DNA from: Candidatus Altimarinota bacterium
GTDB lineage: Bacteria > Patescibacteriota > Gracilibacteria > CAIRYL01 > GCA-016699755
DNA: 64,000 nt
Reading direction: 5' to 3'
Assembly (NCBI GenBank): GCA_963664295.1
Contig: OY760935.1
Span: 384,001-448,000 of the forward strand
Part shown: positions 1 to 64,000 of the stretch, piece after piece
Layout: each line of letters opens with the position of its first letter
How positions within the stretch are numbered: position 1 is the stretch's first letter
Made by a program: the position numbers and the translations under genes
Notes under the pieces: model-generated
What the model saw: the letters and a program-made list of their open reading frames with translations, nothing else
What the model was told of the DNA's origin: nothing
Database searches by the model: none

Positions 1-2
1 TT

Positions 3-1436
3 ACAATAGGAGAAAGCACAGAAAATGAAGAAAAAAATGATCACTTTTATAACATACAAACAAAAACAACTGCTATATCACCTTTTAATGGCGGTTATAA
101 CACATATAGCGTGACTATTACACACCCAAACAGTAACTTTCAATTTCTTTTTTATTTAGAAACAGAAGAAAACCAAACAGTATGGAGATACAGACCCACT
201 ATTACATCTTTTACCGACATAGAAAAAAGAGGAAAAAGATTTGCTATAATATCCGAATTTTTAAGAAACAATGGGATCATTATTAAAAATCCACAAGAAA
301 TAGAAGCACCCGCTCTCTCTGCTAAACAAACAAGCCCACAGCCCGAAGGAGCCCCATTAACAGCTGAACCTGAACCAGCGGATCAATACATGGAAAAACC
401 GGATCCACAACCTGTGTCAGCCATACAAGAAACACTATCTACTGATGATTTGATAAAAGAAATGGAAACAGAAAAAATAAAGATAACACAAAAAAATATT
501 GACAAGCTTGAGTACATAACACCCAAACTTGCAAAAATGATAGTGGAAAAGTGGATTTCAGATGGAGAATATGTTTTAGCATTATCTAACCTAAAAAAAT
601 TAGCACAAACAGAAAAAGAAACAATTAAAGTAGCAGAAGAACTGGCGAATTTTAAAGGCGAGATATTAGCTTTAGGTGGCTTAAAAGAAATCACACCTGA
701 TATAGCAGAAAAACTGGCGAATTTTAAAGGCGATGCATTAGTTTTAGGTGGCTTAAAAGAAATCACACCTGATATAGCAGAAAAACTGGCGAATTTTAAA
801 GGCACACTTTTACGCCTAGATGGCTTAAAAAAAGTTTCACACAATACAATTGTAGCTTTGATAAATTTTACCAACAATGGTCCAAGAAAAGCAATATGCC
901 TATATGGAATTAGATCTCCTAATTCAATTAGCGTGGAATCTTTAATATCATTAGCTAAATCTAATTTTGAAAAAATTTACCTAGGAGATATAAGTAAAGT
1001 TATTGATACTATGACTGATGAGCAGAAAAAAATAATTGCTACAAATCTTAAAAAGTTCACTTTTTCTCCTAATTATTGTAAATATAAACTACTACCATAC
1101 ACACCTTTAATAGAAGATTTTCGACCTCAAGAAATAAATTTTGATAACATAAATGAAAATGATTACAAAAGCGTAATGATAAACAATCATCAATATTTTG
1201 TGGAAATTAAAATAGATACAATAAATTTTTTAAACCTAAACACCAAAGTTGAACATATTTTTAGAATATCAATAGAAAATAATGACAAAATAGTTTGGGA
1301 TTATATAAAACAAGCAAATTATAACGTTATTAATGAGTCAGAGGCGCCAAAAGAACTTGAGCTAGTGCATTATCTTCAAGAACAAGGTATAACTATCAAT
1401 GAAACACAGCCAGAGCCAGTAAAAATGTTGGAGTAA
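3..1436 (+). CDS. Hypothetical protein with three 24-aa LRR-like repeats; 5'-partial (frame is open to the window edge)
   Basis: No stop in frame from position 3 to the GTG at 111; repeat L-x-L-G-G-L-K-E-I-T-P-D-I-A-E-K-L-A-N-F-K-G. Confidence 0.7.
   Translation, partial: TIGESTENEEKNDHFYNIQTKTTAISPFNGGYNTYSVTITHPNSNFQFLFYLETEENQTVWRYRPTITSFTDIEKRGKRFAIISEFLRNNGIIIKNPQEIEAPALSAKQTSPQPEGAPLTAEPEPADQYMEKPDPQPVSAIQETLSTDDLIKEMETEKIKITQKNIDKLEYITPKLAKMIVEKWISDGEYVLALSNLKKLAQTEKETIKVAEELANFKGEILALGGLKEITPDIAEKLANFKGDALVLGGLKEITPDIAEKLANFKGTLLRLDGLKKVSHNTIVALINFTNNGPRKAICLYGIRSPNSISVESLISLAKSNFEKIYLGDISKVIDTMTDEQKKIIATNLKKFTFSPNYCKYKLLPYTPLIEDFRPQEINFDNINENDYKSVMINNHQYFVEIKIDTINFLNLNTKVEHIFRISIENNDKIVWDYIKQANYNVINESEAPKELELVHYLQEQGITINETQPEPVKMLE
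631..832 (+). repeat. Intragenic 72-bp tandem repeat (about 2.8 copies)
   Basis: actggcgaattttaaaggc recurs at 641, 713 and 785. Confidence 0.9.
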
Positions 1437-1444
1437 TGCTTTTC

Positions 1445-3322
1445 TTAAAGCTTAACCTCGTAAACTTTGCTATTATCAACCAAAACCAATCTTTCAGTAG
1501 CAGGATCAACCCAAAAATCTCTAATCTCTTCAATGTCCTCAATAACAACCTGCCTTTGATAATAAGCTTCATTTTGACCTTTTGAAAAAATCAAAATGGA
1601 TTTTTCCGCAGGATTTAGGAAATAAAGTTTATTCAATTTATCATTAGTATAAACCTTTGTTGAGCCTTTAAGGTTGCCATCAGGAGCATCTTTAATAGCA
1701 TAATCAACTTGTTTTGCACGATGAGCCTTAATAACATCACCCTCGCTAGTCAAAGCATAAATACTACCATCTATTGAAAAAGAAATTGCCTTAGATAAAT
1801 CCGCATCAGAATTATAATCTTGTGCCTCTGTGAAGCCATTGTCCTGTCTTTCATATTTCCAAATCTCATTATCCTCTGGCGAAAGAAGATACATATATTT
1901 TGAAAAAGTTTTTACAGCAATTGCTTTTTTGAATGACTCATCTGTTGTGCTTGCATAAGAACCTTCTTCGTCTTTAAATTCAATAATCTTTCCATCATTA
2001 GTTAAAAAAATCATTTCACTTTTAGCATCAAAAATAGTGCCATCAATCACAGATTCACTTTCTTTTAAGTTATAAATATTTTTTACTTCACCACTACCAC
2101 CAAGAATTTGAAAAAGCACATTGTTGTCATAAGCATAAATCTCGGAATTAAGCTCAAAAACACCACGCAAATCAACATTATCGCGTGAACTTGCAAGATC
2201 AACAACAACCTTAGCACCACTAAGGCGAGTTATGCCATTGATTTCATTTCTTTTGTTTTGAGTTTCTTCCAAAATGGCCATTACTTCTTGACGAAAATAA
2301 CCTTGTTCATTGATTTCTTTTGCTGTTGTTTCCACGCGATCAAGAAGATTATTTGCTTCTGTAATTTTTCCTTCCAAATATCTTGCTTCTGCACTGGATA
2401 AATCTTCTTTTATTGTTTGAATTTCTGTGCGATATACTTCTTTTTGTTCATCATTTTTTTGCTGAGAAAGCAAGCCAAAGAAGATAGCCACTAAAACCAA
2501 ACCAATCAAAACAGCAAAAATAATAGCCGCATTTTTATGGTGCCAATTTGAAGAAGCAATTTTATTCCAAAAATTTTTCACACCAGAAGGCATCTTAGCA
2601 CCTAAAGAAGAAGCGCTTTTGCTAGTTGCTTTCTTGAAAAATCCTTCACCTTTGCTTTTTGAGCCACCTTCAAAAGGTAATTTGCTTAAAGTTTTAATAT
2701 GAAAAATAACCAAATTAATAGGCTCATCATCAACCAAAATAAACTTCATTGCTTCCATTGATTCTGTGACACCACTTTGTAAGGCCTCAGCAATTTGATT
2801 ACCAGTGACATGACGAAGTAGGCGAGAGCTAGTAAAAATAATTTTATCATCATCTTTAAGTTCACCATTAGCAACATTGGTAAACAATTCAGTCACCTTT
2901 CCTTGCTCTGTTAAGCCCTCCGAAATAACAGTAAACCTGCCTTTACGCACAAAATAAACCTCTGGAGTACCACAAGAAGTAAAATAAAGATTATTACCAG
3001 AAAAAATAGCAATTAGAAAGCCACCATCTTTCCAAATGCTTTCATCAAGCTCTTTAACGTCTTCCTTAATAACCTCATTAACCACTTTCAAGGCCTCTTC
3101 AAGTCTGTCAAAATCATCACCCTCTTCATCTTTTTTAAAATAGGCCTCCTCAAAAACTGCGCAAATTTTTTCATAAATATTTTTAAGCACACCATTGTCA
3201 GATTGAAAACCTGCAAAAATCCAAGCTTCTTCATTAAAATCAGGTCTTTTTATTTTTTCAATAGCTTGCAAAGATCCTGTTTTAGCTATTGTGTGTTGAG
3301 CAGAGAAAATTTTGATATCCAT
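1445..3322 (-). CDS. CPR-type membrane protein: degenerate PP2C-like N-domain, TM helix, coiled coil, C-terminal beta-propeller-like region
   Basis: 625-aa ORF; LYFTSCG..VYFVR and DDKIIFTS PP2C-like strands; hydrophobic helix near aa 265-285; repeated LY-L...I beta blades. Confidence 0.6.
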   Translation of the reverse strand: MDIKIFSAQHTIAKTGSLQAIEKIKRPDFNEEAWIFAGFQSDNGVLKNIYEKICAVFEEAYFKKDEEGDDFDRLEEALKVVNEVIKEDVKELDESIWKDGGFLIAIFSGNNLYFTSCGTPEVYFVRKGRFTVISEGLTEQGKVTELFTNVANGELKDDDKIIFTSSRLLRHVTGNQIAEALQSGVTESMEAMKFILVDDEPINLVIFHIKTLSKLPFEGGSKSKGEGFFKKATSKSASSLGAKMPSGVKNFWNKIASSNWHHKNAAIIFAVLIGLVLVAIFFGLLSQQKNDEQKEVYRTEIQTIKEDLSSAEARYLEGKITEANNLLDRVETTAKEINEQGYFRQEVMAILEETQNKRNEINGITRLSGAKVVVDLASSRDNVDLRGVFELNSEIYAYDNNVLFQILGGSGEVKNIYNLKESESVIDGTIFDAKSEMIFLTNDGKIIEFKDEEGSYASTTDESFKKAIAVKTFSKYMYLLSPEDNEIWKYERQDNGFTEAQDYNSDADLSKAISFSIDGSIYALTSEGDVIKAHRAKQVDYAIKDAPDGNLKGSTKVYTNDKLNKLYFLNPAEKSILIFSKGQNEAYYQRQVVIEDIEEIRDFWVDPATERLVLVDNSKVYEVKL

Positions 3323-3379
3323 TTGATTTTAAAACTTTATTAAAAAGGTACACATTTTGAGCCAATTCTTCAAGGAAAT

Positions 3380-4297
3380 TTAATACTCAAGAGTGCCAAT
3401 AATGTCTTTTAAATTTTTAATATTATTTTTTTCACACCAAGTGTCCATTTCCTGATTAATTTTTGCAAAAACATCAACCCCACGAAAGTGCACACCGCTA
3501 CCAATTCCTACCAAGTTAGCACCAGCTATCATCAGCTCTATTGCTTCTTCGCCAGTATTCACACCACCAGTGCCAATAATAGGAATACTAACTTTTTTAT
3601 AAATTTCATGCACAGCTCGCACAGCAATAGGAAAAACAGCAGGACCAGAAATACCACCAACTTTATTCGCCAAAATCGGCTTACGAAGTTCAATATTAAT
3701 TCTCATACCCGGACCAACAGTGTTAATAGCAGTAATCGCATCAGCACCAGCTTCTTCACACGCCTTAGCAATATCACCAATATTAGGAACATTAGGGGAG
3801 AGCTTAATTGCCACTTTTTTATCTGTATTTTGTTTAACAGTTTTTGTCACCTTCGACGCAGTCTGAATATCACAAGCAAAAGGTCTACCAAGCTCATCTT
3901 CAACATTTGGACAAGAAATATTAACCTCCACCATATCCGCCTCAGTATTAGAAATTTCCTGAGCAATAAGCGCAAAATCAGCAACTTTTGCGCCAACAAT
4001 ACTAGCAATAATTGGTGCTTTACTAATCTTTTTAAAACTCTTAATCTCCTCACGAGCCTTCTCAATACCCGCATCAGAAAGACCCACAGCATTCATCACC
4101 ATTTCATCAGTAGCAATAATCACAGGATTAGGATGACCCTTATGATTTTCCAGCCAAATACTTTTAGTAGTGACACCGCCAGCACCGTTTTGAATAACCT
4201 CATTCATATTTTCCGCACTCACACCCAAAATACCACTAGCCAAAACCAAAGGATTTTCAAAATTAAGTCCGCAAAAATTTATCTCAAAATTAGTCAT
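3380..4297 (-). CDS. pyrD: Dihydroorotate dehydrogenase family 1 catalytic subunit
   Basis: NPLVLASG, EVNISCPN, KLSPN, GGISG motifs. Confidence 0.95.
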   Translation of the reverse strand: MTNFEINFCGLNFENPLVLASGILGVSAENMNEVIQNGAGGVTTKSIWLENHKGHPNPVIIATDEMVMNAVGLSDAGIEKAREEIKSFKKISKAPIIASIVGAKVADFALIAQEISNTEADMVEVNISCPNVEDELGRPFACDIQTASKVTKTVKQNTDKKVAIKLSPNVPNIGDIAKACEEAGADAITAINTVGPGMRINIELRKPILANKVGGISGPAVFPIAVRAVHEIYKKVSIPIIGTGGVNTGEEAIELMIAGANLVGIGSGVHFRGVDVFAKINQEMDTWCEKNNIKNLKDIIGTLEY

Positions 4298-4657
4298 CTC
4301 TCAAATTATTCCACAGCTTGAACGCAAAGAAAAGAATAATTAAAAATTACAGACTAATAATTATATTTTTACAAATTTTTCTCAAAAAACTTTCTTAATT
4401 AAATTTTTCAATGAACTCTGATACCTAAAATTTTAAAAAACGCCTTAAAACGCAAATTTTGAGGTCGTTTTTTGGCTTATTCATAAGGCAGGGGAATTTT
4501 AAACAAAAATATGATTAAAATTAAAAATTCACAAAAATTTATAAAAACTTAATTAAATTTATTTTTTATGAATAAAATTTTTTAAATAAAAATATAAAAA
4601 GAAAAAATTGTATAGAATTTTTTAATAAAAAAGAGTAATTTTTTAGATATCACTAAA

Positions 4658-4689
4658 TAACTTTGCACAAGTTCCATTGTGCAAAGTTA
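4658..4689. terminator. Perfect 13-bp hairpin downstream of the acyltransferase gene
   Basis: taactttgcacaa-gttcca-ttgtgcaaagtta. Confidence 0.6.
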
Positions 4690-4703
4690 AATATACACAT
4701 AAA

Positions 4704-5843
4704 TCAAGCCCCCTCTTTTTCCTTAAAATAAAAAAATCTCTCAATAAAATAATAAGAAAAAATTGAAAGAAAAATCGATAAAACTAAAGAAATAAAAAAC
4801 GCACCATAAACAATAACACCGGTTTTGTAAACAAAACTAATCACAGGAAAGTGCCAAAGAAAAAAAGAATAACTAATCACACCTAGTCCAGCAAAAAGAT
4901 CAGGTGCAAAAAATTCTTTCACCAGCTTGTTTTTATTGGTTAAATATCCAAATAAAAAGAAAACAAAAAATAAAGAAGCAAAAAAGTGCAAAAAAGTCTG
5001 CAGAAATAAAGACTCTCGAAACTCACTACCAAGATAAGCAAAAATCCACAAAATAATTAAAAAATTAAAAAAACCAGTAAACAAGGCAGTATTAGAAACT
5101 AATTGCCCTATTTTTTTTCTTGCTGGCGATATCCAAAAAACACCAAACAAAGTGCCCAAAGCCAGTTGATCAAAACGACCCCAAAGCTGTTCTGAGTAAA
5201 AAATCCTCTCGTATGTATCCCAGTGATCAAAATATTGAAAAACCCAAATTCGATAGAAAAAATTTGCAAACATAAGGAGTAAAATTGCAAAAATAAAGGA
5301 TTTTTTTGTTTTAAAAAGAGAAAGCAAAAGAGGCAAAAGCACAATAAATAAAACTTCTACAGTCAAAAACCACATCACAGGATTAAGACCCCAATAAGTA
5401 TCAATGGATAAACTTTGAATAAAAAATAAATGATAGAACAAATTTTTTATACCCAATGTTGTTTGCCAATAATCAGGACCTTTTAATAAAAAAAATAAAA
5501 TTGTTATAAAAAAAGCCAAAGGATAAAGCCTTTTTAATCTACGAATAAAAAATTGTTTGCTCACTCTCCCCTCCTTAGCAATAGATAAAAAAAGTAAAAA
5601 TCCAGAAAAAATAAAAAATAAATCAAGACCAAGAAAACCTGCCTGAAAAGGCACAAAAAAAGCACTTTCCCCTATTATATTTAATATCTCCGCCTTATAA
5701 AATCCCCAAAAATGAAAAATAAAAATCAAAAAAGCTGCTATGCCTTTAAGTGAACTTATTCCCTTTATAAAGCCTTTTTCTTTGGTTTTATACCACATTT
5801 TTTGCATATAAAAATTTTGCCTTTTTATCCTACTTTTGTCCAC
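4704..5843 (-). CDS. Acyltransferase family 3 (OafA-like O-acetyltransferase)
   Basis: LKGIA..FH, GLDLFFIFSGF, RRLKRLYP, WFL.VE, G.ISYS.FLWH motifs; multi-TM. Confidence 0.9.
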   Translation of the reverse strand: MDKSRIKRQNFYMQKMWYKTKEKGFIKGISSLKGIAAFLIFIFHFWGFYKAEILNIIGESAFFVPFQAGFLGLDLFFIFSGFLLFLSIAKEGRVSKQFFIRRLKRLYPLAFFITILFFLLKGPDYWQTTLGIKNLFYHLFFIQSLSIDTYWGLNPVMWFLTVEVLFIVLLPLLLSLFKTKKSFIFAILLLMFANFFYRIWVFQYFDHWDTYERIFYSEQLWGRFDQLALGTLFGVFWISPARKKIGQLVSNTALFTGFFNFLIILWIFAYLGSEFRESLFLQTFLHFFASLFFVFFLFGYLTNKNKLVKEFFAPDLFAGLGVISYSFFLWHFPVISFVYKTGVIVYGAFFISLVLSIFLSIFSYYFIERFFYFKEKEGA

Positions 5844-5898
5844 ATTAAAACTTGAAAAAATCGCTTTTTTATGAGAAAATATAGGGATAGAAATAAAA

Positions 5899-6822
5899 AT
5901 GATTAAAAAAACAATTCAAACTTGGGGCGTCAAAGATTGGGCACTTCTCATAGCCGCAATATTTTTTTCATTTATTTTAGTCACTCTTGTCTCCCCTGTC
6001 CTACTAAAAGCAGGTTTTTTAGCAGAAAACTGGGACGATTCTTTAAATCAAGTTAGCGAAGTAATTCGCCCTCCTGAAAGCTACTCAGGAGAGGGCATGC
6101 TTAAAAATCTAGTGACAAATAATGTAATTCCTTTGTTTAAATACATATTTATTGGCGTATCTATCTTATTTTTTGTGCTTTCAATATTTTTAATGATTAC
6201 TGCAGGTGGTGAAGAAGAAGAAATTTCAAAACAAAGAAATGCACTTTTGTGGGCAATGATTGGTTTTGTGTTTATTGCCCTTGCTGCTGATGTCTCCGAT
6301 GCCCTCAATCCTATACAAAACGAAGGTATAGATGTGGACGCCTCCAGAGGAATAAAAGTTTTTCAAAAAATAGTTACTTACCTACAATTAGTTCTTGGGC
6401 TAATAGCAGTTGTGTTTACTTTTTATGCTGGCTTCCGTTTTGTCACCGCTGGTGATGATGAAGAAACTATAGATCAGTCAAAAAGACATTTTTTCTGGGG
6501 AATTATGGGTTTGATTGTAGTTATTTTAGCTGACCCTCTGGTTAATAATGTTTTTTACCCAGCAGATGGTTCACCTGGAATAGAAGAAACCAAATCATTT
6601 ACTATGGAAATAATGGGTGTTTTAAAATTCATTCTCTCATTTTTAGGCGTTTTGGCGCTTATTGGTCTTGTTTTTGCAGGCGTTCTTTATATCACCTCGT
6701 TTGGAAGTGAAGAAAGACAAAACAGAGCCAAACAAATTATTATGGCAACAGTAATTGGTATTGTTATAATTGCTAGTTCATACACAGCAATTGTTATGTT
6801 TACACCAGGAGGCACATCATGA
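5899..6822 (+). CDS. Membrane protein with three tandem VirB2/TrbC-like (T4SS pilin) repeats
   Basis: Three helix-(TAGG/TAGD/TSFG)-E..K..-helix hairpin units. Confidence 0.75.
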   Translation: MIKKTIQTWGVKDWALLIAAIFFSFILVTLVSPVLLKAGFLAENWDDSLNQVSEVIRPPESYSGEGMLKNLVTNNVIPLFKYIFIGVSILFFVLSIFLMITAGGEEEEISKQRNALLWAMIGFVFIALAADVSDALNPIQNEGIDVDASRGIKVFQKIVTYLQLVLGLIAVVFTFYAGFRFVTAGDDEETIDQSKRHFFWGIMGLIVVILADPLVNNVFYPADGSPGIEETKSFTMEIMGVLKFILSFLGVLALIGLVFAGVLYITSFGSEERQNRAKQIIMATVIGIVIIASSYTAIVMFTPGGTS

Positions 6823-7763
6823 AAAAATTTGAAATAATAATCGGCATGGCAATATTAGGCTTAATAATCTTATTAAGCTTCACCGCTAATGATCTCCTTT
6901 TTTCTTCTGTTAGCATTCCTTTTCAAGCTGATGAAGGTCATCATGCAATTACAGACACAAATTATAGCGGAGTTGATGATACAGGCGCAAAAGCAATCAC
7001 AGGATCAATTATGGTTGGAGTAAATTACATAAGAGCAATAGCTGGCATAATAGCAATTGTTTGGATTATCTGGTCAGGTTTTAGTATGGTGACAGCTGGA
7101 GGAGATACAGATAAAGCCAAAAAAGGTAGAGTTGGTATGACCTGGGCCTTAATAGCGCTTAGTTTGATGCTTTTAATAGAGCCATTAGTCACAGATTCTT
7201 TGTATGGTGGTGGAAAAATATTACCAGGAGGTGCCTTGAGAGGAAGAGATAGTATAGCACTTTCAATAACCGAAGGAACAAAGCAAATAATGGCTTTAAT
7301 AGAATGGTTTAAAACAATTGTAGTTGTCATGGCTGTTTTGTATTTTGCTACTTCCGGCTGGAAAATGATCCAACTTTTTGGTGACCAAGAGGCAATAGAA
7401 AAACAAAAAAAAATGTTAGTTTGGATTGGCGTTGGTTTAGTTGTAATTGCTTTAAATGAAGTTGTAATCAATCAAGTTGTTTATCGCACAATTCTTGAAG
7501 CTAATGGGCAGGTTGTTTTTGAGCAAGATCCTGTTCGGGGAATACAAGAATTTGTTGGTTTACTAAAATTTTTCTTAAAATTCTTAGCAATTATTGCTAT
7601 TGGTATATTAATTTATGGTGGTGTGCTTTTAATTATGTCTTTCACAAACGAAGAATACACAGAAAGAGCCAAAAAAATTATTATTGACGCAGGAATTGGC
7701 TTCTTTATTATTTTAATTTCTTTTGCTTTGGTTTCTACTTTAATAACAGGACAGGTAGGCTAG
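6819..7763 (+). CDS. Second triple VirB2/TrbC-like pilin repeat protein
   Basis: Three similar hairpin units; ATGA overlap with the upstream gene. Confidence 0.75.
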   Translation: MKKFEIIIGMAILGLIILLSFTANDLLFSSVSIPFQADEGHHAITDTNYSGVDDTGAKAITGSIMVGVNYIRAIAGIIAIVWIIWSGFSMVTAGGDTDKAKKGRVGMTWALIALSLMLLIEPLVTDSLYGGGKILPGGALRGRDSIALSITEGTKQIMALIEWFKTIVVVMAVLYFATSGWKMIQLFGDQEAIEKQKKMLVWIGVGLVVIALNEVVINQVVYRTILEANGQVVFEQDPVRGIQEFVGLLKFFLKFLAIIAIGILIYGGVLLIMSFTNEEYTERAKKIIIDAGIGFFIILISFALVSTLITGQVG

Positions 7764-7789
7764 TTTTAATTTAAAATTTGCTAACTTCT

Positions 7790-7925
7790 GCAATCTCGGG
7801 AGGCAGGAGGTGTCATTGCGGATTTTTTAGGGTGTCATTGCGAGGAACCTGCCTCTTTTTTTGTCATTATCGGACTTGATCCGCAATCTCCTTGTGCATT
7901 CGCCCAAGCCATGCCTTAGGCAATT
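7790..7925. repeat. REP-like palindromic cluster (GTCATTGCG.../GGACTTGATCCGCAATCTC type)
   Basis: gtcattgcg twice; cggacttgatccgcaatctcc shared with about 51390 and, degenerately, about 27545. Confidence 0.7.
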
Positions 7926-7950
7926 TGTATAATAAATAATTTTTCCCTCC

Positions 7951-8272
7951 AAAATAATAAAACTAAACCTCCTCCCCCTCCAAAAACCAAGGAGTAAAAT
8001 TATTTATTAATAAAATTTTCTAAAATAAATAATTTTAAGTTGCCCTTCCGGCATTTAAACTAGTACTTATAATTTCTTTGCGAATAATGCCGTTAAGAAA
8101 ATTCAACTGAGCTATTTATAGCGAATGATTTGAATTTTTAGGCATTAAGCAATTTTATTAGAAATTAAAGTATTAGTTTAATAGAGGAAAGGTTTTTGTT
8201 TCTTTTTGACTGCAAAAAGAAAGTATATAAAAATAATAAAACTAAACCTCCTCCCCCTCCAAAAACCAAGGA
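7951..8272. repeat. 43-bp exact direct repeat (7951-7993 and 8230-8272, covering the miaB 3' end) flanking a ~125-nt imperfect hairpin
   Basis: aaaataataaaactaaacctcctccccctccaaaaaccaagga occurs twice; hairpin at 8056-8180. Confidence 0.85.
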
Positions 8273-9570
8273 TTAGCCTTAATCACCTTAACCAAAACAT
8301 AATCACCAATAAAAAAAGGTTTTTTAGAAGAAAAATAAATATTCTTATTGTGTTCTGTTTTTCCACCAAACCTATTATTTTCCTGAATTTCCTCAACCAA
8401 AACCTCACAAACATCACCCTCGCAAGCCTGATTACCAGCAAGAGCACTTGCTTTTAAAATTTCATTTAAAGCATGAAACCTGCGTTTTTTTTCTTTTAAG
8501 CTAACATCATCTTCCATTTTTGATGCCATTGTCCCCTTCCTTGGCGAAAATTTAGCAATATAAATCATATCAAAGCCCTCTTTTTCGCAGAGATTTAAAG
8601 TATCTTGAAAATTTTCCTCTGTTTCACCAGGAAAACCAACAATAATATCAGTGGAAATGGCTATTTTTGGTATTTTTTTACGCGCATAAGCAGTAATTTT
8701 TTGATAATCATCTTTAGTGTGTGATCTGTTCATTTTTTGTAAAATCTCATCAGAACCAGCCTGAATAGGCAAATGAAGATGATTGCAAATATTATCGTGT
8801 TCCGCCATAACATCAATCACATCAAAACCCATTTGTGATGGATGTGGTGAAGTAAAACGCAATCTTTTTAAACCACTTATTTTAGCAATTTCACTTAATA
8901 AATAAGCAAAATCAGTCTGATTACCTCTCTGTGGTCGTTCAGAATCATCAAGATAATAAGCATTTACATTTTGACCCAAAAGAGTAATTTCACTTACTCC
9001 CCTATTTATCATTTTTTCACACTCTTTTTTAATTTCCATAAAACTCCTTGACTGCTCTCTGCCACGCGCATAAGGAACAATGCAATAAGTACAAAATTTA
9101 TTACACCCACTCATAATTGGCACAAAGGCTGAATAATGTTTTTTTAACTTTGGCTCAATGGAAAAAAGCTGATCCAAATTATCACCAATCTCACAAGAAC
9201 AAACTGATTTTTTGCTTATTAAATCAGAAATTTTTGGCGCATCTTCTATGCGAAAAACAAAATCCAAATAATTATTCTTTTTAAGTAATTTATCTTCTAT
9301 TTCATCTCCTTTTAATGAAGTTTTTCGCACCATACAACCTGTTAATCCAACAATTCTTGGCTTTATCTTACGCAAAGTATTTGCATTTCTTAAATAGCCA
9401 AAAGCTCTATCTTCTGCATGCTTGCGAACACTACAAGTATTAAAAATAATAATATCTGCCTCCTCCATGTTTTCCGTCTCCACAAAATCAAGATTTTCAA
9501 GTATGCTTGCTACACGCTCAGAATCATTGATATTTTGCTGACAACCAAAAGTTTGAATAAAAAATTTCAT
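8242..9570 (-). CDS. miaB: tRNA (N6-isopentenyl-A37)-methylthiotransferase, radical SAM
   Basis: TFGCQ.N..DSE, NTCSVR, GCNKFCTYC.VP; C-terminal TRAM domain. Confidence 0.95.
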   Translation of the reverse strand: MKFFIQTFGCQQNINDSERVASILENLDFVETENMEEADIIIFNTCSVRKHAEDRAFGYLRNANTLRKIKPRIVGLTGCMVRKTSLKGDEIEDKLLKKNNYLDFVFRIEDAPKISDLISKKSVCSCEIGDNLDQLFSIEPKLKKHYSAFVPIMSGCNKFCTYCIVPYARGREQSRSFMEIKKECEKMINRGVSEITLLGQNVNAYYLDDSERPQRGNQTDFAYLLSEIAKISGLKRLRFTSPHPSQMGFDVIDVMAEHDNICNHLHLPIQAGSDEILQKMNRSHTKDDYQKITAYARKKIPKIAISTDIIVGFPGETEENFQDTLNLCEKEGFDMIYIAKFSPRKGTMASKMEDDVSLKEKKRRFHALNEILKASALAGNQACEGDVCEVLVEEIQENNRFGGKTEHNKNIYFSSKKPFFIGDYVLVKVIKANPWFLEGEEV

Positions 9571-9646
9571 TAAAATATTGTACAGAATTTTCTCTTAAAT
9601 TAAGATTTCACCAACGCATTTTGCAAAATTTTTAATTTAAAAGCAA

Positions 9647-10537
9647 GTGACCAAACTTCCTCATGACAGAAAAAAAGAGCTAAAAATTACCAATCGCAAA
9701 TATCAAAAATTTGTAGAAATATTTTTTGAACAGGAATTAAAAAATGATGGCGTAGATATTACTTCAGAAATTACAATTAATAAAAGAAAAAACCCTGTTA
9801 AGGCTATAATAATTGCAAAAGAAAGCGGAATATTAGCAGGAAGAGCAGAAATTCAATATTTTTTGAGCAAAAATAAAAAAATAAAACAAAAATGGCACAA
9901 AAAAGATGGAGAAAAATTCAAAAAAAATGATTTAATTCTCGAATTAACAGGAAATTTGCACATTTTGTTAAAATTTGAGCGAATTTTGCTTAATTTTATT
10001 AGCAGAATGAGCGGAATAAGCACAAAAACTGCACAAAATGTACAAAAAATTGCTCATTTTGCAAAATTAAGCGCAACCAGAAAAACCCTCTGGGGAATAT
10101 TAGACAAAAAAGCAGTAGCACTTGGCGGTGGATTAACCCACAGGCTTAACCTAGAAGATGCAATTTTAATTAAAGAAAATCACCTAGCACACACAAATAT
10201 AAAAACTGCTTTAAATAAAATAGATAAAACAAAAAAAGAATTCTCTTTTTGGGAAATCGAAGTGGAAAATGAACAAGAATTAAAAGAAGTAATGGAAAAT
10301 TTACCAAAAAAAAGACCAGGAGTAATAATGTTAGATAACTTCACCCCAAGGCAAATAAAAAAAGTTCTTAAAAAAACCACAAAACCAAAAAGAATATTTT
10401 TTGAGGCATCTGGCGGAATAACAGAAAAAAATATTAAAAAATACGCAAAAACAGGCGCTGAAGTGCTTTCTGCTGGTTTTTTAACCAAAAATGCTTTTAG
10501 TATTGATTTTTCAATGTATATAAAAACAAATGACTAG
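9647..10537 (+). CDS. nadC: Nicotinate-nucleotide diphosphorylase (quinolinate PRTase)
   Basis: ATRKT, HRLNL.DAILIKENH, EIEV, MLDNF, EASGGIT. Confidence 0.92.
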   Translation: MTKLPHDRKKELKITNRKYQKFVEIFFEQELKNDGVDITSEITINKRKNPVKAIIIAKESGILAGRAEIQYFLSKNKKIKQKWHKKDGEKFKKNDLILELTGNLHILLKFERILLNFISRMSGISTKTAQNVQKIAHFAKLSATRKTLWGILDKKAVALGGGLTHRLNLEDAILIKENHLAHTNIKTALNKIDKTKKEFSFWEIEVENEQELKEVMENLPKKRPGVIMLDNFTPRQIKKVLKKTTKPKRIFFEASGGITEKNIKKYAKTGAEVLSAGFLTKNAFSIDFSMYIKTND

Positions 10538-11420
10538 TTTATTTTTAGTAAAACTAATTTATTGGGGTAGTTTTTTAATTTTTCTTTTTATTTTAGTGCT
10601 TATTTCTCTTTGGAAAAAAAGCAATAAAAAATGGCAAAAAGCCATTATTGCTTTTTTCTTTATTTTAAGTGGTTTTTTTATTTGGGCTCGTTTTATTGAG
10701 ACACAAATTATTATAAGCAAAGAAACAAAAATTAATATTGGATTTGAAGGAAAAATAGTACTTATTGCTGATACTCACCTGGGTACATATAAAAATAGTG
10801 CTTTTTTAGATCAAGTAGTTAGTAAAATAAATAAAATAGACCCTGATATGGTGCTTATTGCCGGTGATTTTGTTTATTTTCCTGAAAATGAAACCAAGCA
10901 GGCCTTAAAAGAATTATTTGCTCCATTAAAGAAAATAAATGCTCCTGTTTTTGCTGTACTTGGTAATCATGATGGAGTGGATAATAATTTTGGCACTGCA
11001 AATGAAGAATTAAAAGAAGCCTTACCGGAGCTAAAAGTTGTTTTAATTGAAAATGAATACATTAATTTTGAAAATTTTACTCTTTTAGGTCTTGGTTCAA
11101 ACTGGCGCAATGAAGACAAAATTGAGTTATTGGATCAATTTACAGAAGAAGATAATTTAGTAGTACTTGCACATAATCCAGACACAACTCTAAAATACAT
11201 CAATAAAAAAGCAGATTTAACCTTAACAGGTCATACTCATGGCGGACAAATTCGCATTCCCCTGCTTTATAAAAAAGCAATTCCCACAAATGGAGATTTT
11301 GACAAAGGATTAACTCAAGAAGAAAATACTACACTTTTTATCACAAGTGGATTAGGAGAAACCGGCTTACCTATGCGTCTTTTTAATCCACCAATTATTG
11401 ATGTTTTAATTTTATACTGA
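10530..11420 (+). CDS. Membrane-anchored metallophosphoesterase (YkuE-like)
   Basis: DTH, GDF, GNHD, HNPD, GHTHGGQ. Confidence 0.9.
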   Translation: MTSLFLVKLIYWGSFLIFLFILVLISLWKKSNKKWQKAIIAFFFILSGFFIWARFIETQIIISKETKINIGFEGKIVLIADTHLGTYKNSAFLDQVVSKINKIDPDMVLIAGDFVYFPENETKQALKELFAPLKKINAPVFAVLGNHDGVDNNFGTANEELKEALPELKVVLIENEYINFENFTLLGLGSNWRNEDKIELLDQFTEEDNLVVLAHNPDTTLKYINKKADLTLTGHTHGGQIRIPLLYKKAIPTNGDFDKGLTQEENTTLFITSGLGETGLPMRLFNPPIIDVLILY

Positions 11421-11909
11421 AGGGGCAATCATAAAATCTCTAAACTTTTCCCTTATTAAAGTCTTAAAAAGATCAAAAGCTCCTTTTTCTTCTAATAATG
11501 TGTCTTTTTTGCTTAGCATTTCCAAAAGATAAACAAGGTAATTAAGCCAATCCTTTTCAGGGTCTTTATTTCTTAAGATAACAACATAAGCTAAAAGAAT
11601 ATCAATCTCTTCATTAGTATTTGAATCTTCTAATTTAGATATAAGATCATTTATTAGCAATGTATTTTGATATCTTGGGTTATCCATCCAGGATTTTTGT
11701 GAACCAACTTTATTTTTCGAGGCGTTTTGAAGACCAAGAATATTTGTAGCCACCTCATTCGCAACATTTTCTCTGATATCACCAATAGAGCTTAATTTCA
11801 TCTCATGACTATTGTATTGCTCTTTTAAACCTTTTAGCCAAGTAAGAATATCTTCTTTGCTTCCTATATGTGCTTCAAGCTTACTATATAAAGCTTCTTT
11901 AATGTTCAT
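11412..11909 (-). CDS. Hypothetical protein
   Basis: 165-aa ORF with its own TTGACT-17-TAAAAA promoter-like element. Confidence 0.6.
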   Translation of the reverse strand: MNIKEALYSKLEAHIGSKEDILTWLKGLKEQYNSHEMKLSSIGDIRENVANEVATNILGLQNASKNKVGSQKSWMDNPRYQNTLLINDLISKLEDSNTNEEIDILLAYVVILRNKDPEKDWLNYLVYLLEMLSKKDTLLEEKGAFDLFKTLIREKFRDFMIAPSV

Positions 11910-11970
11910 AATAATAAAAAAGTGGCAATATTTTTACCACATAAAAAATTTTTAGTCAATTTTTAAATTT

Positions 11971-12342
11971 TTATTTTAATTCTTGTTTAATTTTGTCAAT
12001 TGCCTGCCCTGGATTGTCAAAAATTTCCACTATTCTACCTATACCAATAAGCTCAACAACCTCTGCAACTTGCCCTTTGAGTCCTGCAAGAAAAATTTCT
12101 TGTTTATTATTTTGACTACTTTTTATTAACTTCAAAAGATAACCAATTGCCTGACTATTGATAAAATCAAGATCAGTAAAATCAAAAACCACCCAATCAA
12201 GCTGTTTTCGTTCATCAAGAGTTTTTATTGCTTCTTCAAATTTAAGCACATTTTGATTATTTATTTCACCAACAAACTCCATCAATAAGCACTTATTTTC
12301 AAGTCCTTCTGGATTTAGGTGGTAAATATTAAATTCTCTCAT
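11971..12342 (-). CDS. STAS-domain anti-sigma factor antagonist
   Basis: GEIN, VVFDFTDLDFINSQAIG. Confidence 0.9.
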   Translation of the reverse strand: MREFNIYHLNPEGLENKCLLMEFVGEINNQNVLKFEEAIKTLDERKQLDWVVFDFTDLDFINSQAIGYLLKLIKSSQNNKQEIFLAGLKGQVAEVVELIGIGRIVEIFDNPGQAIDKIKQELK

Positions 12343-12356
12343 TTTTGTTTAAAAAA

Positions 12357-13685
12357 TTAGTTATTTTCAGTGCTTTTTCTTATTTCTTGAATATTTTCAA
12401 TTTCATCCACAGTTTGGCGAAATTTTTTAAATCTCTCAAGCGAAATCCATTTATTATTAGTATATTTTTCTTCTAATAAATTATATTTTTTAATATAAGC
12501 AATTTTTTTCTTTAATTCACTCATTTCATCTTTTGTCGCCCAATTTTTTTCTAATAATTGTTTTTCAACCTGTTGTTTATTGTCTAAGTTTTTTATTTTT
12601 TTAATTAATTGTGCATAGTCATGTTCTGGCAACATTCTTGTGCCCACTAATCCAAATTTATAGTGATTTTCTTTTTCTGTAAGAATAGCGCGCAAATACC
12701 AAAAACCAGCCACTAAATAAACATTCATCACGATAATATGCAAAGGCAAATCTGGCGCACCTTGAATACCAATAATTCCAAATAAATCACCTAAGCTAAT
12801 ATTGATGTCTAAAATAAAATTATAAAAACCATGAATAAGCATAGCAGAAAGCAAGCCACGAATAAGCATTAGTTCTTTAAAGGTTGTTTTTTGAGAAAAT
12901 TGTAAAATCTTGCGCAAAAAACGCACAAACCAAGAAACTTTTTTTTCTAAATAATGTTTTTGCAAATACGGACCAGCAAAAAGCGAAATTCCATAATAAT
13001 AACCAAAAATACCAGAACATAAAACATGCACCATTACAGTAAAAAACGACCTAAGTACAAAAAGTCCGGCAAAATCCCTCACAGACGCCCCCGGTACTGC
13101 CATAATTTTTTGCAAATAAATTATATTTTCAACAAAAGCAAAACCAAGTGCGCTCATCAAGCTTATTAAAATAACCTGATCTATTGATTTTAGATTTAAT
13201 TTTTTATTTAAAAGTACAAAAATATAAAAAGTAGCCCAAAAAGAACCCAAAAGATAAATATCTGTAAGCTCAATAGTGCCAATAATTAGGCTATATAAAA
13301 CCTGAATTGTTTTTACAAAAAGAAAAAAGATTAACAAAAGAACAAGCCCTGTTGGTTTTTCTTTGCGAATTACAAAATGTTTAATAAATTCTTCCATCAT
13401 TCCCACGCCAAAAATAAAAATTAGAGCTCTTTGAATTAAGTGAGTTTTTGAAAACTCGGCAAGAGATTGAGTAAAATTTACTGGTGTGACATCAAGAAAA
13501 ATCAAATTAAGGCTTTGTCCCCATTGTTGTTGATAAAACAGCAAAATTCCTGCTGAAAAACAACCTGCAACAAAAGCTAAAAAAAGCATTATTTTATCTG
13601 CTGATCTAGTTTTATAAAAAAAATACGCCCAAATGCTAATTGGAATTAAAGCAACTACTCCTGTGAGAACGATCTCAATATTCAT
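12357..13685 (-). CDS. PrsW-family glutamic intramembrane protease
   Basis: MEEFIK, LGFAFVEN, R..F...H, HGFYN motifs. Confidence 0.88.
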   Translation of the reverse strand: MNIEIVLTGVVALIPISIWAYFFYKTRSADKIMLFLAFVAGCFSAGILLFYQQQWGQSLNLIFLDVTPVNFTQSLAEFSKTHLIQRALIFIFGVGMMEEFIKHFVIRKEKPTGLVLLLIFFLFVKTIQVLYSLIIGTIELTDIYLLGSFWATFYIFVLLNKKLNLKSIDQVILISLMSALGFAFVENIIYLQKIMAVPGASVRDFAGLFVLRSFFTVMVHVLCSGIFGYYYGISLFAGPYLQKHYLEKKVSWFVRFLRKILQFSQKTTFKELMLIRGLLSAMLIHGFYNFILDINISLGDLFGIIGIQGAPDLPLHIIVMNVYLVAGFWYLRAILTEKENHYKFGLVGTRMLPEHDYAQLIKKIKNLDNKQQVEKQLLEKNWATKDEMSELKKKIAYIKKYNLLEEKYTNNKWISLERFKKFRQTVDEIENIQEIRKSTENN

Positions 13686-13755
13686 TAATTTTGTTTTTAT
13701 TATTATCTATATATTTTAGCTTATTTTTGCGCTTTTTTCCAGTGTTTTTACTTAA

Positions 13756-16131
13756 TTATTCCTCATCAGGAGGAATGCCATAATAATCAAGTAAAAATGA
13801 AGTAATTTCTCTAAAAACTGGTGCCGCAGTAGTAGATCCCCAGGTGTTATCCCCCACCCTTGGTCTATCAAATTTAACCAAAATAACAAAACGAGGTTTG
13901 TCTGTAGGTGCATAACCACCAAAACTAGTAATTACATTGCCCTCTTTTGAGGTATCTTCATAACCAACTCCATCAGTTCTTGCTATCTGGGAAGTACCTG
14001 TTTTTCCAGCTATTTTATAGCCAGGAATTTTTGCAGGATTTGCAACTCCATTATTTACAGAAGAAACCAACATAGCACTAATGGTGACAGAAGTATCAGG
14101 AGAAATAACTCTACGCACTTGTTCTGGTTCAATTTTTTCAATAATTTCACCATTTTTACGAATTTCAGAAACAATATGTGGCTTCATTAAAATTCCTCCA
14201 TTTGCCATAGCACACCAAGCCGTAGCAACTTGCAAAGGAGTTGCTGTCAAACCCTGCCCAAAAGCAGAAGTAATCAACAAAGCATCACTCCATTTGGTGT
14301 AATACATAACCGTACCTGGTGATTCATTTTCCAAAGAAACATCACTATATTCACCAAAACCATAATCTTTTATGTATTTATAAAAAACAGCTCTGCCAAG
14401 TTTTTGAGCCACAAAAGCCATACCAACATTAGAAGAAGTTTCCAAAACATTGGTCATTGTTTGCCAACCATTATATTCACCCAAGGCAGTTCTGATGGTA
14501 AATTCACCAACTTCGAGTGGGCCATCTTCCAAAAAACGAGTGGAAGGAGTCACTTCGCCAGCATCAAGCGCCGCAGACATTGCCAAAGGCTTAAAAACTG
14601 AACCAGGCTCATAAACAGCCTGTACCAAACGATTTAAATAAGCACCTGGTCCAAGAAAATTTTCATAAATATAAAACTCTGGATCATACTCAAGTCGCCA
14701 AGCTTCATCATATTCTTCAAAAGAAGATTCCACTAGCTTACCTTCTTCATCTTTTTTGAATATTGGTGTGGTTTTAAAAATTTTTCTAGTGTCTTCTTGT
14801 GTAGTGCGTCTTGTTAAATAAACATTTCCAAATAAATTAGGATCAAAAGTAGGATAATTGGCCATAGCAATAATTTCGCCAGTATATGGCTCCATAATAA
14901 TAATTTGACCTGAATCTGCTCTAAAGTTTTCTACTGCTTCCTTGAGCACTGTTTCAACTTTTTTCTGAACAACTCTATCAATAGTTAAAACAACAGAAGC
15001 GCCATTTTCTGCATCTTGTACTTTGTCTGTTCCTAGTCCAATTTGCATACCAGAAACATCATTTTGACTTTCAATAACACCTTTTTTGCCAGCAAGAAGG
15101 CTATTGTATTTTCCCTCAATTCCATATTGTCCCACTCCATCATGATTTAAAAACCCAACAATTTGTGAAGCTAATTCTTTGTCTGGGTAATATCTTAAAT
15201 GCTCAGGCACAAGCACAACCCCTCTAAAAAAATCAGGAATTGGTTCTTCTTCTGATTTTTCAGCAAAAATCCTATTCTTATCTTTCATGTGTTGTTCATA
15301 GGATAATTTCTTAATTTCTCTAATTTTATCAGAGATATCTGGGTCTAATTTGCGTTTTAATTTCACATAACGCAGTTTTCCGCCAATCATTTTTTGAGCA
15401 AGCTCTTTTTCATCTTCATTTAATATTTGAGCTAGTGTTTTTGCTATTTTTTTGCGTTCTTTGTCTGGAATTTTAGTTGGATCTGCATAAACAATGCCGG
15501 TTTTTTCCACTATATCAATACCCGCCAAACTAAGTCGCATAACTTCATTCATTTTTTCTTTATCAACTCCTCTGGAAAGAGTGACAAAATCAATATCCTC
15601 TTTGGATATCCGTGTATAAATATCTTCTGCGTATTTTCGTATTGCTTCATCATAGTCCAAAGGTGGATAAGTCACTTCCACAATCTCAATCTCACCATCA
15701 GGTCGTTCTACTTCCTCTTCTTCATAAGTGACTGTGCTACTTGGACAATAATCAGTATCATCAAGGCAATCCTGAAAATCATCTAATGTAAAAAGCAAAG
15801 GGGCGAGGCGGTCTGCTACCATTTTTTTATCTGCTGTCACATAAGGATCAATATAAACAAGGTCAAGCGTTGTATTTGTTGCCAATTTCACCAAATCTCC
15901 CGTAGAAGTATCTCGAACCAATATCTCCCCTCTTCTTGCAGGTATTTCTATTTTTGACGAACGCTGACTATTTGCCACTTCATAATATGTATCACCATTT
16001 ATAACCTGTAATTCAAACAAGCGCATAAAAATAATTACAAATGGTATTGCAACAAAAATAATCATCCATTTTGTACGATCAGGAAAAATAATTCTCTTTT
16101 GCCTTCTTGGTTTTCTATGCAATCTTCTCAC
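13756..16131 (-). CDS. Class B penicillin-binding protein (FtsI/PBP2-like) with insertions
   Basis: RGEI, RYYP, GQYGIE, EPGSVFK, SSN, KTGT. Confidence 0.92.
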   Translation of the reverse strand: MRRLHRKPRRQKRIIFPDRTKWMIIFVAIPFVIIFMRLFELQVINGDTYYEVANSQRSSKIEIPARRGEILVRDTSTGDLVKLATNTTLDLVYIDPYVTADKKMVADRLAPLLFTLDDFQDCLDDTDYCPSSTVTYEEEEVERPDGEIEIVEVTYPPLDYDEAIRKYAEDIYTRISKEDIDFVTLSRGVDKEKMNEVMRLSLAGIDIVEKTGIVYADPTKIPDKERKKIAKTLAQILNEDEKELAQKMIGGKLRYVKLKRKLDPDISDKIREIKKLSYEQHMKDKNRIFAEKSEEEPIPDFFRGVVLVPEHLRYYPDKELASQIVGFLNHDGVGQYGIEGKYNSLLAGKKGVIESQNDVSGMQIGLGTDKVQDAENGASVVLTIDRVVQKKVETVLKEAVENFRADSGQIIIMEPYTGEIIAMANYPTFDPNLFGNVYLTRRTTQEDTRKIFKTTPIFKKDEEGKLVESSFEEYDEAWRLEYDPEFYIYENFLGPGAYLNRLVQAVYEPGSVFKPLAMSAALDAGEVTPSTRFLEDGPLEVGEFTIRTALGEYNGWQTMTNVLETSSNVGMAFVAQKLGRAVFYKYIKDYGFGEYSDVSLENESPGTVMYYTKWSDALLITSAFGQGLTATPLQVATAWCAMANGGILMKPHIVSEIRKNGEIIEKIEPEQVRRVISPDTSVTISAMLVSSVNNGVANPAKIPGYKIAGKTGTSQIARTDGVGYEDTSKEGNVITSFGGYAPTDKPRFVILVKFDRPRVGDNTWGSTTAAPVFREITSFLLDYYGIPPDEE

Positions 16132-16204
16132 CTTTAAATTTTGCGAAAGAAAATTGTTATAGTCAATTGTTAATTTAATTATATTGTTTTAAAGTATAAA
16201 ATAC

Positions 16205-16233
16205 TTGACATTTTTTATATTTCGTACTAAAAT
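16205..16233 (+). promoter_or_regulatory. Sigma70-type promoter
   Basis: TTGACA-17 nt-TAAAAT. Confidence 0.7.
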
Positions 16234-16264
16234 ATAAATGTTTTAAAATCTTTTTAATTAAAAA

Positions 16265-16882
16265 ATGGAAAACAATGCAAATAAAGTCCAAGAAACTACT
16301 CCAGTAGAAAGTCCTTTTGTAGAGTCTATACTGCAAAAGTATAATGTTGATCGTGAATCTGGAGAAAGGTTGATAGTATGGTTAAATACAGCCATGAAAA
16401 AACTACAAGAAATGACCCCAGACCATATTGACTTGGAAAATATCACTGACGAAGGAAAAAGAGAAGAACTTGAAAAAACATTAAGAGAATTCGCAAAACT
16501 TGAAGCTGATTTAGAAACAAAATATCTTAATGCTGGCACAGAATTGTTTATACAAGAAACACCTGAGCTAAGTGATGACATGAGAAAAAATTTAGAAACA
16601 GCAGTTAAAGAAAACAGAGGCAATGCATCTGCTGCAGTTGAAAGTCTGCCAGCAGAAATGAAAACAGTAGAAAAAAAAGGTCTCATGAGTATGGATATCA
16701 GCGTTCCACCAGGAGAACACTGGCAAGTAAAAGGTCTTAATGGCGTCACGCTCACAGTTGAACCGGGCGCAGAATTATCCGTTAAAGGAGCTGTAGATAG
16801 TAAAATTATTATTAAAAAAGGTGGAAAACTAAATGAATCAGCAGGATTAGTAAAAACAGAAGTTGTTGATGAAAATCAATAA
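16265..16882 (+). CDS. Hypothetical protein (helical N-half, short beta-helix-like C-terminus)
   Basis: 205-aa ORF between a promoter and a terminator. Confidence 0.7.
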   Translation: MENNANKVQETTPVESPFVESILQKYNVDRESGERLIVWLNTAMKKLQEMTPDHIDLENITDEGKREELEKTLREFAKLEADLETKYLNAGTELFIQETPELSDDMRKNLETAVKENRGNASAAVESLPAEMKTVEKKGLMSMDISVPPGEHWQVKGLNGVTLTVEPGAELSVKGAVDSKIIIKKGGKLNESAGLVKTEVVDENQ

Positions 16883-16903
16883 TTAAATCAATTAAGTTAA
16901 ATT

Positions 16904-16937
16904 AACCTGGAATTATTTCATAATTCCAGGTTTTTTG
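16904..16937 (+). terminator. Intrinsic terminator
   Basis: aacctggaatta-tttca-taattccaggtt followed by a T-run. Confidence 0.8.
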
Positions 16938-16992
16938 TTATAAAAAATCTCTTCTTGCCAGCAAAAGCACTAAAAAGGTAAAATCTATAAGC

Positions 16993-18018
16993 ATGAAATA
17001 TGATTGGAAAGTAATTGGGCATGAAAAAATACTCGCAAAAATAGAACGCGATCTTGAACTTGGCAATATTGCCTCTGCTACTTTATTGGTAGGTCCGGAG
17101 GAAATAGGTAAATACAGAGTGGCAAAAACTTTTGCCAAAATATTAAATTCAGGAGGTAGTTTTTCTCATGATTCAGAAATATCTCAACAAATAGAAAAAA
17201 ATATTCACCCAGATGTGACAACAATAAGCGCCCTCTGGCAAAAAGATAAGCTCGAAGATTTTGAAATAATCTCCAAAAGCTCCAATTTTGATCAGTCAGA
17301 GCGCAAAAAAAAGAAAATGATATCTGACACTATCTCAATTGATGATGTTATTTCTTTTTCCAGCAAACTTTATGAAAAAACCTCAAGTAAATATAAAATC
17401 TGTTTAATTAAAAATGTTCACAGAATGAACCATAATTCTGCTAATGCTTTTTTGAAAATCCTTGAAGAACCACCAGAAAAAACAATATTTATAATGACTG
17501 CCTCTCATGAAGATTTATTACCAAAAACAGTCACCTCCAGAACAAGAGTTTTTCAAATGAACCTAGTATCACAGGCAACAATAAGAAAATATTTAAATAC
17601 AGTGGAAAGAATAATGGAAGATGATGAAAAAGAAGAATTAATCACACTTTCTCAGGGTAGGCCAGCAAGATTAAATAAATTTCTCAATGACTCTGATTTT
17701 TTAATTGAAGAAAAAAATTTCTATCATCAAATTGCTGAATTACTCTCCAAAGATGAAATTGGACAAAGAATGAAGTTTGCTGAAGAAATGGCGCAAAACG
17801 ACCCTCAAAAAATTATTGAATTTTTTAATAGATTTACCCATTTTCTAAGAAGTGTTTTAATAGAAAAAATAAACAATAAAGATATGTATCTTTGCAAAAA
17901 ACTTAGTTTTGAAGAATTAAAAAGCTTAATAACAAAAACAATGCTTGCTCAAAAAAGAATTCTTGCTAATGTAAACAAAAGATTAACCCTTGAAGAACTA
18001 TTTATCTCTTTTCCTTAA
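16993..18018 (+). CDS. holB: DNA polymerase III delta-prime subunit
   Basis: GHEKI, GPEEIGK, HPD, ANAFLKILEEPP, TVTSR. Confidence 0.88.
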   Translation: MKYDWKVIGHEKILAKIERDLELGNIASATLLVGPEEIGKYRVAKTFAKILNSGGSFSHDSEISQQIEKNIHPDVTTISALWQKDKLEDFEIISKSSNFDQSERKKKKMISDTISIDDVISFSSKLYEKTSSKYKICLIKNVHRMNHNSANAFLKILEEPPEKTIFIMTASHEDLLPKTVTSRTRVFQMNLVSQATIRKYLNTVERIMEDDEKEELITLSQGRPARLNKFLNDSDFLIEEKNFYHQIAELLSKDEIGQRMKFAEEMAQNDPQKIIEFFNRFTHFLRSVLIEKINNKDMYLCKKLSFEELKSLITKTMLAQKRILANVNKRLTLEELFISFP

Positions 18019-18024
18019 TAAAAA

Positions 18025-18846
18025 ATGAAAAAAATTATTAGATTATTTGTATTTTTACAACAAAAAGTCATTGAAATACCCTATTCAGTAAAAGATCATC
18101 AGGATTTTGAGCTAAATCAATTTGTTTTAATAAAAATCCCTGATATTGGTGAAGAATTAGCAATAATTAAAGGTATTGATATTGCACCAGCACTAGATGA
18201 AGTTAATAAAGACATAACAATATCAAAAATAGCTACAGACGAAGACATAAAACTACAAAAACAAAGAGAAGAAGAGGCTGTGCGTGATTTTATGATTTTT
18301 AAAGACAAAATCAAAAAACACGAAAAGGAAATGTATCCTGTTTCTGCAGGAGTATCACAAAAAGGTGATCTTTTTTATGGTACTTTTACAGCTCCAGAAA
18401 GAATTGATTTCAGAGATTTAGTAAAAGACCTAAGTACACAAATAGGAAAAAGAATTTATTTTGAACAAATAGGTGTACGAGATAGAGCAAAAATTGTTGG
18501 TGACTTAGGAAAATGTGGTGAATTACCTTGTTGTAAAAGATTTTTAACTAGCATTCCTCCTGTCAGCATGGAGGCTGTGCGCGTGCAAAATCTCAGCTCG
18601 CAACAATTAGAAAATATAACTGGGGTTTGTTGCAAGTTAAAATGTTGTCTTAATTATGAAGTTGATAATTATCGTGAAAACAAAAAATTACTACCAAAAA
18701 TGAAAAAAAAGGTTCTTATTAAAGAAAGAGAAGGAAAAGTTTGCGGTCTCGATATATTAAATAAAAAAGTAAAAGTACAATTTGATGACACAGGAGAAAT
18801 AATTATTGTATCTGCAGAAGAAATATCGTATCCTAAAAACAAATGA
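18025..18846 (+). CDS. ricT: PSP1/RicT (YaaT) family Fe-S regulatory protein
   Basis: RIDFRDLVKDL, IGVRD.AK, G.CG..CC, C.KLKCCLNYE; follows holB. Confidence 0.85.
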   Translation: MKKIIRLFVFLQQKVIEIPYSVKDHQDFELNQFVLIKIPDIGEELAIIKGIDIAPALDEVNKDITISKIATDEDIKLQKQREEEAVRDFMIFKDKIKKHEKEMYPVSAGVSQKGDLFYGTFTAPERIDFRDLVKDLSTQIGKRIYFEQIGVRDRAKIVGDLGKCGELPCCKRFLTSIPPVSMEAVRVQNLSSQQLENITGVCCKLKCCLNYEVDNYRENKKLLPKMKKKVLIKEREGKVCGLDILNKKVKVQFDDTGEIIIVSAEEISYPKNK

Positions 18847-19679
18847 GTCCACTTACATTAAATATTTTTTTTACGGCATTTTTTAGCTCAATAGCTGGTA
18901 TTGCCATTATTTTTATTCGGCATCACACAAGCTCTTTTCTTAAAACCACAAAAAAAAGAAAAGAGTTATTAAAAGAGCGAAAAAGAGAGTTAATAGAAAA
19001 CAAAGAAAGAGAAACAGCAATCAAAAAAGAGCTTGAACGAAGACAAAATATGGAAAACGAAACAGAAGAAATGCCAAAAAAAGAAGAATTAACAGAAAAA
19101 AAGAGAAATTCTGACACAGAAGTTAATTCATTATTTAAAAAAGCTGATTTATTACTCGGTCGTGGCATGGACAAAGACGCAGAAAGAATACTAATTCAAA
19201 TACTTGCAATAAATGAAGATCATACAAAAGCAAACATTGCCTTGGGTATGCTGTTTTTGCGTCGCGGAGAACACAAAAAAGCAGAATCTATGCAAAAAAA
19301 ACTTACAGAATTGCGCCCAAGAGACCCTGCAGTATATACCAACCTTGGTCTTTGTCATTTTAATCAAAAAAAATTTAGCGAAGCTTTGGAAGCTTTTCAA
19401 AAAGCAGTTGAATTGGACTCAAGCAGAGGGGCTCGTTATGTAAACTTGGGCAAAGTTTATTTTGCCATTGAAGAATATGAAGATGCGGAAAAATCCTTTC
19501 AAAAAGCTATAAAACTTGAGCCAAGAAATATAGAATTTTTATTCCTACTTGCAGACACATTAAAAGAAAATAAAAAACTATCCGAAGCAAAAGCTGTTTT
19601 TGAGCGTATAGTTCAGATACAACCTTTTAATGAAGAGGCAAAAGAAGAAATAAAAAGTTTAAATATTTTAGGATTTTAA
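18843..19679 (+). CDS. Membrane-anchored TPR protein
   Basis: N-terminal TM helix, coiled coil, TPR repeats (YTNLG..., FQKA.EL). Confidence 0.85.
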   Translation: MSPLTLNIFFTAFFSSIAGIAIIFIRHHTSSFLKTTKKRKELLKERKRELIENKERETAIKKELERRQNMENETEEMPKKEELTEKKRNSDTEVNSLFKKADLLLGRGMDKDAERILIQILAINEDHTKANIALGMLFLRRGEHKKAESMQKKLTELRPRDPAVYTNLGLCHFNQKKFSEALEAFQKAVELDSSRGARYVNLGKVYFAIEEYEDAEKSFQKAIKLEPRNIEFLFLLADTLKENKKLSEAKAVFERIVQIQPFNEEAKEEIKSLNILGF

Positions 19680-19737
19680 AAACAATAAGCTTGTAGTAAA
19701 ATTTACAGGCTTATAATTTTAATTAACTGAAATAATT

Positions 19738-20970
19738 ATGAAAAAAACAATATTTGCTTTGTTGAGTATATTTTTCTTGAGCTCTTCCGTGGCTCAAGCT
19801 CAAGAAATACATTCTCCTGATTCTTGTGAAACAAAAAGGGTCGAGGTTTTTGTGCGTGATGGCTGTGGACACTGCGCAAATGAAAAAGAATATTTAAAAG
19901 ATTTTGAAGGAATTGAAGCTAGATTAGTAGATATTAACACCGCTGATGGCAGAGCGCTTTTTAATCAGGTGACAAATAAGTATGAAATAGACAAAGTCAC
20001 ACCAATTACTCTTGTGGGCAATGAGATTATTGTTGGTTTTTATGGTCCAACAAAATCAGCAATAGAAAATAACCTTCAAAACCATAAAAAATTCTATACT
20101 TTTGAAAAAACTCTTGAAGATGATGTCTGTATAGATGTTTATCCAAATAAAACTTGCCCCACAGAAAAAGTAAATGAGCCTGAAGCTTGCGAAACTGACT
20201 CAGCAATAACAAGAGCGCTAAAAAATGTGGATATTCCTTTTATAGGAACTGTGGATTTATCCAATTATGCACTACCAACAATTTCTATTGTTCTTGGTTT
20301 TATTGATGGCTTTAATCCTTGTGCAATGTGGGTTTTGGTGGCTTTTTTGGTAGCCTTAATCCAAATTGGAGATAGATTTAAAATGTTTCTTACTGCTGGT
20401 TTGTTTATTTTTGCAGAAGCAGTGATGTATTCTCTTATTCTTGGTGCTTGGTCAGCTCTTTTCAATTTTGTAAGTCTTGATAAAATAGTGACCCCAATTA
20501 TTGGAACTGTTGCTATTGGTGCGGCTATCTTCTTCCTTTATGAGGGAATTTTTTCTGATGGCACATGTAAGGTGACCAATCCTAAGCAAAGAAAAAAAAT
20601 TAGCCAAAGAATTAAGGACTTATCAGAAAAACCAATTACTATTGGATTTTTTATCGGTATTTTAGGGTTGGCTTTTTCTGTAAATATTATTGAATTTGCC
20701 TGCTCTGTTGGCATACCACAAACCTTTACTGATGTTCTTCATCTTTCAGGTATTTCATTGCTTTCTCGTATTTGGTATATGAGTCTTTATATTATCTTTT
20801 ACATGATTGATGACTTGATTGTCTTTGGTATTGCTATTTATTCTATTGAAAAAATTGGTATTACCCATAAATATGCACGAGCTTCTAACGTATTAGGTGG
20901 TATTATTATGCTTTTACTAGGTTCAATTCTTCTGTTCAAACCAGAACTTTTTGTTAATATTGGTGGTTAA
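19738..20970 (+). CDS. Glutaredoxin-domain plus DsbD/CcdA-like multi-TM protein
   Basis: Signal peptide, CGHC, DGFNPCAMW, about 6 TM helices. Confidence 0.8.
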   Translation: MKKTIFALLSIFFLSSSVAQAQEIHSPDSCETKRVEVFVRDGCGHCANEKEYLKDFEGIEARLVDINTADGRALFNQVTNKYEIDKVTPITLVGNEIIVGFYGPTKSAIENNLQNHKKFYTFEKTLEDDVCIDVYPNKTCPTEKVNEPEACETDSAITRALKNVDIPFIGTVDLSNYALPTISIVLGFIDGFNPCAMWVLVAFLVALIQIGDRFKMFLTAGLFIFAEAVMYSLILGAWSALFNFVSLDKIVTPIIGTVAIGAAIFFLYEGIFSDGTCKVTNPKQRKKISQRIKDLSEKPITIGFFIGILGLAFSVNIIEFACSVGIPQTFTDVLHLSGISLLSRIWYMSLYIIFYMIDDLIVFGIAIYSIEKIGITHKYARASNVLGGIIMLLLGSILLFKPELFVNIGG

Positions 20971-20974
20971 AACA

Positions 20975-21736
20975 ATGAAAATATTTTTTTTAGGAGACAT
21001 TTTTGGCAGTACAGGCAGAAAAGCAGTAAAAAAATATTTACCGCAAATAATTAAAGATGAAAAACCTGATTTAATTATAGCTAATGCAGAAAATCTCACC
21101 CATGGTGATGGAGCAAGCGAAAAACACTTAACAGAAATGGAAAAAGCGGGAATAGACGCTTTTACAGGTGGTAATCATATTTTTAAAATTGAAGAAATAT
21201 TTAATTCTAAAAGAAAAAATCTAGCAAGACCTGCAAATTTTCCAGAAGGAACTCCAGGAGTAGGATATGTAATAGTAAATAATGTTTTAATTATTAATTT
21301 AATGGGTAGAGTTTTTACTGGTGGAGAATTACTTGATTGCCCTTTTCGAAAAGCAGAAGAAATCATAGAAAAACATAAAAAAGTAGATGCTGTGATAGTT
21401 GATTTTCACGCAGAAACAACCAGCGAAAAAAAAGCTCTAAAGTATTTTCTTGATGGCAAAGCAACTGCAATTTTTGGCACTCATACTCATGTTGCAACTT
21501 GTGATTACACAATAAGCGAAAATGGCACTTTTTTTGTTTCTGATGTGGGCATGACTGGCCCTGTTGAAGACTCTATTATTGGTGTTAAAAAAGATATTAT
21601 TCTTAAAAAATTTCTAACCAACCTCTCGGTTAGGCATGCGCCTGCCAAAGGTAAAACTATTTTTCAGGGTTTTTTGCTCGACATTTCCAACAAAAAAGTG
21701 CAAAATTTCCGTCGTATTAAATTATTTTCAGAATGA
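20975..21736 (+). CDS. ymdB: YmdB-family metallophosphoesterase
   Basis: GDIFG, ANAEN, GNH, DFHAETTSEK, GTHTHV, DVGMTG; start placed at ATG 20975. Confidence 0.92.
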   Translation: MKIFFLGDIFGSTGRKAVKKYLPQIIKDEKPDLIIANAENLTHGDGASEKHLTEMEKAGIDAFTGGNHIFKIEEIFNSKRKNLARPANFPEGTPGVGYVIVNNVLIINLMGRVFTGGELLDCPFRKAEEIIEKHKKVDAVIVDFHAETTSEKKALKYFLDGKATAIFGTHTHVATCDYTISENGTFFVSDVGMTGPVEDSIIGVKKDIILKKFLTNLSVRHAPAKGKTIFQGFLLDISNKKVQNFRRIKLFSE

Positions 21737-23010
21737 AAGCAACTAGCAAAACTCTTGGTTTTTTACTTATCCCTTTATTTTCATTTTTTTTAGGTTGGCA
21801 ATTCGCCTCTGATTATCAAATTCAAAACCAAGAAAAAGAAGAGCCTGTAATCAATTTAGATGATATTGATCCAGAAAAAATTCAAGATTCAATGTATTTA
21901 TTTAAATATTTATTAAAAAAAGACGTTGATCTTTTTCTTGCTGAAGAGATTTTGGGCATTATTGAAGAAAAATATGTAAATCCAGAAGATATAGATCCAC
22001 AAGAAATAACTTATGGGCTTGCAAAGGGCATTGTTTACTCTCTTGATGATCCTTTTTCTTCTTATCTTACACCTGATGAAAGTGAAAATTTTCAAGATGA
22101 TTTAGATGGTAGCCTAGAAGGCATTGGAGCAGAATTAAACATGCGCGATGGACAAATTATTGTTATTTCTCCTTTGCGTGACTCCCCTGCTAAAAAAGCA
22201 GGATTACTTCCTCAGGATATTATTTTAAAAGTTGATGATGAAGATATAAGTGGACAAAGTCTTTATCAAGTTGTTAAAAAAATCCAAGGCACACCAGGTA
22301 CGATAGTAAAATTATCAATCAAAAGAAAAAATGAGGACGAATTGATTGACCTTGAAATAATAAGAGCAAGAATACACCTTGAAAGTGTTGAATTAGAAAT
22401 GAAAGACAAAATTGCAATCATAGAAGTAAATCAATTTGGCACAAACACAAGCGAAGAATTTGAAAAATATCTTTCACAAGCAATTCTAGATGGCGCAGAA
22501 GGTATTGTTTTAGATTTAAGATTTAATTCTGGTGGCTATTTAATCACAGCTAAAGATATTGTTTCTGCCTTTGTTGCTGATGGCAAAGTTGCTGTCACAA
22601 AAAGCAAACCTGAGGTACAAAAAATTATCTCTGAAAACAATCAAGCTCCAAATTTATATGTTACTGGAAATAAAAAAACAGATTTGCCTTTGGTTGTTTT
22701 ACAAAATGGCGGTAGTGCCAGTGCTTCTGAAATTGTTGCTGGTGCATTAAAAGATCATCAAAGAGCTACAATAATTGGTGAAACTAGCTTTGGAAAAGGC
22801 ACAGTCCAAGAAGTTATACCTTTAAAACATGGGGGTAATTTAAAACTTACTATTGCTAAGTGGTTCACCCCAAATGGCACAGATATCAACGAAGTTGGCA
22901 TTGAGCCTGACATTGAAGTCGAAAACACTATTGAAGATTTTGAAAACAATCTTGATCCACAAATGGACAAAGCAATAGAGGTATTAAAAGAAAAAATTGA
23001 AAATTCATAA
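21733..23010 (+). CDS. ctpA: Carboxyl-terminal processing protease (S41)
   Basis: DPFS.Y, GIGA PDZ, LDLR.N.GG, SASASE, FGKGTVQ. Confidence 0.92.
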   Translation: MKATSKTLGFLLIPLFSFFLGWQFASDYQIQNQEKEEPVINLDDIDPEKIQDSMYLFKYLLKKDVDLFLAEEILGIIEEKYVNPEDIDPQEITYGLAKGIVYSLDDPFSSYLTPDESENFQDDLDGSLEGIGAELNMRDGQIIVISPLRDSPAKKAGLLPQDIILKVDDEDISGQSLYQVVKKIQGTPGTIVKLSIKRKNEDELIDLEIIRARIHLESVELEMKDKIAIIEVNQFGTNTSEEFEKYLSQAILDGAEGIVLDLRFNSGGYLITAKDIVSAFVADGKVAVTKSKPEVQKIISENNQAPNLYVTGNKKTDLPLVVLQNGGSASASEIVAGALKDHQRATIIGETSFGKGTVQEVIPLKHGGNLKLTIAKWFTPNGTDINEVGIEPDIEVENTIEDFENNLDPQMDKAIEVLKEKIENS

Positions 23011-23086
23011 TTTACCAAAAATAAGTTTTGTGCGATTATAAAAGCATGAAAATAGAAATTATTGAATTTTTAATTAACTTTAAGAT

Positions 23087-24184
23087 ATGAAGATAGGGAT
23101 TGATGCTCGCATGTGCGGAAAAGAATTCACCGGTATAGGCAGAATGGCTTATGAGCTAATTAGCAGGCTACCTTTTTTAATGCCACAAGTTGAATTTGTT
23201 ATTTTTTTAAATAGCAAAAATTATAAAAACTACAAAACAAGAAAAAATGTAAAAAAAGTGCTTGCTGATGAACCAATCTATTCTTTTAAAGAGCAAAGTT
23301 CTTTTTTAAACAAAATAAATCAAGAAAAGTGCGACTTAATGTACTTTTTACACTTCAATATACCACTTTTATACCGCAGGCCTTTTGCTGTGGTTATCCA
23401 TGACATTACTCTAATTGATTTTCCAGGCAAAAAAATGAACCACTGGTGGCATAGAATGGCTTTTTATTTAATTTTTAGAAAAGCAATTAAAAAATCAAAA
23501 GGCATAGCCACAGTCTCAAAATATACAAAAAATCAAATAATTAAGCGCTTTAAAGCTAAAAAAGAAAAAATAAAAGTAATTTACAATGGAATTGATGAAA
23601 AATTTTCTAAACAAAAAAAATCTAGTGTCAAAAAATTTGGCATAAAAAAACCATATTTTTTATATACAGGAGTATGGAGAGAACACAAAAACATACTTGG
23701 ACTTATTCATGCTTTTTCAAAAACAATAAAAAATGGTCTAGATGCAGAACTTGTGCTTACTGGAGGACGAAACGAAATTTATGCACAAGAAGTAAAAAAC
23801 TTAATCAAAAAGAAAAAATTAACAAAAAAAGTAATCTTACCTGGCTTAGTACCGGAAGAAGATTTACTTATTTTATTTAAAAATGCTCATGCTTTTGTTT
23901 TTCCTAGTTTTTCTGAAGGATTTGGTTTACCTCCATTAGAAGCTATGGCATCTGGTGTGCCTGTGACTTGTTCCAGCACCACTTCCCTGCCAGAGGTTTG
24001 TGGAAAATCTGTTTTATTTTTCAATCCCTACCAATCAGAAAATATGGCAAAAAAAATGATCCAAATATTTACAGACGAAAAACTGAGAACAAAATTGATC
24101 GAAAAAGGCTATAAACAAGCCAAAAAATTCACTTGGGAAAATTGTGCTCAAGTAAATAGTGAATTTTTACAAAATTTACTTTAA
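23087..24184 (+). CDS. Glycosyltransferase family 4
   Basis: IGIDAR, TGIGR, FPS.SEGFGLPPLEAMA. Confidence 0.92.
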   Translation: MKIGIDARMCGKEFTGIGRMAYELISRLPFLMPQVEFVIFLNSKNYKNYKTRKNVKKVLADEPIYSFKEQSSFLNKINQEKCDLMYFLHFNIPLLYRRPFAVVIHDITLIDFPGKKMNHWWHRMAFYLIFRKAIKKSKGIATVSKYTKNQIIKRFKAKKEKIKVIYNGIDEKFSKQKKSSVKKFGIKKPYFLYTGVWREHKNILGLIHAFSKTIKNGLDAELVLTGGRNEIYAQEVKNLIKKKKLTKKVILPGLVPEEDLLILFKNAHAFVFPSFSEGFGLPPLEAMASGVPVTCSSTTSLPEVCGKSVLFFNPYQSENMAKKMIQIFTDEKLRTKLIEKGYKQAKKFTWENCAQVNSEFLQNLL

Positions 24185-24209
24185 ACTTAATTAAGTTTTT
24201 TTATAAATC

Positions 24210-25427
24210 ATGCAGGAATTTCTTTTAGGATTACTCATTTTAGTATTTATTGGTGGATTTTATTTCATAATCCGCAAGTTAGAAGAGCAAAAAAAACCTG
24301 AAGACGAAAATGTGGGTTTATTAAAGGCAGAAAATAATAACTTAAAACAAGATTTAGAAAGAAAAAACGAACAAATTGCAAAATTAGATAATGAATTAAA
24401 AAATACCACCAAAGAAAGAGATGAATTTGCAGGCAAAAACAAAACAATGTTTATAGATATCACTAAAAAAGAAGAAAGAATAAGCGCATTGGCACAAGAA
24501 AGAGACGAGCTAAGATCACAAAAAACCAAACATGAAAGCGAACAAGCTCGCAAAGAAAAAGAGTTTCAAGAAAAAATAGATCAATTAAACATAGCAAGAA
24601 AAAGCCTGGAAGAAGAACGCCAAAGAATAATTAAAGAAGATGAAGAAAAAACAGCCAGAGAATTGGCAGAAAGAGACAGAATGTGGAATGACCACGAAAA
24701 CACAGTAATTAGCAAGTTAGCCGAGCTTTGTAGCCTTCCAGAGCATAATTTTCTTAATTTTAATAACGAAAATTTGCCTGAAGATATAGACAGCAAGCTA
24801 AAACCTGATTTTATGATTGAATTTCTTGATAAATATATTATTTTTGATGCTAAAATTTCCCGTTCGGATAACTTGCAAATTTATATGAATACACAGGTAA
24901 AAAGCACAGTGGAAAAAATCAAAAAAGAAAATAAAATTTATCCAATGGTTTTCTTTGTTGTACCAACTGAGGCAATTGGTACCTTAAAAAAACTCCATTT
25001 TTATGAACAAGGTTATAGTTTTTATGTAGTTTCTCCAGAATCTCTTGCGCCTATTCTTGCTAGTTTGAAAAAAATCACAACTTATGAATTTGCAGAAAAA
25101 ATGGATCCTGAAGAAAGAGAAAATATAGTTAATTTACTAGCAGAGCTAGATTATCATATTAATTTCCGCAATGCTTTTGATATTTTAATGGCTCAAAGTG
25201 GTGTAAAAATCCTTGATAAAAGCGAAAGCTTGCCAGCAGAAATGCAAGAAGAAATTGAAACCAGAAAAAGCAAAATGCGCCTAAAAAACTTCACCCCAAC
25301 AGAATTAAAAAACTTAATTAAAGGCACAAAAAAGCAAGAAGATGAAATCAAAAAAATGACAAAACCTAAAGCAGACATACAAAATCAAGAATTAGACAGT
25401 GCCTCACAACTTTTTCCTGAAAATTAA
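24210..25427 (+). CDS. RmuC-like protein (TM anchor, coiled coil, PD-(D/E)xK domain)
   Basis: KPDFMI...IIFDAK, FVVP.E. Confidence 0.65.
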   Translation: MQEFLLGLLILVFIGGFYFIIRKLEEQKKPEDENVGLLKAENNNLKQDLERKNEQIAKLDNELKNTTKERDEFAGKNKTMFIDITKKEERISALAQERDELRSQKTKHESEQARKEKEFQEKIDQLNIARKSLEEERQRIIKEDEEKTARELAERDRMWNDHENTVISKLAELCSLPEHNFLNFNNENLPEDIDSKLKPDFMIEFLDKYIIFDAKISRSDNLQIYMNTQVKSTVEKIKKENKIYPMVFFVVPTEAIGTLKKLHFYEQGYSFYVVSPESLAPILASLKKITTYEFAEKMDPEERENIVNLLAELDYHINFRNAFDILMAQSGVKILDKSESLPAEMQEEIETRKSKMRLKNFTPTELKNLIKGTKKQEDEIKKMTKPKADIQNQELDSASQLFPEN

Positions 25428-25474
25428 TCTATTCTTTGCTTTGAATATTTTTTTATATAAGCCATAATAATTTT

Positions 25475-27490
25475 ATGTCTAAAGAATTTAAATTAGTATC
25501 GGAATTTAAGCCAATGGGCGACCAACCCGAAGCAATAGATTACTTATGCAAAGGTTTAGAAAAAAACAAGCCTTTTCAAACCCTAATTGGTGCAACAGGC
25601 ACAGGAAAAACCTTTACAATGGCCAATGTTGTTGCACAAACACAAAGACCAACATTAGTTTTGACACATAATAAAACCCTTGCGGCTCAGCTTTGTGCTG
25701 AGTTTCAAGAATTTTTTCCAGAAAATGCAGTGTCTTATTTTGTGAGTTATTATGATTATTACCAACCAGAGGCTTATATGCCAAAAACTGATACTTATAT
25801 TGAAAAAGAAGCTACAATTAACGAAGAAATTGAAAAATTTCGTCATGCAGCCACACATAACCTTTTAACTCGTCGAGATACTCTTATTGTTGCCACTGTT
25901 TCTTGTATTTATGGCCTAGGAAGTCCACAAGACTACATAGACCTGGCAATAACACTCAAAGCAGGCACAGAAGTCTCTAGGAATAAACTTTTACGCCAAT
26001 TAACAGATATTCAATACACAAGATCAGGTGCTGATTTTAAGCAAGGCATGTTTCATGTGCTTGGTGATACTATAGAAATTTTTCCTCCTTCTTCAGATAG
26101 TGTTTACAGAGTTGAATTTTTTGGTGATGAAATAGAAGCAATATCTGAAGTAGATTCTTTTACTGGCGAGCTTTTTGAAGAACTAGAAGAGGTAAAAATA
26201 TTCCCAGCAAAACACAGTGTCACCACAGAAGCAAAAATCGAAAAAGCAACAGTGGAAATCAAAAAAGACCTAGAAATCCGCTATAAAGAATTATTAAAAA
26301 TGGGCAAAAACCTCGAAGCAGAGCGCCTAAAAACCAAAACTGAATATGATATTGAAATGCTTTTAGAAACAGGGCATGTCGCAGGAATAGAAAACTACAC
26401 CAAATATTTTTCCGGACGAGCTTCTGGCGAAGCTCCACCAACATTATTAGAGTATTTTCCTGATGATTTTTTGCTTTTTGTCGATGAATCACATATAGCA
26501 GTGCCACAAATTGGTGGAATGTTTAATGGAAACTATTCTCGTAAATCCACATTGGTCGAACATGGCTTTCGTTTGCCATCTGCGCATGATAATCGCCCAC
26601 TTAAGTTTGAAGAATTTGAAAAACTAACTCCAAAAAAAATCTTTGTTTCTGCTACTCCTGGTGTTTATGAATTTGAAAAATGCGCCAATATGGACAAAAA
26701 AGAATACTATATCAAAAGAAGAAAAGATGAAAAAACTCCCCTACCTAAAAATTTTGTGGAACAAATAATTCGTCCAACTGGCTTAACCGACCCAAAGGTA
26801 ACAGTACTTCCTAGTGAAAACCAAATTGATGTGGTTATGGAAAAAATTGAAGACAGAGTAAAAAAAGGAGAAAGAGTGTTAATCACAACTTTAACCAAAA
26901 AATCAGCTGAAAAATTATCAGGATTTCTTAAAGAAAATGGCGTAAAAGTCGGCTGGCTTCATTCCGAAGTTGAAACAATGGAAAGAACTGAGATTTTACG
27001 CAGTTTGCGTGAAGGCAAAATTGATGTTTTGGTTGGTATTAACTTGCTTCGTGAAGGTCTTGATTTACCAGAGGTTTCTTTGGTTTGCATTCTTGATGCA
27101 GACAAAGAAGGTTTTTTACGCAGTCGTGATGCACTTATTCAAACAATGGGTCGTGCTTCCCGTAATGTTAATGGTGAGGCAATTTTATTTGCAGATAAAA
27201 AAACTGATTCTATGCGTGATGCAATTTTGGAAACCGAACGCAGACGAGTAATTCAAGAAGCACATAACAAAAAACATGGCATAACTCCAAAAACTATCAT
27301 CAAAAAAATCCATGATATTGCTCCTCGCAAAAAAGCAGATGAAGACACACTAAAGAAAGTTAAAAAGAATGAAATTCCTCGCCTGATCAAAGAATTAGAA
27401 AATCAAATGGATTTGGCTGTAAAAAATCTTGATTTTGAAAAAGCAGCAGAACTTAGAGATGAAATTGAGTTTTTGAAGTACGAAAAATAA
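25475..27490 (+). CDS. uvrB: Excinuclease ABC subunit B
   Basis: GATGTGKT, YYDYYQPEAY, DESH, GINLLREGLD, C-terminal UVR domain. Confidence 0.98.
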   Translation: MSKEFKLVSEFKPMGDQPEAIDYLCKGLEKNKPFQTLIGATGTGKTFTMANVVAQTQRPTLVLTHNKTLAAQLCAEFQEFFPENAVSYFVSYYDYYQPEAYMPKTDTYIEKEATINEEIEKFRHAATHNLLTRRDTLIVATVSCIYGLGSPQDYIDLAITLKAGTEVSRNKLLRQLTDIQYTRSGADFKQGMFHVLGDTIEIFPPSSDSVYRVEFFGDEIEAISEVDSFTGELFEELEEVKIFPAKHSVTTEAKIEKATVEIKKDLEIRYKELLKMGKNLEAERLKTKTEYDIEMLLETGHVAGIENYTKYFSGRASGEAPPTLLEYFPDDFLLFVDESHIAVPQIGGMFNGNYSRKSTLVEHGFRLPSAHDNRPLKFEEFEKLTPKKIFVSATPGVYEFEKCANMDKKEYYIKRRKDEKTPLPKNFVEQIIRPTGLTDPKVTVLPSENQIDVVMEKIEDRVKKGERVLITTLTKKSAEKLSGFLKENGVKVGWLHSEVETMERTEILRSLREGKIDVLVGINLLREGLDLPEVSLVCILDADKEGFLRSRDALIQTMGRASRNVNGEAILFADKKTDSMRDAILETERRRVIQEAHNKKHGITPKTIIKKIHDIAPRKKADEDTLKKVKKNEIPRLIKELENQMDLAVKNLDFEKAAELRDEIEFLKYEK

Positions 27491-27536
27491 ATTTTTAGTA
27501 ATTTTCTTAAACATTTGCTTAAAATCTGCCTTACCT

Positions 27537-27911
27537 TATCATTGTGGACTACGATCCGCAATCTCCTTGGACATACGCTCAAATACTATCTCGGTTATTA
27601 CAACAGTAATGACTACGGGAGACCCCTCGACTCGCTCCGCTCACTCGGGGTGACAAACTATTTCTGTCATTCTGAGCGAAGCGAAGAATCTCCTTGGACA
27701 TACGCTCAAATACTATCTCGGTTATTACAACAGTAATGGCTACGGGAGACCCCTCGACTCGCTCCGCTCACTCGGGGTGACAAACTATTTCTGTCATTCT
27801 GAGCGAAGCGAAGAATCTCCTTGGACATACGCTCAAATACTATCTCGGTTATTACAACAGTAATGGCTACGGGAGACCCCTCGACTCGCTCCGCTCACTC
27901 GGGGTGACAAA
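27537..27911. repeat. Tandem array of a 127-bp REP-like palindromic unit (about 2.8 near-identical copies)
   Basis: atctccttggacatacg starts at 27561, 27688 and 27815; contains GTCATTCTGAGCGAAGCGAAGAATCTC and GAGACCCCTCGACTCGCTCCGCTCACTCGGGGTGAC. Confidence 0.9.
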
Positions 27912-27922
27912 AAGAATCAGGC

Positions 27923-27953
27923 AAAAAAAGGGCACAAAAAGCGCCCTTCTTTT
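27923..27953. terminator. Bidirectional terminator-like hairpin between uvrB and hisI
   Basis: aaaaaaagggc...gcccttctttt. Confidence 0.6.
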
Positions 27954-27966
27954 GTTAAAACTCTAT

Positions 27967-28359
27967 TTATTCTGGCAAAAGAGTTTTTATCTTACCACTA
28001 GTAGTATTAATAATACGGCTAAAGCAAGATTTCCAACCTTCAATGTGACAAGCTCCCTCCCCTTCCATTTCCACTACATAAATCAAAGTATCGTAATCAC
28101 AGTCCGTGCGAATATCTTTAATTTTTAAAGTGTCTCCAGAAGTTAAGCCTTTTGTCCACAATTCATTGCGTGAACGAGTCCAAAAAGTTGCCAAACCTGT
28201 TTCCAAAGTTTTTTCAAACGCCTCTTTGTTTACAAAACCTAGCATGAGAATTTCTCCTGTGGATTCCTCCTGCACTATTGCAGGCATTAAGCCATTTGGA
28301 TATTTCTCAAAATCCAGATCTTGCCAAGTTTCTCGAGGTTTTTTTGATAATTTATTCAT
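27967..28359 (-). CDS. hisI: Phosphoribosyl-AMP cyclohydrolase
   Basis: GLMPAIVQ, WTRSR..LWTKG.TSG, DCD.D, ACH...SCF. Confidence 0.93.
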   Translation of the reverse strand: MNKLSKKPRETWQDLDFEKYPNGLMPAIVQEESTGEILMLGFVNKEAFEKTLETGLATFWTRSRNELWTKGLTSGDTLKIKDIRTDCDYDTLIYVVEMEGEGACHIEGWKSCFSRIINTTSGKIKTLLPE

Positions 28360-28374
28360 TTTTTAAAATTAAAG

Positions 28375-28578
28375 TTAAAAATCAGTGATTGCGTTTTTAA
28401 ATTTTTGCATGAGTTCTTTTTCGCACTCTTCAAGTGATTGTGGGTCGCAATCAAATTGCAAAGTTAAAATATCGTCTATTAATTGGGAATATGCTTCCCA
28501 AATAGGCCTTAATTTTAAAAAATCTTTTCTTTGCATTGTTTTTCCCATGAAAATCACTTTTGATGATGAATTTTTCAT
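28375..28578 (-). CDS. Small hypothetical protein between hisG and hisI
   Basis: 67-aa ORF fills the gap with 15-nt spacers on both sides. Confidence 0.55.
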   Translation of the reverse strand: MKNSSSKVIFMGKTMQRKDFLKLRPIWEAYSQLIDDILTLQFDCDPQSLEECEKELMQKFKNAITDF

Positions 28579-28593
28579 ATTGAGTTAAAAAAA

Positions 28594-29559
28594 TTAAATA
28601 ATTTGTGCCATTTTGTCTGCAACTTCTGCTTTTATTCTCTGGCTAAACACTACTCCTACATTAGTGGGCGTAATTCCCCGAACTCCTAAGCCTAAAAGCT
28701 TTAATGCAAGCCCATTAACTAATCTCTTAGGAACTAAAACATTAAGAGCAAGCCAATTAGAATTAGCAGTATCAGACACAGTTGGCGAAACATCAGCAGG
28801 TAAAAATTCTTTTACTTGATCCAGTTTGTCTTTTGGCACATTCATAGACACAAAACTAAGTGGCTCTTTTTCTGCACTCAAAACAGCCAACATAGAAACC
28901 GCCACTTCTTCAATAAGATTTCTTATTGTGGTGTCCTTGATTGCTTCTGGACTTAAAATCAACTGCGGATTACTTTTGTATAAAGTTGCTAACTCTTGAA
29001 ATCCGTTTGCTTTTAGCGTGCTTCCTGTTTCTGTGATGTCTGTAAATGCATCAGCCAAGCCAAAAATAGCTTTTGCCTCGGTTTTTCCTTCTGATGGATA
29101 AATATTGATATCATCAGGATTAAAGCCACAAAGTTCTTGTAATTTTTTGCTAGTTAAATTCGGCAATTCAGTTGCTATCACCTTTCCTCTGCAGGCTTCT
29201 ATTTCCGCTATGATTTCCGGATCAGAAGCAAGAACAAGTCTAGATGGTTTATTGGTTTTTTTGGAAAAAACCAAATCTGCAACAACTGGCAATTGCTCAA
29301 AACCAGCCTCTGCAATGTAATCACTACCAGTAATACCAGCATCAACTACGCCATTAGCAACATTGTTGGGCATTTCTTTACGATCCAGAACCCTAAAAAC
29401 CAAATCATCACTAACAGCAGATGGAACTTCGTATTTTCTACCTGGATCTTCTTTTAATAATCCAGATTTAGTTAAAACATTAACAGTTTTTTTGTTTAAA
29501 CTGCCAGAAGGAAGACCAAAATAAGTCTTGCCTGGAATTTTATTAAATTTATTAGTCAT
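28594..29559 (-). CDS. hisG: ATP phosphoribosyltransferase, long form
   Basis: LPSGSL, DAGITGSD, DITETGSTLKANG, C-terminal SPTVS regulatory domain. Confidence 0.93.
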   Translation of the reverse strand: MTNKFNKIPGKTYFGLPSGSLNKKTVNVLTKSGLLKEDPGRKYEVPSAVSDDLVFRVLDRKEMPNNVANGVVDAGITGSDYIAEAGFEQLPVVADLVFSKKTNKPSRLVLASDPEIIAEIEACRGKVIATELPNLTSKKLQELCGFNPDDINIYPSEGKTEAKAIFGLADAFTDITETGSTLKANGFQELATLYKSNPQLILSPEAIKDTTIRNLIEEVAVSMLAVLSAEKEPLSFVSMNVPKDKLDQVKEFLPADVSPTVSDTANSNWLALNVLVPKRLVNGLALKLLGLGVRGITPTNVGVVFSQRIKAEVADKMAQII

Positions 29560-29576
29560 TGTAATTAAAAAAAATT

Positions 29577-29609
29577 AAAAAAGCCCTTAAATTAAACAAT
29601 TTAAGGGCT
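29577..29609 (-). terminator. Attenuator terminator upstream of hisG
   Basis: AGCCCUUAAAUU-GUUU-AAUUUAAGGGCU followed by a U-run on the minus strand. Confidence 0.8.
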
Positions 29610-29636
29610 AAAAGTCGTATAAGTAAATTTTTTAAA

Positions 29637-29714
29637 TCAATGGTCAAAAAACCACTCTCGACTTTCGCCCAAGTTGCGGTGATGCCAAAGATTTAAAAAT
29701 TGCCAAAAACTCAT
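29637..29714 (-). CDS. Putative his leader peptide MSFWQFLNLWHHRNLGESREWFFDH
   Basis: ATG...TGA, tandem His codons, antiterminator arm inside the ORF. Confidence 0.65.
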   Translation of the reverse strand: MSFWQFLNLWHHRNLGESREWFFDH

Positions 29715-29730
29715 ATTAAATTTAAATTTT

Positions 29731-29764
29731 AAAAAAAACCTTTAAGGTTTAAACTCTTAAAGGC
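29731..29764 (-). terminator. Second, upstream intrinsic terminator in the his leader region
   Basis: GCCUUUAAG-AGUUUAAAC-CUUAAAGGU followed by a U-run. Confidence 0.7.
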
Positions 29765-29805
29765 ATATACTCTGAAACAAAAATAAGGATTATTCCAGGC
29801 AATGC

Positions 29806-29847
29806 CTAGAATTGATGACGAGCCTTATTTGTTTTTACTAACTTCAT
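29806..29847 (-). CDS. Putative upstream uORF MKLVKTNKARHQF
   Basis: ATG 9 nt after a -10 box; TAG stop inside a hairpin. Confidence 0.4.
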   Translation of the reverse strand: MKLVKTNKARHQF

Positions 29848-29856
29848 CGTATTTCT

Positions 29857-29885
29857 AATTTACTACTGACTTTCATTATTGTCAA
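29857..29885 (-). promoter_or_regulatory. Sigma70-type promoter for the his leader/operon
   Basis: TTGACA-17 nt-TAAATT overlapping the end of the efflux adaptor gene. Confidence 0.6.
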
Positions 29886-31803
29886 GTTTTTCTTGATCAT
29901 CACTATTTCCATTAACAGTTTTACTAATTTTTACCTCATCTCCATTTTCTAATCCCAAATTAGTTTCTGCAACTATTGCCTCACCTTCTTCAAGTCCGGA
30001 AATAATCTCTACAAAGCCCTCGCCTCTTCTTCCTATTTCAACAATTCTTCTTTCAACAAAGTTATCCTGAATTACAAATACTGTTGGTGGATTTTTGGAA
30101 ATAAGTGCGCTCAATGGAATACTTAAAAGACTTTCCGCTTTTTTTGCTTTTATTTCTGCTCTAGCAAAAGTATTAGCAAATAAATTTTTCTCTTTATTTT
30201 CAATTTCTATTTCAATTTTTACTTTCCTTGTATTTGGGTCTGCTGTTGGTGAGATATTTTTTATTCGACCTTTTTGTTCAATTTCTTGATTATCAATAAA
30301 AATGTTAGCTGTGTCACCTTCGGCAATTTTTCCAGCTTCCTCAGGAGCAAGATCGCCCTCAAGAGTTAAATAGTCAACCTCAGCAACTGAAAAAAGTTCA
30401 GCACCAGCATTAACAGTGTCACCCTGATCAACACTTTTTGAAACAATAACCCCGCTAACAGGACTTTCTATAGATAACTTTGAGTATGATAATTGTGCTG
30501 AATCAAGTTGTTTCTGTGCAGAATCACGAGCAGAACGAGCATTTTGAATTGCTATTTCATTTTGCTTTTTAGTGTTTTCGAGTTGTGCTTTTGCTGAATC
30601 CAAAGATTTTTGAGCAATTTCTATTTGTGAAGAAGTGGAAACCTTGCTCACATCAAGAGAAGCTTTTGTGTTTTCAAGATTATGCTCAGCTTGCTCAAGA
30701 TTTTCTTTGGCTACTGTCACAGCAAGTTCTCTTGCTCTAATAATTTGCGGTGATTGAATTAAATAATCAGAAATACTTTGAGAAATAGAGGTTAAAGTTG
30801 TCATTTGCACTTCTAATGAGCTTTTTGCCACTGTAATTTCACTTTTTAATCCAGCAAGAGAGCTTGTTGACAAACCTCCATTAGAAATGGTGTTTTGCAA
30901 TACTTCGTCCATTTGCTTCAAAAGTTCTCTATAAACTTTTGCTGTTGTCACACTATCTTTCAATATACTGTCAGCTTCTTCTAAATTACCCATACCTGCA
31001 AATTCACTTTCAAGTGCTTCTAGTTCTCTTTTTGCTGTTTTAAATTGCATTTTTACTTTTGGCATAAGCTCAGGTTTACGAATTGAGAGTATTCCTTCAT
31101 AGCTATCATTTAAATTTTTATTTTGATCAGTCACTCCTAATATCTCATCAACAGACTGCAAGTCGGAACGAAACTCTATTAAAACAACTGAATGAGCATT
31201 TTCCGCATTTTGAAGTAAATTTTTTCTTGTTTTTTCTTGATTTACCTTTTCGTCTGCTAAGTCTTTTTCTGCTATTTGCAAATTAACTTTTGCTGTTTCA
31301 ATCGCATTTTCTAATGATTTAATTTGTTCTTCGTTTGACAAATCTGTGCCTAAATCTGTTTTTTTAGCAACAGCAAGAGAAATTTCAGCTTGTTCGATAG
31401 CAAGCTGGGCAGTTCTTTCACTACTAGAAGCAGAAGAAATGGTAAAATCTAATAATCTTTGAGCATTATTTAAACTATTTTGAGCTGTTTCCAAGGTAAC
31501 CCTTGCAGGATTATCAGAGCTATCAAGACTTAAAAGTAAATCGCCTTTTTTTACGCGATCCCCTTCTTTAAAATTAAGTTTTTTTACAGTACCTGATGTT
31601 TCTGCGGAAATAATAGCCTCTGTTTTTGTTTTTAAATTTCCAGAAAGCTTAAAAATAGGCTGAAAATCTTGCTTTTTAACATCATAAGCAACAAGTTCAC
31701 GAGGTTCTTTTTTTGCTTCTTCTTCTACTTCTTCTGTTTTTCCGCAAGCAGAAAGCGAAAAAGTAAGTACAAAAGCCAATAATATTGAAATATATTTTTT
31801 CAT
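29863..31803 (-). CDS. Efflux RND/HlyD-family periplasmic adaptor, lipoprotein, very long coiled coil
   Basis: LSAC lipobox; SGTV...EGDRVKKGD and SPVSGVI...GDTV lipoyl halves; VEIISGL.EGE. Confidence 0.88.
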   Translation of the reverse strand: MKKYISILLAFVLTFSLSACGKTEEVEEEAKKEPRELVAYDVKKQDFQPIFKLSGNLKTKTEAIISAETSGTVKKLNFKEGDRVKKGDLLLSLDSSDNPARVTLETAQNSLNNAQRLLDFTISSASSSERTAQLAIEQAEISLAVAKKTDLGTDLSNEEQIKSLENAIETAKVNLQIAEKDLADEKVNQEKTRKNLLQNAENAHSVVLIEFRSDLQSVDEILGVTDQNKNLNDSYEGILSIRKPELMPKVKMQFKTAKRELEALESEFAGMGNLEEADSILKDSVTTAKVYRELLKQMDEVLQNTISNGGLSTSSLAGLKSEITVAKSSLEVQMTTLTSISQSISDYLIQSPQIIRARELAVTVAKENLEQAEHNLENTKASLDVSKVSTSSQIEIAQKSLDSAKAQLENTKKQNEIAIQNARSARDSAQKQLDSAQLSYSKLSIESPVSGVIVSKSVDQGDTVNAGAELFSVAEVDYLTLEGDLAPEEAGKIAEGDTANIFIDNQEIEQKGRIKNISPTADPNTRKVKIEIEIENKEKNLFANTFARAEIKAKKAESLLSIPLSALISKNPPTVFVIQDNFVERRIVEIGRRGEGFVEIISGLEEGEAIVAETNLGLENGDEVKISKTVNGNSDDQEKLDNNESQ

Positions 31804-31960
31804 AATTTTTTTTAGGATTGGTTAATCATTATAAAGAAAATAAGAAAAATAAGCAATCCTTTATGTTTTTTTAAAAATTAAAAATCCAAAAATCTTGACA
31901 AATAATTTATTTTAATTTTAAATATAATCTAAATTAAATTTAATGCTTATTTTAATAAAA

Positions 31961-32263
31961 ATGGAAAAACACTTAAACAAAGGTGCTTCAGCTACTGACA
32001 CAGACAAAAAACCAGATCAAAAAAGAGTATCTACAACACAAAATAGACCATGTGTACATATTACAGCTTGCCAAAAATTAGGCATTCTTAATGCTGATGG
32101 TTGGCCTGTTGAAAAAATTCCTGGAATAGGTATGGGAGTGATTGACACCTCAGAACAAGTAGCCAATATTCTTAATGATCCAATTTATAGAGATCCAGTA
32201 TTAACAAACACACTAGCACAAAATGCTCATTTTTCTCATACAAGCGAAAAAGAGAAAATATAA
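31961..32263 (+). CDS. Small hypothetical protein (paralogue of the next ORF)
   Basis: Upstream region and N-terminus resemble those of 32315. Confidence 0.55.
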   Translation: MEKHLNKGASATDTDKKPDQKRVSTTQNRPCVHITACQKLGILNADGWPVEKIPGIGMGVIDTSEQVANILNDPIYRDPVLTNTLAQNAHFSHTSEKEKI

Positions 32264-32314
32264 ATTTAATTTTTAATACAATCTAATTAAATTTAATAAT
32301 TATTTTTAATACAA

Positions 32315-32536
32315 ATGGAAAACTTAAACAAAGAGTCTTCAGTTATGAGCTTAAATAAAACACCTTCAGTTATTGGTGCAAATCAAGAAATAATGGAACA
32401 AATTGAAGCTTGCAAAATTACACCTCAGCAAAAAAGAGGAATGATGAACGGTAGCTACTGGGACATGGCTGGATTAAACGAAATTCCCGATACCTCAGGG
32501 CAAATAACCGATATTCTTGAGTGCTTAAGATCTTAG
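32315..32536 (+). CDS. Small hypothetical protein
   Basis: Shares LNK, AC and DTS.Q...IL with the previous ORF. Confidence 0.55.
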   Translation: MENLNKESSVMSLNKTPSVIGANQEIMEQIEACKITPQQKRGMMNGSYWDMAGLNEIPDTSGQITDILECLRS

Positions 32537-32571
32537 TGTAAATAAAGTCCACAATTAAGACTTCTAATTAT

Positions 32572-32600
32572 AAAAACTACAAAAAAATTTGTGGTTTTTT
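32572..32600. terminator. Bidirectional terminator-like hairpin
   Basis: aaaaactacaaa...tttgtggttttt between convergent genes. Confidence 0.55.
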
Positions 32601-32618
32601 AGTATCAAAATATAAACT

Positions 32619-34493
32619 CTACATTCTTTCTGGAATTGGAATATTAAGCATATTTAAACCATTTTTGAGTGTTTGCACACTAATATAAACCAAATATTTT
32701 CTAATTTCTTTCAAATCCCCCTCAGACTTAATCACATGCACAACACTATGAAAATGATTAAAAATTTGCGCAAGGTCATTTAAGTAAACCGCAATATGAT
32801 GAGGTGAACAAGATTTGCAAGCAGTTTGTATAATAGCAGGAAATTCAGCCACTTTTTTCAATAAATCTTTCTCAATTTTTTCCAATTTATCTGCCTTTTG
32901 CCAATTAATTTGCTTTACATCAGCCAATTCCCCTGCTTTTCGCAAAATACTCTCCCCTCTCACAATAGAATATTGAAGATAAGGCCCACTTTTACCTTTC
33001 ATAGAAAGAATTCTTTCCATATCAAAATCAATATTATGCGCAGGCGCATTTTGTAAATCATTATAAAACAAAGCACCAATACCAACTTTTTCCGCAATTT
33101 CTCTTAATTCCTTCTCATTAAAATCTCTTCCCTCCTCTTTCATATTTTTATAAGCCTCATTAACAACAAAGTCTAATAAATCATCAAGCCCGCCAGCACC
33201 AGCACGAGAAGAAATTTTCTTTCCTCCTTCTTTAATCTGACCAAAACCAACATGAACAGCCTCTTTGCCATTTTGATAACCCAACTGACGCACGGTCTCA
33301 AAAATTTGTTTTAAATGAAGATTTTGCTCACTACCAACAACATAAATAGCAAAATCTGGCTTAAAATACTGCTTACGATAATAAAAAGCAGCCACATCTC
33401 TAGTAGAATAATTAGTAGCACCGTCACTTTTTACTAATAAAAAAGTAGGAATTTTTGACTCAGGATTGTTGCGAGTCAAATCACAAACCACCGCATTGCC
33501 GTCTTTAAAGGCAATATTTTTCTCCAAAGCTTCTTCAATAAATTTGTCCATCTTGTCCTGATAAAAACTTTCACCAAGATAAGAGTCAAAATAAACCCCC
33601 ATGCGCTTATACATTTTCTCAAACTCAACAAGCGAACAATCATAAAACTTTTTCCAAAGAGAAAGCATATGCACATCATTATTCTCAAGAGCATGAAAAG
33701 CATTTCTTGCTTTTTCATTTAATTCTTCATTTTCTTTTGCTTCTTTATTAAAATCCGCATAAAGCTGAGCAAGATATTTTACAGGATTTTCCTGACCTTC
33801 AAGCTCTCCACGCTCATCTTTCCAAAGATCATAAGCAACACCAACTTTGCCAAATTGTGTACCCCAATCTCCAAGGTGATTAAGGCGAAAAACAGCATAA
33901 CCACATTTCTCATAAACATTACTCAAAACCTGACCAATAATAGTAGTACGCAAATGACCCACATGCATACTTTTAGCAACATTTGGACTGGAATATTCAA
34001 TCAAAACTTTTTTGCCTTTAAAATCATCATTTTCACCATAACGATTTTTTAAATCTACAACAGATTTAATAATTTCCTCACCAAAAACGGAAAAATCTAA
34101 AGAAAGATTTAAGTAAGGCGGAACAAGCTCAACCATAGTAAGACCAAGGTCGTTTTTTTCGCTATTCAAAGCTTTTTGCAAAGCAGGCAAAAGTTCAGCA
34201 TTATAAGCCTTAATATCTTTCATTAAAACAGGAATACGCAAAGCAATATCCGCAGTAAACTTTGGCGGAACCGGCGCAAGATTTACATCATCAACAGAAA
34301 TGTCCTGACCAAACTCTTTTGAGGCAATTTTAGCAATTTTTTCTGCTAAGTTATGCAAAAAATAATTATCTTTTGAAATATAACCCCGTTTTTCTCGTTC
34401 TTTTGGTCTATTTTTTGCTACTTCAAGGGCAATTTTTTCTAAATTTCTGTTGTGTTCTTGCAATTTCTGCAAATCAAAGTCGTTTTCCGCCAT
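32619..34493 (-). CDS. argS: Arginine--tRNA ligase
   Basis: EYSSPN.AK.MHVGHLR, HLGDWGTQFG, GESFY, GPYLQY, ends PERM. Confidence 0.97.
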   Translation of the reverse strand: MAENDFDLQKLQEHNRNLEKIALEVAKNRPKEREKRGYISKDNYFLHNLAEKIAKIASKEFGQDISVDDVNLAPVPPKFTADIALRIPVLMKDIKAYNAELLPALQKALNSEKNDLGLTMVELVPPYLNLSLDFSVFGEEIIKSVVDLKNRYGENDDFKGKKVLIEYSSPNVAKSMHVGHLRTTIIGQVLSNVYEKCGYAVFRLNHLGDWGTQFGKVGVAYDLWKDERGELEGQENPVKYLAQLYADFNKEAKENEELNEKARNAFHALENNDVHMLSLWKKFYDCSLVEFEKMYKRMGVYFDSYLGESFYQDKMDKFIEEALEKNIAFKDGNAVVCDLTRNNPESKIPTFLLVKSDGATNYSTRDVAAFYYRKQYFKPDFAIYVVGSEQNLHLKQIFETVRQLGYQNGKEAVHVGFGQIKEGGKKISSRAGAGGLDDLLDFVVNEAYKNMKEEGRDFNEKELREIAEKVGIGALFYNDLQNAPAHNIDFDMERILSMKGKSGPYLQYSIVRGESILRKAGELADVKQINWQKADKLEKIEKDLLKKVAEFPAIIQTACKSCSPHHIAVYLNDLAQIFNHFHSVVHVIKSEGDLKEIRKYLVYISVQTLKNGLNMLNIPIPERM

Positions 34494-34612
34494 AAAACTC
34501 TAAATAATCTTTTTGTATGATAGTTTATTTGCAAGAAATTGGGAATATTAAATCATTTCTCATTTTCAAGTATCAAAATACTTATTACTATAAAACATAT
34601 TTAACTAAAAAA

Positions 34613-35137
34613 ATGAAAAAAATCATAATTATAACATTATTAATAATACTAGCCTTGTCTTTGCCTGTTTTATATTTTTGCTTTGAAATTAAGAATCTAG
34701 ATGCATTAAATTTAATAATTATTTATATTACACTTCTCTCATTGTTAATTTACACATTTTTTACTTTTAAAGTCGTAGAGGAGCAAGAAATCTTAAGAAA
34801 AAAGGGGGTTGAACCTTTTTTGACTCTATATCGTGATTGCAAGAGTTATTATATGATTAGAAATATTGGAAATGGACCTGCTATTACAACTAAATTAATT
34901 AAACTTAATAATCAAAATAAAGAAGAAATAATAATAGATATAAAACATTTAAACTACATAAACCCTAATAGTCAACAATTGCAAGGCAAAAACATTAATC
35001 ATGAAATAATAAGTAACATAAAAAACAAAGAACAATTTAAGATAACTTGTTATGATGCCTTAAGGCAAAAACATGAATTTATTTATCAGCTAATAGCTAA
35101 TAATCCTGTGTTCATAAAACATAAAATAAGCAATTAA
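34613..35137 (+). CDS. Hypothetical membrane protein, very AT-rich
   Basis: Two N-terminal TM helices, NIGNGPA motif; start placed at ATG 34613. Confidence 0.6.
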   Translation: MKKIIIITLLIILALSLPVLYFCFEIKNLDALNLIIIYITLLSLLIYTFFTFKVVEEQEILRKKGVEPFLTLYRDCKSYYMIRNIGNGPAITTKLIKLNNQNKEEIIIDIKHLNYINPNSQQLQGKNINHEIISNIKNKEQFKITCYDALRQKHEFIYQLIANNPVFIKHKISN

Positions 35138-35155
35138 TGCTTTAAAACATTAATT

Positions 35156-35340
35156 TGGTTGCGGGGGTAGGAATTTAAAAACCTACTAGCTTCGCGAGTT
35201 ATGAGCTTGCGAATAACCCGATTAATACATATTTAATTTGGTTGCGGAGGTAGGAATTGATTGCTTGTCGTTTCGTGTCCTCGCCACAGCTTTTGCTTTG
35301 GCTCGGTCAGCTCCACTTTCAGCAAAACCTACGAACTTAT
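35156..35340 (-). repeat. Two degenerate copies of the tRNA-fMet 3' half
   Basis: aattcctac(c/t)ccgcaacca copies ending at 35156 and 35239; the second has a 66-nt T-loop insert. Confidence 0.8.
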
Positions 35341-35413
35341 TGTCACGGTCGCAGGCTCAATTCACGCCAAATTAATAAAATAACCTTATGGCTTCGCCAT
35401 AAGAATATTTTTT

Positions 35414-35488
<75 letters not shown>

Positions 35489-35820
35489 TCATTGTTTTGT
35501 TATTACTCTTTCTTCTGTTCGGTCTCATTTTATGAGCCCGCCTGACTAGACTCTCACTGCTCCACCCCGCGTCATTGTTTTGTTGTTACTCTTTCTTCTG
35601 TTCGGTCTCATTTTATGAGCCCGCCTGACTAGATTCTCACTGCTCCACCCCGCGTCATTGTTTTGTTGTTACTCTTTCTTCTGTTCGGTCTCATTTTATG
35701 AGCCCGCCTGACTAGATTCTCACTGCTCCACCCCGCGTTAATCTAACTTTATTTTTTCTTTCTTGGGGGCTCATTTGTTGAGCCCGACGGCCGATTGGCC
35801 TTAGCACTGCTCCACCCCGC
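35489..35820 (-). repeat. 83-bp tandem repeat (3 near-identical copies plus 1 diverged), each containing the tRNA-fMet 5' half
   Basis: cactgctccaccccgc(g) ends at 35571, 35654, 35737 and 35820; ttatgagcccg anticodon segment retained. Confidence 0.9.
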
Positions 35821-35921
35821 ATCATATCAAGCAATTCTTAATAATTTAGCCACTCTTTTAGTGACAAAACTTTTTCAGAGCTTTAAAATACTATCAAATA
35901 ATAAATATTTGTCCAGCTTTT

Positions 35922-36386
35922 ATGCAAATTTCCGAAAAAATCATCAAAATTGCTCTTAAAAATAACTACAAAATTGCTGTAGCAGAAAGTTTTACTGGTG
36001 GCTTAATTGCTAATTCTTTTGTGTCTATTAGTGGTTCTTCTGATGTTTTTTTTGGTGGAATTATTACTAATTGTAATCAGGCAAAAACAAAATTGCTTGA
36101 TATCCCTGAAAAAAAAATTGTTGGCAATAAAGTTTATTCAAAAAATACTGCTGTTTTAATGGCAGAAAGTATTCTCAAAAAAACTAAGGCAAACTTGGCA
36201 ATTTCTTCTACTGGTGTTGCTAGTGGTATTTCGGAGGGTGTTCAAGCTGGCACCTGTTTTATTGGCATTGCTGGCTTGGGCTTTAAAGCCGAGGCCTACG
36301 CACTAAATTTATCTGGTTCTCGTAATGAAATTCGCAAAAAAGCAACTGAAGAAGCACTAAAATTGCTTTTAAATAAAATTTCTTAA
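35922..36386 (+). CDS. CinA C-terminal / PncC NMN deamidase family
   Basis: AVAESFTGG, GSS, K..LL, STGVA, R.EIR. Confidence 0.88.
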   Translation: MQISEKIIKIALKNNYKIAVAESFTGGLIANSFVSISGSSDVFFGGIITNCNQAKTKLLDIPEKKIVGNKVYSKNTAVLMAESILKKTKANLAISSTGVASGISEGVQAGTCFIGIAGLGFKAEAYALNLSGSRNEIRKKATEEALKLLLNKIS

Positions 36387-37447
36387 TTTATTTTGCTCAC
36401 TTCGCCGTTTTTTACTTCATATATATAGTATGGCTCGGATAAAAAAACTGGTGTTTCTGTGCTGTTTATTACTGCTTGTTCATTTTTGATTAACTTTAAG
36501 AATGACCTGCGGTGTATTTCGTCAAGTTCGGAAAATACATCATCAAATAGTAATAATGGTTTTATTTCTTTATTTTCTTGTATGAAATCTCTTTCTGCGA
36601 GTTTGAATGCAAGAATTGCACTGCGCACTTCCCCTCGAGAGGCTTTTTTTGTAAGGTTTTCATCATTTATTAATATTTGAAAATCGTCTCTGTGTGCTCC
36701 CCTGCTGGTTGAACCGATTATTATGTCTTTTTGAAAATTTTTTTCTAAATCTTCTGCTATATTTTCTGATGAAGGTATGAAGTTTATACTTAATTTCTTT
36801 TTATTTTGTGATATTTCCTGAAAATATTTTTCTATTTTTGAGTTTATATACTTCAAAAAATCTTTTCTGTATTGAGTGAGTATTTGACTGTGTTTTATAA
36901 ATTCCTGATCCCAATATTCAAATTCGCTTTTTTCTGCTTGTTGCTCTGCGTATCTTTGCAGTAATTTGTTTCTTTGGCGAAGAATTTTTTCAAATTTTAA
37001 GTGAGACTCAAAATATTCTCTATGCACTGGCGCAACTACTCGAAAAAGCAATTTTCTTCGCTCTGATGGAGATGAAAATGGCAAATTTAAATCATCTGGA
37101 GTGAAAAGTACTGCATAAAATTCTTTTTCTTTAAGAAATTCACTGGTTTTTAGTTTTATTTTATCTTTTTTGAATACTGTTCTTGCTGGTGTTTTTTCCC
37201 AGTATATTTCTAGTGTTTTTTGATTTGCTTCTATGGTTAATTTGGAATAATTTTCTTCTTCTTTGATGTATATTTCTCTTTTTGTGCTTCGAAATGGTTT
37301 TAATATTGCAAAACTATATATTGCTTCGATTATATTGGTCTTTCCTGAGCCATTTTCGCCTATGAAGATGGTGGTTTTTTCGCTAAAACTAATGATATTT
37401 TTTGTGTGATTGCGAAAATTTTCCAATATTATTTGCTTTATGTTCAT
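36383..37447 (-). CDS. recF: DNA replication/repair protein RecF
   Basis: NFRN, GENGSGKTN, GAHRDD, SRGE.R, LLFDDVFSELD; start placed at ATG 37447. Confidence 0.93.
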   Translation of the reverse strand: MNIKQIILENFRNHTKNIISFSEKTTIFIGENGSGKTNIIEAIYSFAILKPFRSTKREIYIKEEENYSKLTIEANQKTLEIYWEKTPARTVFKKDKIKLKTSEFLKEKEFYAVLFTPDDLNLPFSSPSERRKLLFRVVAPVHREYFESHLKFEKILRQRNKLLQRYAEQQAEKSEFEYWDQEFIKHSQILTQYRKDFLKYINSKIEKYFQEISQNKKKLSINFIPSSENIAEDLEKNFQKDIIIGSTSRGAHRDDFQILINDENLTKKASRGEVRSAILAFKLAERDFIQENKEIKPLLLFDDVFSELDEIHRRSFLKLIKNEQAVINSTETPVFLSEPYYIYEVKNGEVSKIN

Positions 37448-37509
37448 CAAATGAATTTTGGTTTTTATTTTCTTTTTTGGCAAGGGAAAGATAAAAAAAC
37501 CCATAAATC

Positions 37510-37530
37510 AAAAAACCCACTCTCGTGGGT
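37510..37530 (-). terminator. Intrinsic terminator upstream of recF
   Basis: ACCCAC-GAGA-GUGGGU followed by a U-run. Confidence 0.65.
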
Positions 37531-37597
37531 GCATTATTATTTTAATCTTATAGCACCGACCTTCCGAGGAATGGGGTTTTGAATTTTCACGAACGAG

Positions 37598-37625
37598 ATT
37601 TTAGCAGTATCAAAAATAATGTCAA
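37598..37625 (-). promoter_or_regulatory. Sigma70-type promoter with extended -10
   Basis: TTGACA-16 nt-TAAAAT, with TGn immediately before the -10. Confidence 0.65.
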
Positions 37626-37682
37626 GACTTTTTTTAAAAAAATATATAAAAAATGTTAAACCTACTTGACTTTTTATTTATT

Positions 37683-37733
37683 TTTATGTTAAATTTACTT
37701 TGAATTTATGTTAAATTTACTTTGAATTTATGT
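37683..37733 (+). repeat. 22-bp tandem repeat directly before the Fic start codon
   Basis: tttatgttaaatttactttgaa x2 plus a partial copy. Confidence 0.85.
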
Positions 37734-38923
37734 CAGAAAATATTTATAAAATAACTGGCTTTGCATCTCCAAATCGCATAATTTACACAAAAAAAACAAT
37801 TAATCAAGCTAAAGAGTTATTTCAAAAAACACCTTTGAGTGACTTCAAAATAGCACCATTAATTGTTGAAAAAAATATTTCTGAACAAGCTTATGCTATT
37901 TCTACTGCTGAAAATGAAAAACTAACCAAGGAAGAAGCAGAAAAAATAATTATTTCACCTGAAATCAAAAGAAGGCTTAATAAATATCGAAATGACAAAA
38001 AAATGTCTATTGAAGAAAAATATGAAAAATTAGAATTTGAAAATGTTAAAAATGTAGAAATTAATTTTGATTCAATTTCTTTTAAAGAGGTTGATTTAAA
38101 CCTAATATTAAAATTGCATTATGAATTAACAATTGGGCTAGATGAATACGCAAAAGACTATGGTGTAAACAAATACAAACCAGGTGAATTAAGAACAAGT
38201 GATAACATAAAAGTAGGAGGTAGAACAAAACAATATAAGCCAATTGAGGCAAAAAAAATTAAGCACGCTTTAACAGTATTAATTAAAGAGTTTTCTCAAA
38301 GAGAAAATATTAATTTAATTGATATCATTGAGTTTCATATTCTTTTTTATGCAATTCACCCTTTTCAAAATGGAAACAAAAGAATAATTAGAGTTATTGA
38401 ATCAATGTTACTAAATCATTACTCTTACAGTGCTAACAGAACAATTTCTCTCTCTATTTACTACAAAGAAAATCAAGACACTTATCATTTTTATCTTTTA
38501 GAAAGTTTGCGCAAAAAAAACCCTAATTTTTTTATCAATTTTGCATTAAGAGGCTATTTTACAATCGGAAAAGAAACGGTGATTTATTCTGCTATTTTTC
38601 ATCGCATAAATCGCATAAACTCAATTAAGCAATATTTAAACAATATTATTACCACATCAAAAAAACAAGAATACATGGACTCTCTTGATACTATAAGTGA
38701 TTTAAGTATTACTTTTAAGCACAAAGAATTTATGGAAAAAATGAAAAATAAAAAATATAAACAAAGTAAAAGCGCTGAGCTTTTAAAGTATCTTTTAAAA
38801 AGTAAATTTATTTATAAGCTTGGCACTGAATATACCCTTTTTAATTCAAAAACGCTAAGTTCAGCACTAAATCATCACACTATATTAGAAAAATTTTATC
38901 TAGAAAACGAAATAATTATTTAA
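37730..38923 (+). CDS. Fic/Doc family protein
   Basis: LH..L, PGELR, HPFQNGNKR..R. Confidence 0.88.
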   Translation: MSENIYKITGFASPNRIIYTKKTINQAKELFQKTPLSDFKIAPLIVEKNISEQAYAISTAENEKLTKEEAEKIIISPEIKRRLNKYRNDKKMSIEEKYEKLEFENVKNVEINFDSISFKEVDLNLILKLHYELTIGLDEYAKDYGVNKYKPGELRTSDNIKVGGRTKQYKPIEAKKIKHALTVLIKEFSQRENINLIDIIEFHILFYAIHPFQNGNKRIIRVIESMLLNHYSYSANRTISLSIYYKENQDTYHFYLLESLRKKNPNFFINFALRGYFTIGKETVIYSAIFHRINRINSIKQYLNNIITTSKKQEYMDSLDTISDLSITFKHKEFMEKMKNKKYKQSKSAELLKYLLKSKFIYKLGTEYTLFNSKTLSSALNHHTILEKFYLENEIII

Positions 38924-38927
38924 AAAA

Positions 38928-40406
38928 TTATTTTTCTTTAGGAAAAAGTATTTTTGCTTCTCCTAATCCGCTTTGCCAATTGTAATTTTTATCTAAATTA
39001 AGCACTTTTTTGATCTTTTCTGCTGTTTCCGGCAAAAATGGTTCAAGTATAATATTTACTCTTCTTAATGCCTCCAAAAAGTCCAATAAAATTTCTTTTG
39101 CTTTTTCTGACTCTGATTTCATCAATTTCCAAGGTTCTATGGTGTTGATTTCTTTATTTAAAAAATTTGTAAATTCAAATGGAGCAGAAATTGCATCATG
39201 AAGGACATATTCCTCCATTGCTTTGTTCATTTTTTCTTCTGTTTCCTGAAATTTCTTTTCAAAATCAGGACTTAGCTCGTTTTTAAATTCATTTATTTCT
39301 AAACGAGAAGCAAGGGTGTGTACTCTTTGTAATAAATTGCCTAAGCTATCAGCTAAATATGCATTTTTTATTTCTGTAAAACGGAATTTCGAAAAATCTG
39401 CATCTCTACCAAAGGGAACTTCATGCAATAAATAAAACCTAAGTGCATCAACACCTTCTTCTTCAACTGTTTCAAAGGGATCAACTACATTTCCTAGTGA
39501 TTTAGACATTTTTTGTCCTTCGGAGGTTAAAAATCCATGTACCAAAATTTTATCTGGTGTTTTTAATTTTGCAGAAGTAAGCATAGAAGGCCAAATGCCA
39601 GCATGAAAACGCAAAATATCTTTACCAATTAGATGAATTACCTCGCCATTTTCCCAGAATTCTTCAAATAATTCTTCATTTTCACTGCCATATCCTAAGC
39701 CAGTTATATAATTAGAAAGTGCATCACACCAAACATACATAACCTGTTCATCATCGTTTGGCACATCAACACCCCAAGGCAAAACCTCTTTTGGGCGAGT
39801 AAAAGATATGTCTTTAAAGCCTTTTTTTGCTACTGTGAGTATTTCGTTTTTGCGATAATCAGGAAGTATTTGCATTTTTTTACTTTCTATTAAATCAGTG
39901 ACTATTTTTGAGTATTTTGAAAGGTTGAAAAACCAATTTTCTTCTGATAATTCTTCTGGTTCTTTTTGGTGATTTGGACACTTGCCGTCAACTAATTCTT
40001 TTTCTGTTATAAAGGCTTCGCAACCTGCACAATAAAGCCCTTTGAATGATCTTTTTTCTAAAACCCCACTTTCTAAAATTTTATTCCAAATTTTTTGCAC
40101 TCCTTTTTTGTGTCTTTCTTCGGTTGTGCGAATAAAATCATCATTGGATATATTTAATGCTTTTGTAAGTTCTTGAAACTTTTCTGCATTGTGATCGCAA
40201 AGCTCTTGTGGACTTATCCCTTGCTCTTTTGCTGTTCTATATATCTTTGTGCCATGTTCATCTGTGCCTGTAAGGAAAAAAACATTATTTCCTTTTTGTC
40301 TGTGCCAACGAGCTATTACATCTGCTTCAATAAGCTCCATTGCAAAACCAATATGCGGAGCAGCATTAACATAGGCAATCGAAGTTGTAATATAAATATT
40401 TTTCAT
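38928..40406 (-). CDS. metG: Methionine--tRNA ligase
   Basis: Y.N..PHIG, GTDEHG, YVW.DAL, KMSKS; start placed at ATG 40406. Confidence 0.96.
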   Translation of the reverse strand: MKNIYITTSIAYVNAAPHIGFAMELIEADVIARWHRQKGNNVFFLTGTDEHGTKIYRTAKEQGISPQELCDHNAEKFQELTKALNISNDDFIRTTEERHKKGVQKIWNKILESGVLEKRSFKGLYCAGCEAFITEKELVDGKCPNHQKEPEELSEENWFFNLSKYSKIVTDLIESKKMQILPDYRKNEILTVAKKGFKDISFTRPKEVLPWGVDVPNDDEQVMYVWCDALSNYITGLGYGSENEELFEEFWENGEVIHLIGKDILRFHAGIWPSMLTSAKLKTPDKILVHGFLTSEGQKMSKSLGNVVDPFETVEEEGVDALRFYLLHEVPFGRDADFSKFRFTEIKNAYLADSLGNLLQRVHTLASRLEINEFKNELSPDFEKKFQETEEKMNKAMEEYVLHDAISAPFEFTNFLNKEINTIEPWKLMKSESEKAKEILLDFLEALRRVNIILEPFLPETAEKIKKVLNLDKNYNWQSGLGEAKILFPKEK

Positions 40407-40502
40407 TGAATAAAACAAAACTAAATTCAATATAACACGCGAAGTGGCTTTATACAAAGAAAAACACTATTAAAACTCTTGCTCACAAAAGCCGTTTATT
40501 AC

Positions 40503-40531
40503 TTGAAAAAAGGCTTATTTTAGCGTATAAT
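40503..40531 (+). promoter_or_regulatory. Sigma70-type promoter
   Basis: TTGAAA-17 nt-TATAAT. Confidence 0.65.
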
Positions 40532-40549
40532 TTAATGATAAATTGAATA

Positions 40550-42775
40550 ATGAAAAAGTTAATTTTTAAATTGGCAATGGCAATGGTGGCTTTTGGGCTA
40601 TTTTTGCCTTTTGGTTCAGCAAATGATGCTAATTTGGAACTTAGAATTCATAAAAACGACTTAACTGGTGATATTTGGGCAAATGAAAACAAGCAAATTA
40701 AGGTTATCATTGAAAAAAATGGTGAAAAAACAGGAATAAACCAAGAAATAAATGAAATAAGCGATCGCACAAAATATTCCCCTTCTGCTGGAGCAATCAA
40801 AAAAGTAGATACTACAGAATGTGTTTTTGAGTGGTTTCATGGAGATGAACAAATTAAAAAAATTGAAAAAATTACTCGCTATGAACAAGCTCCTGTTGGT
40901 GAATTTTTTGTTCCACCAACAAGAATAAGCGAAGAAAAACTAATTTTTGCTCAAGATGATGTGCCAAATTGTGGCGGTGATGACAAAGATTACGAAGCTT
41001 TTTCTGCCTGGCTAGCATCACAAGTAGATAACCCTTTTGACACTTACTCGGAAACTCTATTTGTTAATGCTGACGATGGTTTTAAATACACTGTTTCCAT
41101 TGCTGGTGAAAATAATATAAAACTTGCTACTGAAGATAATTTACAAGGATATACTTGCCAAGATGCTTTTTGTTCTGATGATATTATCATTAATGCAAAT
41201 CGCAGAAACTTAATTGATCTGGTAATTTTACAAGATGGCGATTTACCTCCTCTTGAGCTTGCTGGTGCTGACCTTGAACCTGGCAATAATGCTGAATATT
41301 CAAGCTTAGTCACAGCAGTAGGAAATTTTACAGCCAGAAGTAGTAGCTTGCTTGATTGGTCGCTTAAAATAGACGAAAACGGTTTACGAAATCCAAAAAT
41401 AGAACAAATATTTAATAAATTTTTAAATATTGCTAACGGGCTTTTTATTATCACACTTTTAGGCATTGCTTTAATGTGGAATTTTTCTGTTCTTATTCCA
41501 AAAGGTGTGCTTAAAAAATCATTGGCTTATTTTATTATTGCCATGATTACTGTTAATTTTGCTTTACCAATAACCAGACTAGCTGTTGATGGAGCAAATT
41601 TAATACAAAATTCTCTTTTTCAAGTGACAACTACAGAGGAGACAAAACAAATTGGTGCTGAAGACATTTTGCTTAGTCCTGGGTTGGAATATGGTTCTTT
41701 TGTGGGCACAAAAAAATCCTCTTATATAGAACAATCTTATCCTCAAAACCTGGGGGAAGAAGTTAATAAAGAAAGTCTTAGTAATAAAGATGATTTATAT
41801 GTAGATCGTTATCAAGAACAAGTTATTTTTAATATTATCCTTGTTGCCTTAGGTGCTATTGGTCAGCTTTTAATTGCTCTTATTATTGTATTTCGTTATG
41901 TAATTTTATGGTTTTTATTAATTTTTTCACCTTTTTTATTTGTTTTATTTCTTGTGCCTTCTTTGAGAGGTATTTTTAAGTATTGGATTTGGCTTTATTC
42001 AAGATGGATTTTGATTGGACCCCTATTAGCCATGTCTCTTTTTATTATTGTTAATATTTGGACTCACACTGGCGTGCCATTAGAAAGCACTTATCAAGCA
42101 CCTTCTGGTTTAATTTTTCCTGATGCAATTAATTTAAATATTTCTGCTCCGGGATTAAATTATGGCTTCTTAAATACCCCAAGAACAGTAATGAAATATA
42201 TCACTGCCTTGATGATGCTTTACATGGCAATTATTTTACCTTTTTGGCTTACTAGAGCTATTTTTACAAGCATAAATAATAATCAAAATAACAATGAAGA
42301 AAAAAATAATCTAATTTCCAAAATATTTAACAGAAACAAAGAAACAAATACAAACAGAGAAATCTATGAAACAACAAGTTCATCAGGCTCATCAGTACAA
42401 GCTGGACAAAAAAAAGGTTTTGTTAAGCCAAAATTAATGCCTGATATTAAAAACTTTTTTAATAAATCTGAAGAAAATGAACAAAAATCCCAATTCATGC
42501 AAAGTGAATTAAAAAATCAAGAAGCAATTAAAAATGTACCAACAGAAGATTTAATGGAAAGATCACAAATACTAGAAATAGCAAAAGACAGCGGAAAAAT
42601 AGACACTGAAAAAGAAAAGGAATTAAACATAATTCAAACAGAAATAAAAGAACGATCAAAACAAGAAGCAGAAACAAAAGAAAAAAATACTCCTGAAACA
42701 GAAACTGGCTTAGGCGACTTCACACAAGCAAATACAGAAATCAAACTAGAGGAAAAAAAAGAAGATCAAGAATAA
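40550..42775 (+). CDS. Large membrane protein, VirB6/TrbL-like CPR family
   Basis: Signal peptide; IAN..FI...NFAL.I....D..N and R...LW.L...SP.......P motifs; charged C-terminal tail. Confidence 0.6.
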   Translation: MKKLIFKLAMAMVAFGLFLPFGSANDANLELRIHKNDLTGDIWANENKQIKVIIEKNGEKTGINQEINEISDRTKYSPSAGAIKKVDTTECVFEWFHGDEQIKKIEKITRYEQAPVGEFFVPPTRISEEKLIFAQDDVPNCGGDDKDYEAFSAWLASQVDNPFDTYSETLFVNADDGFKYTVSIAGENNIKLATEDNLQGYTCQDAFCSDDIIINANRRNLIDLVILQDGDLPPLELAGADLEPGNNAEYSSLVTAVGNFTARSSSLLDWSLKIDENGLRNPKIEQIFNKFLNIANGLFIITLLGIALMWNFSVLIPKGVLKKSLAYFIIAMITVNFALPITRLAVDGANLIQNSLFQVTTTEETKQIGAEDILLSPGLEYGSFVGTKKSSYIEQSYPQNLGEEVNKESLSNKDDLYVDRYQEQVIFNIILVALGAIGQLLIALIIVFRYVILWFLLIFSPFLFVLFLVPSLRGIFKYWIWLYSRWILIGPLLAMSLFIIVNIWTHTGVPLESTYQAPSGLIFPDAINLNISAPGLNYGFLNTPRTVMKYITALMMLYMAIILPFWLTRAIFTSINNNQNNNEEKNNLISKIFNRNKETNTNREIYETTSSSGSSVQAGQKKGFVKPKLMPDIKNFFNKSEENEQKSQFMQSELKNQEAIKNVPTEDLMERSQILEIAKDSGKIDTEKEKELNIIQTEIKERSKQEAETKEKNTPETETGLGDFTQANTEIKLEEKKEDQE

Positions 42776-42833
42776 TAAGAGTTGATTTTTAAGTATATAT
42801 AAGGCAAAATTTGCTTACTTTTAAAGCTAAGCA

Positions 42834-43220
42834 ATGAAAGTTGTAATTATTATGGGATCTGAAAAAGACACTCCTCATGCGGACAAAATCACCGCTAAAC
42901 TTGATGAACTTGGGATTGCACACGAATCACATATTGCCAGTGCACACAAACAACCAAAAAAAGCACTAGAAATACTCGAAAGTAATGAAGAAAAAGAAAA
43001 AATTGTTTATATCACAATTGCTGGAAGATCAAACGCTCTTTCTGGTTTTTGCGCAGGTAATACAAAAAAACCAGTAATTGCTTGCCCTCCTTTTGCAGAC
43101 AAGGTGGATATGTTGGTTAATATTCATTCTACTATTCAAATGCCGTCTAATGTGCCGGTTTTGACTGTACTTGACCCTGCCAATGCTGCTATTGCTTCAG
43201 AACGCATTTTAAAAAACTAA
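42834..43220 (+). CDS. purE: AIR carboxylase family protein (short)
   Basis: IIMGS.KD, SAHK.P, AGRSNALSG, PVIACP. Confidence 0.9.
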   Translation: MKVVIIMGSEKDTPHADKITAKLDELGIAHESHIASAHKQPKKALEILESNEEKEKIVYITIAGRSNALSGFCAGNTKKPVIACPPFADKVDMLVNIHSTIQMPSNVPVLTVLDPANAAIASERILKN

Positions 43221-43241
43221 ATTTAATTAAAATAATAAATT

Positions 43242-44114
43242 ATGAAAACAAGAGAAAAACTTAACAAAGGATTAGCTCAGATGTTAAAAGGTGGTGTAAT
43301 TATGGATGTCACTACTCCAGAAGAAGCAAAAATAGCTGAAGAAGCAGGAGCAGTTGCCGTAATGGCCTTAGAAAGAGTTCCTTCTGATATTCGCAAAGAA
43401 GGTGGCGTAGCCAGAGCAAGTGATCCAAAAATGATTAAAGAAATTATTAAAGCAGTAAGCATACCTGTTATGGCAAAAGTGCGTATTGGTCACTTTGTTG
43501 AAGCACAGGTTTTGGAAGCTCTTGGGGTTGATTTCATTGATGAAAGTGAAGTTTTAACACCTGCTGATGATGAATTTCATATTGATAAAGAACAATTTTC
43601 TGTTCCTTTTGTTTGTGGAGCTACTTGCCTTGCTGAGGCTCTTCGCAGAATATCCGAAGGTGCGGTCATGATCCGCACAAAAGGTGAAGCAGGTACAGGT
43701 AATGTTGTTGAAGCTGTGCGTCATTTTCGTCAAATTTCTGCTGAAATGCGCTCATTAAAAAACACTCCTCCAGAAGAACTGATGACAATTGCCAAAGAAA
43801 TGGGTGCACCTATTGATATGGTGAAATATGTAGCTAAACATGGTAAATTGCCTGTTGTAAATTTTGCTGCTGGCGGTATTGCTACTCCAGCTGATGCCTC
43901 CCTTATGATGCAAATGGGCTGTGATGGTGTTTTTGTTGGCTCTGGCATTTTCCGTTCTGAAGACCCAAAAAAAAGAGCACTTGCTATTGTTCGTGCAACC
44001 ACTAATTACAATGACCCAAAAGTAATTGCTGAAGTTTCTGAAAACATTGGCGCTCCTATGGACAGCTTGGAGATTGACAGCTTGGAAACAAAAATGGCTG
44101 AAAGAGGTTGGTAA
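43242..44114 (+). CDS. pdxS: Pyridoxal 5'-phosphate synthase lyase subunit
   Basis: [30 protein letters not shown]. Confidence 0.97.
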
Positions 44115-44214
44115 AAAGCCATTTTATAAAAATCAATTATTTTTATAACTTGAAAAAATAGAAAAAATCCCTATACTATTCAAGCTTAATTTTTTATTTA
44201 ATTTTTAATTATTG

Positions 44215-44712
44215 ATGGATACAGCTATTAGCGGAATTAGGAGTATGTGTTTTACAAGAGCAAAAACTGCTCTTAAAGCTATAACAAAAGATGAATTTAT
44301 TCTTTTTAATGAACTTTACGCAAAATACACAAAAGAAAAAAAATGGAAAAGAAGAAAAAGAACAGATAAGTTAATCAGAATTAGAGAAAATCATGTTTTT
44401 TTTAAAAAAAATAACAGAATTTTAGGAGGTTTTACTCCACTAGAAAAAGAAAACGACTGGGTTGAACTAACAACCCTTTGGGCAAAAGTAGAAGGCAATG
44501 GAGTTGGCTCAAAATTATTAAAAACAATTAAAAAAGAATATTCAAAAATCTTTTTGTTTTGCAAAAAAGAACAAGTTGGTGCTCATAAATTTTTCGACAA
44601 AAACGGCTTCAAAGACTTAGGCAACGAACCAAAAAAATGGAATGTGGATAAATTTATCAAAAGAACACCACATTCAAAAGGTGCTCGTCTTTTCATTTGG
44701 CAAAACAACTAA
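44215..44712 (+). CDS. GNAT-family acetyltransferase
   Basis: EL..L....GNGVGSKLL, A.KFF.KNGF. Confidence 0.7.
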   Translation: MDTAISGIRSMCFTRAKTALKAITKDEFILFNELYAKYTKEKKWKRRKRTDKLIRIRENHVFFKKNNRILGGFTPLEKENDWVELTTLWAKVEGNGVGSKLLKTIKKEYSKIFLFCKKEQVGAHKFFDKNGFKDLGNEPKKWNVDKFIKRTPHSKGARLFIWQNN

Positions 44713-44733
44713 AATCCCTTTATAATAGTATTC

Positions 44734-45309
44734 ATGGAAGGGATTACAAAAATCCGCTGGCATTCTCGTGCCGGACAAGGTGCTATAACAGCTTCAAATG
44801 CACTTGCCCAAGCTATTGGTAAAGAAAAAAATAAATTCACACAAAGTTTTTCCGAATTTGGAGCAGAAAAAAGAGGCGCACCAATCAAAGCGTTTACTCG
44901 CATTGCCAACGAAGCAATAGATTATTTTCATCAAATACAAAATCCTGATTATCTTGTGCTTTTTGATACTACTTTGCTCAACAAAGGCGAACTTTCTTGG
45001 AATAATGTTTTGTCTGGACTAAATAAAAATGGAAAATTGTTAGTTAATACTGGAAAAAAAGAAAGTTCAGCTAATTTTAAAGGAAAAATATGGCATTTAA
45101 ACGCCACAAAAATAGCCCTTGAAGAAATAGGTAAAAATATCCCCAATGTTCCTCTTGTTGGGGGTTTATTAAAAATTAGCAATTTATATCCTTTAGATAA
45201 ATTTGAAGCTCACTTAAAAAAAGTACTTTCCACTTTACCACCAGAAATTATCAAAGGAAATTTACGTGCTTTTTGGCGAGGTGCTGAAGAAATTTTTCAA
45301 GTTAAATGA
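44734..45309 (+). CDS. Pyruvate/2-oxoacid:ferredoxin oxidoreductase gamma subunit
   Basis: IRWH.RAGQG, FGAEKRGAP. Confidence 0.9.
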   Translation: MEGITKIRWHSRAGQGAITASNALAQAIGKEKNKFTQSFSEFGAEKRGAPIKAFTRIANEAIDYFHQIQNPDYLVLFDTTLLNKGELSWNNVLSGLNKNGKLLVNTGKKESSANFKGKIWHLNATKIALEEIGKNIPNVPLVGGLLKISNLYPLDKFEAHLKKVLSTLPPEIIKGNLRAFWRGAEEIFQVK

Positions 45310-45650
45310 GCAAAGAAAAAAAATCATTAGCAGAAAAAAATGCAAAAGTTGACCCTAGTAAAGGCAATTTAGGCTGGAAAGAAATACCAATTGGCGGAGT
45401 TGTGCCTTCTGCTGGCAATTCTGTGAATTATCAAACTGGTAAATGGACACCAAAAGAAACAGTCTGGGATCCAAATATATGTATAAAATGCAACAGATGT
45501 GTAGATATTTGTCCTGATTCCTGCATGCTATTAGATAAAAACAATAAAATGGCAGGAATAAATAAGGAACATTGTAAAAATTGCGGTCTTTGTGTTGCTG
45601 TTTGCCCAGTTAAGGCACTTTCAATAAAAAATCTAGAAAACAATGAGTAA
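45306..45650 (+). CDS. porD: Pyruvate/2-oxoacid:ferredoxin oxidoreductase delta subunit, 2x[4Fe-4S]
   Basis: TG.W, two CxxCxxCxxxCP motifs. Confidence 0.9.
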   Translation: MSKEKKSLAEKNAKVDPSKGNLGWKEIPIGGVVPSAGNSVNYQTGKWTPKETVWDPNICIKCNRCVDICPDSCMLLDKNNKMAGINKEHCKNCGLCVAVCPVKALSIKNLENNE

Positions 45651-46830
45651 AAAAATGATAATTGATGGCAATTCTGCTGTTGCAGAAGCAATAAGGCAAA
45701 TAAACCCTGATGTTTTTGCTGGTTTTCCAATAACTCCCACTTCTCATATTATGGAGCAAGTTTCTGTTTATGCAGAAAAAAACAAAATAGATACTGAGCT
45801 TATTCTTGCAGAAAGTGAACATAGCGCAATGAGTGCTTGTATTGGCGCTTCTGCAGGCGGAGGAAGAGTGATTACTGCTACCTCTTCTCAAGGATTATCG
45901 CTCATGAATGAAGCTCTTTTTAATGCTAGTGGCATGCGCTTGCCTATTGTTTTAATCAATGGCAACAGAGCGCTTTCTGCTCCCCTTTCTATTCATGCTG
46001 ATCATTCTGATATCAATTCTGTTCGTGATACTGGCTGGATAATACTACACGCAAAAGATGCCCAAGAAGCATACGACTTAACTATCCAAGCAACTCGTAT
46101 TGCTGAAGACACAGAAATACGCACTCCTGTTATAGTAGCCATGGATGGATTTCAGGTGACACACACAAAACAACAAGTGTTAGTTGAGCAAGATGAAAAA
46201 ATAAAAAAATTCATAGGAAAAATAAAAGAAATAAATCCACTTTTAGATGTTGATAATCCTGTTTCTTATGGCACAGCAACAAAACCAGATTATTTTACTG
46301 AATGCAAAAGAAGTCAGCTTGAAGGCTTGCTTAATGCTCGCAAAATAATTCCTAAAATCGGCAAAGAATTTAAAGAAAATTTTGACCGAGATTACACAGA
46401 AGCAGGTGAAAAATTCATGCTTGATGATGCAGAATTTGCAATTGTAATTATGGGCTCTCTTTTTGGTACAATCAAAGAAGGAATAAAAAAATTAAGAAAA
46501 AATGGCATAAAAATAGGAGCATTAAGACTGCGTACATATAGACCGTTTCCTGGTGATTATGTGCGAAAAAAATTAGCTCATATTAAAAAAATTGCTATTT
46601 TTGAGCGCACTTTTACTGCTGGTGGCGAAGGTGGTCCTCTTTTTAATGAAATAAAAAGCTCACTTGCAGTTGCCTGCGAAGAAAATAATAATTATTCAAT
46701 ATTACCTTTTACTGTTGGACTAGGCGGGCGAGAGCTTTTTCCTGAACACATCAAAGATGCTTATGAAATTATGAACAGCGAACAAAAGCTTGATTTACAT
46801 GAAGGAATTTGGCTTGGAATAAGAGAATAA
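45643..46830 (+). CDS. porA: Pyruvate/2-oxoacid:ferredoxin oxidoreductase alpha subunit
   Basis: GN.AVA, FPITP, ESEHSA, ATSSQGL, NRALSAP. Confidence 0.92.
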   Translation: MSKKMIIDGNSAVAEAIRQINPDVFAGFPITPTSHIMEQVSVYAEKNKIDTELILAESEHSAMSACIGASAGGGRVITATSSQGLSLMNEALFNASGMRLPIVLINGNRALSAPLSIHADHSDINSVRDTGWIILHAKDAQEAYDLTIQATRIAEDTEIRTPVIVAMDGFQVTHTKQQVLVEQDEKIKKFIGKIKEINPLLDVDNPVSYGTATKPDYFTECKRSQLEGLLNARKIIPKIGKEFKENFDRDYTEAGEKFMLDDAEFAIVIMGSLFGTIKEGIKKLRKNGIKIGALRLRTYRPFPGDYVRKKLAHIKKIAIFERTFTAGGEGGPLFNEIKSSLAVACEENNNYSILPFTVGLGGRELFPEHIKDAYEIMNSEQKLDLHEGIWLGIRE

Positions 46831-46854
46831 AACCACAACTTTACTTATTAAAAA

Positions 46855-48591
46855 CTAAAGCCATTCTGCTCTTAATGTATCAACAAGTAAGTTTAGCTTT
46901 GCTCTTGTAGAAGGCCCAAAACCACCAGCACCAATAGTATTAGCGCTATCTATAATCCCCTCTCCAAGCTGAAAACTAAGCAAGGCGCCTGAAAATTGAT
47001 CATCAAAATCTTCAGTAAGTTCACCATTATAATAACCATAATATTTAAGAATTTTCTTAGCTCTTTTAATGTCAAGATCTATATCGCCTTTTTCTAAAAT
47101 TTTCTCAAAATACTGCAAGTCGTCTTCTGTAAAAAAAGTACAAACTTTTTCCTCTTGTCTGCCTGGAAAATCTTCCACTAAATCATCTTGATTAAGACTT
47201 TGCTGATAAACAAGCACTCTTTTTGTCATTTTTACAAATTCAGCTCGAGTCACATTACGACTAGGCACAAACTCATCACCAACTCCGCCAATAATCTCAT
47301 TATCTACTGCAAAGGCAACTTCTGGCGCAAACCAATCCTCTTTTGATACATCAGAAAAAGAATTAAAAGCATATTCTCGATCAAGCTCTATACGAGCAGA
47401 ACGAATAATTATTGTTAATGCTTCTGCACGAGATATTTTTTTATTTGGCAAAAATGCTTTTCCCTCATATGGGCTCATAATTCCCAAGTCAATCATTGTT
47501 TGTGCATATTCTGTAAACCAACTTGCCCTAGAAAAATCTAATAAGTCTACTTCTTCTGATAATGGTAAATTAAATGTTTTTGTAAGAATTTTTGCAGCTT
47601 CTGCACGATTTATAAACTCATTTGGCTTAAATTGTTTTCTTGCTCCTGCCTCAAAAATTCCTTTATCAACCATATATTCCAAGTCATCATGAAGCCAATG
47701 TTCATCTGGGATATCAAAATAAAGTCTACTTAATAATTCATCAATATCCACTTTTGGCTTTGTTTCTGTTACTGATGTTGTATCTGTGTCATCAGGCTGA
47801 CTATCGTCACTTTCTTGTGTATTTTGATCTGTTATTTCTGAGTCTCCATCACTATCTCCTCCCTCTTCTTCTTCGTTATTATTTGTCTCTGCTTCGTCAT
47901 CTTCTGGGTCATTTTGATTTACAACAGTATCGCCAATGTCAACTTTAATTGCACTTTCTATACTTCCTTTTTCTACAAAAGCAATAAAACCTTTTTGTGG
48001 ATAATCTAAGGTGATTAATTTCGCAATATCATCATACTCAAAATCTTGTTCATACCATTTTTTATTATCTGGATTAAAAATCATAAGGTCAAAAGATCCC
48101 TCTTCCACATTTTCAGGCAAGGGAATAACCATTTCCAAGGTGGGACTAAAATGTTCAGGCGGAGTTGTGCAGGTGTTTTCCTCTTCTTCTTGAGCTGTGC
48201 ATGAATTACCAAAAGTAAACAAAAATTGATAAATCACAGTAGCATCAGGATAAGGCACATCAGCAACATTAAATAAGGTTTTTCTAGTTGGCTTTAAAAG
48301 CGGATGAAGAATATTACCACTTTTATCTGTAATAACTGTGCCTTTTTCTATGCTCACACTTGCTTTTGTTGAATAATTTGTAATTTCTAAAGGTCTGGAA
48401 ACACTATCTGCTTCTTCTGGAATTTGCACAGGACGATAAAGCTCAATCTTTGAATCAGACTCAAACAAAGGCATTTCAAAAATACTTGTTGTGTCTATTT
48501 GTGACTCAGAAGTCATATCCCCTTCTGCACAAACAAAGCTAATATTTATTAGTAATAAACTTGCGATTAAAAAAAATTTTGTTTTTTTCAT
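46855..48591 (-). CDS. Secreted protein with three SLH domains and a C-terminal peptidoglycan-binding-like domain
   Basis: F.PN..INRAE, ISRAE, VTRAE; FQ...GI....G.FGP.TR; acidic linker. Confidence 0.85.
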   Translation of the reverse strand: MKKTKFFLIASLLLINISFVCAEGDMTSESQIDTTSIFEMPLFESDSKIELYRPVQIPEEADSVSRPLEITNYSTKASVSIEKGTVITDKSGNILHPLLKPTRKTLFNVADVPYPDATVIYQFLFTFGNSCTAQEEEENTCTTPPEHFSPTLEMVIPLPENVEEGSFDLMIFNPDNKKWYEQDFEYDDIAKLITLDYPQKGFIAFVEKGSIESAIKVDIGDTVVNQNDPEDDEAETNNNEEEEGGDSDGDSEITDQNTQESDDSQPDDTDTTSVTETKPKVDIDELLSRLYFDIPDEHWLHDDLEYMVDKGIFEAGARKQFKPNEFINRAEAAKILTKTFNLPLSEEVDLLDFSRASWFTEYAQTMIDLGIMSPYEGKAFLPNKKISRAEALTIIIRSARIELDREYAFNSFSDVSKEDWFAPEVAFAVDNEIIGGVGDEFVPSRNVTRAEFVKMTKRVLVYQQSLNQDDLVEDFPGRQEEKVCTFFTEDDLQYFEKILEKGDIDLDIKRAKKILKYYGYYNGELTEDFDDQFSGALLSFQLGEGIIDSANTIGAGGFGPSTRAKLNLLVDTLRAEWL

Positions 48592-48703
48592 AACTTTATT
48601 TTTAAATTTTCCTTTGTACATTAAAGAATTTATTTTGTTTTGAAAAGATGAAATTTAAAGCTTTTTGTTTGATTTTTTAGTAAAAATCTCTGAAAATAGG
48701 TTT

Positions 48704-49117
48704 ATGCAAGAATTTTTCCACAAAATCCCGGTTCTAGTACCTATTGCAACAGTAATTGTGACAGAGTTTTTAAAACTCATAATTACTTTAGTAAAAAATG
48801 GAAAAATTGGACTTAAAGATCTTTTTGCAACTGGAGGAATTCCTAGTGGTCATTCTGCTTTTGTTAGCTCATTGGCTACCATGATCTTAATCATCAAAGG
48901 CTTTGATAGCACAGAATTTGCCATTGCCTTGGTTTTTGGCTTTTTAGTAGTTTTTGACGCTATTAAACTACGAGCAGAAGCAGGCAAACACGCTGTTGTT
49001 TTAAATCAGCTCTTAGGTGAACAATGTTTAACAGAACGCCTTGGTCACACTATATTTGAAGTTTTAACTGGCATTTTTCTTGGCTGTGGGCTCACTTTTT
49101 TAATGCTTACTATTTAA
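48704..49117 (+). CDS. Divergent PAP2 (DUF212/YuiD) family protein
   Basis: GGIPSGHSA, DA..LR..AG.HA, LGHT..EV. Confidence 0.9.
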   Translation: MQEFFHKIPVLVPIATVIVTEFLKLIITLVKNGKIGLKDLFATGGIPSGHSAFVSSLATMILIIKGFDSTEFAIALVFGFLVVFDAIKLRAEAGKHAVVLNQLLGEQCLTERLGHTIFEVLTGIFLGCGLTFLMLTI

Positions 49118-49123
49118 TTTAAT

Positions 49124-49330
49124 ATGAAAAAAATATTTCATTTGTTCTTTTTGGTGTCTATTGGCTACATAACTGGTATCTTATTTGCTCAAAAACCAGG
49201 CAAAAAACTGCGTGAAGAATTAAAAAAGGCAGAAAAGCCTTGCTTAAAGCTTTTTGATGAACTTAAAAAAGCAGATAAAGAATTTATTGATTTTGCAAAA
49301 GATCAAATTGACAAACATTTAAAAAAATAA
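49124..49330 (+). CDS. YtxH-like small protein
   Basis: G...G.LFA.K.GK.LR. Confidence 0.75.
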   Translation: MKKIFHLFFLVSIGYITGILFAQKPGKKLREELKKAEKPCLKLFDELKKADKEFIDFAKDQIDKHLKK

Positions 49331-49332
49331 GA

Positions 49333-50562
49333 ATGAAACAAAGTTTTTTTGCTGTAAAAACAGATAAAAATGCACCTCACGACGAGGGTAGCATTAACGC
49401 CCAGCTCCTAACCAGAGGCGGTTTTGTAAAAAAAGAATCTGCTGGGGTTTTTTCTTTTTTGCCTATTGGTTTGCGTGTTCTTCAAAAAATTAAAAGAATA
49501 ATTAGAGAAGAAATGAACGCAGTTGATATGCAAGAAATTTTAATGCCTGCTCTTATTCCTAAGGAAAATTGGCAACAAACAGGCAGAGACAATGTAGATA
49601 TTGGCTTTAAAACCGACAGAAACTATATTCTTGGTTGGTCACATGAAGAAATTGTCACCCCTCTTTCAAAATTATACATAAATAGCTATAAAGACCTTCC
49701 TGTTGCTCTTTATCAAATTCAGACTAAATTTCGAAACGAACCAAGGGCAAAATCAGGACTACTTCGTGGTAGAGAGTTTTCTATGAAAGATGGCTACTCT
49801 TTTCACCTTGATCGTGAGGATTTTCAAAAATATTATGATCGTGTTGCAGAGGCTTATTTTAAAACTTTTGAACGCGCTGGCTTAAAATCATATAAAATCG
49901 AAGCAGGTGGAGGAGAATTTTCAAAATTAATGTCACATGAATTTGCAGTAATTACGCCTGCAGGCGAAGATGTTATGCTATATTGCTCTGCTTGCGGTTT
50001 TGCTCGCAATGCAGAACTAAGGGAAAACGAAAAAGAAGAACCTAAAAAATGTGAAAAATGCGGAAGCGAGCTTAAAAAAGATAAGTGCGTAGAAGTTGGC
50101 AATATTTTTGATTTAGCTACAAAATACTCTGATGCTTTTAATTTAAAAATATCAGACAAAGACGGAAAACAAGTAGTGCCTTATATGGGTTGTTATGGCA
50201 TTGGCGTTAGTCGTTTAATGGGCACTATTGTTGAAGCTTTTCATGATGAAAATGGCATTATCTGGCCAAAAACAGTTGCTCCATTTCAAGTACATATTAT
50301 TTCATTAAATCAAGACGAAGAAGCAAAAAAACTAGAAAAAGAACTAGAAAAAGAGGGGTTTGAAGTGCTTTTTGATGATCGTGATGAAAGTGCAGGCAAA
50401 AAATTTGCTGATTCTGATTTAATAGGAATTCCGCTCAGAATTGTAATTTCCGGTAGAACAATAGAAAAAAACTCTGTTGAATGGAAAGAAAGAGCAAAAA
50501 ATGAAGCAGAAAACACACCATTAAGCGAAGTGGTAAATAAAATTAAAAGTTTTTATGCTTAA
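49333..50562 (+). CDS. proS: Proline--tRNA ligase (short form, no editing domain)
   Basis: KFRNE.R...GLLRGREF.MKD, E.GNIF.L, MGCYGIG..R. Confidence 0.95.
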   Translation: MKQSFFAVKTDKNAPHDEGSINAQLLTRGGFVKKESAGVFSFLPIGLRVLQKIKRIIREEMNAVDMQEILMPALIPKENWQQTGRDNVDIGFKTDRNYILGWSHEEIVTPLSKLYINSYKDLPVALYQIQTKFRNEPRAKSGLLRGREFSMKDGYSFHLDREDFQKYYDRVAEAYFKTFERAGLKSYKIEAGGGEFSKLMSHEFAVITPAGEDVMLYCSACGFARNAELRENEKEEPKKCEKCGSELKKDKCVEVGNIFDLATKYSDAFNLKISDKDGKQVVPYMGCYGIGVSRLMGTIVEAFHDENGIIWPKTVAPFQVHIISLNQDEEAKKLEKELEKEGFEVLFDDRDESAGKKFADSDLIGIPLRIVISGRTIEKNSVEWKERAKNEAENTPLSEVVNKIKSFYA

Positions 50563-51212
50563 TGCGAGAAAGCTTAATAAATAAACAAAAAAGAGCATTA
50601 AATATTTTAAAAATTCTTGAAAAAGAATTTCCAGAAGCAAAATGTGCTCTTGAACATAAAAACCCTTTTCAGCTTATGATTGCTGTGCTTCTTTCTGCGC
50701 AAAGCACAGACAAAGGAGTAAATAAAATTACTCCTACTCTTTTTAAAATTATTAAATCACCTGCAGAATTAGCAAAAATTTCTCAAAACGAACTTGAAAA
50801 ACTTATCCAAAGCATAGGTTTATATCGAAATAAAGCCAAAAACCTACGCGCAATTGGCAAAATACTCACAGAAAAACACCAATCAAAAGTGCCAAACACA
50901 ATGCAAGAGCTTATATCCCTGCCTGGAATTGCCCGCAAAAGTGCAAATATTATCCTTGAAACTGGTTTTGGAATTATTGAGGGCATTGCTGTTGATACGC
51001 ATGTTAGACGCATCTCAAACAGGCTTAATCTAAGCCAAGAAAATAATCCGGATAAAATCGAACAAGATTTAATAAAAATTTTTCCAAAAAAATATTGGGG
51101 CAGGGTTAATCATTTTTTTGTTTGGCATGGCAGAAAAACCTGCACAGCAAAAAACCCAAAATGTGATCAATGTGCCTCATTCCCTTTTTGTCCTTTTGGA
51201 TTAAGTAAATAA
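50562..51212 (+). CDS. nth: Endonuclease III
   Basis: LSAQ.TD, LPG..RK.AN, VDTHV.R, C-terminal Fe-S Cys motif. Confidence 0.95.
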   Translation: MRESLINKQKRALNILKILEKEFPEAKCALEHKNPFQLMIAVLLSAQSTDKGVNKITPTLFKIIKSPAELAKISQNELEKLIQSIGLYRNKAKNLRAIGKILTEKHQSKVPNTMQELISLPGIARKSANIILETGFGIIEGIAVDTHVRRISNRLNLSQENNPDKIEQDLIKIFPKKYWGRVNHFFVWHGRKTCTAKNPKCDQCASFPFCPFGLSK

Positions 51213-51249
51213 TTATCTATTACTATTGCTTTAATGTTCTATAATTTAT

Positions 51250-51580
51250 AATGCCCTTCCGGCAGTATTATATTCCGAGCGAACCTGCCTCTTTTTCTGT
51301 CTCTCTGAGCGTAATCCGCCCAGGCGGATGGAGCGAAGAATCTCCTTGTCCACTTGCTCAAGCCCTGCCTTGGCTTTTTGGGTTGTCATTGCGGACTTGA
51401 TCCGCAATCTCCTTGTCCACTTGCTCAAGTCCTGTCTTGGGTAATTCAACAGTAATGACTACGGGAGATCCTTCGCTTCGCTACGCTCACTCAGGACGAC
51501 AAAAAAAGGGTCAAAATAATACATGATTTTATCATTGTAAGCTTGATTCGCCACAGCAAACTTACAGCCCAGCAATCTCG
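51250..51580. repeat. REP-like palindromic cluster
   Basis: Modules shared with 7790-8055 and 27537-27911; internal repeat aatctccttgtccacttgctcaag x2. Confidence 0.75.
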
Positions 51581-51629
51581 GGAAGACACAATAATAAACC
51601 ACAATCATAAAACATACTTAAGCTATCAT

Positions 51630-52121
51630 CTACTGACAAGTTCCACCATCACAATCACCAGAGCAACACATCTCATCACCTACACATAAAGCCCCCTCTG
51701 CTGCACAACCGCCAGCAGTTTCTTCTTCAGTAATCAAAACCCGCACAAAATTAGAAATCAAAGCCCAAGCAAGAATAACCACCAAAAGACCAATAATCAC
51801 ATAATAAACCGTTTTTTTACCACCTTCTACCTGATCCTGACTAGAAGAACCAACAACCATACGCACACCACCAATAGATACAAAAAGTACAGCCACAATA
51901 CCAGCAACAATCAAAATAATATCAATAGCAGAAAACACTAAATCAAGCACACTTCCCTCTGAATCCTCAGCATTACGCAAAGAAGGGAGATTGTCAGGTT
52001 TTTGATCTAAAACCTGATCCATATAAGAACCAACATCAGCTGAAGCAAAATCAATGCCAACAAAAAACAAAGAAAAAGCTCCTATAAAAATAAAGGCCAA
52101 TATTGATTTTTTTATTTTCAA
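51630..52121 (-). CDS. VirB2/TrbC-like pilin with Cys-rich C-terminal tail
   Basis: Signal peptide, pilin hairpin (GG.RMV....DQ...GKK..YYVIIGL), C-C-CC-C-C tail. Confidence 0.75.
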   Translation of the reverse strand: MKIKKSILAFIFIGAFSLFFVGIDFASADVGSYMDQVLDQKPDNLPSLRNAEDSEGSVLDLVFSAIDIILIVAGIVAVLFVSIGGVRMVVGSSSQDQVEGGKKTVYYVIIGLLVVILAWALISNFVRVLITEEETAGGCAAEGALCVGDEMCCSGDCDGGTCQ

Positions 52122-52540
52122 ATTCGATTAAAAGCAAGATTAGTAATACCCCAAACAATCGCATAAGAAAGAGCCATAACAGCAATTCCCAAAGCACCCC
52201 AATAAAGCAATTTATTTGCTTTGCTGTTTTGCTCCTGATCACCAAAATTTGTCACATGCAAATAACCAGCATAAGTAATAACAACTGTAATTGCTGCGCC
52301 AGTAAGATAAAAAATAATATCAATCATCGCTGGTAAAAACTCTCTAGTTAAACTTCCATCTGGCAAATCTTTTGCATATTCCGAATGTGCTGAGCGATTT
52401 GGCAAAATATCCGCACCAAGATAACCCAAAAGATCACCTGATTTTATTTGCAAAAAAGCAACAACAAGCCCAAAAAGCAAAGGAAGTAGTAAAAATAATG
52501 AGAAAAATTTATGCCAATCATGTTTTTTTTGTTTATTCAT
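52118..52540 (-). CDS. VirB2/TrbC-like pilin
   Basis: YAGY..V..FGD.E...KA.K...WG..G. Confidence 0.75.
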   Translation of the reverse strand: MNKQKKHDWHKFFSLFLLLPLLFGLVVAFLQIKSGDLLGYLGADILPNRSAHSEYAKDLPDGSLTREFLPAMIDIIFYLTGAAITVVITYAGYLHVTNFGDQEQNSKANKLLYWGALGIAVMALSYAIVWGITNLAFNRI

Positions 52541-53037
52541 TAACTAGGCAAGGTTATATTTTCAATTACCTTCACTATAAAAAAGGAAAACATAGCAACA
52601 AAAAGCCCAATAATAGAAATTGTTATTGTTTTTTTACCTTTACTAATCATTTCCTCATCGCCAAAGTGGAGCAAGATCATGCCCCCACCAATCATAATTG
52701 TCACAACCGAAGCACCAGCCGCAAAAATAATTAACCAGCTAATCCAATTTGGAAAACCAGTAGTAAAAAACCAGTGATCTTCTATGTCATCAGTTGCGTC
52801 TTGATCACAACCCACAAGTCCTGCATCACCACACTCTATTTTTGGCACAGAATAAACAGAAGAAAATAATTGATCTGCTTTATTAGCAAATAAGCCAGTA
52901 AAACCAGCTAAATTTACTGTTAAAATCAAAGATAAAATACCAACTATCCACCTTTTTTGTGGTCTTGGTTTTGACTCTGGCAATAAATACATATTTTTTT
53001 GCTGAGTCTGTTCTTTTTTTTCTGGTAGTAAATACAT
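52540..53037 (-). CDS. VirB2/TrbC-like pilin
   Basis: GG.M....GDEE....GKK.I...IIG. Confidence 0.72.
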   Translation of the reverse strand: MYLLPEKKEQTQQKNMYLLPESKPRPQKRWIVGILSLILTVNLAGFTGLFANKADQLFSSVYSVPKIECGDAGLVGCDQDATDDIEDHWFFTTGFPNWISWLIIFAAGASVVTIMIGGGMILLHFGDEEMISKGKKTITISIIGLFVAMFSFFIVKVIENITLPS

Positions 53038-53039
53038 AA

Positions 53040-53870
53040 TTAAAGTTGAAAGAAAGAAGGATTAATCCAATTAAGAATAAGCGCACTAAGCGCAACCAAA
53101 ACAATGCCTAAAAGCGCCTGTGTTATGCGCTGTTTTCCGGAATCAGTGCTGGCAATACCACCAACCACCATAATCTCAATTCCACCAACAATCAGCATGA
53201 TCACAGCCACAACCACAACCAAGCCAGTACCAAAAAGATAAACTCGACCCACATATTCTTTCATTATTCCCACTGCTCCACCCTCGATAGCAATTGCTTT
53301 TGAGCTTCCTCCATCTTTTGTTGGTAGTGCAACATTAAGCTCTATGTCTTTGTTTTCAGGGCTATTTGCACAATTATCACCCTCACAAGCATTAGCGCCA
53401 TTTTTTTGATTAGGATCATTAGCTGGAGTGCCATTACCTTGGTCATCAGAATTTGGGGAATTGCCCCCTGCGCCATTAGGGTCATTAGCACCACCATTAT
53501 TAACACCGTTAGGGTTAGTATCTCCTTCTGCGCCTATAATATTATTAATATCATCAGTACTCAAATCGGGATTATGAGTACTAACAACATCTCTTAATAC
53601 ATCTGCATTAACCGAATTAAGATTTCCATCATAGGTATCAAGAAAAATTTGCTCCCCAGTTGTTAATGAGCTTCTGTCTTTACTAGAAAGATTTTCTTTA
53701 ATACTTCCAAAAAAAACATCTCTTGATACATCTGAATAATTAGCACTACCATCAGTATTATAAGTTTCATTAACAATATTGCCAGTAGTATCATCATAAA
53801 TATATTTTGCCTCACAAAAAGGCATTAAAACAAAAGCCAAAGCCAAAATAATTAAGATCTTTTTTTTCAT
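53040..53870 (-). CDS. Pilin with N/G/D-rich low-complexity N-terminal extension
   Basis: GG.....GG......GK.RI..AL.G......IL..INP C-terminal pilin domain. Confidence 0.75.
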   Translation of the reverse strand: MKKKILIILALAFVLMPFCEAKYIYDDTTGNIVNETYNTDGSANYSDVSRDVFFGSIKENLSSKDRSSLTTGEQIFLDTYDGNLNSVNADVLRDVVSTHNPDLSTDDINNIIGAEGDTNPNGVNNGGANDPNGAGGNSPNSDDQGNGTPANDPNQKNGANACEGDNCANSPENKDIELNVALPTKDGGSSKAIAIEGGAVGIMKEYVGRVYLFGTGLVVVVAVIMLIVGGIEIMVVGGIASTDSGKQRITQALLGIVLVALSALILNWINPSFFQL

Positions 53871-54259
53871 TGTGGAATTGCATAAAGAATAGTTTGTACC
53901 AAAGTGACAATCAAATAGGCAAAAATAGCTAAACCAAGACCAATAAGTGAGTATTTAATAATTTCTTTTCCTCTGTTCATCTGGTTTTCACTACCAGCAG
54001 AAGTGATAAGCATAATACCACCAATCATCACAGCCAAAACAGCAACCGAAGCTACTGTAATGTTCAAAAATTTCAAAATCTTAAACAAAAGCTCGGTCAC
54101 ACTCTTTGGCCCCCCAAGATAAGTAAACTCATTCAAGTCAACACTACTAGCGTCGTCTTTGGCAAAAACAAGATTGTTTAAAGTAAAAAATGCGCTCAAG
54201 ACAGCAAAAAATATTCTTTTTTTCACAATTCTTGCCATAATTACTTTTTTTATGCTCAT
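53867..54259 (-). CDS. VirB2/TrbC-like pilin
   Basis: GG.MLITSAGSE....RGK..I.Y..IGL. Confidence 0.78.
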   Translation of the reverse strand: MSIKKVIMARIVKKRIFFAVLSAFFTLNNLVFAKDDASSVDLNEFTYLGGPKSVTELLFKILKFLNITVASVAVLAVMIGGIMLITSAGSENQMNRGKEIIKYSLIGLGLAIFAYLIVTLVQTILYAIPQ

Positions 54260-54342
54260 TTTTGTTTTTGTTTTTCAAAGTTTTATCTATTTATTTTATC
54301 ACAAAAAAACCTCAAAAACAAGGCAAGAACAAAAGAAAAACA

Positions 54343-55392
54343 CTAAATAAAATCAGGTAAAATAAATTTTGTTTTCTTTTTTTCTACTCGAGCAACTTTT
54401 TCAATCTCTTTGCGTATTTTTGTCCCCCCTTTTTTGTATTGATTAAAAATCTTGATCAATCTTTCACTTGTAAAATTAGATTGTATAAAAAATTTGTTCA
54501 TATCAGATGATGCCAAAAAGCTCTTTACTTTGGGCATTTCTGCAAATGCAACAAAAGGTGTTTTTGTAAGCATTGCTATAATTGCTCCATGTAATCTTGA
54601 GCTTAAAACAAATTTTGCAGAGGAGATAATTTCCACAATTTCCTTATCACTCTTTGGTGAATAACATGGAATATTAAGCTTTTTTGCTAATTTATGATCA
54701 TTTGTAATTCTTTTTTGCATTGGCAAAAAAGCAACTTTTTCCCCCTTCTTTTTTAGGTATTGAACAAATTTTTTGATCCTTTTTATTTGCCTTTCTGTCG
54801 TATATTTTCCGTGCAATATCAATAAAATTTCTTTATGTTTTTTTTCTTGTTTTTTTATAGGCAAAAAGAAAACAGCATCAGTGCCAAAGCTTATTTTTCG
54901 TTTATCTACAGCCAAACTTTCAAGCAAATCAAAAGAATCTTGGTCACGCACAGAGAAAAAAGAAACTTTTTTAAAAATTTGCTTAGCAGTGTCAATAGAG
55001 CTGCCTTTATTTAAAGGTCCAATAGAATTTGCTATAAGTGCAATCCTTTTGTTAAAAAGAAAACAAAGACGCAAAAACAAAGACCACATCAAAAAAGCCC
55101 TTGGCTCTTTATCTTGAAACAATCCCCCACCACCAAAAAGCACTAAATCAGCTTCTTTTATAGCCCTAACTGTCTCCAAAAACTTTCCCCTAAAAAGGGA
55201 ACGAAAACCAAAAGGAGGCTGATAGACAGAATTCACTTTATGATGTTTCCTGGTGTGTTCTGGATTAGCGGAAACTACTGTTATCTGCCATTTTTTTGAA
55301 GAAATTGAATAAAGCAAACCCGAGAGTATCGCTTCATCACCGAAATTGATACCCCCGTAATTTCCAAAAATCAAAAGTTTCCTACGATTCAT
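54343..55392 (-). CDS. csaB: Polysaccharide pyruvyl transferase (CsaB-like)
   Basis: G.YG..NFGDEAIL, GGGGLFQD, SVRD, RLHG.I. Confidence 0.85.
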   Translation of the reverse strand: MNRRKLLIFGNYGGINFGDEAILSGLLYSISSKKWQITVVSANPEHTRKHHKVNSVYQPPFGFRSLFRGKFLETVRAIKEADLVLFGGGGLFQDKEPRAFLMWSLFLRLCFLFNKRIALIANSIGPLNKGSSIDTAKQIFKKVSFFSVRDQDSFDLLESLAVDKRKISFGTDAVFFLPIKKQEKKHKEILLILHGKYTTERQIKRIKKFVQYLKKKGEKVAFLPMQKRITNDHKLAKKLNIPCYSPKSDKEIVEIISSAKFVLSSRLHGAIIAMLTKTPFVAFAEMPKVKSFLASSDMNKFFIQSNFTSERLIKIFNQYKKGGTKIRKEIEKVARVEKKKTKFILPDFI

Positions 55393-55401
55393 TAATTAAG
55401 T

Positions 55402-56004
55402 TTATTTTTCTGAATCTTCTACCTTTTTCTCCTCTGTTTCTTCTTTTTTTACTTCTTCCTCAGCAGGCGCTTCTTCTGCTGGTTTTTCTTCAGCTTTAGC
55501 AGGTTCTACTTTTACTTCCTCAGTAGGTGCTTCTGTTGTTTCTTCTGCTTTTTTTGCTTCTTCCTCTTCTTTCACTTTTTCTGCCTGCACAGCTTCTTCA
55601 ATATCTTCTTCTGTTGGCTCATTGCTTGCTGTCATTTCTTGTAAATCTTTTTCTGTTAAGAATTTTTCCTTAAGTCTTGCAGATTTACCACTTCTTTCAC
55701 GCATGAAGAAAATCCTTGAGCGACGTGTTTTAGCCTCTTTTACAAGATCAATCTTATCAATTACAGCAGAATGAATTGAAAAAATCTTTTCAACGCCAAT
55801 TCCACCAATAATTTTACGCACAGTTATAGTTTTGCCTGCGCCTTGACCACCAGTTTGAATAATAAGTCCTTCAAAAATCTGAACACGCTCCTTATCACCT
55901 TCTTTAATTTTTTCATGCACACGAACTGTTTGACCAGCCTTAAAAGCAGGAAAAGATCGCTTTGCGCTCTCACGCTGTAGTTGTTGTAATGTTACTGTTG
56001 CCAT
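55402..56004 (-). CDS. rplS: 50S ribosomal protein L19 with acidic C-terminal extension
   Basis: EGDKERVQIFEG, TVRKI..GIGVEK. Confidence 0.96.
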   Translation of the reverse strand: MATVTLQQLQRESAKRSFPAFKAGQTVRVHEKIKEGDKERVQIFEGLIIQTGGQGAGKTITVRKIIGGIGVEKIFSIHSAVIDKIDLVKEAKTRRSRIFFMRERSGKSARLKEKFLTEKDLQEMTASNEPTEEDIEEAVQAEKVKEEEEAKKAEETTEAPTEEVKVEPAKAEEKPAEEAPAEEEVKKEETEEKKVEDSEK

Positions 56005-56021
56005 TTTACTTAATATAAAAA

Positions 56022-56588
56022 TTACTCAAGCATTTTTTCAAGCTTATTGATTAATGTCAAGTTTTTCGTATCACTTAATATATCTTTTATAAACTTATCT
56101 TTACATTCAAGCCTATACACAAAGTCTTCTTGAGACAATACAGAATAGCGAATTTCCTTTTCAGATTGTAGCTCAGTAGTAATAAAACTACTTAATTTTG
56201 TTTTATCTATATCACCAACAACCAAAATGTCAATACCTTCCTTTTTGCCAACAAAAGAACCAGAAAGTATCAAAAGGTCAACTTTTCCCATTCTTGATAT
56301 TTTTTTTGTAATTTCATCAGCACGAGAATTGCCTTTTTGAAAAATACTTTTTAGTTCTTCATAAATCAAAAAATCAGGATTAACTCTATAATATTTTTTA
56401 CGATTTTTATTTTTAACCCTTAAAAATCCAATTTTTTTAAGATTATTAAGCTCTCTTCTAACTGAATTTATTTGTTCATCAAGCAAACGAGTAAGTTCAC
56501 GAATAAAAAACTCTTTATCCTGCGGAGACAGTAAAAACATTTTAAATAATTTTACCCGGGTGTTTGAAGAAAATATTGCTTTGAGCAT
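56022..56588 (-). CDS. Winged-HTH plus nucleotidyltransferase-like CPR regulator
   Basis: F.S.TRVKL, RELTR...QINSVRREL, G.F....ID.LVVG. Confidence 0.75.
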   Translation of the reverse strand: MLKAIFSSNTRVKLFKMFLLSPQDKEFFIRELTRLLDEQINSVRRELNNLKKIGFLRVKNKNRKKYYRVNPDFLIYEELKSIFQKGNSRADEITKKISRMGKVDLLILSGSFVGKKEGIDILVVGDIDKTKLSSFITTELQSEKEIRYSVLSQEDFVYRLECKDKFIKDILSDTKNLTLINKLEKMLE

Positions 56589-56820
56589 TTATAATTTTTT
56601 TGTATACACATTTTGTACAAGGAATAGACTTTTTGCAAGCCTTTTTTTATTCATATCTTTTAAATGGCTTTAATAAGGCATTTTTTTGTATTACTTTTTA
56701 ATACAAGTTCATAAATTTTGCACATAATAGGCTGTGTTTTAACAAAACTAATGAACAAAATTTTTATACAACTTAATTTTATTTTGTCAGATAATTGTTT
56801 TTGCGTGATAATAAAAAATA

Positions 56821-57483
56821 ATGAATACAATAAAAACTCGATTAGGTCTAATTTACAAAAAACTTGCTCAATATCCACACGCAAAACTTGTTGTTGTCAG
56901 CAAATATCGTGATTTAAATGAAATAAATGAGGTTATAAATAGTGGTTTTCCCATTATTATTGCAGAAAATCGAATACAAGAAGCAGAGAAAAAGTTTTCC
57001 CAACTCCCCTCTTCGACAAAAAAACACTTAATAGGCCATTTGCAAAGCAATAAAGCAAAAAAAGCAGTGCAATTATTTGATATGATTGAATCTGTGGACT
57101 CTTTTAAATTAGCAGAAAAGCTTAATTATGAATGTGAAAAAATTAACAAAAAAATGCCAATCTTATTGCAAGTGAATATTTCTAATGATACTGCTAAATA
57201 TGGCTTTACTGAAACAGAAATAATAAGTATGTACAAAAAAATTATTCAACTCCCCTATCTTGAAGTACATGGTTTGATGACTATACCAAAATACTCAAAA
57301 GACCCAGAAAAAAGCCGAAAATATTTCCATCAATTAAGACAGTTGTTCAAAAAAATTGAACAAGAAAAAATATTCAATCAAAATTTCAAAGAATTATCAA
57401 TGGGCATGAGTTCTGACTGGAAAATTGCACTGAAAGAGGGTGCCACAATAATCCGTGTGGGTTCTTATATTTTTGAAGAATAA
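56821..57483 (+). CDS. yggS: PLP homeostasis protein (YggS family)
   Basis: VSK, ENR.QE, HLIG.LQSNK, GLMT, LSMGMS.D. Confidence 0.93.
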   Translation: MNTIKTRLGLIYKKLAQYPHAKLVVVSKYRDLNEINEVINSGFPIIIAENRIQEAEKKFSQLPSSTKKHLIGHLQSNKAKKAVQLFDMIESVDSFKLAEKLNYECEKINKKMPILLQVNISNDTAKYGFTETEIISMYKKIIQLPYLEVHGLMTIPKYSKDPEKSRKYFHQLRQLFKKIEQEKIFNQNFKELSMGMSSDWKIALKEGATIIRVGSYIFEE

Positions 57484-57628
57484 AAAATCCAAATTTTTAT
57501 ATTAAATGAAACATATTTATTTTTAAGTTTCAGATTATTATAACATAAAAAAACCTCTTAAAACAAGTTTCTAATTGCAAAAAACAACCTCAATCAGGTA
57601 AAATAAAAAAGATTTTAAAAACAAAACA

Positions 57629-58015
57629 ATGGAAAAAATGCAAATTGAAACAGCTTTAGCTCCTGATCTTGGCGGATTAGACCCGCACGGAGTTGCTTAC
57701 AATAATGTAATTTACACATCTGGCCAGATTGGTATGGATCCACGAGGGAATTTGCCTGACACCTTTGAAGAGCAAGCAAAAAACGCTTTTTACAACCTTA
57801 AAGCAGTGGTGGAAGCTGCTGGTTCCCGCCTTGATCGTATGACAAAAGTCACTGTCTATCTCACAGATATGCAAAATTTTGCAACAATGAATGAAGTATA
57901 TGGTCGCTTTTTTCGAGACGCCCCTCCAGCAAGAGAAATTATGGAAGTAAGCGCCTTAAGGCATAACTCCGATATTCAGGTTTCTGCAATGGGCTATGTA
58001 CGCACTGATACATAA
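57629..58015 (+). CDS. ridA: RidA/YjgF family imine deaminase
   Basis: SGQI, K.TVYL.DM..F..MN.VY, PPAR. Confidence 0.88.
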   Translation: MEKMQIETALAPDLGGLDPHGVAYNNVIYTSGQIGMDPRGNLPDTFEEQAKNAFYNLKAVVEAAGSRLDRMTKVTVYLTDMQNFATMNEVYGRFFRDAPPAREIMEVSALRHNSDIQVSAMGYVRTDT

Positions 58016-58836
58016 TATCTCTCTGCAAACTCCTCTCTTTTATCATTATCGTGAAATTTTAACATTCCTTTGGTAATTATTGTGCCAGAGGAATTTTTTA
58101 ATTTTTTAGCTTTTTTTAGGCTTCTTGGCAATAAAAATCTTTTTAATAAAGACTCAAACCACTTTCCAAAAATTATTTCTAAGAAAAAACAGCCACCATC
58201 TTTTTTGATTTTTTTATTTTTTAATAAAATATTCACTCCAACCTCCTGTTTTATCCAATTTTCATTAAGAAGTGCGAATTTTTTAAAAATTTTTTGTCCA
58301 AAGATAGGCACAAGAGATGCGCACCAAAAAGCCAAAAAAGGATCTTTTTTTAATTTTATTTTTTCTAGATCCAAATTCTCTGTGTCAGCAAAAAAAGATA
58401 AACAAAAACGACTAGCAATTTTATTTCCATATCTACGCACGCCCAAAATATGCAAAAAAAAGGTCACAAAAACCCTAGCAGTCCAAATGTGGTTTTTTTC
58501 AGTAATAATAAACAAATCAATATCACTTTTTTGGTCTGCAGAATAAAAAGAAGTGGTATTACAAACCGCAACAGCACGCACAAAAGGCAAAAAACGCAAG
58601 TATGGTAAATATTTTTCTGCTTTCTTTAAATGATTTTCGGAAATTTGCCTATTTTCTTTTGTTTTTTTAAAAATAACTTTATCTGCTGACCTTAAAACAT
58701 AATAGTCATCTTTTTTTTGATATTTTTGTAAATCTTGCTCTTTTATTTCTTTGTTTAAAAATTCTTCAAGCTCTTTTTTTGTTAAAGCTCTATTAAAAAT
58801 ATTAAAAAACGCCAAAATATTATCAATATTATTCAT
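57994..58836 (-). CDS. CPR-conserved nucleotidyltransferase-domain protein
   Basis: PFVR.VAV......SDIDLFII, RFCLSFF, LKFH..D.R; start placed at ATG 58836. Confidence 0.7.
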   Translation of the reverse strand: MNNIDNILAFFNIFNRALTKKELEEFLNKEIKEQDLQKYQKKDDYYVLRSADKVIFKKTKENRQISENHLKKAEKYLPYLRFLPFVRAVAVCNTTSFYSADQKSDIDLFIITEKNHIWTARVFVTFFLHILGVRRYGNKIASRFCLSFFADTENLDLEKIKLKKDPFLAFWCASLVPIFGQKIFKKFALLNENWIKQEVGVNILLKNKKIKKDGGCFFLEIIFGKWFESLLKRFLLPRSLKKAKKLKNSSGTIITKGMLKFHDNDKREEFAERYYVSVRT

Positions 58837-60019
58837 TTTTAAGCGCAATGTGGATATTAAAACCAAAAAATAAACCTGTAATAATCATAACTCCCGCCAT
58901 AATCAAAAATAAAGTAAAAATACTATATAAATCAGCAATATAACCCAAAAATGGCAAGGTTAAAACCTGAAAAAACTGCACAATAAAGCTGTAAATTGAA
59001 CTTACTGTTGCACGATGATAAGAAGCCGAACGCTTGTTAATTTCATCACTAAAAAATATTCTCCCAAGACCATAGGTAAACTCAAAAAACAAAGGGAACA
59101 AAAGAGTAATATAAATAACACTCACTTTTGCCAACAAGATAAAGCCAATTATTTGAGCAAGAAAAATCACAACAAATGAATTTAAATGGCCAATTTTATC
59201 AATAATAGAGTGCGCTCTTGCAGAACAATAACCAGCAAACAAAACATAAACACCACCAGCCAAGCCCCAATATTTCACAGGAAAATTTAAAGATTCATAC
59301 AAAGGATTAAAAAATTGAAATACAATTTTTTCACTAAGTGTAATAAAAACACCCGTTAAAACAATAAAAACCAGAATTTTGTGAGAAAAAAGCCATTTAA
59401 AAGATTTGGTCAAATGATTAAATTGCGATTTTTTTAAGGGTTTTTCATAAACAGGCTCTTCAAGAAAAAAACTTATCAAAAAAAACACCAAAGCAGGAAT
59501 AATACTAAGATAAATAGCCATGCGAATTGAAAAATAATCCGCAATAAAAGCACCAATTACCCAAAAAGGAATACACAAATACAAGCTCGTTGCAGTTATT
59601 TTACCCCAGATTTTTTTGTATTCACCTTCTTGACCAAGATCTTTTAAGCTCTCAAAAACAAGGGCAGTATCAGCACCAGACATACTTGCAATACAAATCC
59701 CGTATAAAATTTGAGTTAATATAATATGAGCAAAACTTGTCGCAAAGGCAAGTGAAATCATTCCCAACACAGAAAATAAGCCACCAAAAATAAGTGCCTT
59801 TTTTCTGCCCATAAAATCAGCAAAAACCGCAGAAGGAACTTCAAAAAGAATAATAGTGAGAGCAAAAATAGACTCACCAATAAACATTTCCGCCAAACTA
59901 AGTCCAATCACGTTTATTTCAAAAGCAATAAGAACTTGTCCAACAAAAAACAGAGATTGCCCCTTAATAAATCTCATGAGCTTAAAATTGCGCTTGAGCT
60001 TTTTTTGATGATCATTCAT
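58829..60019 (-). CDS. MFS transporter
   Basis: EVPS...AD..GRK, SGA..ALV.ESL, RAT..S; about 12 TM helices. Confidence 0.9.
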   Translation of the reverse strand: MNDHQKKLKRNFKLMRFIKGQSLFFVGQVLIAFEINVIGLSLAEMFIGESIFALTIILFEVPSAVFADFMGRKKALIFGGLFSVLGMISLAFATSFAHIILTQILYGICIASMSGADTALVFESLKDLGQEGEYKKIWGKITATSLYLCIPFWVIGAFIADYFSIRMAIYLSIIPALVFFLISFFLEEPVYEKPLKKSQFNHLTKSFKWLFSHKILVFIVLTGVFITLSEKIVFQFFNPLYESLNFPVKYWGLAGGVYVLFAGYCSARAHSIIDKIGHLNSFVVIFLAQIIGFILLAKVSVIYITLLFPLFFEFTYGLGRIFFSDEINKRSASYHRATVSSIYSFIVQFFQVLTLPFLGYIADLYSIFTLFLIMAGVMIITGLFFGFNIHIALKNE

Positions 60020-60032
60020 AACGCAATTTTAC

Positions 60033-61121
60033 CTATAAGAGTTTAATAAACTCATCAAATAAAAACTGGGCATCTTGTGGACCAGGACAGGCTTCAGGAT
60101 GAAATTGCACAGAAAAAATAGGTTTTGTTTTGTGTTTTATGCCCTCAACACTGCCATCGTTTAAATTCTTAAACCAAATTTTAAAATCCTTTGGAATTTT
60201 TTTCTCATCAACAGCAAAGCCATGATTTTGACTTGTCACATAACATTTTTCCGTTTCAATATCCTGCACAGGCTGATTTACACTTCTGTGTCCATAAGGA
60301 AGTTTATATGTATTACCGCCTAATGAAAGCGCTAAAATCTGATTACCAAGGCAAATTCCAAAACATGGAACACCTTTTTCATAAGCCCATTTAATATTTT
60401 TTGCAATTACTGGAGCAACTTTTTTTGGATCACCAGGGCCATTAGCAATAAAAAGTCCATCAAACTCATATTCGCCAGTGCTTGCATCAAAATTCCAAGG
60501 AACATGGATAATTTCTACTCCTCTTTTTAAGAAAGACCTTAAAATATTCCTTTTTATTCCTGTATCAACAACTAAAACTCTTTTTTTAATTGAATTTTTT
60601 GGCTTATAAACCTGCACCTTATCTATCGAAACCTCTGCCACAAGATTGCCCTCTTCTGGATTTTCGATTGTTTTTTTAGGCTCACCATCTTCAATAACAA
60701 TCTGACCAAGGCAAGTGCCATGTTCACGCAAAACCTGAGTTAATTCCCTAGTATCAATGCCAGCTATTGCAGGGACTTTGTTTTCTTTTAGCCAATCTGT
60801 AAGAGTTTTTTCACCGCGAAAATGAGAAAAATCCTTAGCAGGAGTGGAGCAAACAAGCCCTCGCACATGAATATTTTCACTTTCAAAATTTTTAATAATA
60901 CCATGTTCGTCTTTATCAAAAGGTGGAACCCCAACATTACCCACCAATGGAAAAGTAAAACAAAGTATCTGTCCTCTATAACTAGGATCAGTCAAAGAAA
61001 GCTCAAAACCAACCATGCCAGTAGAAAAAACCACTTCACCATCACTTGGTCCTTCATAACCAAAGCTTTCTCCTATAAATTCCTGACCTGTTGTTAATAT
61101 TAAGCGAGCTTTTTTTGGCAT
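60033..61121 (-). CDS. carA: Carbamoyl-phosphate synthase small subunit
   Basis: GEVVF.TGM, LTDPSY, NGPGDP, GICLG.Q, QFHPE. Confidence 0.96.
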   Translation of the reverse strand: MPKKARLILTTGQEFIGESFGYEGPSDGEVVFSTGMVGFELSLTDPSYRGQILCFTFPLVGNVGVPPFDKDEHGIIKNFESENIHVRGLVCSTPAKDFSHFRGEKTLTDWLKENKVPAIAGIDTRELTQVLREHGTCLGQIVIEDGEPKKTIENPEEGNLVAEVSIDKVQVYKPKNSIKKRVLVVDTGIKRNILRSFLKRGVEIIHVPWNFDASTGEYEFDGLFIANGPGDPKKVAPVIAKNIKWAYEKGVPCFGICLGNQILALSLGGNTYKLPYGHRSVNQPVQDIETEKCYVTSQNHGFAVDEKKIPKDFKIWFKNLNDGSVEGIKHKTKPIFSVQFHPEACPGPQDAQFLFDEFIKLL

Positions 61122-61188
61122 TTTCTTTCTTTAATTCCAACTTATTTTGCCCCAAAAAAACTTCTTAGTCGAGTGAAAAAAGCAAAAA

Positions 61189-62061
61189 TTATGCAAAAAC
61201 ACCAGTGCTCAAATATTTATCACCCCTATCCGGTAAAATAACAAGCACTTTTCCATTTTTAATCTTTTCCGCCACAGTAATAGCACCACCACTACTCAAA
61301 CCAGCAAAAATCCCTTCCACTTGCGCTAATTTTTTTGTATTTGCAAATGCCTCCTCATTTTCAATGAAAACTTTTTCACTAAAATAAGAATCATCAACAA
61401 TTTTTGGCATAAAATCATCATAAGGATTTTGAATACCTTGCACATTAAACCCCTTAGGCGGAATAATAGCCACTATTTTTGTATTTGGAGAATGTTTTTC
61501 AAAATATTTTGCCAAGCCCATAATAGTCCCACCTGTACCCACACCAGCCACAAGATAATCAATCTCTGGCATTTCCGCCAAAATCTCCTCTCCATATTGC
61601 AAATAAGCCTCAACATTATCTTCGTTCTCAAACTGGTTCGCAAACCAATATTCATCTGGGCTATCTGCCACCAATTCTTTTGCCTTGGCAATCGCCCCTG
61701 CTGTACCCAAGTTTTTATCAGTCAAAACAAGTTCAGCCCCAAGGCTACGCAAAATCTGCTTACGTTCTTCACTCATTGCCTCGCTCATAACAATCTTCAC
61801 CTTAAATCCAAGCGAAGTACCAATAGAAGCCAAAGAAATACCCATATTTCCACTTGTTGCTTCAAGAATTGTTTTTTCTTTGGTCAAATCCCCTCTTTCA
61901 ATTGCCCTATTTATCATATTACTACCAGCACGGTCTTTTATGCTCCCACCTGCTGGATTTGCTCCCTCGATTTTTGCATATATTTCTTGATCTGGAAAAA
62001 TTTTCTCCAAACGCACGAGTGGCGTGCTTCCTGTTGCTTTTTGCAATGTTTTTGTATTCAT
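61189..62061 (-). CDS. cysK: Cysteine synthase (CysK/CysM family, PLP)
   Basis: TPLV, NP.GSIKDR, EATSGN.G, GVGTGGT, G.SSG, PDRG.KYLS. Confidence 0.9.
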   Translation of the reverse strand: MNTKTLQKATGSTPLVRLEKIFPDQEIYAKIEGANPAGGSIKDRAGSNMINRAIERGDLTKEKTILEATSGNMGISLASIGTSLGFKVKIVMSEAMSEERKQILRSLGAELVLTDKNLGTAGAIAKAKELVADSPDEYWFANQFENEDNVEAYLQYGEEILAEMPEIDYLVAGVGTGGTIMGLAKYFEKHSPNTKIVAIIPPKGFNVQGIQNPYDDFMPKIVDDSYFSEKVFIENEEAFANTKKLAQVEGIFAGLSSGGAITVAEKIKNGKVLVILPDRGDKYLSTGVFA

Positions 62062-62080
62062 TTTGTTTAAATAAATTTAT

Positions 62081-62110
62081 AAAAAAATACTCTCAGCTTA
62101 TGTGAGAGTA
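62081..62110 (-). terminator. Attenuator terminator upstream of cysK
   Basis: UACUCUCA-CAUAAGC-UGAGAGUA followed by U7. Confidence 0.8.
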
Positions 62111-62151
62111 GTAGTTAAAATACAGTTTTGGCAAAAACTAAGTCACTACTC

Positions 62152-62199
62152 TCAAACGAGAGCGCAACAACATGCCAAAGCTATTTTTTTGATTTTCAT
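62152..62199 (-). CDS. Putative cysteine leader peptide MKIKKIALACCCALV
   Basis: ATG...TGT TGT TGC...TGA directly upstream of the attenuator and cysK. Confidence 0.8.
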   Translation of the reverse strand: MKIKKIALACCCALV

Positions 62200-62206
62200 C
62201 GTTTTT

Positions 62207-62235
62207 ATTGTAAATGATTTTTACGAAAAAGGCAA
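62207..62235 (-). promoter_or_regulatory. Sigma70-type promoter giving a leaderless leader-peptide transcript
   Basis: TTGCCT-17 nt-TACAAT-7 nt-ATG. Confidence 0.7.
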
Positions 62236-62508
62236 ACATTGTTCATCTTTTTCTATTCCTAATAATTGCAATGAATTCTTCTCTGTTGCTCCAATAATTT
62301 CTTCAACTTGTTGTTTTGTTTCCAATGAAAGACTTGGGCAAAACAAAACTCCTTGCTGTCCTGCCAATTCTCCAAGTCGCGCACAAGCGCCTTTCATACC
62401 CAAAGCTCCTAATTCATCACAATATGGCTCATAAACATAACCTTCTCTTATTCCAGTTATACGATCCGAAAAAGGCAATTTTGCTAAGTCAAAATTGTCA
62501 CAAGGCAT
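62221..62508 (-). CDS. Small hypothetical protein (5 Cys)
   Basis: 95-aa ORF; upstream TTGACA-16-TACAAT at 62532-62559. Confidence 0.5.
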   Translation of the reverse strand: MPCDNFDLAKLPFSDRITGIREGYVYEPYCDELGALGMKGACARLGELAGQQGVLFCPSLSLETKQQVEEIIGATEKNSLQLLGIEKDEQCLPFS

Positions 62509-62579
62509 AATTATTTAGAAACAGGATTTAAATTGTACGCCATTTAGCTGTGTTGTCAATACAAAGTTCGAGTCCTGTA

Positions 62580-62654
62580 TGGTACCCCCGACAGGAATCG
62601 AACCTGTATCTACAGCTTAGGAGGCCGTCGTTCTATCCATTGAACTACGGGGGC
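62580..62654 (-). tRNA. tRNA-Arg (CCT)
   Basis: Cloverleaf gcccccg...ctcctaa...ggttcgattcc...cgggggtacca. Confidence 0.95.
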
Positions 62655-62678
62655 AGGTTTTTACATTATTATATCCTC

Positions 62679-63236
62679 TTAAGATTTTTTAATCTGTACA
62701 TATTGAGTGTGTTCTTGTGGCAATTTGCTCTGCTCTATCTCAAAAACATCACCTTTTTCTGTGTTTTCTGCGCCCAATTCTTTTAATAATTCTTCAAAAA
62801 GCGTTTCATCTCCAGCCATAATCAATATTCGTGGGTCAATTTCTTCTGCAAATTTTTTGAGATCTTTATTGTTCATACCGTCTGTGCTTTTTGGTAAGAA
62901 CAAAATATCTGCATTAACTAATTTTTCAATTTTTTCTTGAGAAACAAGTTTTTTTAAATCTCCCAAAAAAGCTATGCGTATGCCATCAACCTCGAAATAT
63001 TGGGCTATTCTCTCCCCTCTTGTGTTGATTGATTTTACTGCTATGCCACCATATTCAAACTCGCCTGGCCAGGCTATTGCTGGCTTATCGCCAAATTTAT
63101 TATCATCTTTTATGTGTGAAAACAAACTTACTGCAACTTTATTGTCTACCTGACTTTCTGATTCCGGATTTATTAGTATTTTGTGCTTTTCTCCTTCGAT
63201 TGTGAAAGAAAAATTTCCTTGAAATGTGATTTTCAT
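62679..63236 (-). CDS. Degenerate MBL-fold (Lactamase_B_3-like) CPR protein
   Basis: I.WPGE.E..G, DGIRIAFLGDL, ..DILF.P, IDPRI.I. Confidence 0.7.
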   Translation of the reverse strand: MKITFQGNFSFTIEGEKHKILINPESESQVDNKVAVSLFSHIKDDNKFGDKPAIAWPGEFEYGGIAVKSINTRGERIAQYFEVDGIRIAFLGDLKKLVSQEKIEKLVNADILFLPKSTDGMNNKDLKKFAEEIDPRILIMAGDETLFEELLKELGAENTEKGDVFEIEQSKLPQEHTQYVQIKKS

Positions 63237-63249
63237 ATTTTTTATTAAA

Positions 63250-63999
63250 TTATTTTAAAATTATTTTACCTCCGAGGGAGTTTATTTTTTTGTCGATATT
63301 TTCGTATCCTCTGAAAATATAATTTATATTTGAGATTTCTGTTGTGCCCTTTGCACAGAGGCCTGCGAGCACCATAGCTGCACCTGCGCGAATGTCTTGG
63401 CTGGCTATTAGGGTGCCTTTTAGGTCGCTTTTTCCTATTATTAGTGCTTGATGGGGATTTAATAATTCTATTTGTGCTCCCATTTTCTCTAATTCGAACA
63501 AAAATGCAAATCTACCTTCGAATAATGTTTCAAAAACTCTTGATATGCCTTTTGCTTGGGTCATCAATACTGCAAATGGCGCCATTAAGTCTGTCGGAAA
63601 ACCGGGAAATACAGCTGTTTTTAAGTTTACTGCCTGATAATCTTTTTTAGGAGGTTTAATTTTTGCATAATCTGAATATATTTCTATATTTACTCCTGCT
63701 TCTTTTAGTTTTTGATAAAAAGAATCTAATTGGCTTTCTATTGCGCCTTTTACTGTGATTTCACCTTTTGTCACTGCTCCGGCAAGGATTAGTGTGCCTG
63801 CTTCGAGCATGTCTGGTGTTATTTCTATATTTGCATTTTTTAATTCTCCACCTTTTATTTGTATATTATGTGTGCCTGCGCCTTTTATTTCTGCTCCTGC
63901 GGATTGCAATGTCTCGCAGAGATTTTTTACATGTGGTTCTGAGGCGGTCATGCGTATTTCTGTTTCTTGTTTTAATGTGCTGGCAAGAATTATTATATT
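63250..63999 (-). CDS. murA: UDP-N-acetylglucosamine 1-carboxyvinyltransferase, 5'-partial
   Basis: EPHV..L, PD..EAGT, FPGFPTD, DIRAGAA, RGYE. Confidence 0.95.
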   Translation of the reverse strand, partial: NIIILASTLKQETEIRMTASEPHVKNLCETLQSAGAEIKGAGTHNIQIKGGELKNANIEITPDMLEAGTLILAGAVTKGEITVKGAIESQLDSFYQKLKEAGVNIEIYSDYAKIKPPKKDYQAVNLKTAVFPGFPTDLMAPFAVLMTQAKGISRVFETLFEGRFAFLFELEKMGAQIELLNPHQALIIGKSDLKGTLIASQDIRAGAAMVLAGLCAKGTTEISNINYIFRGYENIDKKINSLGGKIILK

Positions 64000-64000
64000 T

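Follow-up and report, generated by a model that had tools for sequence, protein, structure and literature searches.

The short open reading frame (ORF) in front of a cysteine synthase family gene in the window, by which we mean the whole 64,000-nucleotide stretch of DNA that was analyzed, very probably is the sensor of a classical ribosome-mediated transcription attenuator through which charged tRNA-Cys would control this cysK-family gene. Cysteine-sensing transcription attenuation in a CPR-like lineage had been proposed from the letters of the window alone, and the proposal is now backed by the conservation of the device, by controls for specificity, and by covariation and constrained folding. 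By every feature that sequence and folding permit to be tested, the device would belong with the classical leader-peptide transcription attenuators, such as E. coli trpL, Salmonella hisL, pheL, and thrL. Like these, it combines a short ORF that carries a codon run for the pathway product, here three Cys codons before a cysteine synthase family gene, with 1:2, 2:3, and 3:4 helices, an intrinsic terminator before the first gene, and a predicted stall position just 5' of segment 2. Unlike these, it would sense cysteine, it is found in a reduced-genome, CPR-like lineage without Shine-Dalgarno use, and its ORF probably lies at the 5' end of the transcript.

The leader and its alternative hairpins in the window

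The elements of the locus, all on the minus strand, are the following:

62508-62221, minus strand: 95-codon ORF with a good promoter, between tRNA-Arg (62654-62580) and the leader
62207..62235, minus strand: predicted sigma-70 promoter, TTGCCT (62235-62230), 17-nt spacer, TACAAT (62212-62207); weak alone
62152..62199, minus strand: leader ORF of 15 codons, MKIKKIALACCCALV, with the stop codon TGA at 62154-62152, read from the sequence
62164..62172, minus strand: three consecutive Cys codons (TGT TGT TGC; codons 10-12 of the leader), the predicted sensor
62158..62168, minus strand: segment 1, the last Cys codons and following bases, which pairs with segment 2 in ribosome-free RNA (folding)
62142..62154, minus strand: segment 2, which opens with the leader stop codon and pairs with segment 1 or 3 (folding)
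62123..62140, minus strand: small inner hairpin closing the antiterminator loop (folding)
62103..62113, minus strand: segment 3, antiterminator 3' strand and terminator 5' arm (-15.4 kcal/mol with segment 2; shuffle p = 0.01)
62088..62095, minus strand: segment 4, 3' arm of the 8-bp terminator hairpin (-8.4 kcal/mol)
62081..62087, minus strand: U7 tract with which the predicted intrinsic terminator ends, 19 nt ahead of the cysK ATG (sequence and terminator scan)
61189..62061, minus strand: cysteine synthase family gene (cysK/cysM, TIGR01136, E 6e-89), 290 aa, ATG at 62061

The promoter, the start codon 7 nt further on, and the poly-Cys peptide of the original prediction are all present. The promoter-like site has 9/12 consensus bases, and the 61000-64000 region holds 13 sites of such quality versus 10.2 +/- 3.3 in shuffles, so that the site alone is not significant. 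The leader ATG at 62199 lies 7 nt past the -10 box TACAAT, and transcription would likely begin at or beside it, which would make the transcript leaderless. In 16 of the 26 leaders described below, the best-scoring -10 box lies 5-10 nt ahead of the start codon, versus 51 of 351 strong-scoring genes of the genome, in a comparison that used a simple home-made scoring, and the genome-wide distances between -10 box and start peak at 6-9 and 21-25 nt. A stronger promoter at 62559-62532 (minus strand) drives the 95-codon ORF, which ends 22 nt before the leader ATG, and the terminator scan gave no terminator between this ORF and the leader; longer transcripts may therefore also enter the switch. With the -10 box 7 nt before the ATG, a leaderless start is at most likely, and the stronger upstream promoter may read through as well. 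The 95-codon ORF matched no family and had no Atlas match and no paralog. A tRNA-like sequence adjoins cysK also at the loci L080 and L081.

All pairings that had been proposed are present, in part with longer helices. The pairing of CUCUC (62162-62158) with GAGAG (62153-62149) is contained in a 1:2 hairpin of 11 bp (62168-62158 with 62153-62142, -10.7 kcal/mol) that takes in the Cys codons and that an outer stem brings to -19.9 kcal/mol. The antiterminator, originally drawn between 62154-62145 and 62112-62103, could be refined to 11 bp with -15.4 kcal/mol, and it shares segment 3 with the terminator, so that the two are mutually exclusive. Segment 4 is followed by the seven U residues 19 nt ahead of the cysK ATG as stated, and a terminator scan that uses only sequence and folding picked up this hairpin (62110-62088) with its U7 tract. 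When the RNA is free, the bases of the inner hairpin are paired with the stretch 62184-62173 near the 5' end of the leader ORF instead. The 181-nt region as a whole folds better than its shuffles (z = -3.0; 1 of 200 shuffles was as good).

That a stall at Cys would mask segment 1 and favor the 2:3 pairing is supported by constrained folding, in which 12 nt from the A site were masked as an assumed ribosome footprint and the RNA made before segment 4 was folded; masks of 10 and 15 nt were also tried. With the 12-nt mask, the terminator 5' arm is sequestered with a probability of 0.86-0.87 for A-site codons 5-12, which falls to 0.52, 0.34, and 0.04 at codons 13-15, and to 0.01 with the ribosome at the stop codon or 0.02 without a ribosome. 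For a footprint of this assumed size, the switch is thus located between codons 12 and 15, directly behind the last Cys. The full 2:3 helix forms at all three Cys codons with the 10- and 12-nt masks, and the 15-nt mask at the last Cys leaves 8 bp of it. When the full-length RNA is folded to equilibrium, the terminator keeps a probability of 0.39-0.66 for stalls at Cys, and readthrough therefore depends on 2:3 forming first. Stalls at the earlier Lys and Ile codons also antiterminate in these models, which are equilibrium models only, as does any stall at codons 3-12; the specificity therefore rests on the Cys run and on kinetics.

The switch could thus operate as follows. Transcription would begin at the leader AUG or close to it, presumably with a ribosome moving behind the RNA polymerase; leaderless start, translation, and coupling are all part of the model. 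When Cys-tRNA is ample, the ribosome would reach the UGA and cover segment 2, and after its release the 1:2 hairpin would hold segment 2. Either way, segment 3 would be free, the 3:4 hairpin would form, and transcription would end near 62081. When Cys-tRNA is short, the ribosome would wait at codons 10-12 and cover segment 1, and the exposed segment 2 would pair with segment 3 before segment 4 is made, so that cysK would be transcribed. The gene would respond to cysteine in this way, and its enzyme presumably synthesizes cysteine in vivo.

As to this enzyme, the original designation as cysK holds at the level of the cysK/cysM family, and the best solved relatives of the product are cysteine synthases, but the TIGR01136 match lies below all curated cut-offs. 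No cysE, metA, or metX was found in the genome, and the acceptor substrate is therefore not fixed by gene content. The carA gene follows 67 nt downstream (61121) and has a weak promoter-like site of its own. A carA-like 3' end also occurs just upstream of cysK in the family f18 (L007, L032, L041-L043, L046, L048, L053), and at L032 a promoter and a leader lie between the two.

Distribution and conservation of the cysteine leader

The TIGR01136 profile matched 56 of 401 genomes of the same class and, at a stricter E-value, 13 of 401 genomes of the phylum. After omission of nine genomes with E above 1e-50 and of five duplicate loci, 48 loci from 47 class genomes were examined; the other classes of the phylum contributed 12 loci, 2 of which were too short, so that 10 were tested. 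A further scan of the genome contigs contributed one locus only. As an outgroup, we used cysK on metagenome contigs, taken irrespective of taxon (80 loci fetched, 6 with too little upstream DNA). A uniform filter, requiring an ORF of 8-40 codons with CC or CxC and then a hairpin with a U tract, passed 21/48 class loci, 3/10 loci of other classes, and the locus L031, and none of the 74 metagenome loci. The same design was thus found upstream of cysK in related genomes, where the original prediction had suggested to look for it. By eye, 22/48 class loci have the leader (L066 being added), which gives 26 leaders in all, 25 of them beside that of the window, which represent 14 families and one unassigned record. 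L070 and L071 were not counted, as their Cys-pair ORFs lie inside an upstream coding sequence. Among the class loci, 27/48 fail the filter; many class loci that carry no leader sit immediately behind another gene, and some with upstream space of their own have none either.

Several controls speak for the specificity of this association. Within the same genome, the filter passes 9 of 999 genes, cysK among them, and the eight others were rejected by eye. A stricter filter left cysK as the only gene with a CC ORF among the 23 terminator-bearing of 431 upstream regions. When other residue pairs were used in the same filter, Cys pairs gave 24 loci and the next ones, Leu and Ser, gave 10. Cysteine accounts for 109 of the 570 codons across the 26 leaders, versus 0.9% of the codons in the long ORFs of the genome. 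The Cys codons are always in the Cys frame and mixed (TGT 74, TGC 35), and they alone are conserved among the leaders, in which the length (13-35 codons) and the other residues vary.

The 26 leaders and terminators had been picked by eye before the folding tests, and closely related ones among them are not independent. The antiterminator duplex was better than in 300 dinucleotide shuffles (p<0.05) in 22/26 leaders, the failing ones being L059, L036, L081, and L082. Cognate antiterminator strands pair with a mean of -14.1 kcal/mol versus -8.1 kcal/mol for swapped ones, and in 11 leaders the cognate strand is the best of all 26 candidate partners, while in 16/26 it is among the top two. This swap test is alignment-free, as the 23-sequence alignment, with 40% identity, was too divergent for column covariation; for the same reason, a subset of 10 alignable leaders was analyzed. 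In this subset, RNAalifold found the 1:2 and 3:4 helices unprompted, with compensatory changes in 8/13 pairs, and the covariation score of the 2:3 helix was equalled by 4/500 shuffles and drops when the helix is slid, which answers the call for covarying stems, while the percentage of paired 2:3 positions was not above the shuffles (99/500). Across the loci, segments 2, 3, and 4 vary together.

The switch is also seen in constrained folding of the whole set. The median terminator probability is 0.08 with a ribosome stalled at the first Cys, 0.98 with a ribosome at the stop codon, and 0.92 in free RNA, and with the ribosome at the stop it is above 0.75 in 25/26 leaders. In the free RNA of many other leaders, 2:3 still pairs as long as segment 4 has not been transcribed (median 0.78). 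The geometry in which a stall frees and the stop position covers segment 2 is shown by 21/26 leaders when the 12-nt footprint is assumed, and, counted from the first base of the final Cys codon in the first cluster, segment 2 begins at a distance of 9-21 nt in 23/26, in a search that started at 9. At L036 and L059, two successive hairpins follow the leader, and the folding models of L036 resemble a relay (2:3, 4:5, 5:6) more than a direct antiterminator. A second Cys cluster lies just after segment 2, near the stop codon, in 10/26 leaders (L002, L003, L005, L006, L049, L056, L064, L067, L076, L082). With a pause at this site, the ribosome would lie over segment 2, which would favor termination; the cluster is perhaps a dwell timer or an RNA-pairing constraint.

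These comparisons bear on the possibility that hairpin and U tract are a constitutive terminator for the transcript of the tRNA-Arg or of the 95-codon ORF, that the Cys ORF and the 2:3 pairing are by-products of the repeated GAGAG/CUCUC motifs, and that cysK has a promoter of its own. The stronger promoter at 62559-62532 would suit such an arrangement, as would the lack of a listed terminator for the 95-codon ORF itself, and UGUUGU repeats are of low complexity. However, the device accompanies cysK-family genes regardless of what lies upstream, with codons that are mixed and yet always in the Cys frame, it is absent from the outgroup loci, its segments 2, 3, and 4 co-vary, and where a promoter-like site is sought within 60 nt of cysK, the best one has its -10 box ahead of the U tract. 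We therefore regard a constitutive terminator as exceedingly unlikely.

A tree of 95 proteins was built with FastTree, with 35 sampled outgroup sequences and with one short sequence skipped, and in it the leader-bearing cysK genes are spread over several separate clades. One clade (support 0.999) unites the gene of the window with other Patescibacteria genes, 11 in all and belonging to eight families; 10 of these 11 genes have leaders, and the only cysK of the same family as the window gene (from G002) is distant in the tree and has no leader. This pattern would fit a joint transfer of gene and leader. The genes that follow leader-bearing cysK genes include hexapeptide-repeat (cysE-like) proteins at 3 loci, as well as TauE and Cys/Met PLP lyase (2 loci), and most others are unrelated. 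At L010 and L060, a Cys leader precedes a divergent cysK-like gene and then a Cys/Met PLP lyase, possibly representing a cystathionine route to cysteine. In the metagenome outgroup, cysK at L130 and L146 is preceded by a promoter-like site and a short ORF with CC, but by no terminator; these ORFs may represent a separate type of Cys leader from a different lineage.

Relation to known cysteine leaders

The original prediction had named leaderless poly-Cys ORFs of mycobacteria as a precedent, and this is confirmed by Canestrari et al. (2020; 10.1101/834739), whose text also outlines the 1:2 / 2:3 / 3:4 scheme of attenuation and describes the leaderless poly-Cys ORFs Ms5788A and Rv2334A, the latter located before cysK1-cysE. 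According to the same text, Ms5788A controls translation by hiding the Shine-Dalgarno sequence, and the mechanism at other loci is left open. The window device shares with these ORFs the consecutive Cys codons and the position before cysteine genes including cysK, and it would probably share the leaderless type and ribosome stalling as the sensor. In contrast to Ms5788A, it has a conserved terminator/antiterminator pair with a U tract and no predicted sequestration of a Shine-Dalgarno sequence, and the likeness considered here is one of design. It has thus to be considered whether the Cys-sensor ORF acts, in the mycobacterial fashion, on translation initiation of cysK, or on RNA stability, rather than on termination. 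The best-studied Cys leader hides a ribosome-binding site (10.1101/834739), and the terminator hairpin of the window ends just 26 nt ahead of the cysK ATG. However, in each of the 26 leaders the 3:4 hairpin runs into a U-rich tract, and the bases between this tract and the ATG are for the most part AU-rich and not included in the hairpin. No Shine-Dalgarno sequence was found before cysK, and no predicted helix extends to the cysK start. The genome also hardly uses Shine-Dalgarno sequences: such motifs precede only 2% of the 816 genes considered, and the usual anti-Shine-Dalgarno sequence is missing at the 3' end of the 16S rRNA. An action on translation or stability thus appears very unlikely, and the window device is not of the mycobacterial translational type.

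For Actinobacteria, Cys-run leaders were predicted before cys operons and cbs (Seliverstov et al., 2005; PMC1262725); according to that study, no terminator hairpin is conserved among them, and termination is suggested to depend on Rho. The leaders described here differ in that the intrinsic terminator is conserved, and no Rho gene was found in the 100%-complete genome. Other sources describe the cysteine case as translation attenuation (PMC13236596) or report amino-acid leader peptides from Proteobacteria and Actinobacteria, with Firmicutes added (PMC2965389), and PMC9094748, PMC12641178, PMC12641261, PMC4833913, and PMC13613805 added nothing further on the topic. Neither a terminator-based cysteine leader nor leader attenuation in Patescibacteria was found in the mostly open-access literature that was searched, and broad attenuation surveys may include predicted cysteine cases.

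Cysteine supply is controlled by cysteine status also through the cysteine T-box and S-box RNAs of Firmicutes and through the regulators CysB and CymR. The principle that cysteine status governs cysteine supply genes would be shared with these systems, and here the sensor would be the translating ribosome. Rfam gave no T-box, riboswitch, or other relevant family in the window region or at six loci, and no genes for regulators of the LysR type (CysB type) or the Rrf2 type (CymR type) were found in the genome.

Other leaders and the genomic setting

The genome is a single contig of 1.2 Mb that is 100% complete. Three sequencing runs of unspecified kind, all from one study, contain the stretch and may stem from the source sample, and no RNA run was listed for it. 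It contains nusG and cysS, and uL30 was not found in it; to our knowledge, CPR bacteria are without uL30. Since the leader ends with TGA, the genetic code is of relevance. TGA is a stop codon in this genome: it terminates 63 of 487 long ORFs, beyond which reading could continue for a median of 6 codons, and none of the 37 tRNAs reads TGA; on these two grounds, an alternative code was rejected. In some genomes of the same class, the cysK-family matches are full of in-frame TGA codons, and in-frame TGA in genes has been reported for Gracilibacteria (PMC6851277). Together with the missing uL30, this would suggest a Gracilibacteria-like member of the Patescibacteria.

A genome-wide scan for similar leaders, which the original prediction had also called for, gave two further amino-acid-matched ORFs besides the Cys leader. 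The leaders to be considered here are:

L168:326-382 (G000:C1, about 1101625-1101681), plus strand: aromatic-rich leader MNLQRNYFYGYWFFSPLG before a DeoC/LacD-family aldolase, from the genome scan
window 29714-29637, minus strand: hisG leader, an ORF of 25 codons with a His pair and a final His, then a strong terminator, with hisG at 29559
window about 37590-37510, minus strand: recF leader, TTGACA, 17-nt spacer, TAAAAT, GTG 7 nt later, an ORF of 17 codons without an amino-acid run, and a terminator

The aldolase behind MNLQRNYFYGYWFFSPLG is presumably an archaeal-type entry enzyme of the aromatic pathway. Its leader has a -10 box 7 nt upstream and both a terminator and an antiterminator, and the folding switches after the last aromatic codon. 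An aromatic-rich ORF with a terminator was found at 9 of 23 related loci, namely at the closest ones. For the hisG leader, we rejected the status of a proven attenuator, as the folding gave no clear antiterminator switch. The recF leader switches in folding at codons 8-9 and could, in terms of the folding model, be a general translation sensor. For the layer of leader-peptide regulation that had been proposed together with the his and recF leaders, these two are weak support, the hisG leader being without a folding switch and the recF leader without an amino-acid run; the conserved Phe/Tyr/Trp leader supports it better.

The recF leader also raises the question of whether the cysteine switch senses something other than the supply of Cys-tRNA, such as a general slowing of ribosomes or an effect of the nascent peptide, for example by metal or thiol binding of the CCC peptide or by antibiotics. 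A leader of the same genome that switches without an amino-acid run would be in line with this, as would the antitermination by any stall at codons 3-12 in the equilibrium model. However, the Cys codons are all that is conserved in leaders of variable length and sequence, the switch point is at the last Cys codon, the target belongs to a cysteine-synthesis enzyme family, and the same genome pairs Phe/Tyr/Trp codons with a putative aromatic-pathway gene in a like manner. A sensor of this general kind is therefore highly improbable.

For the sensing of charged tRNA-Cys by a terminator switch, the mechanism itself is textbook, and what would be new, as far as sequences can tell, is the combination of cysteine specificity with an intrinsic terminator and a probable leaderless start in a CPR lineage. 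It would extend the trp-style terminator switch to cysteine, as the published cases that we found act on translation or lack a terminator. As a tentative generalization, which we consider possible but rather doubtful, Patescibacteria may control amino-acid genes mostly via ribosome-sensed, often leaderless attenuators that replace transcription factors, with the terminator-based Cys device traveling with cysK between families and found on several clades of cysteine-supply enzymes, and with a dwell timer, in the form of the second Cys cluster, in part of the leaders. If this is true, Patescibacteria would have a tight transcription-translation coupling without Shine-Dalgarno initiation. The finding would show that ultra-small CPR bacteria, which are supposed to be scavengers, monitor charged tRNA and couple translation to transcription, and that cysteine is something such cells run short of and invest in making. 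With about 120 nt, the device would be small enough for a standard reporter, and it would thus offer a rare direct handle on regulation in an uncultured lineage.
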